From Mobula hypostoma (Eukaryota): a DNA stretch of 64,000 nucleotides. The notes under the pieces were generated by a model that was not told the DNA's origin, did not search any database, and saw nothing but the letters and a program-made list of their open reading frames with translations. Location: the NCBI RefSeq assembly GCF_963921235.1, contig NC_086108.1, forward strand, positions 54,314,001 through 54,378,000. The letters are read 5' to 3'. The translations under genes and the position numbers were made by a program. Shown here one piece after another: positions 1-64,000 of this stretch; position 1 is the stretch's first letter, and every line of letters starts with the position of its first letter.

Positions 1-149
1 TTCCTTTACTTGAAGATAAATTATTCTGTCTCCCTAACATTATCATTCAACCAATCCTGATGTTTTCTGGACCTATACCCAAGGATTCTGTAGCAGTTAC
101 TTGAAAACAAACCAAAACCGTTCGGAGACTAAGCATGGGGGGTTGACAC

Positions 150-568
150 TGTGACGCGCTCTCCACAATAGCGAAGTTCAAAATCAAAGAAAGTACGTTT
201 GTTTCTTTAGTAAGTCATCAAAGACGAACAGTCTTGTAATGATTAAAAAAAACTAATGAGACTGAAAGTAGCGATATAATGAAATAAGTGGTAACATTAG
301 CAATTTAACATATTTAAGAGTATTTAAACATTAATAAGTGATCATAACATACTTAAGCATTCTTAAGTGTTCTTAAGAGATCAACAAAAAAAATAATTCT
401 GGCTGCTTCTCTGGTTCTACCTAGACTGAACTGACCTAAGACAAAGCATCAATGCATAACTGTACTCTTCGTTTCTACAACGTCCCAACCCACGTGACAA
501 ATTACCTACAATAAACGTGCAACAAAATACAATTCAGACATACATAAAATAGATACGTGACTCCTATA
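150..568 (-). mobile_element. Probable solo LTR
   Basis: Bounded by TGTGAC...CCTATA (TG..CA with one decayed end). Flanks GACAC and GATGC fit a 5-bp GACGC target-site duplication (TSD) after CpG decay. No coding content. Confidence 0.45.
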
Positions 569-849
569 GATGCTTTTGCAGGTATTGAGGATGGTGAATT
601 TAAGGAAACACCAGCATTATTTAATATCCCCAGGATATTCCTGAGGTTAAGTCAGGAATATCACTCTAAACATTGTGTAGTGGACACACAAGTGTATGTT
701 CGAAACTGTTCAACAACAATCTCCTATCCCAATTAAGTGGCGTAGTGTCCCAAATACACTAATGGAATCACAGCTATTTTTTTCAATTAGTTTTTAGAGT
801 TATCCCACATATGCAGCTGCCCTGATTAACTGGAATCCACTGTAATTAT

Positions 850-1635
850 ATATCTGGTCCCTTAGAATATTGTCCAATAACTTGCATACTACTGATGTCA
901 GGCCCACTGGCTTATAATTTCCTGGCTTATTCTTGGAGCCTTTCTTAAACAAGGAACAACATTAACTATCCTCCAATCCTCTAGCATCTCACTGGTGGCT
1001 AAGGATGTTTTAAATATCTCTGCACTAGCCTCCCACAGGATATGAGGGAACACCTTGTCTGGCTTTGGGGATTTATCCACCCTCATTTTCCTCAAGACAG
1101 CAAGCTATGTAATCTATATACAGTCCATGACCTCACTGTTGCTTTGTCTCATTTATATTGGCTCTGTTGCAAAAATTCCATCTCTATTAAGTTCTCCCCA
1201 TCTCTTTCGGCTCCAAGCATAGATGACCGCTCTGATCTTCCAGAGGACCAATTTTGTCCCTTGCTATCATTTTGCTCTAAATATCTGTCGAAGCCCTTGG
1301 GATTTTCCTTCACCTTGCTGCATGAGCAACCTTATGCCTTCTTTTAGCCCTCCTGATTTCTTTCCTAAGTGTACCCTTGAATTTCTTGTACTACTCAAGA
1401 ACTTCATTTGCTGCTTCCTGCAAATACCTGCTACACAGCTCCCTTTTCTTAACCGGGCTCAATATCTCTCAACAACGAAGATTCACTAAACCTGCTTGCT
1501 ACCCATGCCTATTATTCTGACAGGAGCATACAAACGCTGTACTCTCAAAATTTCACTTTTGCAGGCCTCCCATTTTCCAAGTGCATATTTGCTGGAAAAC
1601 AACCTGTCCCAATCCACACTTGCCAAATCTTTTCT
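850..1635 (-). mobile_element. CR1 LINE ORF2 fragment (continues at ~3570-3680 after the L1 insertion)
   Basis: ORF 898..1095 reads VDKSPKPDKVFPHILWE...EDWRIVNVVP, the typical CR1 RT N-terminal motifs. Confidence 0.85.
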
Positions 1636-3569
1636 CGCTTTCAATCTTTTTTATTGATTTAAAAGAATAAGGATAAATACAAACCAGAGGAGAAGTTATC
1701 TCAAATACATATTTCAATAATAGTACAAAGAAAGGAATATACACTGTCAAAATCATATATAGTATTAAGCTTATATAAAGAAAAAAAAACACTTCTCCTC
1801 TTAACAGTTCATAGAAAAGAAAGACTCAAAATTTCTGTTATTGAGAGAAAAAAAAGCCCACTAAACTAACCTAAACAAAAAAAAAGGGGGACTGGGCAGT
1901 CCATTTTGAGGATACAGTTTTACAGAAAGGAAAAATCCTCTGGTCAAATCTAAAACTTCGCGGAGAAAAAAGAATTAACTGAAAAAGTAAAAAGAATTAG
2001 ATCATATGAAAATATTGAATAAAGGGTCACCAAGTTTGCTCAAATTTAAAAGATGTATCAACCGTCCGACTCCTAATTTTCTCCAAACTTAAACATGACA
2101 TGACAGAGGAGAGCCAAAAATAAAAACAGTAAGTGGATTAGGATCCTTTCCAGTACAATAGAATAGCTCTCCTAGCCAATAAAGTTGAGAAGGTTATCAT
2201 GCATTGAGCGGAAGCAGGAATGTTTCCTGCTTCCGTTGGAATAATCCCAAAGATTGCTATAAATAAATTAGGTTGTAGGTCTAAACCTATGACTTTTGAT
2301 AACGTTCTAAAAACATCTCTCCAGAAATTATTTAACTCTATGCGGGACCAAAACATATGAATTAAGGTAGCCACCTCAGTGTTGCATCTATCACAGGTAG
2401 GATTCAAATTAGAAAAAATATGCACCAGTTTATCTTTTGACACATGCGCCCTGTGCACTACCTTGAACTGAAGCAAGGAGTGATGGGCACAGATAGATGA
2501 ATTGTTAACTAGATGACAAATTTTATTCTATTGATTATCTGAAAGTGATTCTTGAAGTTCCAATTCCCAAGCATGTTTAACCTTATCATTAAATTCAATA
2601 GCCATTTATATATAATGGCTATCATTCCTTTTTGAAGTGGTTTAAGCTGAAAGATGACATATATCATATTTGGTAAATGAGCAAGTGGGTAATTCGGTAA
2701 CAAATTGTGTAAACAAAAAATTAAATTCCTGACTTGTAAATATCTAAAAAAAAATTGTGCATTAGATAAATCATATTTGTCCACTAGCTGTGAAAAAGAC
2801 ATTAAACAATCCTTTAAAAACAAATCTAAAATAGTTTTTATTCCCTCTGTTTTCCATATTAAAAAGGCCTTATCTAAAATTGATGGTTTAAAAAAATAGT
2901 TAAAATGGATGTTACTAGAAAGAACAAAGTTATTTCAGTCAAATAATCTGCGAAACTGAAACCAAATTTTTAATGTAAATTTTTAATGGGACTAAGATCT
3001 TGTCTACCAATCTTAGAAAACAAAAAGGGAAGAGGAGCTCCCAGTAAAGAAGCCAAAGAGAAACCCTTTACCGAGTTCTCCTCCAAGTCCAACCATGGAG
3101 GACAGTCCTGGTTATCTATAGAGTGAATCCAAAAAGTAATATAACGAATAATAATTGCCCAGTAATAGAATCTAAAGTTTGGTAAAGCCAAGCCTCCATC
3201 TTTTTTTAATTTCTTCAGTAAGTGAATTATTTCCTCTTAATAATTATTCAGATCAATATCAAATACCTTTTAATATTGCTAAAATTATTTTACCTATATT
3301 GGTATTAAAATTACTAAAAATTTTAAAGATTTATATAAATATAATTTTCTTCCTTTAATTGAATATACACAACAAACGCTTTCCAAATGGTCGCCTATGA
3401 CGATGTTGTTAATTGGTTGAATAAATGCTATAAAAATAACAATTTTACCACAATTTTTATATACGTTTCAAGCTGTTCCATCCTTTGTCCCGAAAACGTT
3501 TTTTGATAGAATCTGTGATCATGTCATATATCTGGAATAATAAGAGCTCTAGAGTGAGTAAACCTTTAC
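1636..3569 (-). mobile_element. L1/Tx1-clade LINE, 5'-truncated with 5' inversion
   Basis: Minus-strand ORFs give GGLALPNFRFYYWA, FFRYLQVR and the cysteine-rich CDRC...LIHMFW region. Segment ~3220-3569 is on the + strand (KYLGI-like motif to WNNK..RVSKPLL). Degenerate 15-bp TSD: TGCCAAATCTTTTCT (1621-1635) and TGCCAGATTTTTTCT (3570-3584). Confidence 0.85.
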
Positions 3570-5355
3570 TGCCAGATTTTTTCTGATACCATCAAAATTG
3601 GCATCTCTTCAATTTAGAATCTCAACATGAGGACCAGACCTATCCTTCTCCATAATTATCTGGTAACTAGATTATACTAGATGCAAAGTGCTTCCTTACA
3701 TAAACTTCTGTCACTTGTCCCTCTACTTGTTTTAGTATGATCTGCAAATTTGGTCACAATGCTATCAGTTCCTTTATCCAGATCATGAATGTATAAAATA
3801 AAAAGTTGTAGTCCCAAAAATGACTGTTGTGGAACTCCACAACTGGATACTGTTATCCCAAGTCTCTGCCTTCTGCCAGTCAGTCTGCCCTAACACATTG
3901 TGCTGTTATCTTGATTAGCAGCCTCATCAGTGGTACCTTCTGAAAATCCAAGTACATAATGTCTACTGACTCTCCTTTGTCTAACCTGCTTGTTACTGCC
4001 TTAAATAATTCTAAAAGATTTGTCAGCAGTACAGTGTTATCATCTGCATTTGAAAGCTATGTGATGCTCCAGCAGCTTTGTGAGGAAGTACTACTAATCA
4101 AATGCATTGTAGGAGAACATTAAAAGCTGGTTAACCATTAACTGACTTACTTTCATTATTCCTCTCTTACTTTTCCTGGAATCTGGTCACAGGTGAGACA
4201 AAATCCCTGAAGATGTTTGAATATCTTTGCATTCTAATGAGGCTCCTTAAGATATGGCAAAGGACAGGCAGGTGCTGGTGGCCTCTTTTTCTTTTATTGG
4301 TGAGGTTGGAACAGCAAAGGGAAGGTACCAATTACAATGCCGGCTTACACAGGAGCCAGGAAGGAATGCTAATAATGGTAAGTAGGTTAGTTGGAATGTA
4401 ATCAAGTGCTGGTGGTGTGAAATATTGCCAAAGGATACAGTGGGATATAGATCAGTTGTAGATAAGGGCAAAGAAATTGCAAAAAGAGCTTAACTTGTCC
4501 AAATGTGTAATGCAAGAGAAGCTTGGATGATGAGAGAAGTTGTAAATTTAGTCAGAAAGGAAGTAAATGTAAGGGTGAGGGTATTTGAGGAATTTCGACA
4601 ACACAAGGAATTAAGAGTGCCTAATGGAGATGTAAAATGTCCTTAGCATGTCATAGTAAATACATTTAAAAACAAGAGAATGACCAGGGAGCGGGCAGGA
4701 CAGTTCAAAGACCAATGAAGGAATTTATGCCTGGAGTTGAAGGATGTCAGTGAAGCAATGATGTTGTTTCCATTGGTATTCACTCAGAAGGAGGACATGG
4801 AGTATGGTGAGACTAGTGTTCAGTTTTTTAATATGCTGGAGAATTTTGAGATCAAGAAGAAGATTGTGTTGGGTCTTTTCAAGAGCATTAAGGTGGATAA
4901 ATCATTGCTGTTTGATGGAATCTATTTCAGGTTATTGAGAGAGGCAAGAGAGGAGATTGCTGGGCCTTTGAAGATCTTAGTATACTTTCTAGCTTTGAAG
5001 GCAGAGAGTAGAGATAAAGGGACCATTTGCTGGATGAGGTCCTGAGGGTCTATGGAATAGCAAATGTTGTTCTCTTGTTCAAGGAGGGAAATGGGGATAA
5101 TCCAGGAGATTGTAGGTCTGTGACCCTCACATTAAAGGTATTGAAGACAGAGGATTCTTAGGGATAGGATTTACCCACATTTGAAAGAACATGGGCTAAT
5201 TAGGGACAGTCAGCTTGGCTTTCTTTGGTTGCCTCCTCAAAAGATGCAGTGATTGAAGGTAAGGCAGTGGATGTTATCTATGTGGACTTTGGCTAGGTCC
5301 CCCAGGGTAGATTGATTGAAAAGGTTAAGATACATGGAATCCATGTAAATTAGTA

Positions 5356-5703
5356 ACACACATCAAAGTTGCTGGTGAACGCAGCAGGCCAGGCAGCATC
5401 TATAGGAAGAGGCGCAGTCGACGTTTCAGGCCGAGACCCTTCGTCAGGACTAACTGAAGGAAGAGTGAGTAAGGGATTTGAAAGCTGGAGGGGGAGGGGG
5501 AGATGCAAAATGATAGGAGAAGACAGGAGGGGGAGGGATGGAGCCAAGAGCTGGACAGGTGATAGGCAGAAGGGGATACGAGAGGATCATGGGACAGGAG
5601 GTCCGGGAAGAAAGACGGGGGGGGGGTGACCCAGAGGATGGGCAAGAGGTATATTCAGAGGGACAGAGGGAGAAAAAGGAGAGTGAGAGAAAGAATGTGT
5701 GCA
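5356..5703 (-). mobile_element. Penelope-like element 3' tail fragment
   Basis: Near-identical to the tail of the PLE at ~50600-50940. Perfect 10-bp TSD TAAATTAGTA (5346-5355 and 5704-5713). Confidence 0.85.
5415..5452 (-). ncRNA. Minimal (type I) hammerhead ribozyme, intact core
   Basis: Minus strand reads UAGUC-CUGACGA-AGG(GUCUCGG)CCU-GAAAC-GUC^GACUG. It has the CUGANGA and GAAA core, stems I and II, and a loop-less palindromic stem III as in PLE minimal hammerheads. Confidence 0.85.
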
Positions 5704-6242
5704 TAAATTAGTAGTTTGGATTTGGAATTCACATCCATAGCAGATAGGGTAGCGGTGGAAAAGTGTTATTCTAGATGGAAGCTTGTAACCAGTGATGCTC
5801 TGCTGGAATCAATGCTGATACTGACTTGGCTGCAAATGTCGATGGGTTGGTTAGTAACCTTGCAGATGACACAAAGATTGGTGGAATTGTGGACAGTGAA
5901 GATGCTCATCAAAGGACACAGTAGGATATAGAATAGTTGTTATTGATGGAGAAGTTTTGATTGTTTAATTCATGGTATTGGTATACAGAAGGGTTTTGGT
6001 GCCCATGTCCATAGCTTGCTGAAAGTGACAGTGTTGATAGATATTGGTAAAGAAGATGTATGCCTTCATTGCTTGGAGCAAAGAGTATAAGAGTTTGGAA
6101 TTCTTGATGCAGTTATATTATACGTTGGTTAGGCCACACTTGGAATATTGCACACATTCTGATCACCACATTACCGGAAGGACGTGGAGGTTTTAGGGGA
6201 AGGTTCAGAGAATTTGATCAGGATGCTAATTAGATTAGAGGG

Positions 6243-6794
6243 TGTAACCCTCAGGTTCGGTCAGTGGCATTAGTCTAGGGGAAGATGCTCTCCAGCCCGC
6301 CAAACCTGTGAAATCTCGTTTTGCAGATGCTGCATGATGTTTTCCCCGTTACAAATCAGTACAGCGAAATAACAAACAGTACACCATATGCAATTACATG
6401 ATTTAGCTTTATAATTATTAATTTGACTAGCGGGTTAGTAAAGAAAACAAAGAAAAGGGCCAATTTTAATGAAACAGTCTAATGCGCACGTTGGTGCACA
6501 TCATTTTCCTGTCAGTTTGTTCTCCATCGATTTCCCTGGGCGTTGTCAACTCCCGACCCCATTCCACATCCACTCAGTCTTGCAGTCTACGACCTCTCCA
6601 TTCTGGTATCTTCTCTATCTTCCGCCAAACAAAAGCCCACAAATACCTCGCTGTCGGACATACAAGAAAGAAAACTACTTCTCTCATTGGACGCCACACA
6701 TTCCAAAGCCCCCGTTATCTCTAGTCATAACCCAAACACTGCTGCTACAGAGAAACCATTACATTAGCAGTGAAACCTTCTCCAGGTTGTTATA
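6243..6794. mobile_element. Solo LTR (Gypsy-like, 4-bp TSD)
   Basis: Termini TGTAAC...GTTATA (decayed GTTACA). AGGG is duplicated at 6239-6242 and 6795-6798. The host CR1 resumes afterwards. Confidence 0.65.
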
Positions 6795-6803
6795 AGGGTA
6801 TTA

Positions 6804-7634
6804 CAGGTCCACAATCCCTTATCCGAAATCCTTGGGGCCAGTTACATTTCGGAATTCAGAATTTTTCAGATTTCAGACCCCCCTCCCCCAATACCAAAAA
6901 AACACGTATGCTCAAGTCCCTTATTTAACTTGTATCAGTGCGGTGGACTTTAGGACCCAGCGGCGCACCAAACCTACACATATCCTCCCGTATACTTTAA
7001 ATCATCTCTAGATTACTCATAATACCTAATACAATGTAAATGCTACGTAAATAATTGTTATACTGTATTGTTTAGGGAATAATGACAAGAAGAAATGTTA
7101 CTTCCAACAAAAACATTCAATAAAACATAAAAATACACAGCTTCAAACAAACCGAATCAAGCTCATGGTAAATGACATTGGAATAAATATAGAACGTCAT
7201 TGTCACTGTCCCTATAAAACTTCAGTAACTAGTCTTTGTTTATTTAAATCATATACAGTGGTAGTTCCGACACTATTTTCTTCAGTAAGACGCCGCACAG
7301 ACACACCACCATCAAGCTTCTGCAATAACTCCACTTTCTGCGTTATTGATAGAGAGGATTCCTTCTCTTTTTCTCGTTGTTACCCATAGGGGTATCTGCA
7401 GCTCTTTCTGATATTTTCACAGTGAAATTAAACACAAAGTCACCAGTGAACACAAAATATCAGCGAACAGCAAATGCACATGTAACCAGTACAAACGCTG
7501 AGCCACAACTGACGTCTGGTGGCCTCTGCTAGTGCTGCCATGTCACACCCGAGTGACGTCAGCTGTTGGTGAAAAGAACTTCTGTTTTCGGAGCTTTTTG
7601 GATTTCAGAATTTCAGATAAAGGAATGTGCATTG
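6804..7634 (-). mobile_element. Tigger/pogo non-autonomous DNA transposon (Tigger4-like), copy 1
   Basis: TA flanks and terminal inverted repeat (TIR) CAGGTCCACAATCCCTTATCCGAAAT. Reverse complement of 45039-45862. Carries the transposase N-terminal remnant. Confidence 0.85.
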
Positions 7635-9207
7635 TAGTTATAGAGGTTGGACAAACTTGGGTTATTATCTCAGGAGAGTCTGAGGCTAAGGGGAGACCAG
7701 TTCGGAGTTTATAACATTGAGGAGCATAAGTAGGATCACAGAATTTCTATCCCAGGATAGAAATGTTGAATACTGGAGGGTATACATTTTAGGTGAGAGA
7801 GGCATATTTTAAAGGAGATACATAGGCAATTTTCTTTCCCCTGGAGAGATGTTAGTATCTGGGTAGTATCGGAAATAGTTATCTTAGTAGCATTAAAGAA
7901 ACTCTTAGCTAGGAGTATGGAGGAATATGGATCATGTGCAGGCAGAAGGGATTTGTTTAATATGGCTTCATGCTTGGCACAAACAAGATATTAAGAGATA
8001 TGAGACACCTCCAATATCTCACTTGGAAATTTAGACCCTTTGTCAGAAGCAGTCATGAAGAAACTAGTATTTATTAGTAACTTAATTGTAGCTATAAAAA
8101 ATACTAGGACTTCCTAAATAGTCCCTCAGGATTGAGCATAATTTGTTTTTATGGTAGTTATCTACCTTTTGAGGTAATTGAATCCTCTGTGGGACCTGCA
8201 GACTTCACCATTCATCAGAAAGGTGTAGCTAAGTGGGCTAGTGCATAGATTGATTGGGTTCTTGTGCAGTTCTCTTGCTTGTTCTTGGACCTCACACAAG
8301 GGAACCTCAAAGTATTCTATGCCATACTGGATGCTTCTTCACTACTTTGAGCAATATTGGGCAAATGATCCAAGAGTTGATGAGGCTGTTAATTGTAAGT
8401 TGTACCTTGAAAATTGATGGCTGTGATAGTATTTGGAACAGAATGGTTGCCTTTGAAATTGGATGTTGGATTACAGATGTTGCGGTTTGTGCATCAAAGC
8501 AGGCTGAGCACTGTGATATTGATTTGGAAGAGGGTGCTGACATTGGTTTACTCATCCTGCAGACAGATTTGGAGGACTGCAGGGGTGCTGTAGTACTCCA
8601 AGGTATTGTGTATATTTTCATAACATGTCCATTTGTGTTTTTCATTTATAAAAGAAAGCAGGGGTCACTACTAATGCACAGCCACTAAAATTGGTGTTGT
8701 TTGAGGCCTTGGTCCTTGAACACATTCTTCTGCACCTAACAAAAGACTCTAACTGGCAGGTGGCTCCTGGAAATGGGAAGCAATTAGTATTAAACAGAAT
8801 CTCTAGATGGATATGAATTAATGGAAGGTAGTTGCTTAGTGGACATTATTCTAAGTGAAGGACCTCAGGCTTCCAGATGTAACTGTTAAGGTCCATCTTA
8901 TATGTATGGCTTCTAAATATGCACATATACAAGTAATATGTTTGAATAATATCTGTTATAAAGCCAGTATGAATCCAGCCCAAGTAGAAAAACAAAACTT
9001 CTTGAATGAACCAAATTCCTGCTATGTGCAATAACATGCCAGAATTATTCTTGGCGCAAGTTCATGACAACCTTCCCTTCATGTTTGACAAGGAAAGCAC
9101 GCAGAGAGATTTGATGCTATGAATATGACCATCTTCAGAAAAGGAGAAATAATTATAGGGAAGTATACTGACTGCTGCAGGGAAGTTATTACAAGAATTT
9201 GCCATAA

Positions 9208-9597
9208 CTAGAAACACAGAAATCCTACAGCACAATACAGGCCCTTCAGCCCACAAAGCTGTGTCGAATATGTCCTTACCTTAGAAATTACCTAGGGTTA
9301 CCCTTGGCTCTCTATTTTTCTGAGCTTCATGTACCTGTCCAGGAGTCTCTTAAAAGACCCTATTGTATCTGCCTCCAGCACCGTCACCAGCAGCCCATTC
9401 CACGCACTCACCACTCTCTGTGTAGTTAAAAAAAAAAGACAAACTAACTTACCCCTGACATCTCTGCTGTACCTACTTCCAAGCACCTTAAAACCGTGCC
9501 CTCTCGTGCTAGCCATTTCAGCCCTGGGAAAAAGCCTCTGACACGATCATGCCTCTCATCGTCTTATACACCTTTATCAGGTCACCTCTCATCCTCT
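9208..9597 (-). mobile_element. CR1 LINE 3' end fragment
   Basis: ORF 9298..9516 reads TRGHGFKV...TQRVVSAWNGL...FKRLLDRYM, the CR1 ORF2 C-terminus. Confidence 0.85.
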
Positions 9598-11378
9598 CTG
9601 AAACGTAAATGGTGTGCTGCACGTCAAGAAACACAATGGACATCTAATAAAAGTCTAAGAAAAGTTCTGGGTGCATTGTAAAGAAAACTTCTGGGTGCAT
9701 CCTAAAAAAAAAGTGAGCAAGGGCAGTTGGTACATTTTGTGTGCCACAGTTCCTGAGGAGACATTGGATTGCATAGAGGGAGAGGGAGTTTGAACAAGCC
9801 TGTGGAGGTAGTCACTTTGTGTACCACAGTTCCCAAAGAGACATTGTGCATAATTTGGCATTTGGCAAGATACAATAAAAAGTTAGGTTTAAGTGGAGCA
9901 GCCATTGTGTGAAAGGGCCAATATTGGATGGGGAGTTGAGGCTTTGGATTATTGAGGCTTCAGCAAGGAGAGGCATAGCTCATAGATTTTTTTTTGTTAC
10001 TTTTTCTTTCCTATTACACCATTAGAGCAGTGGGGGTGCTAGACAGGAGAATGGAATACTCTTCTTGTGTATGTGTAAAGGCAAGGAGACCTTCGGTGTT
10101 CCTGACAACTATACCCGCAAGAAATTCATCCAGCTGCAACTTCTAATAGATCAGGTTAGAGATGCTGTTAATTGACAGGACATATGGGAAGGTAGTTACA
10201 CCCAAGGTGCAGAACACAGGTAACTGGGTGACCTTCAAGAGGGGTAAAGTCGATAGGCAGTCAGCGTAGAGTACCCCTGTGGCTGTACCCCTCAACAACT
10301 GGCATACCGCTTTGGATACTGTATAGGGGGATGACCTAGCAGAGGAAAGTCACAATGGTCAGGTTTCTGGCACTGAGTCTGACTCTGGGTCAGAATGGAA
10401 GGCGGGAGAAGAGGTGAGCTGCAGTGATCGGAGATTCTTTGTCAAGGGGAACAGAAAGGACGAGAATAAGATTCCCGGATGGTATGTTCCCTCCAGGATG
10501 CCAGGGTCAAGGATATTGTGGACTGAGTCCACAGCATTTTTAAGTTGGAGGGTGAGTGGCCAGAACTCATGATTCACTTAAGTACCAATTACATTGGACC
10601 CTCTTCCAGAGAAGGTGGGACTGTAGAGAACGGACAGTTTGCACCTGAACTGGAGAGGGCTAGTAGCTTTGCAGGAATGTTTGCTTGTGCTACACAGGGG
10701 AAATGGGGTGGGGTGGGGGTGGAGTTTAAACTGGAGTTGCAGGCAAATGTGAATTGGAGCACCAGAGTGGATAGTGGGGTGGTTGTGGAGAAAGATGTTG
10801 TTAAGCCTACATACAAAGTCAGGAATCGGAAGATTGAGCAAGGAGTATTGTAGGAAAGACCGATAAGCTTTGGGCACAGATCAACACATGCAATGGTGAC
10901 ATTGTAGCCATCAGTGAGGTTTGCAGGAGGGGCAGGACTGGCAGCTTAATGCTTCGGGGTTTCAATGCTTTAGACTTGATAGAGCAGGAGGAATTAAAGG
11001 GGGAGGGTTGACATTACTAATCAGGGAAAATGTCGTGGTAGTACTCAGTAAAGACAGTGGAGAACTTGTCTAATGAGGTTTTATGAGTAGAAATGGGGAA
11101 TAAAAAAAGCTATGACCATGTCAATTGGATGATATTAGCGACTACTCATAAATCTGTGGGATTTAGAGGAGCAAATTTTTAGAGGGATTGCAGACTGTTT
11201 TTAAGAGACATAAGGTTGTGATAGGCAGACATCCCACCTCTCCCGGAAGATCCGGGAGTCTCCGGCATATCAATAGTGGCTCCCCGACGCCCGGAAATTA
11301 TATACAATATCCCGGAAATAGTTTTTTTCGCGAGGGAGAGGGAGAGCGAGCATCCTGATTGGTCTCTCTTCGTGCTAA

Positions 11379-12051
11379 GAGTGGTCCCCAACCACTGGGC
11401 CATGAGGAAACAATATGATTTGGCGATATGTAACTATATGAGTCATTTGCACCTTTCCTCATTCCCTGTCACGCACTGTTGAACTTGAACGCACGCAAGA
11501 TCATTACACACGTGTCATCCATGTCAGTGCGGGAAGAAGATCAACTCCTCGAGCTTGTAAATGACGATGGGCTGAAAAGTTTGTTTGACATAACATCTCT
11601 GCCGGTATTCTGGATCAAAGTCAAGGCTCAATATCCTGAGATAGTCACGAAAGCACTGAAAACGTTGCTTCCATTTCCAACATCATATCGCTGCGAAGCG
11701 GAGTTTTCTGCAATGAATGCAACGAAAACTAAATTGTGGAATAGACTGGACATAAGGAACCCCCTTCGAGTATTGCTGACTCCCCTCACCCCTCGATGGG
11801 ACTGTCTTGTTGCAGGGAAACAAGCCCAGGGCTCGCACTGATTCGGCGATATTGGTGTGTTGCAATGATATTATACGTTCATACGGGGAAAATATGCGCT
11901 GTGTGTTTAATATCCAAACATTACTTAAAATGTTATCACGTATATTCTGGTCGTGATTAACATACCCCCCCCCCCCCCCCAGTTGGCTGGTCCGCAAGAA
12001 TATTGTCAATATTAAACCGGTCTGTGGTGCAAAAAATGTTGGGGACCCCTG
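11379..12051 (+). mobile_element. hAT Charlie/Buster-type deletion derivative with transposase C-terminal dimerisation domain
   Basis: TIR (G)AGTGGTCCCCAAC / GTTGGGGACCCCTG. ORF 11479..11841 reads FWIKVKAQYPEIVTKALKTLLPFPTSYRCEAEFSAM...KTKLWNRLD...KQAQGSH. Confidence 0.9.
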
Positions 12052-12453
12052 CTAAGTAGACCTATCAGTTTTCTCTATGAGCGGGCTTTACAGTCGACCT
12101 CAAAAATAATGACAGTGTTGCTTGCTGCACTGTTTGCAACAGTGACTTTTCTATTGCCCATGGTGGGCTAAAATGTAAAAGACATGTTGAGGTGAGTTTA
12201 ACAGGTGTCATTTGTTCATTAGCATAGCTAACGTTATTTAAACTAGCTGGCTGGCTGCTAAGGAGCTACGCTATTGATGTCCTACGTGATGAGGCCAAAC
12301 TCTGTGTAGACTTGCTTAAAGATGTAATAGAATAAACATGATAATATATAATATAAGTGCAAACACAAAATAATTTGCAGATGCTGGGGTCAAAGCGACA
12401 CTCACAACACGCTGGAGGAACTCAGCAGGTCTGGCAGCATCAGTGGAAAAGAT

Positions 12454-12491
12454 CGGTCGACGTTTCAGGCTGGAACCCTTCGTCAGGACTG
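12454..12491 (-). ncRNA. Minimal hammerhead ribozyme (left PLE arm)
   Basis: Minus strand reads CAGUC-CUGACGA-AGG(GUUCCAG)CCU-GAAAC-GUC^GACCG. Confidence 0.8.
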
Positions 12492-13548
12492 TAGAGGGAA
12501 GGGGCAGAGGCTCTATAAAGAAGGTGGGGGGAGGGTGGGAAGGAGAAGGCTGGTAGGTTCCAGGTGAAGAACCAGTAGGGGGAAAGATAAAGGGGTGGGG
12601 GAAGGGAGGCAGAGAGGTGATAGGCAGGAAAGGTGAAGAAAGAATAGGAGAAAACACAATGGGTAGTAGAAGGAGGTGGAACCAAGAGGGAGGAGGTAGG
12701 CAGCTGGGGGAGAGGGCAGAGTGACATAGGGGATGGGAGGGGGAGGGAATTACCGGAAGTTGGAGAATTCTACGTTCATACCAAGGGGCTGGAGACTACC
12801 TAGACGGTATATGAGGTGTTGCTCCTCCATCCTGAGTTTAGCCTCATCATGGCAGTAGAGGAGGCCACGTACGGACATATCTGAATGGGAGTGGGAAGCA
12901 CTGTTGAAGTGGGTGGCTACTGGGAGATCCTGTCTGTTTTGGCGGACGGAGCGGAGGTGCTCGACGAAGCGGTCCCCCAATCTGCGTCGGGTTTCACCGA
13001 TGTAGAGGATGTAGAGGATTTCACCGATGTGAAACCCGTTGCAGATTGGGGGACCGCTTCGTCGAGCACCTCCGCTCCGTCCGCCAAAACAGACAGGATC
13101 TCCCAGTAGCCACCCACTTCAACAGTGCTTCCCACTCCCATTCAGATATGTCCGTACGTGGCCTCCTCTACTGCCATGATGAGGCTAAACTCAGGTTGGA
13201 GGAGCAACACCTCATATACCGTCTAGGTAGTCTCCAGCCCCTTGGTATGAACGTAGAATTCTCCAACTTCCGGTAATTCCCTCCCCCTCCTTTCCCCTAT
13301 CCCTATGTCACTCTGCCCCCTCCCCCAGCTGCCTACCTCCTCCCTCTTGGTTCCGCCTCCTTCTACTACCCATTGTGTTTTCCCCTATTCTTTCTTCACC
13401 TTTCCTGCCTATCACCTCCCTGCCTCCCTGCCTCCCTTCCCCCACCCCTTTATCTTTCCCCTTACTGGTTTTTCTCCTGGAATCTACCAGCCTTCTCCTT
13501 CCCACCCTCCCCCCACCTTCTTTATAGGGCCTATTCCTCTTCCCCCTA

Positions 13549-13585
13549 CAGCCCTGACGAAGGGTTCCAGCCCGAAACGTCGACC
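13549..13585 (+). ncRNA. Minimal hammerhead ribozyme (right PLE arm), stem I mismatch
   Basis: Reads CAGCC-CUGACGA-AGGG(UUCCAG)CCC-GAAAC-GUC^GACCA. The core is intact and stem I is weakened. Confidence 0.75.
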
Positions 13586-14392
13586 AATCTTTTCCACTGA
13601 TGCTGCCCGACCTGCTGAGTTCCTCCAGTGTGCTGTGAGTGATGTATAATATAAGCGCATATTTTAATGTCACATTTTCTGCATATACCCAACTTGGTTT
13701 GCAGATTAGACAAAATCACTAAACAAAGTATTACATACACCCGTGGAGGTCGATGGGCGGAGGGGGTGGGGTGGATATGGTGTTGTGGGGGGGTAGGGGT
13801 ACCTCCCTGAAATGAGTTTTTGCAGGGTGGGATGTCTGGATAGGTGATTTTAACTTTCCACATATTCACTGACCCTCCTATACTGTAAAAGGGATAAATA
13901 GGAAAGAGTTTGTAAAATGGGTTCAGGAAAGTTTCCTTAATCAGTATGTAGAAATCCCAACTAGAGAGAGTGCGATACTAGATCTCCTATTAGAGAATGA
14001 GATAGGGCAGCAGGGACATTTGCACTTTACATCTAGTGATCACAATACTATTAGTTTCAAAGTAAATATGCAGAAAGATAGGTCTGATCTGGTCTGTTTG
14101 AGATTCTGAGTTGGAGAAAGGCCAACTTTGATGGTATCAAAAAGGATCTGGTAAATGTAAATTGGGACAGGCTGTTTTCTGGCAAAGGTGTACTTGGTAA
14201 GCGGGAGTCCTTCTAAAGTGAAATTTTGAGAGTACAGTGTTGTATATTCCTGGCAGAGTAAAAGGCAAGGGTAACAGGTATTGGGAATCTTGGTTTTGAG
14301 CAATTTTGAGGCCCTGGTTAAGAAAAAAAGAGTTGTATAGCAAGTATAGGCAGGTAGGAATAAATGAAGCCATGGACCATATAAAAATTAGA

Positions 14393-15606
14393 GTTCAAAG
14401 TTCAAAGTAAATTTTATTATCAGAGTACATGTATGTCACCATATACAACCTTGAGATTCATTTTCTTATGGACATACTCAACAAATGAATAGAATAGTAA
14501 CTATAACAATATCAATGAAAGGCTGCCCAACCAGAGTGCAGAAGATAAACTGTGCAAATGTAAAATGAAGAAACAATAATATAAATATAAGCATTAAATA
14601 TCAAGAACATGAGATGAAGATTCCTTGAGAGTGAGTGCATTGGTTGTGGGAATGTTTCAGTGGTAGGGCAAGTGAAGTTGAGTGAAGTCATCCTCTTTGT
14701 TCAAGAGCCTGAAGGATGAAGGGTAGCAATTGTTCCTGAACCTGGTGGTGAGAGTCCTGAGGTTCTTGTACCATCTTTCTGATGGCAGAAGCGAGAAGAG
14801 AGCATGCCTGGGTTATGGGGGTCCCTGATTTGCTCAATGGTTGGGAGTGCTTTTCCTGTGATGGACTGAGCCATATCCACTAATTTTGCAGAATTTTCCA
14901 TTCAAAGGCATTGGTGTTTCTATACCAGGCTGTGATGCAGCCAGCCAATATACTCCCAATTACACATCTATAGAAGTTCGTCAAAGTTTTAGATGTCATG
15001 CCAAATCTCTGCAAACTCCTAAGGAAGTAGAGGCTCTGCTGTGCTTTCTTCATAATTGCACATGTGTGCTGTGCCCAGGATGGGTCCTCTGAAATAATAT
15101 CACTGAGGAACTTAAAGTTGCTAATCCTCTCCACCATGGTCCTCTAATGAGGGCTGACCCATGGACCTCTGGTTTCCCTCTGTAATCTATAATCAGTTTC
15201 TTGGTCTTGCTGACATTGGGTGGGCAGTTGTTGTTTTGAAACCACTCAGCTAGATTTTCAGTCTCCCTCCTATATGCTGATTCATCACCACCTTTGATTC
15301 GGCATACAACAGTGGTGTCATCAGCAAACTTAAATATGGCATTGGGACTGTGCTTAGCCACACAAGTGAATAGAGCAGAGGGCTAAGCACACAACCTTGT
15401 GGTGCACTTGTGCTGATGGAGATTGTGGAAGAGATGTTGTTACCATTCCGAATTGACTGGGAATTCAGGATCCATTTGCACAAGGAGGTATTGAGGCTAG
15501 GGTCTTGACACTCATTGATTAGTTTTCAGAGGTTGATGTTTTTGTATACTGAGCTGTAGTAATAAAGAGCATCCTGTTGTATGTGCCTTTGCTGTCCAGA
15601 TGTTCC
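14393..15606 (-). mobile_element. Rex1/Babar LINE 3' fragment
   Basis: Peptides APQGCVLSPLLYSL, KFADDTTVV..I.GGDESAYR and KKAQQSLYFLRSL. Tail repeat (TTGAACT)n near 14395. Confidence 0.85.
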
Positions 15607-15823
15607 AGAGGAGAAGTTGTTTCCTGTCCTGAGAAAAATCAGGGTGGATAAATCCTCAGGGCAAAATGCACCTGACAAGGTGTACCCTCAGCCCCTGTGG
15701 GAGAGTAGTGTAGAAATTGCAGGAACCTTAGCAGAGATATTTAAAACATCTTTGCTACGGCTGAGGTGCCAGAGGATTGGAGGATAGATAATGTTGTTCA
15801 GTTGTTTAAGAAAGGCCCTAAGA

Positions 15824-16112
15824 ATTTATTTTATTTATTTTATTCAGAGTTACAGTGCAGGTAAAGCTTTTTTGGCCCATTGGGCAGCATTGTCCAGCAA
15901 CCCACCTATTTAATGCTAGCCTAATCACAATGACCAATTAACCTGTTAACTGGTGCGTCTTTGGGCTGTGGGAAGAAACTGGAGCACCTGGAGGAAACTC
16001 ATGCACATGGGAAGAATGCACAAACTTCTTGGAGGATGCCAGCATTGAACTTCAAACTCCGACAGCCCGAGCTGTAGTAGCTTTGTGCTAACTACTATGC
16101 CACTGTGGTGCC
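15824..16112 (-). mobile_element. V-domain tRNA-derived SINE (HE1-like)
   Basis: Reverse complement contains GTTTCCTCCAGGTGCTCCAGTTTCTTCCCACA and an (AAAT)n tail. Confidence 0.75.
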
Positions 16113-17847
16113 CCAATAAGCCAGGAAATTATAGGCCAGTGGACCAGACATCAGTAATGGGGAAGTTATTAGGAAAGTATTCTAATGAACTAGATATATG
16201 GGTATTTGGATAGACAGTGACTGATTAAGGATAGTCAACATGGCTGTGTGCCTAGGAGGTCATGCCTAATCAATCTTAGACTTTTTTTGAGGAGGTTTCC
16301 AGATAAATTGATGAAGGTAAGGCAGTAGATGTTGTCTACATGAAATTTAGCAAGGCCTTTGACAATGTCCCCCATGGGAGGTTAGTCAAGAATGTTTAGT
16401 CACTTGATATTCAAGGTGAGGTAGTAAATTATATTGGACATAGGTTTCGCGAGAGAAGCCACGGAGTGGTAGTGAATGGTTACTTCTCTGACTGGAGGCC
16501 TATAAACAGTGGTGTGCTGCAGTTATTGTTGTTGTTTGTTATCTATTTCAATGATCTGGATGATAATGTAAACTGGATCAGCATACTTGCAGATAGTATC
16601 AAGATTGGGGGTGTGGCGGACAGTGAGAAAGACTATTTAAAGCTTGCAGCAGGATCTGGATCAGCTGGAAAAATGGGCTGAAAAATGGTAGATGGAATTT
16701 AATGCAGACAAGTATGAGGTGTTGCACTCTGGAAGGACCATAGGTCTTGGTGAGCAGAAAGGTACTAGGGAGGGTGTAGAACAGAGCAATCTGGGGATAC
16801 AGATCCAAAATTCCTTGAAAGTGGAGTCACAGGTAGGTAGGGTCGTAAAGAAAACTGTTGGCACATTGGCCTTCATAAATCAATGTATTGAGTTGGGATA
16901 TTATGTTGAAATTGTAAAAGGTGTTTGAGAGGCCTAATTTGGAGTATTGGGTGCAGTTTTGGTCACCTTCCCACAGGAAAGATGTAAGAAATACTGAGAG
17001 TGCAAAGAAGATTTACAAGGATGTTGCTGGAGCTTGAGGACCTGAGTAATAGGGAAATGTTGAATAAGTTAGGACTTCATTCTTTAGAATATAGAAGATT
17101 ATGTGGAGATTTGATAGAGGTATGCAAAGTTGAGGGGTATAGATAGGGTAAATGCAAGCAGGCTTTTTCCATTGAGATTGGGTGAGACTACAACTGGAGG
17201 CCATGTGTTAAAGGTGAAAGGTGGAATGTTGAAGGGGAGCATGAGGGGGAACGTCTTCACTCAGGGTGGTGAGAGTGTGGAACAAATTTCCAGTGCAAGT
17301 AGTGGATTTGGGTTTGATTATAACATTTAAGAGAAATTTGGATAGGTACATGAACAGGAGGTATATGGAGTGCAGGTCAGTAGGACTCGGCAGATTAATA
17401 GTTCAGAACAGGCTAGATGGACTGAATAGCCTGTTTCTGTGCTGTAGGGTTCTGTGACTCTAAACCAGTCTTCGTGCTAGCCCTTTTGTTGAAGTTCCTT
17501 GGCCCCAGGTTGATGCTACTTTCTCTTAACTATGTTGCATCAGCTTTACTCATTCCTTTCTCTGATTCACCTTTTCCTACTCCCTCATCCTATATGAATG
17601 CTATTTAATCTGGAAAGTATTTTGAATTGGGTATTATTTCATTGTACCTGGAATAATTTTCCTACTGCACCTTAAGAAACATTCCTGTAAAGTGAAGGGG
17701 AAGGAATATCTTCAGGGACTGGGTGAATCCAATATAAAATACTGTGAAAGGAGAATACCAGTGGAAGAGTAGGTTCGGGCTGAAAATTCTGAGAACCTCC
17801 CGTTTTTTAAGGGATTTTGAGAAGTAACAGATACATTGGGTCATCAT

Positions 17848-19345
17848 AGTTAGAACATAGAATAATACAGCACATTACAGGCCCTTCAGCCCGCAATGTT
17901 ATGCCGACCCTCAAACTCTGCCTCCCACCTTAAATTCCTCCATATACCTGTCTAATAGTCTCTTAAACTTCACTAGTGTATCCGCCTGTACCACTGACTC
18001 AGGCAGTGCATTCCACGCACCAACCACTCACTGAGTAAAAAACCTTCCTCTAATATCCCCCTTGAACTTCCCACCCCTTACCTTAAAGCCATGTCCTCTT
18101 GTATTGAGCAGTGGTGCCCTGGGGAAGAGGCGCCGGATATCCACTCTATCTATTCCTCTTAATAACTTGTACACCTCTATCATGTGTCCTGTCATCCTCC
18201 TTCTCTCCAAAAATAGGAAAACAGATTATTATCTGAATGGTGGCCGATTAGGAAAAGGGGAGGTGCAACGAGACCTGGATGTCATTATACACCAGTCATT
18301 GAAAGTGGGCATGCAGGTACAGCAGGCGGTGAAAAAGGCAAACGGTATGCTGGCATTTATAGCGAGAGGATTCGAGTACAGGAGCAGGGAGGTACTACTG
18401 CAGTTGTACAAGGCCTTGGTGAGACCACACCTGGAGTATTGTGTGCAGTTTTGGTCCCCTAATCTGAGGAAAGACATCTTTGCCATAGAGGGAGTACAAA
18501 GAAGGTTCACCAGATTGATTCCTGGGATGGCAGGTCTTTCATATGAAGAAAGACTGGATGAACTGGGCTTGTACTCGTTGGAATTTAGAAGATTGAGGGG
18601 GGATCTGATTGAAACGTATAAGATCCTAAAGGGATTGGACAGGCTAGATGCGGGAAGATTGTTCCCGATGTTGGGGAGGTCCAGGACGAGGGGTCACAGT
18701 TTGAGGATAGAGGGGAAGCCTTTTAGGACCGAGATTAGGAAAAACTTCTTCACACAGAGAGTGGTGAATCTGTGGAATTCTCTGCCACAGCAAACTGTTG
18801 AGGCCAGTTCATTGGCTATGTTTAAGAGGGAGTTAGATATGGCCCTTGTGGCTACAGGGGTCAGGGGGTATGGAGGGAAGGCTGGGGCGGGGTTCTGAGT
18901 TGGATGATCAGCCATGATCATAATAAATGGCGGTGCAGGCTCGAAGGGCTGAATGGCCTACTCCTGCACCTATTTTTTCTATGTTTCTATGTTTCTATGT
19001 TTCAAAGAGTAAAACCCTAGCTCCCTTAATCTCTGATCATAATCCATACTCTCCAAACCAGGCAGCATCCTGGTAAATCTCCTCTGTACCCTTTCCAATG
19101 CTTCCACATCCTTCCTATAGTGAGGCAACCAGAACTGGACGCAGTACTCCGAGTGTGGCCTAACCAGAATTTTATAGAGCTGCGTCATTACATCGCGACT
19201 CTTAAACTCTAGCCCTCGATTTATGAAAGCTAGCACCCCATAAGCTTTCTTAACTACCGTGTCTACCTGTGAGGCAACTTCCAGTGATCTGTGGACATGT
19301 ACCACCAGATCCCTCTGTCCCTCCACAATACCAAGTATCCTGCCA
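17848..19345 (-). mobile_element. CR1 3' fragment split by an opposite-strand CR1
   Basis: ORFs 18979..19326 and 18028..18210 are consecutive parts of the CR1 ORF2 C-terminus. Confidence 0.9.
18211..19002 (+). mobile_element. Young 5'-truncated CR1 with open ORF2 C-terminus
   Basis: Uninterrupted frame to the stop at 18898 (LVRPHLEYCVQFWSP...TRGHSL...FFTQRVVNLWNSLP). (TTTCTATG)n tail. Confidence 0.9.
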
Positions 19346-21221
19346 CAGTAGAGCAGTTTTCACATTTTAAGTTAATTGATTGGATCAGATTAAATTTCCA
19401 GAAGCTGAGAGTTAAAAGGGCAAAGGGTGATGGTAAGTTGTTAAGCTCTGTGTTCCCACAAACCACTTGATTCTGAACTCTTTAATGAGAAATCTTGTGT
19501 ACTTAAATTACTCTACTTATCTACTACACCAGTATTTCTAATGTGATAGTTTGGATTACATTAAAGACTATCATCCCAAATTAACTGGGCTTTTGTTTCT
19601 TAATTTTGCTCCTTGAAAATAATCATTCAAAAATGTGTTTAGTTAGTAAGATTCACATTCTGCCTGGTTCGTTGTTTTGGATATTGTATGTGAGTGAGGA
19701 ATGATACCTCTGAATCCTAGTGTAGGACAAAAGGTGGGTTTAGTTGAAGATTGATATGTATTTCCAAAGGTAATATTATGTAAAATATATAAAAAGATGA
19801 ACTTAACACAATCATTAGACATGCTGAAATGAACAGTTTCATTTTAGAACTTTTGAATCTGTAGGACAGTTTAGGCAGTTTGTCTTCTGGATAACTAAAG
19901 TGGTTGATTTTGTGAAAATCATGATGGGAGCAATTGGCTAGCTCTCTTAATACTCTACTTCTCTAATAAGCATTTTATTTTTCATCCACATTTGTTTACT
20001 CACCAGCTAATTGGTGGTAGAGCTGGTACAATGATTTAAAATAAGCAAGAGCAGAAATTAAATGTTTATTGCTGCTTCAGCATTTGATTAAAAATGGATG
20101 ATCTTCTATATGTTCTGCTTTCATGTTCAAACGTCATATCCTTAAGTATGCAAGAAAGTTGATCTGTCTTTAATATGCACTGGGATGAGTCACCACAGTC
20201 GTTTTGCATTGAGAAATCTAAACATTCACTGTTCACTGGGTAATTTTTTTTCTCATTGCATTTCTCAATTCTGGACACCCCACGTAAGAAAAACTTTATC
20301 CCTACATCTGCCTCTAATACCCAATGAGAATTTTGCATGATTTATTGATAGCACCTCTTGTTCCTCAGTCTAGAAAGTAGATGAAGTCATCTATCTTCAC
20401 TGGACAATTTATCCTAATCCTCCTGCCACCTCATTCTAGGAATCAATGATAGGAAGCTTTGTGTTATTCCCTCTATTGCAAATATATCCTTAAATGGGGA
20501 GATGAGATTTGAGCTCAAGTTGCAGTCTTATTCAGACCCTGTATTGTAGCTTTTTTCTTCTATTCAAATTGTCTAGCAATGAAGATCATCATGCAATTTA
20601 CCTTCCTAATTGCATCATATGTGAGCACAAAGGCCCCTTTCAATGGCAGCACTTTTCACTCTCTTGCCATTTAAACAAATCTATTTTATGTGCCATACTG
20701 GTGTAACATTTTTCCATATCATGTTCTATCTTTCTTTCCTCACTATCCATTTGGTATGTCTACACCCCCTAAAGGGACTTACATGTCTAATACAAGCAAT
20801 ATCTCAGAAAGAGTAAAACTTGTAGATACTCCCTCAATTCTTGCTGCCCTATAACTTTCAATAATTATGGATATACTACAAGGTCTGTTTTTCTAAATCA
20901 TTAATGTCGGTTTGGAATTTATTAGATCTCAGCATTAATCCCCGTGGTATCTGTTGGATTTGGCTAGGGAAAACACCCCAAACTAATCAGAGTTTGTATT
21001 TCTGATTGTTATGCATGTTTCAAAAGTGTATTTTGAGGAACAAAATCGTTCCTTCTGATCTTACACGGTATTGTGGACCAGCCCATAAATCCTGCATGAA
21101 GAATGGCTACAAGAAAAATACTCCAAGGCAGTGAATACATCAGGAACATGTTGGTTTCTTTAAGTGAAAACGTTCTTTAAATAAAACAATAATCACTTTT
21201 TACTTGACTTTTTATTTCCAG

Positions 21222-21330
21222 AAGTCCAGTTTACTTGGAGATCCTCCCTTGTTACTTCAGGGAGCTATGGAGCTTGGATCAAAAATTACATCAAATCCTG
21301 GGAAAGGGATTTTGGCTGAATCATCAAAGG
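21222..21330 (+). CDS. RAVER2: RAVER-family exon (first seen in window): KSSLLGDPPLLLQGAMELGSKITSNPGKGILAESSK(G)
   Basis: tttatttccAG acceptor and G|GTAAAT donor. 109 nt, phase 0-1. Contains PRI-type motif SLLGDPP. Confidence 0.8.
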
Positions 21331-22191
21331 GTAAATGGAAATCTTTTGAGTTGCATTACCAATAAATAATAGGATCACCGGAGTCAATCCATGAATGAAA
21401 TGAATATTAAAGATTTGAAACTAATGTATTATAAACATTGTGGAACTATTGTGGCTTGTGAGTTCCTCAGAATGGAGTAACAAAATTCCTGTGTAGTTCT
21501 TATAACTTCATAATTGTTACTGCCCTCCAGCTTTCTCATCAATAATAATAGATATTTATTACATGCTATGCTGATGCATATCACTGATACAGGTTTTGAA
21601 CTCATTGGACTTGGGCACCGATCTCTACTGTCACCCTGAAATCATTTGACAAGGCCATTGTAGAGCTTGGAGAATCTGCTGTAGTTGGGACAGGGAATGA
21701 GTAGATGAGGAAATGGAGCCATCCTTCCATTATTCATGCTGGATTTCTGTATTTTCCCAGTGAATGGAATAAACTCAAATACTGTCCTGTATGGTGCTCC
21801 TCCATTTTGAGTGATCATAGGCCAGGATTACTACAGGTCAGTAGGAGTACTGACTTGTGGGAATCACATTTACTTATGCTCAAGAATGTCCACGGGGCAT
21901 TCAAGATGACACTTTTACCATGACTGGGCTTGGAATTCAAAGGCTGCTTTGAGAGACTGGACTGGTGAAGGCTGTGGTGAATTTCTTCTTGGACTGTTGT
22001 CAAGGAACCAACAAATAATCAGATTGTGTCAGTATTATAAATCTATATTTGTAAATAAAAGATACAAAAAAAAACCTCATTACATTACATAGGACTACCT
22101 TTTGACCAAACCTTAACCATCTTTGTGTATGAATGCGATATTCCTCACATTCGCCATCTACTTGGATTTTGATTATTATGTATAGATAATA

Positions 22192-23765
22192 CAGGTATTC
22201 CCCGCTTTTCGAACGTTCGCTTTACGAAACCTCACTGTTACGAAAGACCTACATTAGTTACCTGTTTTCGCTAACAGAAGGTGTTTTCACTGTTATGAAA
22301 AAAGGCAGTGCGCCGCATGCCCCGAGCAGCTAAACTCTTCCCCCAGCACTGCATTCTCGCCGGCATTGCTTAAACACGTGCCTGTGTGCAGCCGTTAGCA
22401 AGATGAGTTCTAAGGTATCGGAAAAGCCTAAGGGTGTTACACTTAGCGAAAACTAGATATAATTAAGCGTTTTGATCGTGGTGAACGAAGAAAGCAAAAA
22501 GTGAGTTTGGCTTGTGGAAGTTGATGAAGATGATGTTGAAGAGGTTTTAGCATCCCATGACCAAGAACTAATAGATGAAGAGCTGATGCAATTGGAAGAG
22601 GAAAGGATAACAATCGAAACCGAATGCGGTAGCGAACGGACCGAAAGTGAAGTCGTCCAGGAACTGAACGTGAAGCAACTGCGTGAGATTTGCGCTGCAA
22701 TGATAAAGTACGACTTTAATTTTGAAAGGGTACGTTGGTTTAGGGCATATTTGCAAGATGGTTTGAGTCCTTACAAAGAACTGAATGATAGAAAAATGCA
22801 CGAGGCTAAGCAGTCAAGCATACTGTCGTTTTTCAAGCCTTCCACATCAGCCACAGCAGATGACAAACCTCGACCTTTGACATCGAGGCAGGCAGGCATA
22901 GAAGAAGATGACCTTCCTGCCCTGATTGATGAGATGACACCCCAGTGTCCCACCACCCCAACCCCCGGGCCGCGGACCGATACTTTGCCATGGAGAATGT
23001 AGCGGTAGCCGGGACGCACCCAGCATATCTTTAAGAAAAAAGCCGAAATAAAGAAGCTAATTAATTAGGTGCCACCTGGCACCTAAATGTCGGCCCAGAT
23101 CAGAGGCGATTGCCGATTGTGTTGCCTCTGATCTGGGCTGACATTTACATGCTGGGCAGCGCCTAATTAATTAGCTTGTTTATTTCGGCTTTTTTCTTAA
23201 AGATGTGCTGGGTGCGTTCCAGCCACTGCTGTACCCCTGCATTCTTCGCGGATCAGTATCAGTCGGCGGCCTGGAAGGTGGGAGCCACTGCACCACCCCA
23301 ACCTCCGACGACTCAGCCTAACACACCATCATCAGTGTGCTTGGTGCTGTCTTCCCGATTCCGGTAAGTGATACTACACTGTACATACATTATTTCTACT
23401 TTATATAAGCTGTGTATTTTTTTGCATTATTTGGTGTGATTTGGCAGCTTCATAGCTTAAAGGTTGCTGGAGAGAGTGTTTCTGCTGAGAGCGCTTGCGT
23501 GAGATTTTTGCTATGGAGAACAGTGTGGCAATGGTTGTAGAGAAGTATTTCTACTTTATATAGGCTGTGTATCATATCATTCCTGCTTTTACTATATGTT
23601 ACTGTTATTTTAAGTTTTATGTGTTATTTGGCATGATTTGGTAGGTTAATTTTGGGTCTGCGAATGCTCCCAAATTTTTCCCATATAAATAAATGGTAAT
23701 TGCTTCTTTGCGTTACGACATTCCGGCTTACAACCTGCTCTACCTTCAGATGGCGGGGGAACCTG
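22192..23765 (+). mobile_element. Tigger/pogo deletion derivative with internal palindrome, copy 1
   Basis: TA flanks and TIR CAGGT.TTCCCCGC. Transposase remnants LSEKLDIIKRFDRGE and VDEDDVEEVLASHDQELIDEELMQLE. A second copy lies at 31857-33439. Confidence 0.85.
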
Positions 23766-23943
23766 TAAAGTGAAGGAACTAGAAGGTGAAATATATTGGC
23801 TTTATTTGCATTGTTTCTCCCACTAAAAGAAATGTATTCATATTTCAAAACAAAATTTGAATTTAAAATGCTCACAATTGCTTTGAACATATTTTGACAG
23901 TAATTCAACTATTCTGGAATCAACAGATGTTGTTTCATCACAG

Positions 23944-24227
23944 GTGTTCCAGTTCCTGCATTTCGTGCTGAACTTGCTAAAGCAGCTGCACAACCAGCAG
24001 TGGGGACTTTGCCATTTTGGTCCAGTGAGAGGTTCTTGGGGCAAGAAGTGACTGAGCAGAAAACCTTCGTGGAAAAGTCAAATCTGGTCATGGGGCCACC
24101 GCCACTTTCTGCTCCTGTTAGACAGACTCATCTTCAAGGCATTCCCAATTTTGTTCCAGGTGGTTTTTTGGCCAGCCACCAAAAGGAGCAAACTCGACCA
24201 ACTACTCCTATGAATGGGAACTTTTGG
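23944..24227 (+). CDS. RAVER2: RAVER-family exon: VPVPAFRAELAK...VGTLPFWSSERFLGQ...QTHLQGIPNFVPGGFLASHQKEQ...NGNFW
   Basis: catcacAG acceptor and TGG|GTAAGT donor. 284 nt, phase 1-0. Resembles the recalled RAVER2 segment LPFFPNQHIAGQ...QPYLQSFPNLAAGSLLVGHHKQ. Confidence 0.8.
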
Positions 24228-24944
24228 GTAAGTATTTTGCTGTCTTTTTTCATCCTTTCTACTTCCCATCTCTTAGCAATTAGAAGTATGGAAAATATGA
24301 CTTGAATTTGTAGTTCTTGCAGTAATGCTGTCTGATAATGTTTCTGTAATGTACGATGAAAAATCTACTGTATCATTGTGCAAAAGCTGGATCTTAAATT
24401 AATGCTAGTTTTATTTGAATACCTGCATTTTAAATATAATGAAAGCATGCCATGTGGAATAGCACTGTCTCAAACCCTGAAAATCAATTGAATATTTTTA
24501 TTTATGTCATCTGCAATTAGGATATCTTCTGTTATTGTGTCATTTGATGTCCTTGGAAATAACCTTGTATCTGAAGTAACTCAGCAATAATTAATCAAAT
24601 GAATATAAACTTATTTCTTCTATCCACTAACTGATAATCTTGACTCTCTTATCAGTGTGGAGAGTGTTTGTTTAAAACTAAGCTGAAACTTTGGACAATA
24701 GTTCATGGATATAACAAATGTAGATTACATGACATTTAGTAAACCTGAAGCCCAATAGTGCTGGTTTTAAAAATCTCTTGCTAAATACAGTACAATGAGT
24801 ATTGTATTAAGACATTAAAACATCAGCAACATTTGTTACTTGTGATAACAAGATGATGAAACTCTACACTTATTAATGTCCAATAAATAGTTTTCAGGAA
24901 ATGGAGTCTACTATTCTTAATGGTCTTAGCTATTTCAGATCCAT

Positions 24945-25718
24945 GCTTAAGTTTGCTGACAACACAACTGCTGTTGGCAAATCAAAGGTGGTGACAAATC
25001 AGCATGTAGGAGGGAGATTGAAAATCTGGCTGAGTGGAGCCACAACAACAACATCTCACTCAATGTCAGCAAGACCAAGGAGCTGATTATTGACTTCAGG
25101 AGAAGGAAACTAGAGGTCCTTGAGCCAGTCCTCATTGGGAGGTCAGAGGTGGCGAGGATCAGCAACTTTAAATTCCTTGGTGTAATATCACTGGATCTGT
25201 CCTGGGCCCAACACATAAGTGCAGTCACAAAGACAAGATGGCAGCACCTCTATTTTAGAAGTTTGTGAAGATTCAGCGTGACATCTAAAACTTTGACAAA
25301 CTTCTATAGATGTGGAGAGAACATTAACTGGTTCCATCGCGGCCTTGTATGGAATCACCAATGCCCTTGAATGGAGAATCCTACAAAAGTAGTGGATATG
25401 GCCCAGTGCATCATGGGTAAAGCCCTCCCTTCTATTGGGCACATCTACACGGAGTATTGTCACAGGAAAGCAGCATCCATCATCAAGGAGCCCTGTCACC
25501 CAGGCCATGCTCTCTTTTTGCTATTGCCATTCAGAAGAGGGTACAGGATTCTCAGGATCCTCACCACCAGGTTCAGGAACAGATTAACCCTCAACCATCA
25601 GGCCTTGAACAAGTGGGAATAACTTCAATCAACTTCACTCACCCATCACTGAACTGTTCCTACAACCTGTGGACCCATTTTCAAGGACTCTTCATCTCAT
25701 GTTCATCTCATTCTCATT

Positions 25719-25755
<37 letters not shown>

Positions 25756-25885
25756 ACTCACTCACTCACTCACTCACCTACCTACCTACCTACCTACCCA
25801 CCCACCCACCCACCCTTTTGTATTTGCAGGCCAGTTGGTGACGTCAATGTACTTGGATAATAAATTTATTTTGAACTTCCAACTC
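24945..25885 (+). mobile_element. Rex1/Babar LINE 3' fragment
   Basis: Peptides KFADNTTAVG and NNISLNVSKTKELIIDFR. AATAAATTTATTTTGAACT tail. Confidence 0.85.
25707..25815 (+). repeat. Compound microsatellite (CTCATT)n(CT)n(CTCA)n(CCTA)n(CCCA)n
   Basis: Directly visible inside the Rex1 3' UTR. Confidence 0.95.
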
Positions 25886-26963
25886 TAAAAGTACTTCCAC
25901 TTGTTAGAGGGAACGAGATGATAAATGTCAGCTTGGCCAATATTGTAATCTAATTAAATCAAAGCTTTAATAATGTATGCATTTTTTTAACCATGCGTCT
26001 TATTTTGTAAAAAAATAATTTTCTTAATGGCAGCTGTTTAGGACACAAACCATTTCATGTTTGCTGGAATAGCAGAGAGATATGAGCTAATAATGGAACC
26101 TGCTTGGTATGTTTTTTAAGTCACAAGCATTGTCATTTGATCAAAATGTAAATATTTATGGTATTGCAGAAACTATCTCCAGTCAAAGCTGGTGCTCAGA
26201 TATGAAATGTGAGGAGGAAGTGAGGAGTTTGACTTTAGTTGTAAGGAACCTGATATTTGTATTTGATCATCAGATTTCAATTTTATCTTTCAATCACTCT
26301 AAATGTATTCTACTTATCTTTAAATCAGCTCGCTTGAATTATGCTTAGTTCACTCAATAGCTCCTCTACACCATGTCAGCCCTAGATAGAGATGTGGGCC
26401 TCAGTGAATCTTGCTATCCAATGAGACCTATGAAGTTATTGATGAGATCTAGCAAGCCCTAATTGATAACTAAGCTGTGGGTAGTTTCAGACTGAGACTT
26501 CACATTAGAAAGATTTGATGACTTTAATAGGGGCTGGGAAATAAAATCTCATTTCTTTTGAGCCTAAATACTCATAACAGTGTGTTTTTTAATGTTTCTG
26601 ACATTTTATTTGAAGAAATTCTAAATATACTTAGAATTTAAATATTAAAGTGCAAATAATTAAAAATAATAAAATGTTTTCCTGTTTTAAGTGTCCTTAT
26701 TTGTTTTTAATACTTGGCTTCCATTTGTGGATGCTTTTTAAGTGAATAGGAGATTCTCTTTATAAGCCAGCTCTGTACTTCAGATCCAGGGTGTACTTAT
26801 ATGCAATCTTTCAAAATCACTGGCTGCAGCCTGCACGGTTCAACCTAATATCATTCTATGTGAGTCAAGAAAATAGTTGATTTTTTAAAACAGTTCAACT
26901 TCCATAATGGCTGATTAGTAGAAGAAAATAAACTTGTTAATTCAAAGTCTTGTTTCTGTGCAG

Positions 26964-27078
26964 AATGCTGCAGTGAGCAACCAATCGTTATTGCTAGGAG
27001 TCCCACCAAATGATCTAAAAATACCAAACAATCCCTATCTTAACTTTTGCAATATGCTGCCAAGTCCGAATTTTCATG
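26964..27078 (+). CDS. RAVER2: RAVER-family exon: NAAVSNQSLLLGVPPNDLKIPNNPYLNFCNMLPSPNFH
   Basis: ttctgtgcAG acceptor and G|GTGAGT donor. 115 nt, phase 0-1. Matches the conserved RAVER SLLGEPP...NPYLNL block. Confidence 0.9.
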
Positions 27079-27520
27079 GTGAGTAATCTGAGGAGGTGTA
27101 CATTCTGTTAATGGGAATTAACTTGGGATGTGTGTTTGTAGAGTGGGGTCTATGGAAAGATGTGGAGGTGTTGGTGTGGAGGCATGGGGTGCTGTGACGA
27201 AGGAGGAAACTGGCTAGAATTTATGTGACGACAACAAGGGGATTTTCTTCACAACCATCAGAACTTGCTGCCTTCTCTTCCCCTGTACAGCCAGTCTGAT
27301 TAAGCAAAACAATGGACGTATTCATATCAGGTAGCTTCAGTGAAGATAGAAGCAATTTAAAACTTTAGATAAGTGAACATTTTAGTATTAAGGTTATGCT
27401 GACCTTAGTATTTCCAACCTTTTCTGTATAATCCCATGTTTTATGTGCAGTATTTTGCTGTTATTGTTGGTTTAAATTTTTGTACCAATTTGAAACCATT
27501 TTTATTTTAAATCCTTTCAG

Positions 27521-27687
27521 TTGGAAATGCTAATAAGCACACTCCTGTACAACAGCATGATGCAGTTCTGGAATCCATATTGAATCCAGCCATTTCTAGA
27601 GCAGCCAAAAAGTTGCAGACCTCTGCTTCACAGTGCACATTTGACTGTTATACTACGTATGCACCCAACTATGGGGATTATACACAG
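27521..27687 (+). CDS. RAVER2: RAVER-family exon: (V)GNANKHTP...ESILNPAISR...YAPNYGDYTQ
   Basis: atcctttcAG acceptor and CAG|GTAGTG donor. 167 nt, phase 1-0. Resembles recalled RAVER2 SSILDAIS...YSPPFGDYAQ. Confidence 0.85.
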
Positions 27688-27976
27688 GTAGTGTCACAGA
27701 TGCCCATCTGTATTAGTTGAATGTCAAAGTTGTCTTTTAATTTAACTGCAGTTTTCCTGTTGTTCCAAGGACAGAAATCATTAGTCTGAACAGCTTTTTT
27801 TCTCCTACATTTTAAACAAGTGATTTGGATACACAACTTTTTAGAAGTGCTGAACAGAACATGTCAAAATCTGCTCATCTTATCTGGGAATTGTAGATAC
27901 AAAACTTATTGCAGCACATATAGTGGTTCTCTTATAATGGTGAGCTCTTAGGTACTTCATGTAAGAGGCTTATATA

Positions 27977-28546
27977 CACTAAATGGCCACTTCATTGGGT
28001 ACACTTTGCTAATGCAAATATCAAATAGCCAGTCATGTGGCAGCAACTGAATGCATAAAAGCATGCAGACGGGGTCAAAAGGTTCAGTTGTTCGGACCAA
28101 ACAACAGAATGGGGAAGAAATGTGATCTAAGTTGTTTGAATAGCTCAGAAATTGCTATTCTCCTGAGATTTACACACACAACTTTCATTAGTGTTTACAG
28201 AGAATAGTGGTGGAAAAGCAAGAAACATCTAATGAGCAGCAGTTCCATAGGCGAAAATGTCTTGTTAATGAGAGGACTCAGAAGAATGGGCAGACTGGTT
28301 CAAGCTGACAGGAAGGCAGTAGTAACTGAAATAAGACCATAAGATAAAGGAGCAGAAGTCGGCCATTTGGCCCATCAAGTCTGCTCCACCATTTTATCAT
28401 GAGCTGATAACTACCCATTACAACTGTGGTATGCAGAAGAGCATCTCTAACCATAAATAACATGTTGAACCTTGAAGTGGATGGGATATAACAGATGAAC
28501 ACCATACCAGGTTCCACTCCTATACCTAATAAAGTGGCCACTGAAT
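27977..28546 (+). mobile_element. Tc1-derived non-autonomous element
   Basis: TIR CACT.A.TGGCCACTT.ATT / AATAAAGTGGCCACTGA. Internal ATGGGGAAGAAATGTGATCTAAG is shared with the copies at 36300 and 41756. Confidence 0.75.
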
Positions 28547-28667
28547 ATTTGTGCCACATAGAAATGAGCTGAAAGTTGTCCAGATGACAAGTTTCATTAA
28601 AGAAAAGCTTTATATATAAACTGTTTTCTTCTTGCATTCCAATATGTTCCATTTTCCATTATAGTTT

Positions 28668-29112
28668 ATCGTCACTGATATACAGTATGTCATCAAATTT
28701 GATTTTTTGGCAGCAGTACTGTGCAATACATCAAAAATACTATAAGCTGCACTGCAAAATATAAAAAAAAGTAATCGAAAAAGTGAGATAGTGTCCATTC
28801 AGAAGTCTGATGGCAGAGGGGAAGAAGCTGTTCCTAAGAAGTAGTGTGTGCATTTTCAGGCTCCTGTACTTCCTGATGATAGCAATGAGAAGATGGTATG
28901 TCCTGGATGGTGAGTGTCCTTAATGATGAATGTCACCTTGAGGCATCACCTATTGCAGATGTCCTCAGTGGTGGGGAGGCTAGTGCTTCTGATGGAGCTA
29001 GCTATGTTACAACTCTCTGCAGCATTTTCTGATCCTGTGCAGTGGCCTCTCCATACCAGACGCTAATGCAAGCAGTCAGAATGCTCTCGGTAGATCTATA
29101 GAAATTTGCTAG
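28668..29112 (-). mobile_element. Rex1/Babar 3' fragment
   Basis: Similar to the 3' portion of 14393-15606. Confidence 0.6.
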
Positions 29113-29271
29113 TAACTATACTTCCAACTGGATCAATTCTGTTTATGTTCAACAGTTCATTCATCTTTTATGGTTCACATTGCTGCCCTTCATGTTGTCA
29201 AAATATATTTAAATGGTGGTCAATATGATGCAGACTTCATTGAAGTATAAATCATCATTCCAAAAAAACCA

Positions 29272-29670
29272 TAAGATATAGGAGCAAATAAGGCTGTTCG
29301 GCCCATCAATTTTGCCATTCAATCATGGCTGTTTTCTTTCTTCTCTCAACCCCATGTACTCGTCTTCCCCCTGTAATCCTTAATTCTTTTACCAGCCAAG
29401 AACCTATCCATCTCTGCCTTAAATGCACTCAATGACTGCTTCCTCAGCCCTCTGGTAACAAATTCCACAGATACACCATTCTTTGGCTGATGAAATCCAT
29501 CCTCATCTCAGTTTTAAAGGGCTGTCTTGTTATTCTAAGGTTATGCCCTCAGATCCTAGTCCCTCTTACTAATGAGAACATCCTCTCCATGTCTACTCTA
29601 TCCAGGCCTTTCAGTATTTGGCAAGTTTTAACATGATTTTTTTCCCCACCCTCCCCAATCCTTCTGAATT
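29272..29670 (-). mobile_element. CR1 3' end fragment
   Basis: Reverse complement of the CR1 3' ORF2/UTR seen at ~62760-63130. Confidence 0.7.
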
Positions 29671-29927
29671 CCACAGTACTTGAATTTACTCTTTGATTCA
29701 CAATGCAGAACATTCTAATTTGCAGTGTCCTTTGGATTCAATTAAATGAATTCTAGCTGGTTTCTTATCAAATGCTTTGCTATTTTGGTGTTTTAACTAC
29801 ATCTTTTACTTGGTTATCTATGAACAATTGCTTTTGATTATGGAACTTTGTTACGTTATGAAAGATGAATTCACTGCCACTATTTCTTTTCAGTCTGGAA
29901 ATTGTGAACCTGTCTATATGTTTATAG

Positions 29928-30017
29928 GAGACCATGCAACAGTGGCACCAGAATTCTGTAACATCTCACAACTCTTCTGAGGCATTTATTCCAGAGTGTG
30001 GAAAAGAACAATGTGAG
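29928..30017 (+). CDS. RAVER2: Candidate RAVER exon with GC donor: ETMQQWHQNSVTSHNSSEAFIPECGKEQCE
   Basis: tgtttatAG acceptor and GAG|GCAAGT donor (GC-AG consensus). 90 nt, open, phase 0-0. Confidence 0.55.
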
Positions 30018-30659
30018 GCAAGTAAAATTTCAATTGGATTCCATTCAGTAATTTTGCTGTGATGTTTCAGTTCAGGTCAGAAATTACTTGGTTTAGATTC
30101 AACCCTTCACTGTTGCTCCATTGCTCCAACATGCTCTGTCATTATATAAGAACACTCTTAAATTGTGCCATGGTGTCTGTGTGCTTTTGCTTGGCAGAGG
30201 CTGTGGCAGTGGTAAGTGCAATGCTGGTAGCCTTTAAGATCAATGATAACTTCACATAAAAGCCATCCAAACACTGAATCAGTTGCCTAAGAAAAAAAAT
30301 ACATGATTTATAATATAAACTGAATTGCTGCTTTGACATTTTGTGCTCTTAGGGGCAATTTATCCAAAGGGTTCTGGGAATGTGCAATGTCTAAAATGTA
30401 ACTGATAACTTAGAAAGAATCATCCTTTGGAATTACTACTGAGAAAAGTGAAATACTTTCTTACTCAATATCTTCTGTAAAGCAAATATCATCACCTTTT
30501 CAAAGTGGTGCAATCAAATCATTGTGATTTCTCTTTATGCCAGCTGGGCTCTTGTCTTTGTACTAAAAGGTGATCAGTTCAATTCCCACTTCGAGGACTT
30601 AATCACAAAAATGTAGGCTGACGTTCTACAAACGTAATTTATCTATGAGTACTAAATTA

Positions 30660-31790
30660 GAGCACAGTACAGCATAGGAATGGGCTCTTCGGCCCACCAT
30701 ACATGTGTGAAGTGTGTAGCATGGTAGCGTAATGGTTAGCACAATGCTTTACAGTACAGATGACCTGGTTCAATTCCCACCGCTACCTGTAAGGAGTTTG
30801 TAAGTTATCCTTGTGACTGCTTTGGTTTCCTCCGGGTGCTCCGGTTTCCTCCCACCATCCAAAGAGGTACCAATTGGTAGGTTAATTGATCATTGTAAAT
30901 TGACCCATGATTAGGCTGTGATTAAATAAGGGTGGGTGGTGTGGCTAGAGGGCATATTCCATGCTGTATCTCAATAAATAAATAAAAGTAAATGTTATCC
31001 TGAATAATTATAGTAATGACACCTAATTAATCTAATTTCTTCAGCCTGCATTAGATCCTTACTCCTCAATCTTTTACATATTCATGTGTCTCATAAGAGC
31101 CTCATAAACGCTTCTATCATATCTACCTCCACCACAGCTACCGGGAGTGCACTGCAAGCACCACTGTAATAAAGCAAAACTTACCCAATGCATCTCCCAT
31201 GCATATCCCTTGAACTTTGTCCCTCTGATCTTAAATGCATGCCATTTAGTATTAGACATTTCCACCTGGGGAGGGGGGAGTGGAGATAAAATACCATCTG
31301 TCTCTTTATGCCTCTCATAATCTTATAAACTATCAGGTCTTCCCAAGCCCTATACTACTCCAGAGAACATCGCCCTAGTTTGTACAACCTCTCCTTGTAC
31401 CACCTGTCCTGTAGTCCAGGCAGCATTCCAGTAAGACTTTCTGCATTTTCCCCATAGTCTTTTTGACCTTCCTATAATAGGATGACAAGAATTGAATGCA
31501 ATACTCTAGATGCAGCTGAGCTAGAGTTTTATAATGCTGCCATGTAACTTCCTGATCCTTGAACTCAATGCCTCGACTAATAAAGAGCAGCATGCGATAT
31601 GCCATCTTTACCACTCTATCGACTTGTGCAACCACGTAGAGGGAGCTATGGAAATGCACCACAAAATCCCTCTGTTAAAGATATTGCCTTTGATTGTGTA
31701 TTGTTCCTTTACATTTGATCTACCAAAGTACAACACCTCACACTTGCTTGGATTAAACTCAACCTGTCATTTCTACAACTGAGCTGATAT
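30660..31790 (-). mobile_element. Decayed CR1 3' fragment containing a SINE
   Basis: ORF 31375..31662 reads VDRVVKMAYRML.FISRGIEFK...HLEYCIQF. Confidence 0.75.
30716..30986 (+). mobile_element. V-domain tRNA-derived SINE (HE1-like)
   Basis: A-box-like GGTAGCGTAATGG, B-box GGTTCAATTCC, V-domain GTTTCCTCCGGGTGCTCCGGTTTCCTCCCAC and an (ATAA)n tail. Confidence 0.85.
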
Positions 31791-31856
31791 CCAGCTGAAT
31801 CCTTTGGCAATTTTTATGTTATCCGCAATCCATTCATTCACATGTTTATTCAAGTT

Positions 31857-33439
31857 AAGATGTCCCCTGCTTTTCGAACGTTCGCTTTACGAAACCTCAC
31901 TGTTACGAAAGACCTACATTAGCTACCTGTTTTTGCTAACAGAAGGTGTTTTCGCTGTTACGAAAAAAGGCAGCGCGCGAAAAAAAGCAGCGTGCGCCCC
32001 GAGCAGCCGCTTCTCCTCCAGATTCGGAAATGCATTCTCGTCGGCATTGCTTAAACATGTGCCTGTGAGCAGCCATTAGCAAGATGAGTTCTAAGGTATC
32101 GGAAAAGCCTGAAAGAGCTCATAAGGGTGTTACACTTAGCGTAAAACTAGACATAATTAAGCGTTTTGATCGTGGTGAACCAAGTAAGGACAAAGTGAGT
32201 TTGGCTTGTGGAAATTGACGAAGATGATATTGAAGAGGTTTTGGCATCCCATGACCAAGAACTAATAGATGAAGAGCTGATGCAATTGGAAGAGGAAAGG
32301 ATAAGAATCAAAACCAAATGCAGTAGCGAACAGACCGAAAGTAAAGTTGTCTAGGAACTGAACGTGAGGCAACTGCGTGAGATTTTCGCTGCAATGATAA
32401 AGTACGACTTTAATTTTGAAAGGGTACATCAGTTTAGGGCATATTTGCAGGATGGTTAGAGTGCTTACAAAGAACTGTATGATCTAAAAATGCGCGAGGC
32501 TAGCAGTCAAGCAAGCCTTCCACATCAGCCACAGCAGACAACGAACCTCGACCTTCGATATCGAGGCAGGCAGATATAGAAGAGGATGACCTGCCTGCCC
32601 TGATGGAAACAGACGACACCTCAGTTTCCCACCACCCCAACCCCCAGGCCGCGGACAGATACCGATCCCGAAGAATGCAGCGGTAGCCGGGACACACCCA
32701 GCACATCTTTAAGAAAAAAGCTAAAATAAGCAAGCTAATTAATTAGGCGCCGTCTGGCATGTAAATGTCGGCCCAGATCAGAGACGATTGCCGATTGCGT
32801 TGCCTCTGATCTGGGCCGACATTTACATGCCGGGTGGCACCTAATTAATTAGTTTGTTTGTTTCGGCTTTTTTCTTGAAGATGTGCTGGGTGCGATCCGG
32901 CTGCCGCTGTACACCTGCATGCTTCGCAGATCGGTATCAGTTTGCTACCCAGAGGGTAGGGGCCATTGCACCAATCCAGCCTCCGACGACTCAGCCTAAC
33001 ACACCATCATCAGTGTGCTCGGCACTGTCCCAATTCCGGTAAGTGATACTACACTGTACATACATTATTTCTACTTTATATCGGCTGTGTATTTTTATGT
33101 GTTATTTGGTATGATTTGGCAACTTCATAGCTTAAAGGTTACTGGAGAGCGCCTGTGTGAGATTTTCGCTACGGAGAACAGTGCGGTAATGATTGTGGAG
33201 AAGTATTTCTACTTTATATAGGATGTGTATTCATCATATCATTCCTGCTTTTACTATATGTTACTGTTATTTTAGGTTTTATGTGTTATTTGGCATGATT
33301 TGGTTGGTTATTTTTGGGTCTGCGAACGCTCAAATTTTTCCCATATAAATAAATGGTGATTGCTTCTTCGCTTTACGACATTTCGGCTTACGAACTGTTT
33401 CATAGGAACACTCTACCTTCGGATGGTGGGGGAAACCTG
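31857..33439 (+). mobile_element. Tigger/pogo deletion derivative with internal palindrome, copy 2
   Basis: Colinear with 22192-23765. Ends GGAAACCTG|TA. Confidence 0.85.
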
Positions 33440-34269
33440 TATGTACATCAACAGAGACCCCAGTATGGATTCCTGTGGAACACATTAAGTCACAGATCTC
33501 CAGCCAGAATGCAACTCATCGACAACTATCTGTTATGGGCAAGGCAATTTTGAATTCAAATGCCAAGTCACCATAGATCTTGAGCATCTTAATTTTGTGG
33601 ATCAGCCTGCCTTGTGGAACATTGGGGAATGCCTTACAAAAGTCCCTAAACAACATCCACTGCTCTACTTTCATTATTCACCTTTGTCATCTCCTTGAAA
33701 AACTCAATCGTTCATAAGATGTGATGTATTCATGCATGAGTTGAAATGGACACTGTCGGCAATGTGTTTGACTGGGATGGAAGTGTCCACTGTAGCAAAA
33801 GATAATATTCTCTTTTTGGCACTCTAGCATTTTCGTAAGTTGTGTGTAGCCAATTTGTAATGTCCCAAAACTTCTTTAATCAATAACCTCTATATTATTA
33901 AGAAAATTAGTTATGAATCCTTCATGATAATGAAATGTGCTGCTTGTGGCTTATGTTCACCTACTGAACATAACTTCATCCTTAACAGAGGGACTTTGGT
34001 GCAATTCCATAGCTCCCTGAAAGTGGTTGCACAAATTGAGGAGGTGGTGTGGTTAAAGATGGCATATGTCATGTTTTTGTTTATTAGTCGAGGCACTGAG
34101 TTTAAGGGTCAGGAGCTTTTACTTTGATTTAAATTTTCACCTTTTGTCCTTCAGCCTCTTCCCATTGAAAAGACACTCCCATTCATTTCTGTCTTATCAT
34201 AATTTATTATTTCTTCATTGGATAAGTTTTACCTTAATTTTTTTAAGGTATTATATTTTTGCTGTTTAG

Positions 34270-34329
34270 GTACCAGCACCAACTTTTGTTAAGACATCAT
34301 TTGCTCCTCATGAAGCATTCCATAACCAG
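34270..34329 (+). CDS. RAVER2: Candidate RAVER exon: VPAPTFVKTSFAPHEAFHNQ
   Basis: tttttgctgtttAG acceptor and CAG|GTAAGA donor. 60 nt, open, phase 0-0. Confidence 0.6.
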
Positions 34330-35059
34330 GTAAGAAACTGAATATGCAGCAACTATAATCTATCACTATGTATTGCTCAGTTTCTACTTTTGTCAGAAGC
34401 TTACCAATTGCTTATATTTCATATATAATTTGCTATATGATATTAGTGAAATATTTCTCAGAGTTCCCTTGAATAACTTCCTAATGTCTAATTCAAGCCA
34501 ATAAAATATGAACAGATTCTAAATGCAAAGATAATTGCTGCCATTCCTGCTTTTCAATTTTAATTATCCAAGTTTGGTACTATGTCCCTGTCACTTGATC
34601 AATTCCTCTTTTCAGCTGGGTATTTTACATTGTGCATGTTAATCACATTTTGCAACTCCAAATCAGCTTAGCTCAACCATGTTTTATTTATTCTCCAGAG
34701 AGGTGTTTTTAAAGCTGAAGATATTTAGTTTTTATCTTTGTGTGCATTTTCCAAGTGAATTTTCATTGTTTTTTTAAATGAAGGTGTACTATATACTCAT
34801 TTTTGTTAAATATCTAAAAATCAAATGGTGTATCTTTGTCTTTTTCATCTGTAGGATTAGGGAATATTGAGTGTGTTATCCAGTTATTATGCAAACTAGC
34901 ATTTCCGCTAAATTTTAATGTTTGGAGAATTTTTGGTATTATTGATCAGGTTTGCGGTTACTGTAGTCTCAAAAGCAATTCGACTCCTGATTGGACTAAT
35001 GGGGTTGTAATTAGAATGCTTATGCAAGTGCACAGAATATAAATCAATGTATATATTTC

Positions 35060-35657
35060 AAGAGAAGATCTGCAGAATGCTGCAAGTCCAAAGGAACACA
35101 CACAGAATGCTGGAGGATCTCAGCAGGCCAGGCAGGATCTATGGAAATGAGTAAACATTATTCATTTTTGTTCATTGTTCATTATTCCTGACATTCCGAG
35201 ATATCAGTCCATGCATGGCCTCCTGTACTGCCACGATGAGGCCACATGCAGATTGGAGGAGCAATACATAATATTGCATCCAGGTAGCCTCCAACCAGAT
35301 GGCATGAACATAGTTTCCTTCAACATCCAGTAATGCCTTGCCCCCTTCACCATTCCTATTTCCCTCTCTCATCTTATTTCCTTACCTGTCCATCAACCCA
35401 TCTGGTGCTCCTACCCCTTAAGCCCTTTAAATCTTTCACCAATCAACTTCCCAGCTCTTTGATTCACCTTCCCCGTTCCCAGTTTCACCTATAACCTGCC
35501 ACCTTGTACTTCTTCCCCGCCCCCTCATCTTCTTACTCTGACTTTTCTTTCTTTCCAGTCCTGATGAAGGGTCTCAGTCCAAAACATCAACAATTTACTC
35601 TTTTCCATAGGTGCTGCCTAGCCTGTGGAGTTCCTCCAGGATTGGGTGTGTGTTGCT
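35060..35657 (+). mobile_element. Old PLE 3' fragment with short inverted 5' arm and degenerate hammerhead (35556-35592)
   Basis: GIY-YIG C-terminal remnant (HGLLYCHDEA..RLEEQ...SLQPDGMN). CTGATGA...AAAACATC remnant core. 35060-35160 is an inverted tail copy. Confidence 0.75.
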
Positions 35658-36299
35658 ATACATATATTTAAAAAGCCTTTTATTATATTTTGTATGTAGT
35701 GCAGTTTACTTGTGCTGTTTTTAGATTGGCAGCTGTTTATAACAAATTAATTTCTGAAAGATGGGGTGCTTGGCACTACATAAATGAATGATGGTTCAGA
35801 ACTACTTAATGTTATAATATTTTGTGACCATTGAAATGTTGTAAATTACTTGGTAAGATACCGTCCTATGACCTAGGGGATGTTGCAGTGTCTAATTCTT
35901 TGGAAATAGGACAGGCGGAATATAAGGTCCATCTGCAGTGCTGAGCGATTCATGTTAAGCTCAATACCATAATTTTATTGGTCATTAAAGAGTTTGCATT
36001 GTTTGAGTATTGCTATAATTGGATGTAATTTAAGCAAAAAATGAATAAGATAGATTTATGGTAGACTAATTGCCATTGACATTCACTAAATTGATTCTTA
36101 CGTTGAGAAACCAAGCAGACTCATTCTAAATTCAAATTTAAGATGAGAGATGTGCTCATTGAAACAAAATTATTATGGGGCTTGACAGGGTAAATGCAGG
36201 GATGATCTTTTCTGAACACTTCTCAAAGTAAGGCGTCAAAGTCTAAGAAAGTTGAGATCAAAGTAAGTCAAAGTAAAATTTATTATCAAAGTGTGTATA

Positions 36300-36793
36300 C
36301 AGTCTGTGGCCACTTTATTAGATACACCTGTACACCTGTTCGTTAATGCAGATATCTCATCAGCCAATCACGTGCAACAACTCAAGAGGTTCAGTTGTCC
36401 AGACCAAACATCAGAATGGGGAAGAAATGTGATCTAAGTGACTGATCATGGAATGATTGTTGCTGCCAGACAGGGTGGTTTGAGAACTTCTGAAATTGCT
36501 GATCTCCGGGAATTTTTACACTCAACAGTCTCTAGAGTTTACAGAGAATTGTACGCAAAACATAAAACATCCAGTGAGTGGTAGTTCTGTGGGCAAAATT
36601 GCTTTGTTACTGAGAGAGGTCAGAGGCAGACTGGTTCAAGCTGACAGGAACTCAAATAACCACGCATTACAACAATGGTGTGCAGAAGAGTATTTCTGAA
36701 TGCACAACAGGTAAATTTTGAAGTGGATGGGCTACAGCAGCAGGAGACTTCACCAAGTTCCATTTCTGTGGCCCCTTTATAAGTACACTCCTG
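36300..36793 (+). mobile_element. Tc1-derived non-autonomous element
   Basis: Same family as 27977-28546. Confidence 0.7.
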
Positions 36794-36795
36794 TA

Positions 36796-38056
36796 CAGTG
36801 ACTATAAAAAGAATTCAACCCCCTTGGAAATTTTCATGTTTTATTGTTTTACAACATTGAATCACAGTGGATTTAATTTGGCTTTTTTTGACACTAATCA
36901 ACAAAAAAACTTATGTCAAAGTGAAAACAGATCTCTATAAAGTGATCTAAATTAATTACAAATATAAAACACAAAATACTTGATTGTATCAGTATTCACC
37001 CCCTTTAATATGACACACCAGATCATCACTGGTGCAGCTAATTGGTTTTAGAAGTCACATAATTAGTTAAGTTAAGGTCTGTTTTTGGAGACCTGTGTGC
37101 AGTCAAGGTGTTTCAATTAACTGTAGTAAAATACACCTGTATCTGGAAGGTCCAACTGTTGGTGAGTCAATATCCTGACCAAAACTACACCATGAAGACA
37201 AAAGAGCACTCCAAGCAACTCTATGAAAAGGTTATTGAAAAGCACAGGTCAGGAGATGGATACAAGAAAATTTCCAAGTCCCTGTTATCCCTTGGATTAC
37301 ATTTAAGGTAATTATCAAGAAATAGAAAGAATATGGCACAGCTGTAAATCTGTCTAGAACAGACATGCTCAAAAATTGAGTGACTATGCAAGAAGGGGAT
37401 GAGTGGGGGAGTTCACCAAGAGACCTATAACAACTCTAGAGGAGTTACAAGCTCCAGTGGCTGAGACAGGAGAGACTGTGCATACAACAGCTGTTGCCCT
37501 GGTGCTTCACCAGTTGCAGTTTTATGTGAGAGTGGCAAAGAGAAAGCCACTGTTGGGGGGTGGGGGAAGCTCACATGAAATTTCAGCTTGAGTTTGCCAG
37601 AAGACATGGCAAAAGTCTCTCTGAAGTCAGCTGGAAGAAGGTTCAATGGTCTGATGAAAGCAAAACTGAACTGTTTGGCATGAGCCAAACATCGCACATC
37701 ATCAAAAACAACCATCTCTGCCGTGAAGCATGGTGGTGGTGACTGTGGCATGCTGTGGGGATGCTTCACTGCAGCAGGCCGTGGTAGGCTTGTGAAGGTA
37801 GAGGGTAAAATGAATGCAGCAAAATACAGGAAAATCCTGGAGGAAAACCTGATGCAGTTTTCAAGAGAACTGTGACTTGGGAGATTTGTTTACCCAGCAA
37901 GACAATGACCCCAAGCATAAAACCAAAACTACACAGGAATGGCTTAAGAACAACAAAGGTAAAACAAAAGCCAAATTAGATCCCCTGTGATTCAATGTTG
38001 TAAAACAGTATAATATGAAAGCTTCCAAGGGGGTTGAATACTTTTCATAGCTACTG
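36796..38056 (+). mobile_element. Tc1 DNA transposon, decayed and internally deleted
   Basis: TA flanks and ~90-bp TIRs. Peptides MKTKEHSKQL.EKVIEKHRSGDGYKKISKSL, WSDESKTELFG, VKHGGG and QQDNDPKH. Confidence 0.9.
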
Positions 38057-41000
38057 TATTGTGCCTGTTTTTCCTTTGTAGGAGGTGATAGTATTCAAGC
38101 CCTGCCATAGCTGTTTCACACCCCTCTGTGGTTCAAGTTTAGTCTGGATTTACCACTTTGCATCTCAGATGGTTTTCTTGAAGTCATACCAGGATCTTTG
38201 CTACTTTTCAGGATTGTCAGTCATGAACACCACCTCTTTGTTGTACTTGTTTCTGGTGCATTGCTCTTGAGTCTCTACCTATATGTGGATAGAAGGACGG
38301 CCAGATGGTCAGAATTCCCAAAATGAGGATGATGGTTGAAATTTGGTAGGCATTCTTGATGTCAGTGTACCAGTGGTCATTTGTGTTGGGTCCTCTGGTG
38401 CTGTAGGTGTTGCACTGATGATAGTTGGACAGAGATTTCTTCAGGCTGGCCTTACTGGAGTCCCTGAAAGCTGAGAAAGGCATCAGGGTAGGCAGTTTCT
38501 TGTTTGTTAATCATGGCACTCAATACATTAAGTGCTTGCTTGACATCTGCCTTAGGTGGTCTGTAAACAGCATGATCATGGTGGAGAACTCTCTCAGTAA
38601 GTAGAACAGTTGGCATTTAGCCATTCGATGTTCCAGGTTGGGAGAACAAGAGGAAGACAAGACCGCTATATACAAATACTGCGATGAGTTTATTGTGAAG
38701 CACACGCAACAGCCGCTGTCCTTATGCAGTTTTCTGGTCCATGTGCCGTATTGAAAACACCTTGGCCTGGAGCATGGTGTCTACAATGAGCATTCAGGAT
38801 GCCTGTAGCTGAACATTCTGAATAGATATGAGTGGCTGAATGTTGGTTGATCGCTTCTGATCTTGCACTGTTCACTTTATTTGATGTTCACAGGTTATGG
38901 ACTTGCAATGAAGGAAGTATATATTTATATTGTGAATCTAGATGTATATTTCATAGTTGGGTTGATGTGGAGGAGAATGTACAAGTATTGGTTTTGTTTC
39001 CAAGTGCATACTGGTTTTGTCCTCCTTTATTATAATTGTGGCTTTGGGAGGTCCTGTCAGAGTAATGTAGGTAGGTAATTGCAGACAGCTTTACTGCCAA
39101 TATGTACTACTTAGAATTAATAAGGTCCAACAAGAGGGGCTGGTTTGTTTCAGATTGTGTTGAGTAACGAGTGTTATTTGAGCTGCATTCATCCAATAAG
39201 TTGGAGAATGTTGCCTCACCCTCTTGATGTGCATGTAAATGATGGAAAAGTTTGGGAGGCAGGTTACTTACCAAAGTATTCTGGATTTTGATCTGTCCTC
39301 AAAGCTATAGTGTTTATGTAGCTTGCCCAACTGAGTTTCTGACCAACTGTAAATGCCAGTATGTTGATGGCAATCCAAATAATTGGGCTGATTTTTGCAG
39401 AATGGAGCTGAGCTATTTGAGTGTTGAAATGTACTCAGCTTGTTAAATGGAGAGTATTCTGTCACATTTCTGTGCTTCATAGGTAGTGCAAGTATTTGTG
39501 GAATTATAGGGTGAGTTACTTGCGATATAACACTTGACCATCTTTTCACCTAATTATGTCTGATCCATGAAGGACCTCATCAAATGCCTGCTTATCCCTA
39601 TTTCCCTTCTTGAACAAAGGAACAGCATTGGCTACTCTTAAGTCCTCTGGGACCTCACCTGTTGATAGACCCACTTTCTAGCACTTGATCTGTGATGTTC
39701 TACACCTTGCCAATTGGTGTAAATTTATTGCTAAAATTTTGTGGAAATACCTGTTTCCATCAGCATCACTTGTGTAACGCTTTATAGAATCAATGGCACT
39801 GTGGATAGAAAAAAGTACTACTTCAGTTCCCCTTACAGTCTCCAATCCCTTAAACCTGTTTCCTCTGATTTTATGTACCTTTGCCATGGGAAGACACTTG
39901 GCATGATCCAGTATCTAATCATGCTCGTATTTCAGTCATATTTTCTCTTTTGTAATTTCATATTCAAATTTGTATCCCTTAGTCAGATAACTGTACCCGT
40001 ACTTTTTTCCATTCCAAAAGAAATAAGCATGGCTTCTTTCATCCATAATTGAAACACTCATTCCTGGCACCATCCTGATAAATATTACTCCACAATCTCC
40101 TAAGGTGCGGCAGTCAGAACTGCACATATCTCTAATTATTTCTTCCAGCTACTTTCTTGAATAAAAGTTCCACATTTGCTGTCCCTGACTTCTCTGACAA
40201 CTCGCTTGTGACCAGTGAAGAATTAAAACCGTCAGAACTGTCGCACTGTCCTCGTTCATCTCCTGTTGAAGCCTGGAATACATTGCATCAGCCTCCAAAG
40301 GTGTATCTGCCTTTAAGCCATCTAAGGCATCTTCCTTTCTAGTGGTAACTTGTTCTAGAATTTCACCATTGAATCCTCCAGCTATAATGTCCTTTTGCTT
40401 AGAGGGAATATTCTAGAGCTAAGCTGATTGGTTGCTAGAGGATATGGCTATTCTCCTTTCTGCTAGGTTCAACTGCAGCTAATGCAAATATTTTGAATCT
40501 TCCTGTGACCAAATTTACTTGAGCTCCTTATCGCTGCTTTTATTTCAGGCACAGTAATTATCACCACTCCCCTCAGGAGTTTGTTTTTGTTTTACAGTTT
40601 TGGTCCGAAAATCAGTCATGAAGGCTAGAGATGTGCCACTATAGCAGACAATTGCTAATTCATACTCTTTAATAATCAAGGCACCTTTTATTATTTTCAA
40701 GATTTGAGAGTAGGCTGTAAAACTATATCTGGCCAAATTGCATTTGTTCTGTATACTAAAACAAAAAAAAAAGGCCAAACAAATTGAATAGATGCCAGTA
40801 CTCTATTTGTACTGAAAAATGCATCTAAAGGTGCGGCTCAATTCTGGAGCAAAATTCTCCAGAGCTTTGGCCTTTGCTGTAGCCATTATTCAGGAGCTGC
40901 ACTTATACATGTAAAACAATGTCCTAAATTGGTAATCTACAAGACACAGTGCATGCTAGCCAGTGAAAGCTGATTTTGATAGACAGAGTTAAGTGGTCTT

Positions 41001-41755
41001 AATGAATAAACAGGTCAAAATTTCAACCCTAACGCACAATTTGTATGTAATTGTGGAAATTAAACAATTGGTCATAGGAGTAACTTGATGGACAGCCCTA
41101 CCTTCAGTGTCAATGAGGAGGAGAAAGCTAAGGTATGTAGATGAGTTAAATGAGTGGGCAGATATCTGGCTAATGAAGTAGAATGTGGAAAATAATTGGC
41201 AAGAAAGGTCTGGCAGCATAAAATCTAAATGGTGAGGGATTGCAGAACTCTGAAATTCACAATCATCATTAAAATCTAAAAAGTTTCATCCCGGTAGAGC
41301 AAATAAATGGGGAAAATATGTAATTTTTTTCTGGGGTATCTTTATCTCTGAAGGTCCTGAGTAGATAAAATCACTTTCTGAATGTTGGCAGAAGTAGTGT
41401 ATTTGAATGTTAAGACAGAGTTGGATTCCTGATAAATAGATGAGTGAATGGTTACCAGCAGAAGGCAATGATTAAAAAAAAGAGGTTGCACTCAAATCAG
41501 CTATTTAGTAAATGGGTAGGGGAATTGAGTAGCCCATTCCCTTGACATATGTCTTTGCACGTCTGGCATATTTCTGTTTTAGTCACTGCTGTTTGCTGTG
41601 TATGTGAAATAAAGTGAATTTTTTTCAGCAGTGGGCAGATTGTAGAAATGCAACTGTCTTTTACAGAGTGTAAACTTTATTCAGAAAGCCTGTTGCGATT
41701 GAGATTCAGTGTTAAGTGTACTAAGAAATTGAGATTGTTGGACAGACTTAATATA

Positions 41756-42202
41756 TACTCAGTGGCCACTTTATTCGATACAGGAGTAGAATCTGGTGTA
41801 GTCTTCTGTTGCTGTAGCTCATCTACTTCAAGGTTCGACTTGTTGCACTTTGCAACCACTGTTGTAATGCATTACTATATGTGTTACTGTCACCTTCCTG
41901 TCAGCTTGAACCAGTCTGCCCTTTCTCCTCAGACCTCTGTCATGAACAAGGCATTGTCACCCACACAATTCTCTGTATATTTAGAGACTGTTGTTGGTGA
42001 AAATCCCAAGAGATCAGCAGTTTCTGAGATACTCAAACCACCCTGTATGGCAGCAACAGTTATTCCATGGTCAAAGTTACTTAGATCACATTTCTTCCCC
42101 TTTCTGGATGTTTCGTCTGAACAACAACCAAGCCTCTTAATCATGGCTGATTAGATATTTGCATTAATGAGCAGGTGTAACTAATAAAGTGGTAATTGAG
42201 TG
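41756..42202 (-). mobile_element. Tc1-derived non-autonomous element
   Basis: ORF 41929..42144 reads GKKCDLSNFDHGITV...GLSISETADLLGFSPTTVSKY (Tc1 helix-turn-helix). TIRs are present. Confidence 0.8.
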
Positions 42203-42386
42203 TAGTAAGTAATTATCCAACTCATGAAAACTGTTGTAAGATTTTTTCATAGCAATTTGCTGTAGTACAGTGAGAGAAGGTAGAAAGTTTTGCTTAAGCT
42301 CTTTCACAATGTAAGTGATGCCTTTTCCTTCCTTTTTTTAAAAAAAGAGGCTAATTTCAAGAATTGACAATTACTTTTCCTTTCAG

Positions 42387-42503
42387 CATATATCTACAAA
42401 TGCCGATGTGGATTATGGCATGGCTGTACAAGTGATGCCTTCATATTACACTGAAAGACAGACCAACTTTCCTAGAAGTGTACATACAAGCAAAATTTAT
42501 ATG
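42387..42503 (+). CDS. RAVER2: Candidate RAVER exon: HISTNADVDYGMAVQVMPSYYTERQTNFPRSVHTSKIYM
   Basis: Strong ttacttttcctttcAG acceptor and ATG|GTAAGA donor. 117 nt, open, phase 0-0. Confidence 0.7.
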
Positions 42504-44454
42504 GTAAGATAAAGGAATGAACCAGAATTTAAGATTGGTTCAGATATCTTTTGATGTTGTAAGTGTACAGACTTTCCCATTTAAAGTTCGTTTCCTGATT
42601 GGGGGAAAAAAAGTAATTCCACATAGCTGTATACGTATATTTATTTGGAAATTGAATTCCTTTTGATCACATTTGGGCAATGCTAATCAGGATTGGCAGA
42701 CGAGAAGCACAAAATCTGAAGAGGGAGTAAATGAAGATTAGTAATGATTTTGAAAATGCATACACAAAAGATTGCAACAAATTGGTTAATTCAGCCTTTC
42801 CCTATACTCTTGAGACAACTAAAAAACCCACACTATTATGAGAAGGAAAGCTAGATGCTTGCTCACGTCAGAACTGCTTTGCCAGCACCACACAAACATA
42901 CAATTTTGAACACCTGGTAGGATAAGTGTGGGAAAGCACATGGGAACAGCAATGCGCACAAGCCCCTCATTAAAATATTCACCATTTTCATTTGAAAATA
43001 TTTCACTATCTTCATCGTTACTAGGTCAAAATTTTTTTATGGCAGTGCACAAGTGTCTTTGCAACTTGAGCTGCAGCATTACAAAATGTTTGCTTATAGC
43101 TATTGCACTTCATGGGCAAATGAGAATGAAAATAGGGGAAACAAATCCCAGTAAGATTCACATTATGTGAACCAATATAGATAATATATATAGGTTATAT
43201 CTCTATGTTCATTAATGTGGCCTCCTAACATGCACAGTAACAGTAAAACAGCAATCCACAAAATGAATTCTGATTGCAGAGTACAAACCAGGAAGTGCCA
43301 TGCAAAAATGACTTTTTGTTTGTGAGTCAGTAAATAAATAAACTGATATGATACAGAGAAGAGCTGGGATGTTAAATGCACAAGTTGGGGTTTTGCATTA
43401 TTGGAAATTACTCAGAGGATTTGATTTGAGCATTATACAGATGTTATTTTAAATTAAATCCCTGCATCTCCTTGCTTTGTGGCTAATTCTGTTTGCAAAT
43501 TATGAACGTGTTCTTATCTGAAAGTACTTTCAATTCATCTATTGAAAATCATTTTACTAACCCTAATGATGAACTATTATAGGCAGAGATAGTCACTTCC
43601 TGCTGTGAGCAACAGTTTGAAAGACTCAAACTGTGATGTTGACATGAGCATTCTTGATTTGGTCCTGCAGCAAACTGTTTGGTTAATCCTCAGCATCACC
43701 TCACCAAGACAGAGTCCTTATGCCAAACGGTAAAATAAGAGACCTTGAGCTGATGTTCTATAGTTTGGCAGAGTCGGTTGATTTGGAGTTCACCACTTCA
43801 CCTACATCTGGGAAGAGGAGGATGTGCCTAGTAACTCCAGAGCTGTAACATTTTGGCCACATTCAAGAGTTTGAAGTTTAATTGTGATGGTAACAGAGGA
43901 ACCTTTCTGCTATCTACCAGTTAATTCATTTCCAGAGCCTACTTTAATTGGCTTCTCACAGTGGTTGACGATGAATATGACTTCATCTGCATGTCATTTC
44001 TGCTCTTTGACCACTCAAAGTGGAGATGTAGCATTCATAGGGAATACACAGAGCCTCAGTGTAAATAGTGCAAGGTCCACACCACTTCTCACAGTAGCTG
44101 TGCCAGAGTCTGCAGGTCTTGTATTGGCCTTTATGGTCACATTGGATCTTGCAAAACTGCAAAGAACTGGTCTATGTATAAAAACATGTTCACTTGGTAG
44201 CTTATCGATGTCAGTCATGTCTTTCTGCTTTACTCATTTCCACTGGAAAGAGGAGATTGAACCTGAGTTTCTGAATTTTATCTGGTCTTTCATAAAATAA
44301 AGAGTTTTTTTTGTCTGGAAATAGTTAGGAAATTTCATTTGTTTATAACTTTTGCCAAATAGTCAATTTGATAGCCTTTACACGTTTTTTTGGGGGGGGA
44401 GGTGTGCTTTGTAAACGATGTATACTGTCATATAGTAGACATACAGTATGTTAC

Positions 44455-44865
44455 TATTGTAGGATTTCTCTTTTTCCTCATCCATCCTCTTATCTCCTGT
44501 CTGCCCATTGCCTCCCTCTTGTGCTCCTCACCCACTTTTCTTTATTTCATGGCTGCATGGCCTCTGTCCTCTTCTATCAGACTTACCCCACCCCCCACTT
44601 CTCCAGCCTTGTATCTTTTTCACCAATCAACTTCCCAGCTCTTTACTTCACCCCTCCCGTTTCAGGTTTCACCTATCACCTTGTGTTTCTCTCTCCCCCC
44701 ACCTTTTAAATCTACTCCCCAGCTTTTTTCTACAGTCCTGACAAAAGGTCTCGCCCCAAAATGTTGACTGTACTTTTTTTCATAGATGCTGCCTGGCTTG
44801 CTGAGTTCCTCCAGCATTTTGTGTGTGTTGCTTGATTTCCAGCATCTGCAGATTTTCTCTTGTTT
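44455..44865 (+). mobile_element. PLE 3' tail with CpG-decayed hammerhead (44731-44772)
   Basis: Reads TACAGTC-CTGACAA-AAGG..CCCC-AAAATGTT-GACTGTA. Stem I is perfect and the core is mutated. The tail GATGCTGCCTGG..TGCTGAGTTCCTCCAGCA follows. Confidence 0.8.
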
Positions 44866-45038
44866 GTACAAGACAAAGCTATCAAGTAATGTCAAAAAAG
44901 TGTTTCTATATAACTTTTAAAAGTTAATTTTAGAAAATGCATCAGGGGAATGATACAAATCAAGGAGACAAAAAATCAATAAAATGAGTACTTGGATCCT
45001 TTTCACAATTATTTATAAGTAACATCCCAAATCTAGTA

Positions 45039-45862
45039 CAGGTGCACATTCCTTTATCCAAAATTCTGAAATCCAAAAAGCTCTGAAAACCGAAGTTTTT
45101 TTCACCAACAGCTGACGTCACTCAGGTGTGACGTGGCAGCACTAGCAGAGGTCACCAGACAGCGCTCGTACTGGTTACATGTGCATTTGCTGTTAGCTGA
45201 CATTTTGTGTTCACTGTTGACTTTGTGTTTAATTTCACTGTGAAAATGTCAAAAAGAGCTGCAGATACCCCTATGGGTAACAATGAGAAAAAGAGAAGGA
45301 AGCATCTATCATTATCAATAACGCAGAAAGTGGAGTTATTGCAGAAGCTTGATGGTGGTGTGTCTGTGCGGCGTCTTACTGAAGAAAATAGTGTCAGAAC
45401 TACCACTGTATATAATTTAAATAAACAGAAAGACAAGTTACTGAAGTTTTATAGTGACAGTGACAATGATGTTCTACATTTATTCTAATAGGTCATTTAC
45501 CATGTGTTTGATTCGGTTCGTTTGAAGCTGTATATTTTTATGTTTTATTGAATGTTTTTGTTGGAAATAACATTTCTTCTTGTCATTATTCTCTAAACAA
45601 TACAGTATAACAATTCTTTACATAGCATTTACTTTTACATTGTATTAGGTATTATAAGCAATCTAGAGATGATTTAAAGTATACAGGAGGATGTGCATAG
45701 GTTTGGTGCACCGCCTGGTCCTAAAGTTCACCGCACTGATACAGGTTAAATAAGGGACTTGAGGACGTGTGTTTTTTGGTATGGGGGGGGCGGGGTCTGA
45801 AATCCAAAAAATTCTGAAATGCAACCGGCCCCAAGGATTTCGGATAAGGGATTGTGGACCTA
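45039..45862 (+). mobile_element. Tigger/pogo non-autonomous transposon (Tigger4-like), copy 2
   Basis: ORF MSKRAADTPMGNNEKKRRKHLSLSITQKVELLQKLDGGVSVRRLTEE (CENP-B/psq-type helix-turn-helix). TA flanks and TIRs. Confidence 0.9.
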
Positions 45863-46514
45863 TAGTAAATTGCGGAAAAAGTAGAAAGCAAAAATTACAT
45901 TATCTAGGGAAATGGTACTTGCTGATTTCTTCAAAGATTTAACTAATAATTCCCTGGATTATGATAGATTCATCCAAAGATCTCTAAAGTAATAGTTGAT
46001 ATTATTTTAAACTTGCCAAAATTCCCTGGGTGAGGGGGAGATGTTTAAAGTGATTGTTCAAAGGTACTGTAGCAGGCCATTACTTGGGTAAATGCAGCAA
46101 GCCTTTTTTTGAAAGGAAATTGTGTATGACTAATTTATTGGAGCTCCTTTGTGCTTCATGTATTTTTAGGCTTTTGGTAACGTGTTGCATCAAACTTTGT
46201 TGGAAGATAAAAGCAAGTGATTTGTGATGTAACATATAGGCACGAATGGAAAATTGGATCACTAATAGAAAAAGACTGGGTTTGGATTTTTGTCTTTTTT
46301 GCGATGGAAAAATTTATTGAACGATAGACCATAGAGATCAATACTGGGGCTTCAACTTATTCTATTTTCATAAATGATTTGAAGGAACTTAAGCTGCAGT
46401 GATACAGTTGATAAATTTACTGATAAGACAAAGGACAGCAAAATTATGAAGATGTCACAAAGAGAAAGATGGGTTAAGTGAGTGGATGGTGATCCACCAA
46501 ATGAAATATTGTGA

Positions 46515-47633
46515 AAGATGAGAGGTGACCTGATAGAGGTGTATAAGATGATGAGAGGCATTGATCGTGTGGATAGTCAGAGGCTTTTTCCCCAGGACTG
46601 AAATGGTTGCCACAAGAGGACACAGGTTTAAGGTGCTGGGGAGTAGGTACAGAGGAGATGTCAGGGGTAAGTCTTTTTACTCATAGAGTGGTGGGTGCAT
46701 GGAATGCACTGCCGGCAACAGTGGTGGAGGTGGATACGATAGAGTCTTTTAAGATACTTTTAGATAGGTACATGGAGCTTAGTAAAATAGAGGGCTATAG
46801 GTATGCCTAGTAATTTCTAAGGTATGGACATGTTTAATGCTGATAAATGTGAGGTGCTGCATTTTGGTAGGAGTAATCAAAATAGGATATACATGGTAAA
46901 TGGTAGGGCATTGAAGAATGCAGTAGAACAGAGGGATCTGGGAATAATGGTGCATGGATCCCTGAAGGTGGAATCTCATGTGGATGGGGTGGTGGAGAAA
47001 GCTTTTGGTATGCTGGCCTTTGTGAGTCAGAGCATTGAGTATAGGAGTTGGGATGTAATATTGAAATTGTACAAGGCATTGGTGAGGCCAAATTTGGAGT
47101 ATTGTGTACAGTTTTGGTCACCGAATTATGGGAAAGATGTCAACAAAATAGAGAGAGTACAGAGAAGATTTACTAGAATGTTACCTGGGTTTCATCACCT
47201 AAGTTACAGAGAAAGGTTGAACAAGTTGGGTCTTTATTCTTTGGAACGTAGAAGGTTGAGGGGGGACTTGATAGAGGTATTTAAAATTATGAGGGGGATA
47301 GATAGAGTTGACGTGGATAGGCTTTTTCCAATGAGAGTGGGAGAGATTCAAACAAGAGGACATGAGTTGAGAGTTAAAGGGCAAAAGTTTAGGGGTAACA
47401 TGAGGGGGAACTTCTTTACTCAGAGAGTGGTAGCTGTGTGGAACGAGCTTCCAGCAGAAGTGGTTGAGGCAGGTTTGATGTTGTCGTTTGAAGTTAAATT
47501 GGATAGATATATGGACAGGAAAGGAATGGAGGGTTATGGGCTGAGTGCAGATCGGTGGGACTAGGTGAGAGTAAGAGTTCAGCATGGACTAGAAGGGCTG
47601 AGATGGCCTGTTTCCGTGCTGTAATTGTTATAT
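46515..47633 (+). mobile_element. Two tandem CR1 3' fragments; the second (from ~46823) has an open ORF2 C-terminus
   Basis: ORF 46824..47564 (246 aa) reads FNADKCEVLHFG...LVRPNLEYCVQFWSP...TRGHEL. Confidence 0.9.
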
Positions 47634-47819
47634 GATGGAGGTGCGGGGGGGGAATGGGAAATATAGAAAGTTATTTTTAAGTAAGAGATTGCAGAAAGGT
47701 TTTGGGATTAGTGCATGTTTTGCAAAAATAAACTACTGCAGGTAGATTAAGTGATTAAGAAAGCTAACAGTGTTCTTTTATTACAATAAAAATTGGATGC
47801 AAAAGTAGTGATATGGGGA

Positions 47820-47945
47820 AAACAAATTGCTAAAGGAACTCAGGTAGCACCTATGGAGAGGAATAAACAGTTGATGTTTTGGGCTGAGACATTTCCTCAG
47901 GACTAGAAAGGATGGAGGTGGAAGATAGAATAAGAAACAGGGTTG
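47820..47945 (-). mobile_element. Old PLE tail remnant with degenerate hammerhead (47867-47904)
   Basis: Minus strand reads AGTC-CTGAGGA...CCC-AAAACATC-AACTG. Confidence 0.55.
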
Positions 47946-48019
47946 GATGACCCCTTCTTTTTAAACCTTGTCTCCTGGCTTTTATATAGAAACATCTGAT
48001 TTTTTTCTCTCCTTAGCAG

Positions 48020-48109
48020 GATCCTCCATCTTCAGCACAACAATCACTTACCCGAGGGGATGGAATCCTGGGTCCAGCACCTTTGGGAAACATAATGAAT
48101 AATATCAAG
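48020..48109 (+). CDS. RAVER2: RAVER exon: (Q)DPPSSAQQSLTRGDGILGPAPLGNIMNNIK
   Basis: ttttttctctcctTAGCAG tandem acceptor and AAG|GTAACA donor. Phase 0-0. PRI motif GILGPAP. Confidence 0.8.
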
Positions 48110-49264
48110 GTAACAGTCAAATCCATTTCAGTTGACTGGTCTAAGAATTTAAATATAGATTTTTTATTGCTCGTTTAAGTACCATGTAGGGAGAATAAAG
48201 TTATGCTTTCTGTTCAGGTTGCAATGGATTTGTGTAGTAATAGTGCTTAAGTAACACAATGCCAGCAATAACTTGATCATTCAAATGAAACATCTGCCCC
48301 TCTTTCTTTGTTGTATTTGTATTTTATTTTGTCAAAATAATGTATGAAAGAATTGTCAAAGTCATCACTCGGTCAACATCAATAAAACGGATGATGTGGT
48401 CTTTATCACAATGATGTGGTGTGAACTTGCAATGTACAATTTAGCTGCCTGGTTTTCTGCATAATAGTAACCTAACTATATTTCAACATTTACAATAAGT
48501 TTTTCTGTTAAAAAATTGTTTCATAAATACAAATATGACTTTTCCCTTTGAAGAGAAGTGATATTATAGATAGAATCTAATTAGCTATTTTGATGTCAAA
48601 AATATTTCTTTGTTTTCCCTTTGCCATTTTCTTCTAAAGGTTTTTGTATATTGAATTATGCTGTATAGGTACTTAACTATATTTATTGGTCATTATTTAG
48701 AAAAATATTCAGGAATATTTTACAGTGTTAAAGATGATTTATAGTATTTTTCTGTGATTTTGTCTTGGGCAAGCTATCAAACCAAGAGAATCAAAGCCTA
48801 TTCTTATTTACACATGGTATCTAGATAATAAATAGGTACAAGTAGACAGAAAAATGTAACGTTACACATAGATTGCATGTACATAATACATATGGTGGTG
48901 AAGATCTCAGATAGGTGCTTTGCTTATCTGTCTCAGAATTTAAGAAGGTCATCTTTGTCTTGTTTTTCGATCAGTCATGGATGATCCAGAAAATTTGGTT
49001 TTTCTTCCTACTTAACTATACTACTCACAGCAAATTAGTGACATGGAAGTGTTTGGTAGGTCACAGGAAACAAGCATTTGGCAGAAACCACACAGTCATG
49101 AAGAGTTGGAGAGAAAGAGCAAACTCCACACAAATAGCATCTGAGGACAGGATCAAACACAGATCCCCAGAGCTATGAGGCAGAAGCATTTGCTGCTTTG
49201 TCATCACACTGACTCCTAAAATTAAAGCTTCTAAAAGAGCAAATATGTAATCAACAGTACAGTA

Positions 49265-50243
49265 TTGGTCGCCGGCAGGTGGTAAGAGTGGGCTCCCTCA
49301 CCTCTACCCCACTGACCCTCAACACAGGTGCCCCTCCTTTAAGCCCCTTCCTTTACTGTCTGTATACCAGTGACTGTGTTGCCACCCACAGCTCCAATCT
49401 GCTAATTAAGTTTTCTGACGACACTACACTGATTGGCCTAATCTCAGATAATAATGAGGCAGCCCACAGCGAGGAAGTCATCACCCTGACAGTGGTGTCA
49501 AGAAAGCAACTTCTCCCTCAACGTCGCAAAAACAAAGGAGCTGATTGTGGACTACAGGAGGAATGGAGACAGGCTAGCCCCTATAGATATCAATGGATCT
49601 GGGGTTGACAGTGTGAACAACTTTAAGTTCCTTGGCATAAACATCACTGAGGATCTCACATAGTCTGTACATACTGGCTGTGTGGTGAAAAAGGAACAAC
49701 AGTACCTCTTTTACCTCAGACGGTTGAAGAAGTTTGGTATGGCCCCCAAATTCTAAGAACTTTCTATAGGGGCACAACTGAGAGCATCCTGACTGGCTGC
49801 ATCACCGCCTGATATGGGAACTGTACTTCCCTCAATCGCAGGACTCTGCAGAGAGTGGTGCAGACAGCCCAGTGCATCTGTAGATGTGAACTTCCCACTA
49901 TTCAGGACATTTACAAAGACAGGTGTGTAAAAAGGGCCCAAAGGATCATTGGAGACTCGAGTCGCCCCAACCACAAACTGTTTCAGCTGCTACCATCCGG
50001 GAAACGGTACCACAGCATAAAAGCCAGGACCAACAGGCTCCAGGACAGCTTCTTCCACTAGGCCATCAGACTGCTTAATTCATGCTGATGCAACTGTATT
50101 TCTATTTTATACTGACTATCCTGTTGTAAGTAATATTTATTATTAATTGCTATAATTGCACATTTGAATGGAGATGTAACGTAAAGATTTTTACTCCTCG
50201 TATATATGAAGGATGTAAGTAATAAAGTCAATTCAATTCAATT
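49265..50243 (+). mobile_element. Rex1/Babar LINE 3' portion
   Basis: Peptide VRVGSLTSTPLTLNTGAP...KFSDDTTLIGLI. AATAAAG(TCAAT)n tail. Confidence 0.9.
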
Positions 50244-50559
50244 ATTCAACTCCCTGTCCAGAATTCGTACCGCATTCCAAGCAGGACGTAAAGAATAGAG
50301 TTTAATTGATTGTGAGGGAATTGCTGGGTAGGGAAAAATGTTAATAGTTGAAAATGTGAGTGTGACAATGAGCAAAATAGCTGGCAATTTGTAAGAAACT
50401 AGCAGAGGCTCAGTTGTTTGCATTGGGAAGAACTGAAGTGCAATGTGTCATTTGCATTAATAGCTAACATAACCAAGGGATGTGTTGAGGGCAGCCTGTA
50501 AGTGTTGCCACACTTATGTCAGCAGAATGACATAACAGCAACAAAACAAAACATCAGCA

Positions 50560-52155
50560 AAACAACACACGAGGAATTCTGCAGATGCTGGAAATTCAAG
50601 CAACACACATCAAAGTTGCTGGTGAACGCAGCAGGCCAGGCAGCATCTCTAGGAACAGATACAGTCGACGTATCAGGCCGAGACCCTTCATCAGGACTAA
50701 CTGAAAGAAGAGCTAGTAAGAGATTTGAGAGGGGGAGATCCAAAATGATAGGAGAAGACAGGAGGGGGAGGGATGGAGCCAAGAGCTGGACAGGTGATTG
50801 GCAAAAGGGATATGAGAGGATCACGGGACAGGAGGCCCAGGGAGAAGGAAAAGGGGGAAGGGGAACCCATAGGATGGGCAAGGGGTATAGTCAGAGGGAC
50901 AGAGGGAGAAAAAGGAGAGAGAGAAAGAATGTGTGTATATAAATAAATAATGGATGGGGTACCGGGGGGTGGGGCATTAGCAGAAGTTAGAGAAGTCAAT
51001 GTTCATGCCATCAGGTTGGAGGCTACCCAGACGGAATATAAGGTGTTGTTTCTCCAAGCTGAGTGTGGCTTCATTTTTACAGTAGGGGAGGCCATGTATA
51101 GACATATCAGAATGGGAATGGGATGTGGAATTAAAATGGGTGGCCACTGGGAGATACTGCTTTCTCTGGCAGACAGAGTGTAGGTGTTCAGCAAAACGAT
51201 CTCCCAGTCTGCGTCGGGTCTCGCCAATATATAGAAGGCCACATCGGGAGCACTGGACGCAGTACATCACCCCAGCCGACTCACAGGTGAAGTGTTGCCT
51301 CACCTGAAAGGACTGTCTGGGGCCCTGAATGGTGGTAAGGGAGGAAGTGTAAGGGCATGTGTAGCACTTGTTCCGCTTACTAGGATAAGTGCCAGGAGGG
51401 AGATCAGTGGGGAGGGATGGCGGGGGGGGGGTGAATGGACAAGGGAATCGCGTAGGGAGTGACCCCTGCGGAAAACGGAGGGGGGGGAGGGAAAGATGTG
51501 CTTCCTGGTGGGATCCCGTTGGAGGTGGCGGAAGTTATGGAGAATAATATGTTGGACCCGGAGGCTGGTGGGGTGGTAGATGAGGACCAGGGGAACGCTA
51601 TTCCTAGTGGGGTGACGGGAGGATGGAGTGAGAGCAGATGTGTGTGAAATGGGCGAGATGCATTTCAGAGCAGAGTTGATAGTGGAGGAAGGGAAGCCCC
51701 TTTCTTTAAAAAAGGAGGACATCTCCCTCGTCTTGGAATGAAAAGCCTCATCCTGAGAGCAGATGCGGCGGAGACGGAGGAATTGTGAGAAGGGGACGGC
51801 ATTTTTGCAAGAGACAAGGTGAGAAGAGGAATAGTCCAGATAGCTGTGAGAGTCAGTAGGCTTATAGTAGACATCAGTAGATAAGCTGTCTCCAGAGATA
51901 GAGACAGAAAGATCTAGAAAGGGGAGGGAGGTGTCGGAAATGGACCAGGTAAACTTGAGGGCAGGGTGAAAGTTGGAGGCAAAGTTAATGAAGTCAACGA
52001 GCTCAGCATGTGTGCAGGAAGCAGCGCCAATGCAGTTGTCGATGTAGCGAAGGAAAAGTGGGGGACAGATACCAGAATAGGTTTGGAATGACTGTACCTC
52101 TTCCTAGAGATGCTGCCTGGCCTGCTGTGTTCACCAGCAACTTTGATGTATGTTG
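50560..52155 (-). mobile_element. Penelope-like element: RT C-terminus, GIY-YIG endonuclease and tail, with a short inverted arm (52090-52155)
   Basis: ORFs give RQHFTCESAGVMYCVQCSRCGLLYIGETRRRLGDRFAEH (GIY-YIG) and FFKERGFPSS. Hammerhead at 50662-50699 with GAAA changed to GATA. Possible 8-bp TSD CATCAGCA (50552-50559 and 52156-52163). Confidence 0.9.
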
Positions 52156-53849
52156 CATCAGCATCAAACCCCTTTCCTAACCATCCACAAATTTCAGACA
52201 CTGATGCTGTCTCCAACCTGCAGTCCTTGGCCTTGGGCGCTCAGACTAGCAGAAAATTGGGTCTCCAGCCTTCAGTCCATGGCCCAGACTTGCAGACATC
52301 AGACTTACGACCTCCAGATATGCTGACAGAAGCTTCAACCTTCAGGCTTTGATCTCAAAATTTGCTGACGTTGGCCTCCAGTATCAACCCCAAGATTTGC
52401 TGATCACAAGACTTTGGATTTCTAGTCTTGCACAGACCTCTGACTCCAGGACTTGCTGACCTGGGCATCATCCTCGGGGCCTCCCAACTACAGTCCTTGA
52501 CCATAGGGATCGCTGGTCTTCATCCTCAGCGCCTGCTGCCTGACCCCTGGAGATTGTTTATCTTCAACCTCTGACGTGGACTCCTACTACCATTTACTGC
52601 CCCTAATCTCTAACACCCCCTCATCCCTGTCCCTAAATCCTAATTTGACCCCCTAACACCCCACAATGTCCTGAAAATGTACCAGGTAGGTTAATTGATC
52701 ATTGTAAATTGTCTCATAATTAGGTTGAGTTCAATCAGGATTGATGGGAGTTGCTGGGCAGTGCTGTTCAAAGGGCTGGAAGGGCCTTTTCCATGATATA
52801 TATTTTAAAATGAATATCCCTATGAATTTTTAAAAAACAAGCACGTCTAAGCCATAACCTCAATGGACCTTGCACCTTGACATTATCTTGACCAGACATT
52901 TTTATTATTGTATACGAATTTGTTCTCTTTACGATGAAGTAAAAGTGGTTCAGCTTAAACATTGCATGTTCATATATAAAAAGTACTGGGCAATGAAATC
53001 TGTGTGCACGTCTTTAGTCCTGAGTTCAGCTATTGTCTGGGCTCTGGACTAGATAGAAATTAAAAAGGTTACACATTTTGGTGTTTGTAAAAGTTAAAAG
53101 AAAAGTTGTATACTATATGCAACTCCCTCCCCCCACCCCCACCTCCTCCACATCATTGTGTAGTTATTTAAAACACTTAAAATATTCAACTTCGGGTATT
53201 ACCTTTTCCTCCAATAGCTGATTTGCTCTCATTTTAAGCAGCTCCCTATACTTCCACCAGATTGAACTGATGCAGCTTCAACAGTAGAATTCCCAATTTA
53301 AGAGTATGGAAGTCTGGCAGAATTCAATAGAAACTGCAGAAATCTTGGAGCCATTGTTTTGATTGAAAAACTGCAATGAAGCCTCTACTTTAGAATGGGT
53401 CAGTTTTCCAATGAAGGTCTTTATAGATGAGTTGCCCTTATAATTTGAGGGAGTCCTGAGGAACAATGGATATCTACAGAACTCTGGTGCTTTGAGTTTT
53501 GAAATATAGTTTGACCCTTGATAAGGTGATGTGATTTCAGACTACTTCAATGAGTCTTGATATGTCCATTTCATTGGAGGTTATTATATAATGATTAGAA
53601 ATGGAAACAATTTGTTTGCTCTTCACCTTTAAACACTCTTTCCTCCTTTAATCTTTCTCCACAGCTGACACCATCATTGGTCATAACAGTGATCAAAGGT
53701 CAAAGCTGATAGTTTATTGTTACGTATGATTCATTTGCTGGAGTATCTTTATCTGATATTCTGATTTTCCATGGAAAAACTAGTGTGGCTATCACTATTG
53801 ACGCATATTTTTGCCTGAATTTGAGATTGAGCTCTTGTTTCTCTTTAAG

Positions 53850-53996
53850 TCTCCAGTGACTGGCCAGAAACGTGCATCTACCTACCTCCTACCTTCCCCA
53901 GAAGTGAGCCCTGATGGCAGCTACGTTGGCCAACACTCGCAAGGCCTGGGTGGTCATTATGCTGATTCCTATTACAAGAAAAAGAGAATATTTTGA
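53850..53996 (+). CDS. RAVER2: RAVER terminal coding exon: [48 protein letters not shown]
   Basis: cttgtttctctttaAG acceptor. Hallmark RAVER C-terminus (GQHSQG...Y..KKKR, basic NLS-like end). TGA at 53994-53996. Confidence 0.95.
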
Positions 53997-55255
53997 TATG
54001 CAATTACTTAGCTGTTCTTTCTTTTACTTAATACTGGGACATTGTTTGAAATGTGCAACTGTCCAATGTCGGTTCATTTTTGTTTAGAAAAAATAGATTT
54101 TAAATTAAGTTTTAATGAAAGTTCTTTAAATTTTATTTGTTGAAATTGAATTTTTAAAAAAACAAACTTTTGACCTCCTCTGCACTGCACTCCTGAAGCA
54201 GGTTGAGAGATTAGCATGCATTTACGTTCACGCTTGATGCAAGCTGTTCAGGCATAATTGTTTGAATCTAGCTGTACAATCTGGTTTCAAATTCAAAGAT
54301 TTTGCAGAGTCGAACCAACTTTAGCATATTTAATTGAATTTGGAGCAGTTCATAGTAATATTTGAATGTTTCACTGTATGATGGTGTTTGGGGGAGGGAA
54401 ATGGACTATGAAAAGATAAATGTAAATTCCTTTCCCACTTCAATTTACTTTACCCCTCTAATCATTTCACATCATGTACACTTTTATTTAGTTATTGAAA
54501 TACACTATTTTAAAATATAATTAGGTCACAAATTTATATCATACATTTAAAATGTACATGGAAATAAGTTTTAACCATGAATGACCCACTTGCTCTCTGA
54601 CTGCACGGACTTGTTTATTTGATATAGTTTTGTCTTTAGATTTACACTGTGCAGTACACACTGTCTCACACCAATCAAAGCAAAAATGTTCATTTTTGTG
54701 TAAGATTTTAATACTTATGCATTTTCAGCAATATTTTTTTATTCCCTCATTCCCTCAATGAGATGGTTTTTTTTTCCTGTTGCTTTGAATGTTTCTCCTG
54801 GATCCATGTTTTCTTGATGGGATAATTATTTTGAGAATTTTCAATTTATTAGTGTGTTGCATACTGGTTAGTGGAATGGAATTGTTTGGGGACTATGTTT
54901 GGGTTTGCAGTGTTTGCCTAGGAAAAATATGGGAGTAATTTCACTGCAGTTGAACCTTAAACATCTTTTGCCTGTTTTTGAAGAGCAAAGCAAAGTAAAA
55001 ATCTTGATTTCCCACCCCCCCCCCATTTTTCTTTGTCCTCTTTTGTTTTATTAGGTGAATTTAAGATTTAAAAAAGCATTCTTCTCAGCTGTCCCAAGGC
55101 ATTATCTTAATATTGTGAAACTGTAATATTGTTTGTATTACCTGAAACCATCATGATCTAGCTCAGTTTTTACCAAAAGGGCATCTGGGGGAAAACCTGA
55201 AGTGACTATGTCAAATACAACTTGTTCTGGAAATAAAATTGTCTGTTTAATACAG
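53997..55255 (+). other. Probable 3' UTR of the RAVER gene
   Basis: Repeat-free, U-rich stretch ending shortly after AATAAA. Confidence 0.6.
55232..55237 (+). promoter_or_regulatory. Polyadenylation signal AATAAA
   Basis: Followed about 30 nt later by a T/GT-rich element (TTTTTGTTTTGCTC..TGTTGTGT). Confidence 0.6.
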
Positions 55256-55850
55256 GTCAGAATGCCTTTTTGTTTTGCTCACTGCTGTTGTGTCAGAATA
55301 GATAGGTGGGAGAGTTGGAAAATTCAAGTATGCCGATTAATTTATTAATGAGTTTCGTGGATGAAGTCCTGATATCAAATGATCCCAGGAGGCATTCCCT
55401 TTACAAATATTAAGCTGTGTAAGGGTGGAATGAGATAAGGAAAGTTTTGGAGCAAATAGCAGTGGGTTCAATATTTACTTATTCTATAAGTTGTCTACAG
55501 ATGTACAAAATAATAATGGCCACTTAAGTTGATCTGAATAATAATGTAGATAAATTAGTGGTTTCTGTATGACATTATTTTGTGATAATGCTTTAACACT
55601 TAAGCTATTCAGTGAAGCTAGAATAACACTTGACCCGCATAAGGGCATTGGTGAAGGACACCCTGGAGAAAACTGATTTACTCTATTTTATGAGTCAACT
55701 TGGATTATATGGAATCAACTTTGACTCTAGTTAATAATTTAATTCAAGAATTGTTTAAAACCTTTGCACATGTGCAGTGCTTGATTCAGTGCGGATGGTT
55801 GTTCCTCTGTTTTTAAACCATTTGAAATTTAATGATTGGCTACTAATATA

Positions 55851-56447
55851 CGAGGGGTGATTGATAAGTTCATGGCCTAAGGTAGAAGAAGTCAATTTTA
55901 GAAAACCTAACACATTTATTTTTCAACAGTCCCCTCCTACATTTACACACCTAGTCCAGCGGTCGTGGAGCATACGGATCATGGACCTCCAGAAAGTGTC
56001 CACAGCATGGGTGATTTATAAGTTCGTGGCCAAAGGTAGAAGGAGATGAGTTATACAGCTCTTGTTACATGCAAATGCAGTTCAATTCTTTGAGTGATTA
56101 TGCAGAAAGTTTGAAGTTAGTAACTCATCTCCTTCTATCTTAGGCCATGAACTTATCAATCACCCCAGTTGAGTTATTAACTTCAAACTTTCTGCATAAT
56201 CACTCAAAGAGTTGAACTGCATGTGCATGTAACGAGAGCTGTATAACTCATCTCCTACCTTAGGCCAGAAACTTATCAAACACCCCCCTGCTGTGGACAC
56301 TTTCTGGAGGTCCAAGATCCGTATGCTCCACAACCACTGGACTAAGTGTGTAAGTGTAGGAGGGGACTTTGTTGAAAAATAAATGTGCTAGATTTTCTAA
56401 AATTGACTCCTTCTACCTTAGGCCACAAACTTATCAATCATCCCTCG
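55851..56447. mobile_element. Mariner-like foldback MITE
   Basis: TA|CGAGGGGTGATTGATAAGTT ... AACTTATCAATCATCCCTCG|TA. Almost entirely self-complementary. Confidence 0.85.
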
Positions 56448-58439
56448 TAGATCTTGAATATGGTGACTTTATTTGTAATACTCTAAGCTGGAAGCAGGAA
56501 ACTGACAATCCATGCTATGTTTGTTGATACTGATGTGGTTACCCTTGATGAAGGTGATTGTGCAGAAGCAGCTATTTGGAACAGAAAGTGCAGTGTCAAC
56601 AAGGTTAACAAGGTGTAAGTGATGCAGCAGTGCTCTAAAGGAAGGAAGGAGATTCAGATAACAAGTTCAACCTGCCCATTATCCACCCTTTTTGGAGTTG
56701 AATTTAACTATCAGAAGTTCTTAGTCATGATTGAAGCAGAAGTTAATGTTATCTAGTTCTGTCTTGTGTTTTGGAGTCCTACAAGTCCATCCTGCAATCC
56801 TCTTCATTCAATGGTGAATATATCATCCACAAATTAATCAAATAGGCAATGATAATCCAGAAGTGATAGCTTCTGAAGTAATCCAGAAGGTTACTCTGTA
56901 CCATCTAAATAATTTACAATCTATTTGCTGTTTAAATACCTTTATAATGGTCAAGTTCAAAAGAACGGAATTGTCCAAGTGCAATGGCTTTTCTCCTTTA
57001 AAACTCCCCCACACAAGCCTCTTGTCATTGTTGGATATGACAGACGACCAGCTATAATTGTGAGAATAATCAGTGTCATAAAATGTAAATCTTTTGAAGA
57101 AATCTCTATTTATCTTGCAGATGGTAAATAATGTGCCATTCGGGTTGATACTTGCCATATGGTATTTGATATTTTGATATTTACCATATGGTATGTTGTA
57201 AATTACTCTCTAATTTGTCCATATCTCCATATATGCAAATAAATAGCTTGTACCATTACACCTTCTGATACTGGATTTCTGTTCAACTACCAAATTAATA
57301 CTCGTGTAGGTTTCTAAATGTTTTCAGTCTAATTTTTCCAGTTGTAAGTTGGCTTTGTGCAGCTTTCCCAGGCCTTAGCACCAAAAGAAATGGCTATAAA
57401 TGGGAAGGATAAGAAATGTTCCAATTAGCTTCTCTTTTTTTTTGCTTTCTCCTGAAAGCCACTTGCCATCTCTTAGTTGTTGATTATAAGCTGGTCTTGG
57501 AGGCAATGACTAATTTTCAGGACATCAGTACAGGCAACCCATCAAAATCAAGCAGGCAGAGAGAGAGGATACAAGTGCAGATGCAATTGAAAAGTAGTGG
57601 ATTTTGCTGATGGAAAATTAAATCGCAAGATGGAAGGTATTATAAGGAGGATTTGTCAGGGTGGGTGCATCAGAAGAAAAGAATGTAGGAATGGAGGAAT
57701 TTGGTGAAACACTGACATTGGAAAATTGGTTGCTGGGACTGATATTGAAATACAGATAAAAATGAAGTTTTTAGATTTATCAAAGTCTACGTTTACCTGA
57801 AGGATGAGCTTAAAGATCAGATTTTGGATACAATGAATTGTGATGGAAGGCTCATGTTATATGTCAAGCTTGGAGGGCTAAGACGAGAACCTAAGAAATA
57901 AGAGTAAGAATTGCCAGTGTCCTGTGTGCCAGCTCGGCCATTCATTAACTTTATGGCTGATGTTCTACCATGGTGCCATTTTCTTCAATGTTACTTTGCT
58001 ATTGGTATAAGATGAACTGAATGTACAAAGTACATTTATTATCAAAGTATGTATGCAGTATACAACTCTGAAATTTGCCTTCCTCAAAGTCAGTAACAAA
58101 ACAAAGAAGAACCATGGAACCAACTCATCCAAAGAAAAAACATCAAACATGAAACCCCCTTCCCCCACATAAAGGTAACAGAGAAAAAGAGTGAAAATAC
58201 AGAATGAAAAAGGAAAACAAAATCAAAAGGCATATTTCAGTACAGTTTAGGCTCTTCTAGGGTCTTGGAAGGATGGAGGCAAGTGATGATGTAGACATGG
58301 ATGTATCTAGACTTGACGGTATGATGTCAGGCATAGTGCGCAAATGTTAGAATGCCATTGTATTAACGGTTGTATTTATGGGAACCAGCAGAAGGCTTTG
58401 ATTTTGTCAGGTCAAGTTGGTGGAAATTCAGGTGCATTT

Positions 58440-60670
58440 ACAACCTAAGCATATAGAACCAATACACAGAATCACCTAAACAATAACATGATAAAGTCAG
58501 ATGTCCCAATATTACAGTGGAATAAAGGGAGTTACAGAGACATGTGAAAGCAGTTGGCCAGAATTGATTAGAAAAGAACACTGGCAGGAATGATGGCAGA
58601 GCAGCAATGGCTGGAATTTCTGGAAGCAATCCGGAAGGCACGGGATATATACATCCCAAATAGGAAGGAGATTTCTAACGGCAAGATGACACAACAGTGG
58701 TTAACAGAATTCAAAGCCACCCAAAATGCCAAAGAGGGAGCATGTAACAGAGCAAAAAATAGTGGGAAGTTAGAGGACTGGGAAGTTTTTAAAAACCAAC
58801 AGAAGACAACTTTTAAAAAAAAATCATTAAGAAGTTAAAGATAGAATACAAAAGTAAGCAAGCCAGTAATATTAAAGAGGATACCAAAAGTTTCTTCAGA
58901 TACATAAAGTGTAAGAGGTGAGAGTGGATATTGGACTGCTGGAAAATGATGCTGTGGAGGTAGTAATGGGGCACAAGGAAATGGTGGATGAACTGAATGA
59001 GTAGTTCACATCACTTCACTATGGATGAGGACAGCAGTATAGTGGAAGTTCCAGGTGTCAGGGGTCATGAAGTATGTGAAGTTACTGTTACTAGAGAGAA
59101 AGTTCTTGGGAAACTAAATGGTCTGAAGATAGGTTGCCTGGACCAGATGGTGTACACCCCAGGATTCTGAAGGAGGTGGCTGAAGAGATTGTGGAGGCAT
59201 TAGTGTTAATTTTTCCAGAGTCATTAGATTCGGGAATGGTTCTGGAAGACTGGAAAATTGCAAATATCACTCCACTCTTCAAGAAGGGAAAGAGACAGAA
59301 GAAAGGAAAGTATAGACCAGTTAATCTGACCTCAGTGGTTGGGAAGATGTTGGAGTCAGTTATTAAGGATGAGGTCTCGGGATACTTGGAGACACATGAT
59401 AAACAAGGCTGTAGTCAGCATGGATTCCTCAAGGGAAAATCTTGCCTGACAAATCTGTTGGAATTCTTTGAAGAAATAACAAGCGCGATAAATAAAGGAG
59501 AGTCGGTTGATGTTGCGTACTTCGATTTTCAGAAGGTCTTTGACAAGATGCCACACATGAGGCTGCTTAACAAGCAACAAGCCCATGGTATTACAGAAAG
59601 ATTCTAGCATGGATAAAGCAGTGGCTGATTGCCAGGAAGCAAAGAGTGGGAATAAAGGGAGCCTCTTCTGGTTGGCTGCCAGTCACTAGTAGTGTTCTAC
59701 AGGGCACAGGGTTCTGTGTTGGGAGTGATTTTTTTTTATGTTATGTGTCAATGATTTGGATGATGGAATTGATGACTTTGTTGCAAAGTTTGCAGACAAT
59801 ATGAGGACAGTTGGAGGAGCAGGTTGCTTTGAGGAAGTAGAGAAGCTCCCGAAGGACTTGGATTAGGAGAATGGGCAAAGAAGTGGTAGATGGAATAGTG
59901 TTGGGAAGTGTCTGGTCAGGCACTTTGGTGGAATAAATGAATGGGTTGACTATTTTCTAAATGGAGAGAAAATACAAAAAAATCTGAGGCACAAAGAGAC
60001 TTGGGAGTCCTTGTGCAGGATACTCTAAAGGTTAATTTGCAGGTTGAGTCTGTGGTGAGGAAGGCAAATGCAATGTTAGCATTCATTTTAAGAGGACTAA
60101 AATATAAAAGCAATGTTGTAATGTTGAGACTTTATAAAACACTGGTTAGGCCTCTCATGGCGTATTGTGTGCAGTTTTTGGCCCCTTAGAAAGGACGTGC
60201 TGAGACTGGAGAGGATTCAAAGGAGGTTCACAAAAGTGATTCCAGGATTGAATGGCTTGTCATATGAAGTGTGTTTAATAGCTCTGGGTCTTGTATTCAC
60301 TAGAATTCAGAAGAATGAGGGGTGACCTATCAAATGGTGAAAGTCCTTAATAGAGTGGATGTGGAGAGGATGTTTCCTATGATGGAACATAGCCTCAGAA
60401 TAGAACGGCGCCTTTTTAGAACGAAGAGGAGGAGAAATTTCTTTAGGCAGAGAGTGGTGAATCTGTGCAATTCTTTACCATAGGCAGCTGTGGAGGCCAA
60501 GCCTTTATGTATATTTAAGGCAGAAGTTGATAGATTTTTGATTGGTCAGTGCATGAAGCGATATGGGGAGAAGGCAGTAGGATGGGGCTGTGAGGAAAAT
60601 TGGATCAACCATGACGAAATGGCGGAGCAGTCTTGATGGGCCAAATAGCTTATATCCTACAGTCTTATGT
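58440..60670 (+). mobile_element. CR1 LINE, 5'-truncated and decayed
   Basis: ORF 59134..59607 reads PGPDGVHPRILKE...DWKIANITPLFKKG...YRPVNLTS...QHGF..GKSCLTNL...DFQKVFDK. Confidence 0.9.
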
Positions 60671-61819
60671 GTTATGATAAGGATGTTTATGTTAACCTTC
60701 ACAAATCTTTACAATATTTGGGCCAGACTGCTTGTTAGGATTACCGTATCCAATTCTGCTTGGTTGGAGATAGTAAAATATCACAAAAATCATAACCTTA
60801 TAATCTACAGATGGTGTTAGCATTTTGAATCGTGTATTATGCAGATGAATCTTGAAATTAATATCACTGAGAGATCATCTTAGAGGTATTGCAAGCTAGG
60901 CAAATCAAGGCATTTATTTTAATTTTCATCTTGGTAATCTTCTGGGAGGGGCAAAAAAGACTATTAAAGCTGCTTCTCTTTAATAATCTTTTAGCTGAGG
61001 CAACTAAAATTTTACTAAGACTGAATATTAATTCTTTGTTGCTTAAAGTGCAGGAAATAGTGCAGACCTTTACATTAATGTTGCATTAGGACTTTGAAGA
61101 CTTCAGTTATTATAAATGAATGAAAGAGTGGAATGAAAAAGGTAATAAAGTCATAATATAAACCTTGCTAGTGCATTAACAGAGAAAAGTGGATATTGTC
61201 AGCATGTATTTGTAAATTTTTCATGTCAAAACGATGTATGGATGAGGATTGAAAGATTGGCAAAGCTAAGTTAGGTACAGGTGTTTTAAGAAATTAATAT
61301 GACTTGCCTCCTACAAGCCTTTACTAGTATATCACCCATGACTTCCTAAAAGCAGAAACAAACTACTGAATGATTGTAAATGGACTAGACCTCTAGAGAA
61401 GTAATCAGTTAAAGCCCTGACTGCTGATTTTACAGTGGGGAGACATTTAATTACAACAGCTGAATGTGTTTGAACCTACCATTATTTGGTGTCCTCATAG
61501 GACACCCTTTGAAGAGGTTCTCCTCTGTTTTGAATTTTACTTGGCTTCCTTGATGCCACAACTATTGAAATGCTGTCTTGATATCCATGTTTCTCTTCAG
61601 GGCCTGGAATTTGGCTGATGTCCATTTTAAGGCTAGGGATGCCAACTCTGGATATATTCTGAGATTTTTCATCACAGAACTTAATGGCATTAGGTTGACT
61701 GGCTTGTATTGTGTTCCTCGTCGGCCCAACATTTTGAATGTGTCTTTAGTGCAAATTGAGTATAAACTGCAATCTCCAATTTAAGCTTATGCAAAATGTT
61801 CAGTTTTAGTGAATTCCAT

Positions 61820-63135
61820 GTTTGGGAAGATGTTAGTCAATTGCCAAGGATGAGGTGATGGAGTACTTGGTGACACAAGACAAGATAGTACACAGTCAGC
61901 ATGGTTTCCTACAGGGAAAATCCCCCCGATGAACCTGTGGGAATTCTTTGAGGAGATTACAAGTAGGATGGATATAGGGGATGCAGCGGATGTTGTGGAC
62001 TTTCAGAAGGCCTTTGACAAGGTGCCGCACATGAGGCTGCTTATCAAGTAAAGAGCCCATGGTATTACAGGAAAGTTGCCAACATGGTTAGAGCATTGGT
62101 TGTTTGGTCGGAGACAGTGAGTGGGAATAAAAGGATCCTTTCCTGGTTGGCTACCAGTGACTAGTGGTGTTTGGTGTTGGGACTACTTTTTATGCTAAGT
62201 TTGCAGATGATCTGAAGATTGGTAGAGGGACGGGTAGTGTTGAGGAAACAGGTAGGATGCAGAAGGACTTAGACAGATTAAGAGAATGGGCAAGAAAGTG
62301 GCAAATGAAATACGATGTTGAAAAATGCATGGTCATGCACTTTGGTAAGAGAAAAAAATGTGCAGACTATTTTCTAACTGGGGAGAAAATCCAAAAATCT
62401 GAGATGCAAAGGTACTTGGAAGACCTTGAACAGAGCACCCGGAAGGTGAATTTGCAGGTCGAGTTGGTGGTGAGGAAGGTAAATGCTATGTTAACATTCA
62501 TTTCAAGAGGTCTAGAATACAAGAGCAAGGATATGATGCTGAGGCTTTATAAGGCACTGGTGAGGCCTCACCTTGAGTATTGTGAACAGTTTTGGACCCC
62601 TCATCTTAGAAAAGATGTGCTGGCATTGGAGAGGGTCCAGAAGAGGTTCACAAGGATGATTTCAAGAATGAAAGGGTTATCATACAAGGAATGTTTGATG
62701 GCTCTGGGTCTGTACTCGCTGGAACTCAGAAGGATGAGGAGGAATCTCATTGAAACTTTTTGAATGTTGAAAGGCATAGACAGAGTAGATATGGGAGAGG
62801 ATGTTTCCCATGGTGGGAGAGACTTGGACAAGAAGGCACAGCCTCAGAATAGAGGGGAACCCTTTCAAAACAGAGATGCAGAGAAATTTCTTTAGCCAAA
62901 GGGTGGTGAATTTGTGGAATTTGTTGCCACATGCAGCTGTGGAAACCAGGTTGTTGGGTGTATTTAAGGCAGAGATTGATAGGTTCTTGATTGGACGTGG
63001 CATCAAAGGTTACGGGGAGAAGGCCGGGAACTGGGGTTGAGGAAGAGAAAAAAAGAATCAGCCACAATTGAATGGCAGAGCAGACTTGATGGACCAGATG
63101 GTCTAATTCTGCTCCTATGTCTTATAGTCTTATGA
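61820..63135 (+). mobile_element. CR1 LINE 3' portion
   Basis: ORF 62164..62763 reads KFADDLKIG...LVRPHLEYCEQFW. Tail ...TCTTATAGTCTTATG. Confidence 0.9.
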
Positions 63136-64000
63136 ATTTATTTTCAAAGGGTTAAATGATGTTTGTTATTTTGCTTGTGTATATGTGTAAACAGTATACA
63201 CCTGCATTAGTTAACTTAATTATTCATAAAATGTGTGAAATAACATACTATTAAGAAAATTTTACATTAATTAGACTCAAACTCCTTACAACAATTGAGT
63301 TCCTGTTGAATGCTTTTGCTCATCTTTTTCTTAAATTTGTACTTTATGTGGCTTCTTGTTGCTTTCTGCAACTCTGGGGGCTTTTTGAATTGAACATCCA
63401 GCTCTTGGCACAACATATAATAATTTAGTTGTATCTATGGTTTTGCTTTTGGACTGAAGAATAACATGGAAACAGTGCAATGATGAATTATGGAGAAAAA
63501 TGTCTTTACAACAAGCATTTGACATGGAATGAAGCTACGAAAGGCTGGAGTTTAAGCGTTTGGCATTTCCAGTTTTTGATAATTGTTTGAAAACTTCTAC
63601 ACAACTTTTGACTAACTTTTAATTCCTTTTGAAATATTTTTGCTGTATAAAAATTTAAAGATTATACAGCTTGTCAATATACCTTTAAACAAGAAATTCA
63701 AATGTCAGGATCAGACCATCTTGTTGAGTGAGAGTGCTTTTTATTTTGGAACGTCTCTCAAAATCTTCTTATTCCTTAGAGTATACAATGCATCTGGTGC
63801 TTTAACTGCCTTAAATTTCCACATTAGATGGAGCAACACTTCAAAAAAATAGTGCACTTACCTTTAAAGTGACATTACCTGTGACAGGGCTGGAAAACCT
63901 GCCTTCTTCCATGGCTGTGTACTATTGAGAAAACTTAATGTGCAGAATCTATGTGCAGTATTCACAAACATGGGCATTTTTGCCTGCTGACTTTGATGCC

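What the first reader, a model, noticed from the sequence alone, without database searches (positions are those of the whole stretch)
50560..52155. Inverted arm of a Penelope-like insertion begins exactly at the predicted hammerhead cleavage site
Seen: the minus-strand PLE is 5'-truncated in the RT at 52089. It is joined head-to-head to a + strand tail copy starting GACTGTACC at 52090. In the element's own tail the hammerhead reads ...C-GTC^GACTGT, so the arm starts at the first nucleotide after the predicted scissile bond. Known: PLEs carry minimal hammerheads and often form inverted structures. Inference: the template RNA 5' end was made by ribozyme cleavage, and a second priming event in the tail ran off that end (twin-priming-like integration). 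That would be a genomic footprint of in vivo self-cleavage.
Basis: partly seen in the sequence, partly recalled or inferred. Interest (0 to 1): 0.8.

Follow-up and report, generated by a model that had tools for sequence, protein, structure and literature searches.

The report
Two-armed Penelope insertion near ribozyme cut
This is one head-to-head insertion of a very common Penelope-like jumping gene whose short arm begins at, or one base before, the predicted cut of the element's hammerhead ribozyme, but sampled copies begin far more often 32 bases earlier than at the cut, so the match is likely a coincidence of end-joining rather than proof that the ribozyme cuts in cells.

Summary
The anatomy is real: a 5'-truncated Neptune-type Penelope-like element (minus strand, 50564-52088) is joined head-to-head to a 67-nt arm (52090-52156) inside an 8-bp target duplication. 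'Exactly at the cut' is not provable. Base 52089 is a T where both the RT and the hammerhead's last uncut base predict C, so the arm starts at -1 or +1. A 7-of-9 match to the RT lies 3 nt away. In 1.6 Mb of evenly spaced genome, 10 of 41 young 5' starts near the ribozyme fall at -32/-31, its 5' edge, and 1 of 41 at the cut (1.9 expected). Genome-wide, the cut is used at 0.68% (0.42-1.19) against 0.55% averaged over nearby positions; a no-cleavage model leaves about 1.5-fold excess. One junction class (-18 joined to +1) is clearly over-used, so a small cleaved fraction is not excluded. About 1,600-1,900 copies should start at -1/+1, so some windows will show this. Twin priming is supported; cleavage as the cause is not shown. 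The scan noted the same coincidence and the -32 pile-up before on other DNA of this genome.

The parts
50552..50559 (+). Target-site duplication, left copy (8 bp exact; possibly 14 bp with a 2-nt gap)
50564..52088 (-). Long arm: 5'-truncated Penelope-like element of Neptune type (end of RT, linker, GIY-YIG endonuclease, 3' region, pseudo-LTR), about 95% identical to family consensus
50564..50599 (-). About 36-nt 'tail' (+68..+103) present on the long arm only; marks the distal RT start site (inferred)
   Evidence: PMC11167929
50663..50698 (-). Minimal type I hammerhead (-32..+4); predicted cut between 50667 and 50666; this copy has an A-to-T change in the GAAA box
50977..51534 (-). Frame carrying the Zn-finger-like linker and GIY-YIG domain with CxxC and two His
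   Evidence: Pfam GIY-YIG E=0.0078, below cut-off
51300..52088 (-). C-terminal part of the reverse transcriptase frame, truncated just before the YIDD motif (YIDN here)
   Evidence: motif names recalled
52089..52089 (.). Junction base T; both RT and hammerhead C17 predict C (1-bp overlap, CpG decay inferred)
52090..52156 (+). Short inverted arm, +1..+67 of the pseudo-LTR, 2 differences from family consensus, no tail
52156..52163 (+). Target-site duplication, right copy (first base shared with arm end)

Best explanation
This is one insertion of a Neptune-type Penelope-like element whose two arms were likely primed separately from the two nicked target strands and then joined head-to-head, with the short arm's start at -1/+1 likely set by ordinary truncation and microhomology joining rather than by ribozyme cleavage. 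Shown: head-to-head arms, one target duplication, one long and one short 3' end, a 1-bp overlap at the junction, a genome-wide pile-up of 5' starts at -32/-31. Inferred: the endonuclease nicks both strands 8-14 nt apart; each 3' end primes reverse transcription at one of two internal sites (about +67 and +103); the cDNA ends anneal through short matches and are repaired. Inferred further: the same priming sites exist in the 5' pseudo-LTR of the transcript, so many cDNAs run off an intact RNA 5' end at -32 (likely the transcription start), having crossed an uncut ribozyme.
For: One long plus one short 3' end in 19 of 19 random pairs. In the -18/+1 class the tail sits on the +1 arm in 4 of 7 loci, so one arm is not a copy of the other. 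10 of 41 young starts at -32/-31 (P about 5e-9), 1 of 41 at -3..+4 with 1.9 expected. Cut-site filter 236 hits over about 35,000 exact copies = 0.68% (0.42-1.19) versus 9 of 1628 = 0.55% for the same filter over all positions -70..+36. 0 of 100 arm starts in -8..+6. Largest cut-site class is the -32 end annealed to +1..+4 by the hammerhead's own stem I (20 of 100 listed rows, hand count; 40 of 40 scored hits). 16 of 44 non-recurrent rows keep C at -1 (hand count). Diverse loose 5' ends at -31 (25 contigs) and -32 (29 contigs) in two DNA runs. Near-full-length copies continue from the pseudo-LTR into the ORF and start at about -14, +36 and beyond -400. In the anole element the ribozyme is not needed for insertion in vitro and no RNA reads ended at the cut (PMC11167929).
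Against: The cut-site rate is about three times that of +6..+36 (2 of 992). A no-cleavage model predicts 0.37-0.65% for clean joins, about 0.34-0.40% after weighting by my estimate of their share, against about 0.56% observed once 17 of 100 non-junction rows are removed: 1.5-fold, range 0.9-2.9. The -18/+1 class is 9 of 100 rows (model 2-3.5%) and fills 38 of 40 scored hits, against 1 of 100 for an equal 3-bp match at -15 and 5 of 40 for the -9/-2 class. One of 8 random junctions with both starts near the ribozyme is a perfect fold at the cut (L192), a class I could not count genome-wide. The 7-of-9 match needs a 3-nt gap and was found after the fact.
Confidence: 0.68

Rival explanations
1. 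The short arm was copied from an RNA whose 5' end had been made by hammerhead self-cleavage; RT ran off that end and the cDNA joined the long arm. A few per cent of templates would be cleaved in vivo.
For: Arm start compatible with +1. Modest excess at the cut. The -18/+1 and -32/+1 classes stand in a ratio of about 1:2, as a fixed +1 end seeking 3- or 4-bp partners would give, while the null model predicts 1:7 to 1:14. The hammerhead segment is the best kept part between young consensus and 50 older copies (81.7% versus 54.8% upstream and 72-76% downstream; selection required hits reaching -25). The anole ribozyme cleaves when protein is added (PMC11167929).
Against: No spike in unselected samples (1 of 41; 0 of 100). 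36 of the 41 young starts in -75..+40 are called upstream of the cut, so most templates were uncut. Even with a true 1.5-2-fold excess, half or more of +1 starts are background. The junction base fits -1 as well as +1.
Confidence: 0.22
2. The short arm arose by fold-back (self-priming) of one cDNA or by later deletion at the centre of a longer inverted repeat, so its start says nothing about RNA ends.
For: Self-priming was proposed for head-to-head Penelope structures (PMC3846280, passages). Near-symmetric junctions are common (7 of the 25 random junctions, counting L192). Some junctions look like multi-step template switches (L036, L225).
Against: Here the arm joins RT sequence 1.4 kb from the ribozyme with no hairpin to fold on. 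The tail lies on either arm (4 of 7 on the +1 arm), which copying one cDNA cannot give.
Confidence: 0.1

Closest known systems
Canonical endonuclease-bearing Penelope-like element insertions (PMC8557442, passages; PMC3846280, passages)
   Same: 5' truncation, adjacent inverted 5'-truncated copy, pseudo-LTR, 30-40 bp tail at one end only, short target duplication, linker motif of the Neptune clade.
   Different: Nothing in the architecture. Those passages give no map of arm starts against the ribozyme.
Poseidon element of the green anole, PAc (PMC11167929, parts 1-2 of 4 read)
   Same: Two internal RT start sites bounding the tail, both target strands cut and extended, hammerhead just upstream.
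   Different: Other clade; there the ORF begins inside the ribozyme, here the first long-frame ATG is at +141. They found no RNA reads ending at the cut and no need for cleavage in vitro.
Minimal hammerheads of metazoan Penelope-like elements (PMC4209133, parts 1-2 of 4 read)
   Same: Short helix I, unpaired base before helix II, palindromic 15.2-16.2 with no helix III, predicted to work as a dimer.
   Different: Helix II is only 4 bp here. Activity of this family is untested; reported activity of such motifs is low.
Twin priming of LINE-1 (recalled, no call)
   Same: Both target strands prime; two cDNAs joined through microhomology inside one target duplication.
   Different: In LINE-1 the second primer anneals anywhere internally and arms do not overlap; here both arms start at fixed sites in the same repeat and so duplicate it.

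Membership tests
Endonuclease-bearing Penelope-like element | RT followed by C-terminal GIY-YIG endonuclease with CCHH motif | tested here: met
   CxxC between the GIY and YIG equivalents plus two His in the window frame and family consensus. Pfam GIY-YIG only E=0.0078. The RT fragment had no Pfam or PDB hit; RT motifs read by eye, names recalled.
Endonuclease-bearing Penelope-like element | Pseudo-LTR: 3' end repeated ahead of the ORF | tested here: met
   3 of 14 loci (L295, L299, L303) run from the tail repeat into the ORF start.
Endonuclease-bearing Penelope-like element | [quoted passage not shown] | tested here: met
   19 of 19 random pairs.
Neptune clade | CX2-5CxxC linker between RT and endonuclease | tested here: met
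   C-X4-C-X2-C in the family consensus; first Cys is Ser in this copy. Definition from PMC8557442.
Neptune clade | Placement in the RT tree | not tested
   No reference elements were held.
Minimal hammerhead ribozyme | CUGANGA and GAAA boxes, GUH cut site, helices I and II | tested here: met
   Family consensus. This copy's own motif has one GAAA change. The minimum-energy fold of the monomer is a rod that keeps helices I and II but pairs the core; it is no more stable than shuffles. No hammerhead hit in Rfam.
Minimal hammerhead ribozyme | Self-cleavage at GUC | not testable with these tools
   No assay; only assembled contigs, no raw RNA reads, were offered.
Ribozyme-defined 5' junction (as recalled for R2 elements) | 5' ends of insertions concentrated at the cut site | tested here: not met
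   1 of 41 at the cut versus 10 of 41 at -32/-31; excess at most about 2-3-fold.

The most novel reading that the evidence does not exclude
The genome records two kinds of RNA 5' end for this element: a capped start at -32, the first base of the hammerhead (about 13% of young copies, often with an extra G), and a self-cleaved end at +1 (under 1% of copies, including this arm). Their ratio would measure ribozyme cleavage in the germ line at a few per cent of templates, the first in vivo trace of Penelope hammerhead activity.
Probability: 0.25. Interest if true: 0.68.

Novelty: new member of a known kind. Interest (0 to 1): 0.3.

Why it matters
Whether Penelope hammerheads cut in cells is open (PMC4209133, PMC8557442, PMC11167929). 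This family has about 170,000 young copies (79 in 1.6 Mb), enough to settle it from DNA alone. The sample already says that most short cDNAs crossed an uncut ribozyme and stopped at its 5' edge, which caps cleavage at a small share of templates and points to -32 as the RNA start. The single junction in this window adds nothing on its own.

Tried and rejected
Rfam scan of 46000-58000: no hammerhead match. DNA search with the tail alone returned nothing because its words are too common. Sequencing runs: no RNA holder on record, all contigs, so RNA ends could not be read; no evidence either way. Loose-end tables show only 6 rows per run under an unknown selection rule, so the absence of +1 there is weak. 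The search seeded with the +3/+1 junction returned mostly +1 starts preceded by A; it is biased by its seed and is not a test, and my first reading of its 52-nt hits as folds at another palindrome was wrong (they are +10/+1). Same-length recurrences were 11 of 40 there and 10 of 40 for a control fold at -58. The search seeded with a -32 junction that has G in front is biased for the cap-G question: 5 of 9 starts at -32 had G. The -9/-2 control is not clean, since its overlap includes +1 and two CpGs. Perfect folds at the cut could not be counted: the four held (L192, L258, L266, L272) all carry a change at or near the junction. Position-by-position genome-wide counts at control sites were not obtained. 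RT fragment against Pfam and PDB: no hit. Literature searches for a map of insertion ends against the ribozyme found none besides PMC11167929; its supplement text gave no match and its figures S1-S2, which show insertion ends, could not be seen; bioRxiv supplements were not looked at.

Full report
Coordinates: +1 is the G after the predicted cut (window 50666, minus strand); -1 is the C before it. The window lies in a 3.48-Gb genome, which earlier notes call a cartilaginous fish (not checked by me).

Observation. The arm at 52090-52156 is 94% complementary to 50600-50666. The long arm runs 50564-52088 on the minus strand and carries the end of an RT frame and a GIY-YIG frame. An 8-bp duplication flanks the unit, so it is one event. 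The long arm ends near +103 and the short arm at +67. A consensus of 23 copies gives a minimal hammerhead at -32..+4 and a C-X4-C-X2-C linker, the Neptune mark (definition in PMC8557442). This copy's own hammerhead has lost an A of the GAAA box.

The junction. At 52089 the family RT predicts C and the ribozyme's -1 base is C; the window has T followed by G. The simplest reading is a shared C that decayed as a CpG. The arm then starts at -1 or +1, and the sequence cannot tell which. Three bases further, the family RT matches the arm's first nine bases at seven positions. Only 18 of 2780 body positions have such a match nearby, but I chose the test after seeing it and it needs a 3-nt gap.

Genome-wide count at the cut. 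A pattern for the 24 bases from +1 with three non-family bases upstream found 236 places. The exact 24-mer occurred 16 times in 160 evenly spaced 10-kb stretches, or about 35,000 times genome-wide, so the rate is 0.68% (0.42-1.19). The same filter applied at every position from -70 to +36 in the random sample gave 9 of 1628 (0.55%): 5 of 360 at -70..-36, 2 of 88 at -35..-27, 0 of 82 at -26..-3, 0 of 106 at -2..+5, 2 of 992 at +6..+36. By hand, the 100 listed rows are 20 joins to a partner ending at -32, 9 to a partner at -18, 7 of a related template-switch type, 3 near-symmetric, 6 internal deletions, 11 tandem duplications and 44 others, of which 16 keep C at -1.

Unselected starts. Of 79 young tail copies (88% or more) in the random 1.6 Mb, 41 start in -75..+40. 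Ten start at -32/-31 (P about 5e-9 against a flat profile) and one at -3..+4, where 1.9 are expected. That one (L192) is a perfect fold on the 6-bp palindrome around the cut and could be two cleaved ends or a 6-bp overlap. In 50 head-to-head junction calls from random and RT/endonuclease-selected loci (85% or more, so without L192), 0 of 100 arm starts lie in -8..+6. Contigs of two DNA runs from two organisms show diverse loose ends at -31 (25 contigs) and -32 (29 contigs).

Microhomology. Of 24 junctions selected for starting at the cut, 13 have 3-4 bp of overlap, against 4 of 50 unselected. The commonest class joins a -32 end to +1..+4 through the ribozyme's own helix I, the only 4-bp match that end has within 350 nt; it fills 40 of 40 scored hits. 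It needs no cleavage. A model with no special role for the cut predicts 0.37-0.65% for clean joins. Weighted by my rough share of clean joins (22%) this is 0.34-0.40%, against about 0.56% observed without deletions and duplications: 1.5-fold, range 0.9-2.9. Against my reading, the -18/+1 class is 9% of rows where the model gives 2-3.5%, and it fills 38 of 40 scored hits, while an equal 3-bp match at -15 appears once and the -9/-2 class 5 times in 40 (an unclean control). A real population of +1 ends would explain this; so would an RT pause at the base of helix II, where random starts are dense (-26 to -19: 6 of 41).

Mechanism. In 19 of 19 random pairs with both 3' ends in the tail region, one arm is long and one short. 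In the -18/+1 class the tail is on the +1 arm in 4 of 7 loci, so the arms are separate cDNAs. This fits the anole element, which cuts and extends both strands and starts RT at two internal sites bounding the tail (PMC11167929). Three of 14 near-full-length loci show the tail repeat running into the ORF, whose first long-frame ATG is at +141. The priming sites therefore also lie in the 5' end of the transcript, and cDNAs primed there would run off its start. The -32 base sits in an initiator-like context (consensus recalled), and 8 of 13 starts at -32 from sets not chosen for that base have G in front (P 0.002-0.02, after the fact), as copying a cap would give (recalled). This is a lead: non-templated purines from the partner cDNA or a 3' splice site at the pyrimidine tract just upstream are alternatives. 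Either way those cDNAs crossed an uncut ribozyme. Starts at -32/-31 are 12.7% of young copies (6-22%); any excess at +1 is under 1%.

Look-elsewhere. About 1,600-1,900 copies should start at -1/+1, 3-4% of 64-kb windows, or 9-11 of the 304 windows read in this genome. Two other first readers flagged the same coincidence.

Literature seen: PMC11167929 and PMC4209133, parts 1-2 of 4; PMC8557442, PMC3846280 and PMC3681739, search passages; bioRxiv 10.64898/2026.07.22.740005, part 1 of 5; others as listings only. LINE-1 twin priming, R2 ribozyme junctions, cap-derived G and the initiator consensus are recalled.

Verdict. A real and ordinary two-armed Penelope insertion. Twin priming is supported. 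Cleavage as the cause of this arm's start gets about 0.22. The family-wide map of starts is worth completing, chiefly for the -32 peak and the -18/+1 class.

Noticed in passing
G000 random sample L091-L250; window equivalent 50698: 5' starts pile up at -32/-31, the first base of hammerhead helix I, in an initiator-like context; 8 of 13 starts at -32 have a G in front. Possible capped transcription start recorded in DNA.
   Followed up: partly
L032-L035, L043, L046, L051; One junction register (-18 joined to +1 over 3 bp) recurs at 38 or more loci, more than a no-cleavage model predicts.
   Followed up: partly
L107, L109, L142, L144, L151, L192, L197: Near-symmetric junctions, both arms starting within 5 nt of each other, are 7 of 25 random junctions; both cDNAs may often stop at the same broken end of one RNA.
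   Followed up: no
L279-L290: Joins to a -32/-31 end often hold 1-5 extra purines (set biased by its query).
   Followed up: no
window 5344-5705, 12372-13622, 35069-35657, 44612-44867: Further copies of this element family: one close (86-92%) and three older (71-78%), two of them with pieces on both strands.
   Followed up: no
window 55846-56452: A 600-bp nested inverted repeat, 92-94% complementary, with a 38-nt unit repeated three times; looks like a miniature DNA transposon.
   Followed up: no
window 46513-47564 and 49213-50240: Decayed LINE-like RT frames on the + strand, the second ending in a short tandem repeat (assignment recalled).
   Followed up: no
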